From IMG/VR virus record IMGVR_UViG_2700989507_000005: 5,726 nucleotides of DNA; one strand, written 5' to 3'. Position numbers and translations under genes: made by a program. How positions within the stretch are numbered: the stretch's first letter is position 1; each line of letters opens with the position of its first letter. Origin of the DNA: a virus (taxonomy: Duplodnaviria > Heunggongvirae > Uroviricota > Caudoviricetes). Shown in pieces: positions 1 to 5,726 of this stretch. Below the pieces are notes generated by a model. The model saw nothing but the letters and a program-made list of their open reading frames with translations, was not told the origin of the DNA and made no database searches.

Positions 1-104
1 CATGTAGATGATAATTATTATCATTTTGCGGGTCCTTTCCGGCGATCCGACAGGTTACGGGGCGGCGACCTCGCGGGTTTTCGCTATTTATGAAAATTTT
101 CCGG
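1..104 (+). other. cos: Lambda-type cos core: phage right-end terminal segment (cosQ side, 1-59) plus cosN and flanking sequence that is near-identical to lambda
   Basis: Positions 1-59 (CATGTAGATGATAAT...CCGACAGGTTACG) match my recollection of the last ~60 nt of the lambda genome with a few substitutions. Positions 60-104 (GGGCGGCGACCTCGCGGGTTTTCGCTATTTATGAAAATTTTCCGG) match the first ~45 nt of the lambda left end. Similarity to lambda stops at about 105. Confidence 0.8.
60..71 (+). other. cosN: cosN 12-nt cohesive-end sequence GGGCGGCGACCT (terminase nicking site)
   Basis: Exact match to the lambda 12-nt 5' cohesive end, in the expected context ...GTTACG|GGGCGGCGACCT|CGCGGG, and about 185 bp upstream of the small terminase gene as in lambda. 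Confidence 0.8.
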
Positions 105-108
105 GATC

Positions 109-119
109 CATGTCCGGTT
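109..119 (-). repeat. R-like element, inverted copy (CATGTCCGGTT, reverse complement of AACCGGACATG)
   Basis: Exact reverse complement of the 11-mer found at 167-177 and 197-207. Confidence 0.5.
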
Positions 120-166
120 TCTCTTCAAGTTAACTATATGAAAAATATAAAAACAGGTCTTCTGTG

Positions 167-177
167 AACCGGACATG
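167..177 (+). repeat. R-like element, direct copy AACCGGACATG
   Basis: Exact 11-mer repeat; flanked by A in the same way as the third copy (GAACCGGACATGAAC versus AAACCGGACATGACC). Confidence 0.5.
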
Positions 178-196
178 AACAAAAAACAGACATGTA

Positions 197-214
197 AACC
201 GGACATGACCGGTT
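197..214 (+). repeat. R-like element, direct copy AACCGGACATG overlapping an inverted partial copy (composite near-palindrome AACCGGACATGACCGGTT)
   Basis: AACCGGACATG at 197-207; CATGACCGGTT at 204-214 differs from the inverted copy at 109-119 by one base. Confidence 0.5.
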
Positions 215-254
215 TTGTTGTGATTGTGAGGTGAGAGTTTTTGCGAGGTGAGGA

Positions 255-764
255 GTGGCTACGCAGACTGAAGTTGCCAGGCATTTAAGTCTGACCGATC
301 GCCAGCTTCGCAGATTGCAGAAATTGCCGGGTGCCCCGATATCGAATAAGCGAGGGCAACTGGATCTGGATGCCTGGCGCGATTTTTACATATCGTATCT
401 GAGGAGAAGTAAAAACGATGTGCCTGATGGCGATAGCGAAGACGACTATGAGGAGAAATTGCTTATTGCCAGATGGGAACTGACAGCAGAACAGGCTGTT
501 ACACAGCAGTTAAAAAATGAGGTGTCAAAAGGAAAACTTATTGACACCGGGTTCTGTATTTTTGCCCTCAGTAAGCTGGCAATGGCGTTATCCAGTACGC
601 TTGATTCCATCCCTTTATCCATGCAGCGACAGTTTCCTGATTTAACACCGCGCCATCTTGACCATCTGAAAACCCTTATTGCTAAGGGGGCAAATCAGTG
701 TGCGCGGGCAGGGGATAAATTACCGGATTTACTCGATGAATATATCAGAGCAACAACTGAATAA
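255..764 (+). CDS. nu1: Terminase small subunit (Nu1-like), 169 aa; N-terminal DNA-binding domain divergent from lambda, C-terminal half lambda-like
   Basis: GTG start at 255 preceded by GGTGAGGAG (Shine-Dalgarno); an in-frame stop at 249-251 rules out an upstream start. The C-terminal half (...TGFCIFALSKLAMALSSTLDSIPLSMQRQFPDLTPRHLDHL...LPDLLDEYI) aligns with my recollection of lambda gpNu1 (...TAFCTFVLSRIAGEIASILDGLPLSVQRRFPELENRHVDFL...IPGLLSEYI). The N-terminal ~75 aa is not recognisably lambda. The 3' end overlaps the large-subunit gene as in lambda. Confidence 0.85.
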   Translation: MATQTEVARHLSLTDRQLRRLQKLPGAPISNKRGQLDLDAWRDFYISYLRRSKNDVPDGDSEDDYEEKLLIARWELTAEQAVTQQLKNEVSKGKLIDTGFCIFALSKLAMALSSTLDSIPLSMQRQFPDLTPRHLDHLKTLIAKGANQCARAGDKLPDLLDEYIRATTE

Positions 765-2664
765 TATGATGGCTGCCGTTTCGGTTGCGCTGCAGCCTCT
801 GGTCAGGGTTGTACCAATGACGGCAGTTGAATGGGCTGATCAAAATTATTATCTGCCTAAAGAATCCTCATACGGTGAGGGCGAATGGAAAACGCTGCCA
901 TTCCAGATCGCCATTATGAACTGTATGGGTAACGACCAGGTTCGCACGGTTAACCTGATTAAATCTGCCCGTGTTGGCTATACAAAGATGTTGCTGGGGG
1001 TGGTCGGGTATTTTATTGAGCATAAATCCCGAAACAGTCTGCTTTTTCAGCCCACGGATTCTGCCGCTGAAGATTTTATGAAGTCTCACGTGGAGGCGAC
1101 GATTCGGAACGTGCCATGCCTGAAAGACCTTTCCCCATGGCTGGGTCGTAAACATCGTGACAATACTCTCACGCTGAAACGCTTTTCATCGGGCGTCGGT
1201 TTCTGGTGCCTGGGCGGCGCTGCCGCCAAAAACTACCGTGAAAAATCCGTGGACGTGGTCTGCTATGACGAACTTTCCTCGTTCGAGCCGGATGTCGAAA
1301 AAGAGGGCTCGCCAACCCTGCTGGGGGATAAGCGTATTGAGGGGGCGGTGTGGCCAAAATCCATTCGCGGCTCGACGCCTAAAATCAAAGGCACCTGCCA
1401 GATCGAAAAAGCCGCTAACGAGTCGGCGCATTTTATGCGTTTTTATGTGCCCTGCCCGCACTGTGGGGAGGCGCAGTATCTGAAATTTGGCGATGAGTCC
1501 ACGCCTTTTGGGCTTAAATGGGAGAAGGACAGCCCCGAAAGTGTTTTCTACCTCTGTGAACATCATGGCTGCGTGATCCATCAGTCTGAACTGGACCAGA
1601 GCAACGGGCGGTGGATCTGTGAAAACACGGGCATGTGGACCCGTGACGGTCTGACGTTTTTCAGCGCCCGGGGTGATGAAATTCCGCCGCCGCGCTCCAT
1701 CACGTTCCATATCTGGACGGCGTACAGTCCGTTTACCACCTGGGTACAGATAGTCTATGACTGGCTGGATGCACTGAAAGATCCCAACGGCCTGAAAACC
1801 TTTGTGAACACCACGCTGGGCGAGACCTGGGAAGAAGCCGTGGGCGAAAAACTCGATCACCAGGTACTGATGGATAAGGTGGTGCATTACACGGCGGCGG
1901 TACCTGCCCGGGTGGTTTATCTGACGGCGGGCATTGACTCGCAGCGAAACCGTTTTGAGATGTATGTCTGGGGATGGGCACCGGGAGAGGAAGCTTTTCT
2001 GGTGGATAAAATCATCATTATGGGCCGTCCCGATGAGGAAGAGACGCTGTTACGTGTGGATGCGGCGATCAACAAAAAATACTGCCATGCAGACGGAACC
2101 GAAATGACCATTTCCCGTGTCTGCTGGGACACCGGGGGGATCGATGGTGAAATTGTCTATCAGAGGTCAAAAAAACACGGTGTTTTCCGGGTGCTGCCGG
2201 TAAAAGGCGCATCTGTCTATGGCAAGCCGGTGATCACCATGCCGAAAACCCGCAATCAGCGGGGCGTGTATCTGTGTGAAGTGGGGACGGACACCGCAAA
2301 AGAAATTCTCTATGCCCGTATGAAAGCCGATCCCACTCCTGCGGATGAAGCCACGTCGTATGCCATCCGTTTTCCTGATGATCCGGAGATTTTTTCGCAG
2401 ACAGAGGCGCAGCAACTGGTCGCGGAAGAGCTTGTGGAGAAGTGGGAAAAAGGAAAGATGCGTCTGCTGTGGGATAACAAAAAGCGGCGTAACGAAGCGC
2501 TGGACTGCCTGGTGTATGCCTACGCGGCATTACGTGTGTCCGTGCAACGCTGGCAGCTTGATCTGGCTGTACTGGCAAAATCCCGGGAAGAAGAGACGAC
2601 CCGGCCAACCCTGAAAGAACTGGCAGCGAAGCTGTCCGGAGGAGTGAATGGTTACAGTCGCTGA
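736..2664 (+). CDS. A: Terminase large subunit (gpA-like), 642 aa
   Basis: Start chosen at ATG 736 (MNISEQQLNN...) rather than the ORF-track start at 679, because lambda gpA begins MNISNSQVN and lambda Nu1/A overlap in the same way. Extensive near-collinear similarity to lambda gpA as I recall it (TAVEWADQNYYLPKESSYGEGEWKTLPFQIAIMN; KSARVGYTKMLLGV; GDKRIEGAVWPKSIRGSTPK; HIWTAYSPFTTWVQIV; WDTGGID; KRRNEALDCLVYAYAALR). Length 642 aa versus lambda 641 aa. Stop TGA at 2662-2664. Confidence 0.95.
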   Translation: MNISEQQLNNMMAAVSVALQPLVRVVPMTAVEWADQNYYLPKESSYGEGEWKTLPFQIAIMNCMGNDQVRTVNLIKSARVGYTKMLLGVVGYFIEHKSRNSLLFQPTDSAAEDFMKSHVEATIRNVPCLKDLSPWLGRKHRDNTLTLKRFSSGVGFWCLGGAAAKNYREKSVDVVCYDELSSFEPDVEKEGSPTLLGDKRIEGAVWPKSIRGSTPKIKGTCQIEKAANESAHFMRFYVPCPHCGEAQYLKFGDESTPFGLKWEKDSPESVFYLCEHHGCVIHQSELDQSNGRWICENTGMWTRDGLTFFSARGDEIPPPRSITFHIWTAYSPFTTWVQIVYDWLDALKDPNGLKTFVNTTLGETWEEAVGEKLDHQVLMDKVVHYTAAVPARVVYLTAGIDSQRNRFEMYVWGWAPGEEAFLVDKIIIMGRPDEEETLLRVDAAINKKYCHADGTEMTISRVCWDTGGIDGEIVYQRSKKHGVFRVLPVKGASVYGKPVITMPKTRNQRGVYLCEVGTDTAKEILYARMKADPTPADEATSYAIRFPDDPEIFSQTEAQQLVAEELVEKWEKGKMRLLWDNKKRRNEALDCLVYAYAALRVSVQRWQLDLAVLAKSREEETTRPTLKELAAKLSGGVNGYSR

Positions 2665-2854
2665 ACTACAGGCGCTACGTCAGGCGCGCCTTGATTTATT
2701 AACCGGTAAACGGGTGGTGTCTGTCCAGAAAGATGGTCGCAGAATTGAATATACGGCGGCTTCTCTGGATGAGCTTAACCGGGCGATCAATGATGCGGAG
2801 TCGGTACTGGGGACAACCCGACGTCGCCGTCGTCCGCTGGGAGTGAGGTTATGA
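2648..2854 (+). CDS. W: Head-tail joining / head completion protein (gpW-like), 68 aa
   Basis: ATG at 2648 with GGAGG upstream; 68 aa, the same length as lambda gpW; strong similarity (LTGKRVVSVQKDGRRIEYTAASL versus lambda [23 protein letters not shown]); ends in an RRRRRP basic tail. Overlaps the 3' end of A by 17 nt. Confidence 0.9.
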   Translation: MVTVAELQALRQARLDLLTGKRVVSVQKDGRRIEYTAASLDELNRAINDAESVLGTTRRRRRPLGVRL

Positions 2855-3856
2855 AACGAACGCCTGTCCTGATTGATGTGAACGGCGTTCCGCTTCGTGA
2901 GAGTCTCAGCTACAACGGGGGCGGCGCAGGATTTGGCGGGCAAATGGCGGAGTGGTTGCCACCGGCGCAGAGTGCCGATGCAGCCCTGCTGCCTGCGTTG
3001 CGTCTGGGGAATGCCCGGGCAGATGATCTGGTGCGCAATAACGGGATAGCGGCCAATGCGGTGGCACTGCATAAGGATCATATTGTCGGGCATATGTTTC
3101 TGATCAGCTACCGTCCGAACTGGCGCTGGCTGGGGATGCGGGAGACTGCGGCAAAAAGTTTTGTCGATGAGGTGGAGGCGGCCTGGTCGGAATACGCCGA
3201 AGGGATGTCTGGCGAGATCGACGTGGAAGAGAAACGCACGTTTACGGAATTTATTCGTGAAGGTGTGGGCGTTCATGCGTTTAACGGCGAAATCTTTGTG
3301 CAGCCGGTCTGGGATACGGAGAGCACGCAACTGTTTCGTACGCGTTTTAAAGCCGTGAGTCCGAAACGGGTGGACACGCCAGGACACGGTATGGGGAACC
3401 GTTTTCTGCGGGCCGGGGTGGAGGTCGATCGATATGGCCGTGCCGTTGCGTACCATATCTGTGAGGATGATTTTCCGTTCTCTGGGAGTGGACGATGGGA
3501 ACGGATCCCGCGTGAACTTCCCACCGGGCGTCCGGCCATGCTGCATATTTTCGAGCCGGTGGAGGACGGGCAGACCCGTGGGGCCAATCAGTTTTACAGC
3601 GTAATGGAACGGCTGAAGATGCTCGATTCCCTGCAGGCAACACAGCTTCAGTCGGCCATTGTGAAAGCCATGTATGCAGCGACGATTGAAAGTGAACTTG
3701 ATACCGAAAAGGCCTTTGAATATATCGCCGGCGCGCCACAGGAGCAGAAGGATAATCCGCTTATTAATATTCTGGAGAAGTTCTCCAGCTGGTATGACAC
3801 GAATAGCGTGACGCTGGGCGGAGTCAAAATTCCGCACCTTTTCCCTGGTGATAATC
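2851..3856 (+). CDS. B: Portal protein (gpB-like), N-terminal ~335 aa only; 3' part lies in the N-run
   Basis: ATG at 2851 overlaps the W stop (ATGA). Similarity to lambda gpB (GGGAGFGGQ; DAALLP; GNARADDLVRNNG; ELFVQ..WDT; FEPVEDGQTRGANQFYSVME; LQSAIVKAMYAATIESELDT; GGVKIPHLFPGD). Reading runs into N at 3857; lambda gpB is 533 aa, so about 200 aa are not visible. Confidence 0.9.
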
Positions 3857-3933
3857 NNNNNNNNNNNNNNNNNNNNNNNNNNNNNNNNNNNNNNNNNNNN
3901 NNNNNNNNNNNNNNNNNNNNNNNNNNNNNNNNN
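3857..3933. other. Run of 77 N (undetermined or masked sequence; probable assembly gap)
   Basis: Seen directly. Flanking reading frames are portal N-terminus on the left and prohead protease interior on the right, so the portal 3' end and protease 5' end are missing. Confidence 0.95.
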
Positions 3934-5088
3934 CAGGTGCGGGGCATACTGCTGGACATTGACAGTCCGGGCGGGCAGGCCGCCGGCGCGTTTGACTGCG
4001 CTGACATGATTTACCGCCTCCGTCAGCAGAAGCCGGTCTGGGCACTGTGCAATGACACGGCCTGTTCTGCAGCCATGCTGCTGGCGTCGGCCTGCTCCCG
4101 ACGGCTGGTTACCCAGACATCCCGTATCGGCTCCATTGGCGTGATGATGAGCCATGTCAGCTATGCCGGTCATCTGGCGCAGGCCGGTGTGGATATCACG
4201 CTGATTTACTCAGGGGCGCACAAGGTGGATGGCAATCAGTTTGAAGCCTTACCGGCAGAGGTTCGCCAGGACATGCAGCAGCGCATTGATGCGGCGCGCC
4301 GGATGTTTGCCGAAAAAGTGGCGATGTTTACCGGTCTGTCTGTTGATGCCGTCACGGGAACAGAGGCCGCCGTTTTTGAAGGTCAGTCCGGCATTGAGGC
4401 CGGGCTGGCGGATGAATTAGTCAATGCGTCGGATGCCATCAGTGTGATGGCCACGGCGCTGAACAGTAATGTCAGAGGAGGCACTATGCCGCAATTAACT
4501 GCAACGGAAGCCGCCGCGCAGGAGAACCAGCGAGTGATGGGGATCCTGACATGCCAGGAAGCGAAAGGACGTGAACAGCTTGCCACGATGCTGGCAGGAC
4601 AACAGGGCATGAGCGTTGCACAGGCCCGGGCGATTCTGGCCGCGGCGGCACCGCAGCAGCCGGTGGCATCCACGCAGAGTGAAGCCGATCGCATTATGGC
4701 GTGTGAAGAAGCGAACGGTCGTGAACAACTGGCGGCAACGCTGGCGGCGATGCCGGAGATGACGGTGGAAAAAGCCCGCCCGATCCTGGCTGCTTCACCG
4801 CAGGCGGATGCCGGACCCTCACTCCGTGATCAGATCATGGCACTGGATGAGGCAAAAGGGGCTGAGGCGCAGGCTGAACAACTGGCTGCCTGCCCGGGAA
4901 TGACTGTGGAGAGCGCCCGGGCTGTGCTGGCTGCGGGATCAGGTAAGGCAGAACCGGTCTCTGCATCCACAACCGCCCTGTTTGAACGCATCATGGCGAA
5001 CCATTCACCGGCAGCGGTACAGGGTGGCGTGCCACAGACGTCAGCAGACGGTGATGCGGACGTGAAAATGCTCATGGCCATGCCATGA
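3934..5088 (+). CDS. C: Prohead protease / scaffold protein (gpC-like), C-terminal 384 aa; 5' end lies in the N-run
   Basis: Strong similarity to lambda gpC from the first resolved codon (GILLDIDSPGG...GAFDCADMI...KPVWALCNDTACSAAMLLASACSRRLVTQTSRIGSIGVMM...ITLIYSGAHKVDGN...GLADELVNASDAISVM). This is an S49 / ClpP-fold serine protease signature; the CSA motif aligns with the lambda NCSAG region. Stop TGA at 5086-5088. Confidence 0.9.
   Translation, partial: QVRGILLDIDSPGGQAAGAFDCADMIYRLRQQKPVWALCNDTACSAAMLLASACSRRLVTQTSRIGSIGVMMSHVSYAGHLAQAGVDITLIYSGAHKVDGNQFEALPAEVRQDMQQRIDAARRMFAEKVAMFTGLSVDAVTGTEAAVFEGQSGIEAGLADELVNASDAISVMATALNSNVRGGTMPQLTATEAAAQENQRVMGILTCQEAKGREQLATMLAGQQGMSVAQARAILAAAAPQQPVASTQSEADRIMACEEANGREQLAATLAAMPEMTVEKARPILAASPQADAGPSLRDQIMALDEAKGAEAQAEQLAACPGMTVESARAVLAAGSGKAEPVSASTTALFERIMANHSPAAVQGGVPQTSADGDADVKMLMAMP
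4486..5088 (+). CDS. nu3: Scaffold protein (Nu3-like), nested in-frame within the 3' third of the C-like gene, 200 aa
   Basis: In-frame ATG at 4486 preceded by AGAGGAGG at 4474-4481 (a strong Shine-Dalgarno inside a coding region). Length 200 aa versus lambda Nu3 about 201 aa. Same in-frame nested arrangement and shared stop with C as in lambda (established for lambda; inferred here). Confidence 0.6.
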   Translation: MPQLTATEAAAQENQRVMGILTCQEAKGREQLATMLAGQQGMSVAQARAILAAAAPQQPVASTQSEADRIMACEEANGREQLAATLAAMPEMTVEKARPILAASPQADAGPSLRDQIMALDEAKGAEAQAEQLAACPGMTVESARAVLAAGSGKAEPVSASTTALFERIMANHSPAAVQGGVPQTSADGDADVKMLMAMP

Positions 5089-5124
5089 AGTCAGTGCTGA
5101 TCATCAACAGGAGGTTTTTACAAT

Positions 5125-5475
5125 ATGGTAACGAAAACCATCACTGAACAGCGTGCGGAAGTACGTATTTTTGCCGGTAATGATCCGGCTCATACCGCCA
5201 CAGGCAGCAGCGGGATTTCCTCGGCAACACCGGCACTGACGCCCCTGATGCTGGATGAAGCCAGCGGGAAACTGGTGGTCTGGGACGGACAGAAAGCCGG
5301 TAGTGCAGTTGGCATACTGGTACTGCCGCTTGAAGGCACAGAGACGGTACTGACCTATTACAAGTCGGGGACCTTTGCGACGGAGGCAATCCGCTGGCCT
5401 GAAAGTGTGGATGAACACAAAAAGGCAAATGCCTTTGCCGGCAGTGCCCTGAGTCACGCGGCGCTGCCGTAACAC
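5125..5475 (+). CDS. D: Head decoration protein (gpD-like), 116 aa
   Basis: ATG at 5125 with CAGGAGG at 5108-5114. Similarity to lambda gpD (DPAHTATG; TPLMLDE; KLVVWDG; AVGIL; YYKSGTF; FAGSA). Stop TAA at 5473-5475. Confidence 0.9.
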
Positions 5476-5480
5476 GTTAT

Positions 5481-5500
5481 CAGGCCACCGCGGTGGCCTG
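5481..5500. other. Perfect 20-bp palindrome CAGGCCACCGCGGTGGCCTG in the D-E intergenic spacer; potential RNA stem-loop
   Basis: Seen directly; the sequence equals its own reverse complement. Lies 6 nt after the D stop and 30 nt before the E start. No strong U-tract follows (ACTGATTTCTGAATG), so it is not an obvious intrinsic terminator. Confidence 0.4.
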
Positions 5501-5529
5501 ACTGATTTCTGAATGAAAGGAACTGATTT

Positions 5530-5726
5530 ATGGGATTGTTTACGACCCGCCAGTTACTCGGTTATACCGAACAAAAAGTGAAATTTCGTGCGCTGTTTCT
5601 GGAGCTGTTTTTCCGCCGTACGGTGAATTTCCATACCGAAGAGGTGATGCTGGACAAAATTACCGGAAAAACGCCGGTGGCGGCCTATGTCTCCCCGGTT
5701 GTTGAAGGAAAAGTGCTGCGTCATCG
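5530..5726 (+). CDS. E: Major capsid protein (gpE-like), N-terminal 65 aa; truncated by the window end
   Basis: ATG at 5530 with AAGGA about 8 nt upstream. My translation: MGLFTTRQLLGYTEQKVKFRALFLELFFRRTVNFHTEEVMLDKITGKTPVAAYVSPVVEGKVLRH, similar to the lambda gpE N-terminus (MSMYTTAQLLAANEQKFKFDPLFLRLFFRESYPFTTEKVYLSQIPGLVNMALYVSPIVSGEVIR). Not in the ORF track because no stop is reached within the window. Confidence 0.85.
   Translation, partial: MGLFTTRQLLGYTEQKVKFRALFLELFFRRTVNFHTEEVMLDKITGKTPVAAYVSPVVEGKVLRH

What the first reader, a model, noticed from the sequence alone, without database searches (positions are those of the whole stretch)
60..490. Mosaic packaging specificity: lambda-identical cosQ/cosN joined to non-lambda cosB repeats and a divergent small-terminase DNA-binding domain
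Sequence through about position 104 matches the lambda genome ends as I recall them almost exactly, including the 12-nt cohesive end. From about 105 it diverges completely, and the expected R-element region instead carries three copies of AACCGGACATG (109-119 inverted, 167-177, 197-207) plus partial copies. The N-terminal ~75 aa of the small terminase subunit (255 to about 485), which is the DNA-recognition domain in lambda gpNu1, is likewise unlike lambda, whereas its C-terminal gpA-interaction half and the whole gpA are lambda-like. This is the pattern expected for a phage with a lambda-type nicking site but a different cosB/Nu1 specificity, as classically described for phage 21 versus lambda. 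I cannot tell from memory whether the R-like repeats here match the phage 21 R elements or are a further specificity class.
Basis: partly seen in the sequence, partly recalled or inferred. Interest (0 to 1): 0.55.

Follow-up and report, generated by a model that had tools for sequence, protein, structure and literature searches.

The report
Third lambda-type phage packaging specificity
This prophage has the DNA-cutting site of phage lambda and the head genes of phage 21, but its own DNA-recognition repeats and matching recognition domain in the small terminase subunit, a packaging "address label" that has not been characterised although about a fifth of complete E. coli genomes carry it.

Summary
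Window 60-104 equals lambda bp 1-45, and all similarity stops at 104/105. CATGTCCGGTT occurs exactly three times (109-119, 167-177 and 197-207, the last two inverted), with two partial copies.

The repeats are neither lambda's nor phage 21's R elements. They form a further class with the core TCCGGTT, laid out like lambda cosB: R3, an IHF-like site, an inverted R2 54 bp on, then a third site.

The first ~55 residues of the small terminase subunit are not covered by Pfam's Nu1 model. They are predicted to fold as the same winged helix-turn-helix.

In 21 related loci the base just 5' of the core tracks residue 20 of the predicted recognition helix. Arg goes with G and Asp/Asn/Thr/Glu with T, with no exception and in two separate lineages. 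This is strong comparative evidence that the repeats are the subunit's binding sites.

The large subunit is 93% identical to phage 21 and 66% to lambda. The foreign cassette is cosB, the whole small subunit and the first ~60 residues of the large subunit.

It is a new, widespread member of a known kind. Binding and exclusivity are untested.

The parts
30..36 (+). cosQ heptamer GGGTCCT (packaging termination signal)
   Evidence: Same heptamer, at the same distance from the nick, as the cosQ annotated in phage 21 and as in lambda. It is present in all enterobacterial relatives examined.
58..73 (.). cosN. The cohesive-end sequence GGGCGGCGACCT is 60-71. Inferred nicks lie between 59/60 (top strand) and 71/72 (bottom strand).
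   Evidence: Identical to the lambda and phage 21 left ends. Nicking itself is inferred, not shown.
72..104 (.). Conserved spacer between cosN and cosB (lambda bp 13-45), including TTATGAAAATTT at 88-99. Similarity to lambda ends at 104.
   Evidence: 45/45 identity to lambda 1-45. The TTATGAAAATTT element ends 13-14 nt before the R3 core in all eight enterobacterial relatives.
109..122 (+). R3-like site CATGTCCGGTTTCT. The core TCCGGTT is 113-119 (lambda bp 54-60). The specificity base G is at 112.
   Evidence: Exact repeat. Its position relative to cosN is fixed in relatives. The core is invariant and the flanking base covaries with small-subunit residue 20.
131..143 (+). Candidate IHF site (I1-like) TAACTATATGAAA, followed by an A/T-rich tract
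   Evidence: Matches 7 of 9 specified positions of YAANNNNTTGATW. It sits 18 nt after the start of the R3 core. The same position scores 9/9 in the Klebsiella and E. coli P0013 loci and 8/9 in the Salmonella and Citrobacter loci. The TAACT is 2 bp nearer cosN than the TAACT of lambda/21 I1, which lies at bp 74-78.
167..177 (-). R2-like site (AACCGGACATG on the + strand), inverted relative to R3
   Evidence: Exact repeat. The spacing between the R3 and R2 cores is 54 bp in all eight complex-cosB relatives.
184..194 (-). Degenerate copy (AAACAGACATG, 2 mismatches)
   Evidence: It is changed in PhiR12_1 and not conserved in other relatives, so it is probably not a functional site.
197..207 (-). 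Third site (R1-like), in the R2 orientation
   Evidence: Exact repeat. It is conserved 30 bp after R2 in PhiR12_1 and Enterobacter, and 42 bp after R2 in Klebsiella.
204..214 (+). Overlapping 10/11 copy in the R3 orientation (CATGACCGGTT). With 197-207 it forms the palindrome 196-215, a terminator-like hairpin.
   Evidence: hairpin -11 kcal/mol, z = -1.9. The + orientation copy is not conserved in the Enterobacter locus.
255..416 (+). Small-terminase N-terminal DNA-binding domain (aa 1-54). Predicted recognition helix is aa 15-22 (DRQLRRLQ), with Arg20.
   Evidence: Not covered by Pfam Phage_Nu1. AlphaFold2 pLDDT 82 with strand-helix-helix-wing-helix order. Nearest folds are lambda-like small-terminase domains and MerR-type winged HTH. 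hhalign to the lambda-type N-terminus gives 56% probability.
417..764 (+). Small-terminase linker (aa 55-62, low confidence) and helical C-terminal part (oligomerisation and large-subunit binding, by homology to Nu1)
   Evidence: Pfam Phage_Nu1 at 67.9 bits over aa 49-150. 46% identical to lambda Nu1 and 40% to 21 gp1.
736..2664 (+). Large terminase subunit (642 aa), overlapping the small-subunit gene by 29 nt. The first ~60 aa (736-915) belong to the foreign cassette.
   Evidence: 93% identical to phage 21 gp2 over aa 18-642 and 66% to lambda gpA. The first 60 aa are 48% identical to 21 but 88-95% to loci that share the small-subunit C-terminus.

Best explanation
Window 30-764 is the packaging-recognition module of a lambda-like cos phage, set in a phage-21-type head-gene block. 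It carries a packaging specificity class that has not been characterised; I call it W here.

Proposed mechanism, by analogy with lambda. [quoted passage not shown] IHF bends the DNA at about 131-143, so that a dimer of binding domains can bridge R3 and R2. The small subunit's C-terminal part holds the large subunit by its co-inherited N-terminus. The large subunit's nuclease then nicks the lambda-identical cosN at 59/60 and 71/72.

Within the class, the base just 5' of the TCCGGTT core is read with helix residue 20: Arg with G, as here, and Asp/Asn/Thr/Glu with T.

Shown here: sequence identities, repeat positions, conserved layout, covariation and predicted fold. Inferred: binding, bending, nicking, and exclusivity towards lambda and 21.
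For: 1. The repeats are real and clustered.

2. Their layout matches lambda/21 cosB.
- R3 starts at lambda bp 50 (lambda and 21 R3 are at bp 50-65).
- An IHF-like site lies 18 nt after the start of the R3 core. It scores 9/9 to consensus in two relatives and 8/9 in three.
- The R3-to-R2 spacing is constant at 54 bp.

3. R3 is fixed 13-14 nt after the conserved TTATGAAAATTT in eight loci from Escherichia, Klebsiella, Salmonella, Citrobacter and Enterobacter. The surrounding sequence differs.

4. The binding domain and cosB change together.
- Proteins with a near-identical C-terminus but an N15/Monarch-type N-terminus have GGTTGTTGT repeats (L097). That is the published N15 R3 (PMC4669245).
- Within the W class, every site in a locus has G before TCCGGTT when residue 20 is Arg. 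This holds in 5 loci, including L248 from a separate simple-cosB lineage related to Pseudomonas phage LPPA33.
- Every site has T when residue 20 is Asp, Asn, Thr or Glu (16 loci). There are no exceptions.
- Lambda (Asn21, T at bp 56) and phage 21 (Arg21, G at bp 56) show the same pairing at the aligned positions.

5. The predicted fold of aa 1-54 is strand-helix-helix-wing-helix.
- Foldseek top hits are all MerR-type winged HTH domains, including three lambda-like small-terminase domains at TM about 0.6.

6. The cassette works in real phages. PhiR12_1 to PhiR12_5 have a 99.4% identical small subunit and the same repeats, and their records name laboratory E. coli hosts.

7. The small- and large-subunit ORFs in the window are intact.
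Against: - No binding, footprint or packaging experiment exists for this class in the literature I could search.
- Fold-search E-values for the small domain are not significant (0.4-2). Sequence homology to the Nu1 N-terminus is weak (hhalign 56%).
- The best motif alignment to lambda/21 R3 needs a 3-bp shift towards cosN. In lambda a shift of more than 1-2 bp harms packaging (PMC4669245). So either the docking geometry differs or the motif resemblance is coincidental.
- The third site is in the opposite orientation to lambda/21 R1.
- The window's own IHF match is only 7/9.
- Published genetics assign lambda/21 discrimination to residues 20 and 24, not 21. The Arg-G parallel is therefore suggestive only.
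- The covariation rests on at least two independent switches, not on many.
Confidence: 0.8

Rival explanations
1. The repeats are small-subunit binding sites, but the specificity is not exclusive. Because the site resembles both 21 (CATGTCGG) and lambda (CGTTTCCG), the W terminase and the 21 or lambda terminase may package each other's DNA, fully or in one direction, as N15 terminase packages lambda DNA.
For: The three R motifs align position by position. The window shares G at motif position 4 with 21 and C at position 7 with lambda. T-type relatives such as LPPA33 read CGTTTCCGG, identical to lambda R3 over 8 bases. One-way cross-packaging has a precedent (PMC4669245).
Against: The binding domain is 18% identical to lambda and 21 over 60 residues. 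Lambda and 21 differ at only 4 of 9 recognition-helix residues (my recollection of the Feiss laboratory's lambda/21 genetics paper, not read here) and at 2 key base pairs, yet exclude each other more than 1000-fold (PMC4669245). The site is displaced 3 bp relative to lambda/21 R3.
Confidence: 0.15
2. The repeats serve something other than packaging. They could be an intrinsic terminator or attenuator between the lysis genes and the head genes (hairpin 196-215 followed by a T-rich tail), or operators for a host or phage regulator.
For: The consensus scan calls two terminator-like sites, 196-215 and 101-117, against 0.7 expected. The 190-226 hairpin folds at -11 kcal/mol.
Against: The hairpin's z-score is only -1.9, and 17 of 200 shuffles fold as well. 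The palindrome is not kept in the Enterobacter or Klebsiella loci, whereas the single-orientation sites are. A terminator does not explain the fixed distance of R3 from cosN, the 54-bp R3-R2 spacing, or the coordinated change of all sites with a residue of the small subunit. No sigma-70-like promoter is found in 1-800.
Confidence: 0.04
3. In this particular genome the module is an inactive remnant of a defective prophage. The sequence features are then historical rather than functional here.
For: Many E. coli carry 2-4 copies. In O157:H7 PV15-279 the adjacent large-subunit and portal genes are annotated as frameshifted. The window contains a run of N, so the portal and protease genes cannot be checked.
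Against: The small- and large-subunit ORFs in the window are full length. All three repeats are exact. Near-identical cassettes occur in propagating phages. This rival concerns the state of this copy, not what the element is.
Confidence: 0.1

Closest known systems
Phage 21 cos and gp1 (small) / gp2 (large) terminase
   Same: - cosQ is identical and so is the 12-nt cohesive end. The next 29 bp (21 bp 13-41) differ at two positions.
- The large subunit is 93% identical from residue 18, and the head genes are 94-98% identical at nucleotide level.
- cosB has the order R3, IHF site, inverted R2, third site, with 58-59 bp between the R3 and R2 centres.
- The R motif begins CATGTC in both.
   Different: - The R motif is CATGTCCGGTT here and CATGTCGG(N)CCTT in 21.
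- The small subunit is 18% identical over its first 60 residues and 38% over its last 100. The first 60 residues of the large subunit are 48% identical.
- The third site is inverted relative to 21 R1.
- R3 lies 3 bp nearer cosN.
Phage lambda cos and gpNu1 / gpA
   Same: - cosN and the following 33 bp are identical (45/45).
- cosQ, the tripartite cosB logic and the 12-nt cohesive end are the same.
- The small subunit has the same domain order, and the winged helix-turn-helix fold is predicted.
- The two terminase genes overlap in the same way.
   Different: - Lambda's R motif is CGTTTCC(G/T)TTCT.
- Nu1's N-terminus is not detectably similar by BLAST or Pfam.
- gpA is only 66% identical.
N15 / Monarch packaging class (Feiss laboratory; PMC4669245)
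   Same: - It is a further specificity class on a lambda-type cosQ/cosN.
- It exists in both a complex (R3-I1-R2-R1) and a simple (R3 plus a remote inverted copy inside the small-subunit gene) form.
- The W class shows the same two forms. Enterobacterial loci are complex. Pseudomonas LPPA33 and Aeromonas phiARM81ld have R3 plus an inverted copy 172 nt into the gene.
- N15-type N-termini are found fused to W-type C-termini.
   Different: - The N15 R motif is GAGGTTGTTGTT.
- The N15-type domain is clearly related to lambda's (hhalign 93%), whereas the W-type is not (56% to lambda-type, 6% to N15-type).
PICI cos sites with Rpp redirecting proteins (PMC9026076, PMC6739421)
   Different: The locus encodes a full terminase and head genes. 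It is a phage, not a satellite.

Membership tests
Lambda-like cos site (cosQ-cosN-cosB) | 12-nt 5' cohesive-end sequence closely matching lambda, flanked by conserved nick-site bases | tested here: met
   Window 60-71 is GGGCGGCGACCT, identical to lambda and 21. Actual nicking cannot be tested with these tools.
Lambda-like cos site (cosQ-cosN-cosB) | cosQ heptamer upstream of cosN | tested here: met
   GGGTCCT at 30-36, at the same offset as the annotated cosQ of phage 21.
Lambda-like cos site (cosQ-cosN-cosB) | R3 about 50-65 bp from the cohesive end, with R2 inverted beyond an IHF site | tested here: met
   R3 is at bp 50-63 and inverted R2 at bp 108-118. The layout is conserved in 8 loci.
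Lambda-like cos site (cosQ-cosN-cosB) | IHF site (I1) between R3 and R2 | tested here: inconclusive
   The window scores 7/9 to YAANNNNTTGATW at 131-143. The same position scores 9/9 or 8/9 in five relatives. Binding was not tested.
Lambda-like cos site (cosQ-cosN-cosB) | R1 in the same orientation as R3 | tested here: not met
   The conserved third copy (197-207) has the R2 orientation. Only a 10/11 copy (204-214) has the R3 orientation, and it is not conserved in relatives.
Phage_Nu1 small terminase (Pfam PF07471) | Profile match above the gathering score | tested here: met
   67.9 bits against a cut-off of 30, but only aa 49-150 matching profile positions 62-163.
Phage_Nu1 small terminase (Pfam PF07471) | Nu1-type N-terminal DNA-binding domain recognisable by sequence | tested here: not met
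   No Pfam coverage of aa 1-48. tblastn to lambda and 21 starts at aa 64-73. No PDB sequence hit. hhalign probability is 56%.
Phage_Nu1 small terminase (Pfam PF07471) | Winged helix-turn-helix fold of the N-terminal domain | tested here: met
Phage_Nu1 small terminase (Pfam PF07471) | Binds its cognate R sites and the large subunit | not testable with these tools
   Supported indirectly by domain-site covariation and by co-inheritance of the small-subunit C-terminus with the large-subunit N-terminus.
Phage 21 packaging specificity | R sites matching CATGTCGG(N)CCTT and a gp1-type recognition helix (RTIERWQS) | tested here: not met
   The sites are CATGTCCGGTT and the helix is DRQLRRLQ.
Lambda packaging specificity | R sites CGTTTCC(G/T)TTCT and a Nu1 recognition helix (RTIQNWQE) | tested here: not met
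N15/Monarch packaging specificity | R sites GAGGTTGTTGTT and an N15-type N-terminus | tested here: not met
   That motif and N-terminus occur in L097/P0069, not in the window.

The most novel reading that the evidence does not exclude
The W class is a truly separate packaging specificity whose members cannot be packaged by lambda, 21 or N15 terminases. Within it, specificity is retuned by a one-residue, one-base-pair switch: Arg20 with G, or Asp/Asn/Thr/Glu20 with T, immediately 5' of TCCGGTT. That switch arose at least twice and mirrors the Asn21/T versus Arg21/G difference between lambda and 21. This would give a natural, stepwise route by which packaging specificities diverge. R3 sits 3 bp nearer cosN than in lambda, which would mean a different anchoring geometry. 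Shiga-toxin-producing and other E. coli carry 2-4 prophages with the same cassette, so the shared label would also decide which resident prophages can package one another's DNA.
Probability: 0.4. Interest if true: 0.55.

Novelty: new member of a known kind. Interest (0 to 1): 0.42.

Why it matters
Packaging specificity decides which DNA a terminase will put into capsids. It therefore decides which co-resident prophages, satellites and hybrid phages can mobilise each other.

Only a few lambda-type specificities have been dissected (lambda, 21, N15/Monarch). The literature I could search does not mention this one.

It is nevertheless common. It occurs in 1167 of 5426 complete E. coli genomes at 1861 places, often 2-4 per genome, including O157:H7 and O145. 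That is as common as the 21 type (1194 genomes).

The clean residue-to-base covariation offers a ready-made experiment on how a winged helix-turn-helix changes its target. The nested exchange units illustrate how selection keeps interacting parts together during phage mosaicism. Those units are cosB with the DNA-binding domain, and the small-subunit C-terminus with the large-subunit N-terminus.

For a specialist it is an expected kind of diversity rather than a surprise.

Tried and rejected
- Two scans of the species-representative genome collection gave nothing usable. The protein-pattern scan with the 75-aa domain confirmed no relative. The one enterobacterial hit, Mixta L148, was also chance.
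- A viral-contig scan with the mixed alignment returned only 99%-identical E. coli copies, useless for covariation. Scans with the divergent proteins P0027 and the LPPA33 small subunit worked.
- A sequence search of the PDB with the whole small subunit found nothing.
- Fold searches with the full-length model were swamped by long-helix matches. A domain-only model was needed.
- Literature searches for the repeat strings and for the PhiR12 phages found nothing relevant.
- Phage 21 identity of the repeats and domain: rejected.
- A PICI satellite: rejected, because a full terminase and head genes are present.
- A terminator role for the repeats: rejected as the main explanation.
Full report
**What is in the window.** The window holds a lambda-type cos site followed by head genes. 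These are a small terminase subunit (255-764, GTG start, 169 aa), a large subunit (736-2664), a head-tail joining gene, a portal gene and further head genes. RefSeq annotates the same ORF in E. coli O157:H7 as WP_000235436.1, 'terminase small subunit', with the large subunit starting 29 nt before its end.

**Checking the observation.**
- Lambda bp 1 corresponds to window 60. Window 60-104 is identical to lambda 1-45.
- Window 1-104 is 100% identical to many lambda-like phages and 96% to lambda itself.
- cosQ GGGTCCT is at 30-36, at the offset annotated for phage 21.
- Nucleotide similarity to lambda and to 21 stops at 104 and at 100 respectively, and resumes only near 810.
- The 11-mer AACCGGACATG occurs exactly at 109-119 (reverse strand), 167-177 and 197-207. 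Partial copies lie at 184-194 and 204-214.

**Are the repeats phage 21's R elements?** No.
- The annotated phage 21 genome (OL657228) gives R3 at 50-65, I1 at 74-86, R2 at 107-122 (inverted) and R1 at 150-166. The core is CATGTCGG(N)CCTT.
- Lambda's core is CGTTTCC(G/T)TTCT. The window's is CATGTCCGGTT.
- The three motifs align position by position. The window shares G at motif position 4 with 21 and C at position 7 with lambda. In lambda and 21 these positions are bp 56 and 59, which published genetics identify as critical for discrimination (PMC4669245).
- That alignment requires the window motif to sit 3 bp nearer cosN.

**The small subunit.**
- By tblastn only residues 64/73-166 resemble lambda Nu1 (46%) or 21 gp1 (40%).
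- Pfam Phage_Nu1 covers only residues 49-150. No PDB sequence matches.
- Full-length relatives in the phage collection are the PhiR12 phages (99.4%), Pseudomonas LPPA33 (43%), Aeromonas phiARM81ld (35%), E. coli vB_EcoM-705R4 (33%) and, more distantly, another Aeromonas phage and a Vibrio phage.
- A profile comparison of the first 62 residues with the lambda/21-type N-terminus gives 56% probability. It aligns residues 4-33 with lambda 5-34. The lambda-type and N15-type N-termini score 93% with each other.
- An AlphaFold2 model of residues 1-58 (pLDDT 82, pTM 0.64) has strand, helix 4-10, helix 15-22, a wing and helix 38-54.
- Its nearest solved structures are all MerR-type winged helix-turn-helix domains, including three lambda-like small-terminase domains (7lw0, 7lwr, 7lxs) and the small subunit in 6hn7. 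TM-scores are about 0.6 but E-values are not significant.
- The domain is therefore a highly diverged member of the same fold, not a new fold.

**The backbone is phage 21, not lambda.**
- The large subunit is 93% identical to 21 gp2 over residues 18-642 and 66% to lambda gpA.
- At nucleotide level, window 810-3856 matches 21 at 93.9% and window 3934-5177 at 98.4%.
- Identity to 21 rises from under 50% to about 90% between 790 and 940.
- Compared with the window, phage 21 shows 18% identity in the first 60 residues of the small subunit and 38% in its last 100. It shows 48% in the first 60 residues of the large subunit and 92% in residues 61-200.

**Two nested exchange units.**
- An E. coli locus (P0056, L096) has an N15-type N-terminus, 12% identical to the window. 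Its small-subunit C-terminus is 86% identical and its large-subunit N-terminus 95% identical.
- The DNA-binding domain with its cosB therefore exchanges on its own.
- The small-subunit C-terminus travels with the large-subunit N-terminus. This matches the known interaction between these parts in lambda and 21 (PMC9026076).

**Comparative test of the repeats.** I collected loci encoding relatives of the small subunit and aligned the upstream regions on cosN.
- In eight loci from Escherichia, Klebsiella, Salmonella, Citrobacter and Enterobacter, a TCCGGTT core lies 13-14 nt after the conserved TTATGAAAATTT.
- An inverted copy lies exactly 54 bp further on.
- In seven of the eight, an IHF-like match sits 18 nt after the start of the first core. 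It is 9/9 to YAANNNNTTGATW in two loci, 8/9 in three and 7/9 in the window and PhiR12_1. In the Enterobacter locus the best match lies 29 nt after the core start.
- A third copy in the R2 orientation is present in four of them.
- Loci whose protein has an N15/Monarch-type N-terminus have GGTTGTTGT repeats in the same layout (L097). This matches the published N15 R3 GAGGTTGTTGTT.

**Covariation within the class.**
- The base before the core is G in every site of the five loci whose helix residue 20 is Arg. These are the window, PhiR12_1, the Citrobacter locus, the Enterobacter locus and L248.
- It is T in every site of the sixteen loci with Asp, Asn, Thr or Glu at residue 20.
- L248 belongs to the lineage of simple-cosB relatives of Pseudomonas phage LPPA33, so the switch happened at least twice.
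- At the aligned positions, lambda has Asn21 with T at bp 56 and phage 21 has Arg21 with G.
- Published genetics credit residues 20 and 24, so I treat this parallel as suggestive only.
- One relative with Gly at residue 20 and other helix changes (L226) has GCCGGTT instead of TCCGGTT.

**Mechanism.** By analogy with lambda (PMC9026076 and PMC4669245):
1. The winged helix-turn-helix binds R3 and R2 across an IHF-induced bend.
2. The C-terminal part holds the large subunit.
3. The large subunit nicks cosN 12 bp apart.

The sequence facts, layout, covariation and predicted fold are shown here. Binding, bending, nicking and exclusivity are inferred.

**Points against a simple copy of the lambda arrangement.**
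- The motif is shifted by 3 bp.
- The third site is inverted.
- The window's own IHF match is weak.

**Evidence that the cassette is functional.** The PhiR12 phages carry it and their records name laboratory E. coli hosts. The small- and large-subunit ORFs in the window are intact.

**Rivals.**
- A terminator role is suggested by the 196-215 hairpin. The hairpin is weak and not conserved. It also cannot explain the spacing or the covariation.
- Non-exclusive specificity remains possible, given the motif resemblance and the N15 precedent.
- This particular copy could be defective. The run of N prevents checking the portal and protease genes.

**Prevalence and novelty.**
- The 386-nt segment covering cosB and the DNA-binding domain (window 105-490) is found in 1167 of 5426 complete E. 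coli genomes. It occurs at 1861 places, with a median of 2 and up to 4 per genome.
- The equivalent 21-type segment is in 1194 genomes at 1386 places. The lambda type is in 4013 genomes; the top hits are annotated nohD, the Nu1-like gene of a cryptic prophage. The N15/Monarch type is in 41.
- In the phage collection only the five PhiR12 records carry the segment.
- I found no paper describing these repeats or this domain as a packaging specificity. The searchable library lacks most subscription journals.
- I class it as a new member of a known kind: a further specificity class of lambda-type cos packaging, common and so far ignored, but built and probably working like its characterised relatives.

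Noticed in passing
window 3857-3933 (run of N) and ORF 2851-5088: The run of N replaces about 927 bp relative to phage 21. Window 3856 matches 21 position 3829, and window 3934 matches 21 position 4757. The 745-aa ORF 2851-5088 is therefore an artefact that fuses the portal gene to the protease/scaffold gene across the masked stretch.
   Followed up: partly
window 810-5177: From about residue 60 of the large subunit onward, the head-gene block is 94-98% identical at nucleotide level to phage 21 (OL657228), not to lambda (about 66-68%).
   Followed up: yes
L099 (Pseudomonas phage LPPA33), L100 (Aeromonas phage phiARM81ld), L241, L244, L248, L251, L252: Distant relatives have a 'simple' cosB. 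A TCCGGTT copy, doubled to TCCGGTTCCGGTT in several of them, lies just upstream of the small-subunit gene. One inverted copy lies exactly 172 nt into the gene, in the part that encodes the variable linker. This parallels the remote rR2 site described for phage N15 (PMC4669245).
   Followed up: partly
L096 (E. coli, P0056) and L097 (Klebsiella, P0069): In these small subunits an N15/Monarch-type DNA-binding domain and GGTTGTTGT repeats are joined to a C-terminus 67-86% identical to the window's. The large-subunit N-terminus is 67-95% identical. These are natural domain-swap hybrids.
   Followed up: partly
L226 (IMG/VR UViG_2833053935_000002): This relative has recognition helix SERTLRGLTK and a single upstream site, ATTTGCCGGTTT. 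The core is GCCGGTT instead of TCCGGTT. It may be a further sub-specificity.
   Followed up: no
E. coli complete genomes; L306 = O157:H7 PV15-279: The cassette occurs 2-4 times in many genomes, including O157:H7 and O145. In PV15-279 the adjacent large-subunit and portal genes are annotated as frameshifted. Some copies therefore sit in defective prophages that share a packaging label with intact ones.
   Followed up: no
window 84-284, minus strand: A 66-aa ORF runs antisense across the whole cosB. A shorter ORF in the same place is annotated 'hypothetical protein' in PhiR12_1 and in several RefSeq genomes. It is most likely a spurious call over the repeat region.
   Followed up: no
P0107 (protein from the 50%-identity library, no context): This 2465-aa protein matches residues 8-50 of the window's DNA-binding domain in 19 separate stretches (E 2e-13). 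It has no Pfam family. It looks like a giant array of this helix-turn-helix unit.
   Followed up: partly
L088 (E. coli, P0013): This relative has the W-class cosB and cosQ, but the sequence at the cosN position is different: GGGGGACGGCAGACGCGC, against GGGCGGCGACCTCGCGGG in the window. The cohesive end itself may vary within the class.
   Followed up: no

Follow-up and report, generated by a model that had tools for sequence, protein, structure and literature searches.

Does the portal protein encoded in this prophage locus run directly into the head protease, or are the two joined only in the database record? The question arises from an open reading frame for 745 amino acids (2851..5088, + strand) in the window, as we call the whole 5726-base stretch of DNA analysed here, in which a run of 77 N at 3857..3933 (no strand assigned) accounts for all ambiguous bases. 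The original prediction took this ORF for a bridging artefact that owes its existence to the lack of stop codons in N, and named a real in-frame fusion as the less likely alternative. The N-run and the read-through were both confirmed, in the sequence and in the translation, which reads ...HLFPGDN, then 26 X, then QVRGILLDIDSPGG.... The N-run begins at base 2 of codon 336 and finishes on a codon boundary, so that the one preceding base and the 77 N make 78 bases, or 26 codons without a stop; it is this stop-free passage alone that strings the portal frame to the protease frame in one ORF. An antisense ORF of 497 aa (2680..4173, − strand) likewise exists only by reading through this N-run and is an artefact of the same kind. 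We consider it probable, at about 0.88, that the 77 N, rather than being real bases, fill the place of about 927 bp at a gap in a scaffold assembled from short reads. The flagged feature is an assembly artefact with nothing new in it, and the 745-aa ORF is no gene in every reading except that of a real deletion.

The window is identical, base for base, to the entire 5726-bp record JZDZ01000052.1 (L011 in our locus set) of assembly GCA_000965655.1. JZDZ00000000 belongs to Escherichia coli strain St. Olav173 (PMC4432327), an O145 STEC of phylogroup E (PMC6033998). For this strain, TruSeq Nano libraries were sequenced as MiSeq 2x300 reads, the reads were merged with FLASH and assembled with SPAdes 3.5.0, the coverage cut-off was 20, and sequences had to be at least 500 bp long; the announcement reports 208 scaffolds on average and states that many small contigs arise from phage sequences (PMC4432327). 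From the identity with JZDZ01000052.1 and this description of the assembly it follows that the window comprises one complete scaffold from a draft assembly of short reads and has a scaffold end on either side. One of the k-mer sizes usually run in SPAdes is 77. A connection between this k-mer size and the number of N was considered and is not relied on here; the way SPAdes writes gaps suggests no such link.

The left contig of the scaffold (1..3856, + strand) extends from cos to the 5′ part of the portal gene and carries, all on the + strand, genes for the terminase small subunit (255..764) and large subunit (736..2664), a gpW-like gene (2648..2854) and a fragment of a portal gene (2851..3856) of the phage 21 gene 4/lambda gpB family. 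The fragment consists of codons 1–335 and one further base of a 530-codon gene. The lambda-family portal profile PF05136 matched window 2851..3855 with an E-value of 1.5e-71 (241.9 bits, cut-off 32.9), and the match covers profile positions 2–291 of 354, as compared with 2–354 in an intact relative, which indicates that the portal is cut short. The gene enters the N-run after codon 335 without a stop codon of its own, and the public gene call is a partial gene of 335 aa (2851..3856) that abuts the N-run.

The right contig (3934..5726, + strand), which is copy-specific, runs from the 3′ part of the protease gene to the start of the major capsid gene. It begins with a fragment (3934..5088, +) of an S49 protease/scaffold gene, phage 21 gene 5 or lambda gpC-like, comprising codons 118–501 of a 501-aa protein, with codon phase 0 at 3934. 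Here too the public gene call is a partial gene abutting the N-run (384 aa, 3934..5088). The profile PF01343 (Peptidase_S49) matched at E 3.3e-35 (121.8 bits, cut-off 24.9) over profile positions 3–151 of 154 and fragment residues 29–176; the S49 domain is complete and lies wholly to the right of the gap. The original prediction had placed a gpB-like portal up to about residue 335 on the left and the interior of a protease on the right, and the two profile matches, with the protease present from residue 118 onward, bear this out. A phmmer comparison aligned the protease with Bacillus subtilis SppA (3RST; E 2e-16), pairing ACSAAM with AASGGY and GAHK with GAHA, so that the candidate Ser and Lys both fall in the right flank; the aligned SppA positions are those that we take to be the catalytic Ser and the mutated Lys. 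Nested in frame within the protease gene is a 200-aa scaffold gene with a GGAGG ribosome-binding site (4486..5088, +), phage 21 gene 6 or Nu3-like. Window 4466..4500 is identical to phage 21 5289..5323, which is annotated as the ribosome-binding site and start of the scaffolding protein, and by transfer from phage 21 the nested start is assigned to protease residue 302, at window 4486. The head decoration gene (5125..5472, +) and the beginning of the major capsid gene (from 5530, +) complete the contig.

As the closest complete genome, E. coli O145:H28 RM12761 (NZ_CP007133.1) allows the N-run to be measured. Window 1..3856 corresponds to positions 202..4057 of its head-module locus (L001) with 2 mismatches, and window 3934..5726 to positions 4985..6777 with 0 mismatches; the flanks are thus collinear at 99.95% (left) and 100% (right) identity, with 927 bp between them (4058..4984), 850 bp more than the placeholder. 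In RM12761 the module is uninterrupted and differs from the two flanks of the window at 1345 and 3853. Its portal gene (3052..4644, 530 aa), annotated as 'phage portal protein' WP_025380273.1, overlaps by 11 bp with the gene of the 501-aa S49 peptidase (4634..6139), annotated as 'S49 family peptidase' WP_001253961.1. The hidden bases therefore hold portal codons 336–530, which encode the C-terminal third of the portal, the 11-bp overlap and protease codons 1–117, and the protease start, at 4634 and overlapping the portal stop, lies within the hidden 927 bp and not in the window.

The same spacing was found throughout the relatives checked: wherever both flanks are present, the interval between them is 926–959 bp and almost always 927. 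Complete E. coli genomes have both flanks as one place in 1848 records. For 82 of these (the 25 best and 57 sampled evenly down the ranking) the span was checked, and in 81 the 1201-base query covers 2050–2052 bp, equal to an interval of 926–928 bp. The remaining one, NC_017628.1 of E. coli IHE3034, has a span of 2083 bp (1307647..1309729) and an interval 32 bp longer (959 bp). All 18 phage records, phage 21 included, gave a span of 2051 bp. Among 120 IMG/VR loci fetched with a left-flank motif, the interval is 927 bp in 93 and 926 bp in 2; another 7 align collinearly from end to end, their right anchor being more divergent, and 17 have no right anchor, 16 of them having less than 1 kb of sequence past the motif. 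One IMG/VR locus, L119 (6975..8538), matches the portal-plus-protease query up to nt 1564 and then diverges; where its portal ends, a mosaic junction leads into a different downstream gene. Of the contigs that carry the window's own terminase variant, the 7 with both flanks all have 927 bp. Judged from the sequences of these relatives, the true interval is about 927 bp. The idea that the N-run hides a portal 3′ end and a protease 5′ end is supported, since the relatives hold 927 bp of both; the predicted size of 660–740 bp was too small. Lambda B and C are 533 and 439 aa long, and the underestimate follows from the use of lambda gene lengths for a module of phage 21 type. As the reference, phage 21 genes 4, 5 and 6 (530-aa portal, 501-aa protease/scaffold) fit in place of lambda B, C and Nu3.

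The intact copies also remove any weight from the open frame across the N-run. In RM12761 coordinates the protease frame is shifted by +1 against that of the portal ((4985 − 3052) mod 3 = 1), whereas in the window (3934 − 2851) mod 3 = 0. As the two genes are in different frames in intact copies and the number 77 alone sets the frame in the window, the continuity is a one-in-three accident of that number; the original prediction had likewise held it to be uninformative. Its preferred reading of the ORF as a bridge is upheld by the draft nature of the scaffold, by gene calls that stop and restart at the N-run and by the differing frames in relatives. An exact look-up of the 745-aa product, X residues included, returned no record. 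In a pattern search for both flanks 62–92 nt apart, no match was found in the genome or viral contig collections; a local test established that pattern N does match sequence N, so the source record and real short junctions are both absent from these two collections.

These measurements bear directly on the possibility that one prophage copy in St. Olav173 has suffered a real deletion of about 850 bp that joins portal to protease across some 77 bases left unread, a copy that would be defective for head assembly and could encode an in-frame fusion protein. The estimate behind the number of N may be correct, other intact copies, probably present in the strain, would mask the phenotype, and damaged copies of the module do exist, such as one without tail genes (L004, below) and UTME-6, in which only the right half of the query is present. 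Yet a short flank interval was seen in none of the more than 200 relatives examined (genomes, phages, IMG/VR loci and terminase-variant contigs), and the gap edges share no repeat or microhomology longer than 8 nt. A unique junction of 77 bases would, moreover, be expected to be read through by 300-nt reads and written as bases, whereas the portal–protease junction in the window consists of N only, without real bases. The frame argument is also empty, given that nothing but the number 77 brings into line two genes that have different frames in intact copies. We thus regard such a deletion as highly improbable. A real portal–protease fusion, for which the original prediction had left room, found no support in a junction made of N with 927 bp in its place in relatives, and is very unlikely; that about 850 bp was truly lost in one co-resident prophage, with the N-terminal domain of the portal fused in frame to the S49 protease/scaffold, strikes us as barely credible. 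If it were true, the fusion protein might poison the head assembly of co-resident prophages.

Of the two bases that set the window apart from RM12761, one is shared by other public contigs and the other is not. At nt 1345, codon 204 of the large terminase subunit is GCG (Ala) in the window and TCG (Ser) in RM12761; an exact look-up of the Ala204 protein gave 15 public contigs, among them L011 and one contig of GCA_015687505.1 with two prophage copies. At base 3853, only 4 nt from the gap edge, the window has A instead of G, which gives Asp335Asn in the portal. The A allele had 0 matches in the genome, viral and metagenome collections, from which left-flank 24- and 30-mers ending in GATAATC were absent; in complete E. 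coli genomes its context is matched at best with one mismatch over 73 nt, and the G allele in the same context is found at no fewer than 120 viral loci. As it stands so close to the contig edge, the A is probably a contig-end consensus error at the margin of a repeat that the assembly did not separate; a private SNP is possible.

The break at 3856 and the restart at 3934 may be understood from the copies of the module that share a chromosome. Complete E. coli genomes with the head module have it at 2 places in the median and at 6 at most. RM12761 has 3 such places counted in the flank search, of which L001 and a second copy (L003) were compared; RM12761 modules lie at 2.44 Mb and 0.82 Mb, with terminase and portal genes identical between the two copies. 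The terminase, W and portal proteins of the second copy are the same as those of the first, whereas its protease, D and E differ. In the DNA of the two copies no difference occurs from a point upstream of the window up to and including hidden base 812; differences follow at hidden bases 813, 855, 879 and 921 and at window positions 3946, 5101, 5262, 5264, 5307, 5355 and 5403, and the next difference is at 5727. A similar picture was obtained with two copies on one contig (L004 and L005; WXYV01000002.1, GCA_015687505.1) that carry the window's terminase variant. Up to window base 0 the two are unrelated, and from 1 to 3845 they agree in every base. Their first difference, T versus C at 3846, is synonymous (Pro332), and the window has T; 19 positions differ in the hidden 927 bp, and further SNPs occur up to 5403, after which the next difference is again 5727.

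The outer ends of the scaffold fall on the points of copy divergence in relatives to the base: the left end at base 1, and the right end at 5726 with the SNP at 5727. The inner edges lie near such points, although not exactly on inter-copy SNPs in the relatives examined: the left edge, 3856, is 10 nt past the copy difference at 3846, and the right edge, 3934, is 7 nt past hidden base 921 and 12 nt before 3946. Both gap edges thus adjoin inter-copy SNPs, as expected for repeat-induced breaks, which speaks further against a real deletion. Other drafts break in the same way. An independent draft (L009) begins at window base 1, another (L014) begins 2 nt before window 3934, and four (L009, L010, L012 and L014) each stop one base before an inter-copy SNP. 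Edges at copy-divergence points are, as far as sequence comparison can tell, the pattern of repeat-induced fragmentation. The left end of the window up to the gap is of L004 type (T at 3846), and the right contig matches the type of L001, L005 and L010 at 100% identity and has 7–12 differences from the other co-resident copy. As window 1..3856 is a stretch identical between co-resident copies in relatives, it is probably a collapsed repeat, and St. Olav173 itself presumably has more than one copy.

A further scaffold of this module illustrates how little an N count may mean. The record CCVQ01000053.1 (L008; GCA_000752635.1) has runs of 10 N at 4805..4814 and 6414..6423, in the protease and D region, the flanks of which truly overlap by 141 and 198 bp. 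As flanks that overlap are written as if they were apart, N counts in scaffolds of this module do not measure distance. The two N-runs of this record are accompanied by duplicated sequence and by split gene calls for the protease and D.

Taken together, the N-run probably arose as follows. O145 and related STEC strains harbour two or more lambdoid prophages with nearly identical head modules of phage 21 type, and the assembler would have collapsed the stretch common to the copies, window 1..3856. The following ~0.9 kb, where the copies start to differ by scattered SNPs, would not have been threaded by the assembler, and read pairs would then have linked the collapsed stretch to a one-copy contig, 3934..5726. 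Such joining of a collapsed shared stretch to a copy-specific one predicts a left part of L004 type and a right part of L005/L001 type. The N number would be a distance estimate or an error mask, and in either case far too small. In a library with inserts of 350–550 bp, only the few exceptionally long fragments would be expected to yield pairs that bridge 927 bp, so that a distance computed from the mean insert size would come out short; the scaffolder appears to have underestimated the gap. That a gap was left open at all points to a longer, repeat-laden interval, since 300-nt reads at a coverage above 20 should cross 77 bp. It counts against a scaffolder gap that the inner contig edges are 7–12 nt away from inter-copy SNPs, that 927 bp exceeds the usual TruSeq Nano insert size, that the allele at base 3853 is seen nowhere else, and that REAPR, which offers another origin for N, is among the tools of the announcement (PMC4432327).

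REAPR overwrites error regions inside contigs with N (PMC3798757), and version 1.0.17 is in the tool list of the announcement (PMC4432327). The N-run could accordingly be a mask, of the same length, over a misassembled stretch of 77 bases inside a SPAdes contig. Instead of an open gap there would then have been a false or chimeric join in the original contig, and the 745-aa ORF would still be unreal. A chimeric join would be in line with the unusual A at 3853 and with the switch of copy type from the left flank to the right. The paper, though, gives REAPR for quality assessment and not for the deposition of a corrected assembly (PMC4432327). In addition, a de Bruijn skip of 850 bp needs a shared k-mer, and as no word longer than 8 nt is common to both gap edges, there is no de Bruijn path for such a jump. 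We therefore judge a REAPR mask to be unlikely.

An N-run can also be a mask over foreign DNA, as sequence databases overwrite contaminant stretches with N of equal length. Here that would mean 77 real bases of adaptor or vector gluing two unrelated contigs together, and 77 is indeed an unconventional length for a gap. The flanks, however, share the strand, follow each other as they should and come from one operon, which is rare for a random adaptor chimera and makes such a mask unlikely in the extreme; the record is, besides, described as part of a scaffold set (PMC4432327).

The underlying biology is the well-known phage 21/lambda head module of STEC prophages. Phage 21 (M81255.1, OL657228.1), in which genes 4, 5 and 6 encode the portal, the protease/scaffold and the nested scaffold, has the same order of cos, small and large terminase, W, portal, protease with nested scaffold, D and E. 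It agrees with the intact relatives in its 530- and 501-aa proteins and its 11-bp portal/protease overlap, and with the window in the ribosome-binding site and ATG of the nested scaffold, which are identical. Nucleotide identity to the window is 93.9% in the left flank and 98.2% in the right flank, and where phage 21 has 927 bp between them (positions 3830–4756), the window has 77 N instead. Phage 21 is a phage isolate, whereas the window is a prophage copy in the chromosome draft of an O145 STEC. Lambda B, C and Nu3 belong to the same PF05136 and PF01343 families and have the same nested-gene arrangement, but the lambda gene lengths do not apply to the module in the window.

In its composition of N only, its collinear flanks and its partial genes on both sides, the gap resembles the estimated-length gaps of other prophage-rich short-read scaffolds, and it does so too in having edges that adjoin differences between repeat copies, with L008 as a sister case. 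It is unlike the usual gap of this kind in that the length of its placeholder keeps one frame open and so creates a long false ORF. The case shows that ORF finders that read through N-runs produce false long "fusion" proteins, and that N counts in short-read scaffolds of prophage-rich genomes carry neither distance nor frame information. In JZDZ01000052.1 the portal and the protease are best handled as partial genes, one on each side of a gap. Nor should the scaffold be taken for one physical prophage, as several copies have probably been merged into its left part, whereas its right part belongs to one copy, and a defective prophage cannot be concluded from it.

A prophage that is truly defective was found among the relatives. 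At positions 16725..19731 of L004, the gene directly after the FI-like one encodes a short product with the C-terminal domain of J, and the Lom and fibre genes come next; the region from FII to most of J is absent, a loss that has no relation to the N-run.

At the left end of the window, positions 60..71 hold the 12-nt cohesive end GGGCGGCGACCT, the same sequence with which the phage 21 record opens (cosN, bases 1–12); 59 nt of the scaffold precede it. Among the public gene calls is a 41-aa ORF at 8..133 that crosses cos and is probably spurious. Towards the right end, a perfect 22-nt palindrome, TCAGGCCACCGCGGTGGCCTGA, occupies 5480..5501 between the decoration stop at 5472 and the capsid start at 5530. 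As no clear T-run follows its stem, this hairpin may be an RNA-stability or attenuating element rather than a full terminator. It has a 9-bp GC-rich stem with an RNA fold z-score of −2.8, and it is conserved in both RM12761 and phage 21.

Follow-up and report, generated by a model that had tools for sequence, protein, structure and literature searches.

The repeats in a phage 21-type protease-scaffold gene as Tri boxes: a very probable ancient triplication of a module that lambda carries once

The three successive repeats encoded in the scaffold region of the DNA analysed here (the window, i.e. the whole stretch of 5,726 nucleotides from the virus IMGVR_UViG_2700989507_000005) are almost certainly, as judged from sequence comparison, the Tri boxes of phage 21-type genes 5 and 6, derived from an ancient triplication of a module that is single in lambda. 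The repeats as such were already known, having stood in GenBank for about three decades. What is added here is the description of the unit as a discrete predicted three-helix domain common to S49 prohead proteases, the indication that every copy is kept by purifying selection, and a catalogue of natural alleles with one, two, three and four copies. As the best overall explanation we consider it probable that Tri identity and triplication go together with a role of the units as procapsid-recruiting, capsid-binding beads.

By its gene order and its matches the window is a head-gene module of the lambda/phage 21 type. Pfam models were found in the order Phage_Nu1, gpW, Phage_portal_2, Peptidase_S49 and HDPD, and the genes follow the lambda-type succession of terminase, gpW, portal, protease/scaffold, decoration protein and major capsid protein:

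255-764: Nu1-like small terminase
679-2664: large terminase
2648-2854: gpW
from 2851 (start): lambda-family portal
3857..3933, unstranded: run of 77 N, whose flanks match M81255.1 up to 3995 and from 4923
3934..5088, + strand: gp5/gpC-type S49 prohead protease-scaffold gene, 3' part, 384 codons (assigned by Pfam and phage 21 identity)
5125-5472: gpD/Shp decoration protein
after these: major capsid gene, of which only the start lies in the window; it matches phage 21 gene 7

The Peptidase_S49 domain (PF01343) was recovered at E = 3.3e-35 (121.8 bits, the cut-off being 24.9); at the N-run the window lacks the N-terminal third of the protease gene. Mapped to M81255.1, this run replaces approximately 927 bp, i.e. 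the portal C-terminus and protease codons 1-117, and because it joins the portal and protease frames, the 745-aa ORF that can be read at 2851-5088 is an artefact. Window positions 810-3856 correspond to 949-3995 of M81255.1 (identity 93.8%) and positions 3934-5726 to 4923-6715 (98.2% over 1793 nt, blastn). Of 5426 complete E. coli genomes, 1917 contain DNA near-identical to window 3934-5726, and the window therefore represents a common E. coli lambdoid prophage.

The repeats sit, as the original prediction had it, in a Nu3-like scaffold region, which is nested within the S49 protease gene:

4475..4481, + strand: Shine-Dalgarno motif GAGGAGG for the nested scaffold gene, read from the sequence
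4486..5088, + strand: gene 6 / Nu3-like scaffold ORF of 200 aa with a putative start, in the protease gene's frame and with the same C-terminus

The product of this ORF is 97.0% identical to phage 21 gp6 over 200/200 aa (tblastn, phage collection), and gene 6 is annotated as a CDS in M81255.1. Several observations bear on its start: the Met is invariant in 17/17 aligned relatives, the GAGGAGG lies 5 nt 5' of the ATG at 4486, M81255.1 carries a putative RBS at the matching position (5464-5468), and a Shine-Dalgarno motif also precedes the homologous Met in Gifsy-1 and Met309 in lambda. The internal start of the window (GAGGAGGCACTATG) is the homologue of lambda Met309, which follows AGGAGG (CAGGAGGGCGAATG) and from which a product of 131 aa (13.4 kDa) would be read. 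The RefSeq nu3 of 201 aa begins at gpC Met239, within the protease domain; the similarity in length to lambda Nu3 from which the original prediction argued is hence coincidental, since Met239 is not the homologous start and Met309 gives 131 aa. As gene 6 is nested in frame in gene 5, protease and scaffold both carry all three modules.

The four peptides singled out beforehand were recovered at 4531-4653, 4690-4800, 4831-4941 and 4984-5010, and the repetition among the three long ones is significant: their pairwise local BLOSUM62 scores were 95, 80 and 97, against 26-27 +/- 5 for composition-preserving shuffles (z = 13.9, 10.5 and 13.8), and with 0/2000 shuffles scoring as high, Ala/Gln-rich composition is no explanation. 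An HMM of 44 positions, built from the three copies, matched the window protein at three units and no more (E = 1e-26 to 3e-29), each of about 40-45 residues:

4519..4659, + strand: Tri1 unit, gp6 aa 12-58 (HMM E = 1.3e-26)
4678..4809, + strand: Tri2 unit, gp6 aa 65-108 (HMM E = 2.9e-29)
4819..4950, + strand: Tri3 unit, gp6 aa 112-155 (HMM E = 2.7e-27)

The unit consensus reads (D/E)xI(L/M)xxxEAKGRExLAxxLAxxPGM(T/S)VxxA(K/R)xxLAAAP, with I6, E11, A12, G14, R15, A19, L22, A23, M28, A33, L37 and A39 near-invariant. The proposal that the copies are old, made from their divergence at the DNA level, was borne out by a codon-aligned identity between copies of 49-60% (32-36% at third positions) and by their orthologous classes across 12 lineages; furthermore, the same codon is used at only 8-9 of the 18-23 identical residues. 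Tandem Repeats Finder returned no array over 4400-5100, as expected at 49-60% DNA identity. A recent duplication or an assembly artefact was rejected on the DNA divergence together with the orthology of the copies.

The same three repeats are present in M81255.1 (“Bacteriophage 21 head gene operon”), which we take to be the record of Smith & Feiss 1993, Gene 126:1-7. Within gene 6 this record marks three stretches as repeat_region, under the names “Tri1 box”, “Tri box” and “Tri3 box” and all annotated “function unknown; putative”; an offset of 989 carries them over to the window:

M81255.1 5542-5645, window 4553-4656: phage 21 Tri1 box
M81255.1 5682-5792, window 4693-4803: phage 21 Tri box
M81255.1 5823-5936, window 4834-4947: phage 21 Tri3 box

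All three mapped boxes fall within the HMM-defined units, so that the repeats were not, as had been supposed, unappreciated. The term “Tri box” gave no match in a literature search, the phage 21 head-gene paper lying beyond the reach of that search.

The triple layout had also been put forward as a family feature shared with lambda, which the copy numbers contradict. With the unit HMM, lambda gpC was found to have one unit (residues 357-401, E = 1.2e-18), as was the Aeromonas phage phiARM81ld, and phage 21 and Gifsy-1 three each. A profile search against 1.84 billion representative proteins gave 476 matches at E <= 0.001; among the best 150 of these, 141 had one unit, 6 had two and 3 had three, and of the full-length proteins (>= 380 aa) within the same best 150 (n=54), 53 had one and a single one had three. 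The full-length matches have a median of about 50 residues between the end of the unit and the C-terminus. Copy numbers were taken from this search because a genome-contig scan with the protease domain, in which the E. albertii, E. coli, Shigella and Trabulsiella loci were all three-unit, comprised only these four informative enterobacterial loci and is not an unbiased sample; its other matches were distant S49 proteins without the unit, mostly from Sporosarcina and related Bacillota. By these counts a single copy is the norm, and the forms with three or four are evidently lineage-specific expansions. That lambda works with one unit speaks against a need for triplication.

Ten unit-bearing proteins were scanned with Pfam, and most had the S49 domain. 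In searches with PHROG profiles (Nu3, scaffold) each Tri matched the single unit, giving three stretches, and the profiles that contain the unit are those of the head maturation protease, head scaffolding protein and capsid assembly protein; Pfam holds no model for the unit and NCBIfam none covering gp6. Seemingly new contexts for the unit, i.e. fusions of S49 with tape-measure, tail L and tail U proteins (P0143, P0126, P0127), were rejected as likely deletion chimeras.

Downstream of Tri3, two further short elements close the protein:

4963..5004, + strand: tail motif helix, aa 160-173, TTALFERIMANHSP, a predicted helix
5053..5085, + strand: extreme C-terminal short helix/motif DADVKMLMAMP, predicted helix 190-196, of low confidence

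A segment of the first, ERIMANHSP, had been read as a fourth, partial copy. Its similarity to each of the units was not significant in the shuffle test (z -1.4 to +0.1), and the tail motif aligns with TALDRLMQG of lambda (TALDRLMQGAPAP) and TALDRLMED of phiARM81ld, which in both proteins follow a single unit; it is thus a separate conserved tail motif, found also in single-copy lambda. The extreme C-terminal motif has counterparts in LLMSIP of Salmonella relatives and DLLNTPV of lambda. Counting against the capsid-binding view of the units, the tail motif and the extreme C-terminus, shared with lambda, could themselves be the capsid-targeting element, though they are faster-evolving.

The history of the copies was examined with the units of 12 three-copy proteins (identity in the gp6 region down to approximately 47% among those aligned), in which Tri1, Tri2 and Tri3 each group with their positional counterparts. 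Mean identity within classes is 0.73 for Tri1, 0.62 for Tri2 and 0.59 for Tri3, against 0.47-0.55 between classes, and in 33/36 cases the nearest neighbour in another protein belongs to the same class. Among the Tri units a 3-residue insertion (VMG) is confined to Tri1, and it is found likewise in the lambda unit (IMG) and in 33/54 single-copy units. Moreover, the flanks of the lambda unit are divided between the outer copies: Tri1 retains the N-terminal flank (AAQENQRVMGIL against AAENSRIMGIL), and Tri3 the C-terminal flank together with the tail motif. This pattern of classes and flanks is what would be expected from a single, ancient internal tandem expansion without later homogenisation. 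In comparisons with Gifsy-1 and Trabulsiella, all made at near-saturated pS, the three units gave pN values of 0.13 (Tri1), 0.17-0.24 (Tri2) and 0.25 (Tri3), as compared with 0.12-0.19 in the protease domain, 0.28-0.57 in the linkers and 0.47-0.49 in the tail. These values indicate purifying selection on all three units, with Tri1 comparable to the protease domain.

Copy number has also changed within the group. Among E. coli and Salmonella prophage proteins, one (P0021) has cleanly lost Tri2, another (P0018) carries a Tri1/Tri2 hybrid such as a crossover in register at AR(A/P)IL could produce, and four more (P0009, P0011 with 53 member sequences, P0016 and P0010) show partial in-frame deletions in Tri2 or Tri3. 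These deletion alleles may stem from decaying, possibly defective prophages. A four-unit form (P0031, e.g. in NZ_CP041435.1) belongs to a separate E. coli prophage lineage, in which the gene lies 5' of D, E, FI and FII homologues that are intact. Among complete E. coli genomes, where this form is found full-length, 104/5426 cover >= 80% of the query (best identity 99.9%), and with a DNA identity among its units of only 71-79% it is no assembly artefact. Its units U2-U4 are 81-92% identical to one another in amino acids and less like Tri2 or Tri3, which suggests a separate expansion or homogenisation in this lineage.

That the repeats have no specific function, and are an artefact of composition or else an inert spacer rich in Ala that was duplicated by chance, is scarcely credible. 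The region is indeed Ala/Gln/Glu-rich, lambda manages with one copy, and in-frame deletion variants exist; against this, none of the 2000 composition-preserving shuffles reached the observed scores, each copy is orthologous across 12 lineages and under apparent purifying selection, and a fold is predicted for the unit with confidence.

This fold was obtained from AlphaFold2 predictions that are based on shallow alignments of 17-19 sequences. For the 200-aa product (17 relatives) the mean pLDDT was 66.6 and the pTM 0.28; each unit was modelled as one short helix, a one-turn helix and two longer helices (pLDDT 70-80), with low-confidence linkers between the units and further helices at 160-173 and 190-196. 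Modelled alone from 19 unit sequences, Tri2 reached a pLDDT of 87.2 and a pTM of 0.62, with helices at residues 2-8, 16-23 and 30-39. We infer from these models three independent mini-domains, i.e. three-helix beads, that would be strung on flexible linkers. Of the helix-turn-helix-like unit originally envisaged, the small helical unit is retained in the models and the two-helix architecture is not, the helices being three. A Foldseek search of the PDB gave nothing at E <= 0.001 for either the full gp6 or the single-unit model (best E 6.6 for the single unit, with no scaffold protein among its matches), and phmmer against the PDB returned only chance Lac repressor matches (E = 0.3-0.6). Against BFVD, S49 prohead proteases took all three leading places (Salmonella phage 37, Synechococcus virus S-ESS1 and an uncultured siphovirus), superposing over 41-43 residues with TM 0.83-0.87 and rmsd 1.2-1.4 A, at E-values of 0.14-2.3 that fall short of significance for a query this small. 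On this basis the unit looks like a widespread appendage of the S49 prohead protease family.

The models also bear on the idea that the units are helix-hairpin-helix-like nucleic-acid-binding motifs, which we regard as very improbable. LxxxPGM(T/S)VxxAxxIL does resemble hairpin-helix motifs, Tri3 alone has a weak match to the Pfam HHH model (E = 0.026-0.06), and RuvA appears among the non-significant Foldseek matches (E = 8.2). However, the PF00633 scores of 13.7-14.8 bits lie under the gathering cut-off of 24, for which reason the assignment was rejected, and no significant structural match to solved domains of this kind was obtained; moreover, Tri2 and Tri3 are net acidic (4 K+R against 8 and 6 D+E, respectively). 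Against this idea stands also that the lambda scaffold leaves before or during DNA entry.

Taken together with what is published on lambda-type scaffolds, the module invites a more specific proposal. Each module would fold on its own as a bead of three helices, hung on a flexible linker. It would help to carry both the protease and the scaffold into the procapsid during assembly and would bind the major capsid protein on its inner face; with three such beads a chain would be attached multivalently and with higher avidity, and the linkers, which are poorly conserved, could be cleavage sites in scaffold removal. Outside the protease domain no element is better conserved than the unit, and since both proteins end with the same modules, the unit is the obvious recruiting candidate; the repeated change in copy number (1, 2, 3, 4) is likewise as expected of an autonomous binding module. 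In lambda, two-hybrid work has identified Nu3-E, Nu3-C and Nu3-Nu3 interactions, and Nu3 is needed for the incorporation of gpB (portal) into procapsids (PMC3224144). Helical scaffold elements bind capsid protein in P22, herpesvirus, SPP1, phi29 and 80alpha, and those of P22 and herpesvirus are C-terminal (PMC11565965). By analogy with these systems, capsid binding may be the specific activity of the module, an assignment that we hold at somewhat less than even confidence. More tentatively still, the unit might be an autonomous procapsid-targeting domain of S49-type prohead proteases, from enterobacterial phages to cyanophages, whose copy number (1, 2, 3 or 4) would have been altered again and again in evolution, tuning the number of capsid subunits held by one scaffold or protease chain.

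The two-hybrid interactions of lambda could also be read in terms of self-association, the units serving as modules for Nu3-Nu3 and Nu3-gpC contacts and for the scaffold core, and another segment, e.g. the C-terminal tail, contacting the capsid. We consider this unlikely, in spite of the Nu3-Nu3 and Nu3-C interactions and a reported Nu3 dimer (PMC3224144), of the presence of the module in both the protease and the scaffold chains, and of a conserved hydrophobic face (I6, L18, L22, M28, L37) that could serve an interface and a core alike. The three units are not packed against one another in the monomer model (pTM 0.28), and the hydrophobic residues suffice for the mini-domain's own core (pLDDT 87 alone).

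Recruitment of the portal (gp4/gpB) or of an initiator complex, in place of the capsid protein, is a reading that we regard as decidedly doubtful. It would accommodate the need for Nu3 in gpB incorporation and the C-B and Nu3-B pairs among published interactions (PMC3224144, Table 2), but the two-hybrid screen found Nu3-E and not Nu3-B (PMC3224144). Three units per chain would, furthermore, better suit an abundant partner. Scaffold copies far outnumber portal subunits.

Together with the predicted domain, its family-wide conservation in gpC/Nu3-type proteins and the selection on every copy, the natural alleles offer a valency series for finding which part of Nu3/gpC contacts the capsid. The lambda-family scaffold is still structurally uncharacterised, and the Tri boxes have carried the remark “function unknown” in GenBank. 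The findings also bear on the engineering of lambda-type phage-like particles, for which a minimal encapsidation tag would be useful.

Among known systems, the scaffolds of P22, 80alpha, SPP1 and herpesviruses resemble the present one in being largely disordered and in holding, in their C-terminal part, a small helical element, and we infer them to be functional analogues (PMC11565965). The P22 coat-binding helix-turn-helix showed no similarity to the unit (phmmer against the PDB; Foldseek against the PDB with the single-unit model) and has two helices, whereas the Tri unit has three, is repeated, and lies about 45 residues before the protein end. P22's domain for binding coat is basic; the Tri unit, unlike it, is net neutral to acidic. 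The four-unit lineage is closer, sharing with the window the module, its C-terminal position and the flanking D, E, FI and FII genes, and differing in its four units, of which U2-U4 are closer to one another than to Tri2/Tri3. Lambda gpC/Nu3 has in common with the window the S49 protease, the nested in-frame scaffold and the gene order, together with the internal start with AGGAGG, the unit (gpC 357-401), the tail motif and the C-terminus. From the homologous start, however, lambda has a Ser/Thr/Ala/Gln-rich leader of 48 residues, one unit and the tail, whereas phage 21 has a leader of 11 residues, three units and the tail. The head module of phage 21 is 94-98% identical to that of the window, which differs in its mosaic small-terminase end and by a few substitutions. 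Phage 21 has the same gene with three repeats at the same positions, at 97% identity in gp6 and 98% in DNA.

In nature, the region that holds Tri1, Tri2 and Tri3 (the three copies of the ~40-residue unit in the C-terminal part of the window's protease/scaffold) is also found as in-frame deletion alleles (proteins P0021, P0018, P0009, P0011, P0016 and P0010, with P0011 representing 53 member sequences). Tri2 is cleanly lost in one of them (P0021, prophage locus L041, positions 25-501), one allele is a Tri1/Tri2 hybrid with its junction at AR(A/P)IL, and in the other alleles parts of Tri2 or Tri3 are deleted. Furthermore, a separate lineage of E. coli prophages possesses four units:

L040 1-1043 (E. 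coli GCA_032727965.1): prophage locus of the four-unit lineage; a further example lies at NZ_CP041435.1 2573566-2574309.

The four-unit form is present intact in complete genomes (at least 80% of the query covered in 104 of 5426), and its units share 75-92% identity at the protein level and only 71-79% at the DNA level.

The unit was also recovered in proteins of unusual domain organisation. In P0230 (405 aa) it is N-terminal (residues 20-64), occurs without an S49 domain and is followed by ~340 residues, partly Ala/Glu/Arg-rich, for which no Pfam match was found; this protein may represent either a stand-alone scaffold of different architecture or a fusion artefact. In three further proteins (P0143, P0126 and P0127) a tape-measure, tail L or tail U domain is fused to a lambda-type S49 protease, and we consider these to be probably products of prophage deletion or engineered lambda derivatives, and not natural architectures.

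As regards the scaffold gene of lambda, two starts within gpC (the S49 prohead protease) come into consideration:

L002 (lambda, NC_001416) 833-1438: nu3 as given by RefSeq, from gpC Met239, 201 aa.
L002 position 1043: candidate nu3 start at gpC Met309, 131 aa, 13.4 kDa.

The Shine-Dalgarno sequence upstream of Met239 is poor, while Met309 is preceded by AGGAGG and is homologous to the internal start of phage 21, of Gifsy-1 and of the window; PHROGs contains profiles of both sizes (131 and 201 positions). The RefSeq start of lambda nu3 may have been placed too far upstream.

The remainder of the window was compared with phage 21 (M81255.1). A run of 77 N (3857-3933) stands for ~927 bp of this phage (3996-4922). 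The window therefore lacks the C-terminal end of the portal as well as codons 1-117 of the protease gene, and across the run portal and protease are fused into a false 745-aa ORF (2851-5088). Directly 3' of the decoration-protein stop codon, 22 nt (5480-5501) are in reverse orientation a perfect match to phage 21 6469-6490, and this region aligns in forward orientation too; it is thus an inverted repeat (core GGCCACCGCGGTGGCC), which probably folds into a stem-loop in the interval that separates shp/D from the capsid gene.

From position 810 on, the window is 94-98% identical to phage 21, whereas positions 1-809, which include the small terminase ORF (255-764), are mosaic relative to it. Within this part, positions 3-100 match phage 21 111-207 (91%), and the terminase-binding site annotated for the left end of the chromosome falls within this segment. 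Of the Nu1-like small terminase, only the C-terminal 103 residues align with phage 21 gp1, at no more than 40% identity, and its N-terminal part has no match in this comparison. The large terminase, too, differs from that of phage 21 in its first 36 residues. Taken together, a divergent small terminase and large-terminase start between phage 21-like flanks suggest that the packaging-recognition (cosB) specificity has been swapped relative to phage 21.
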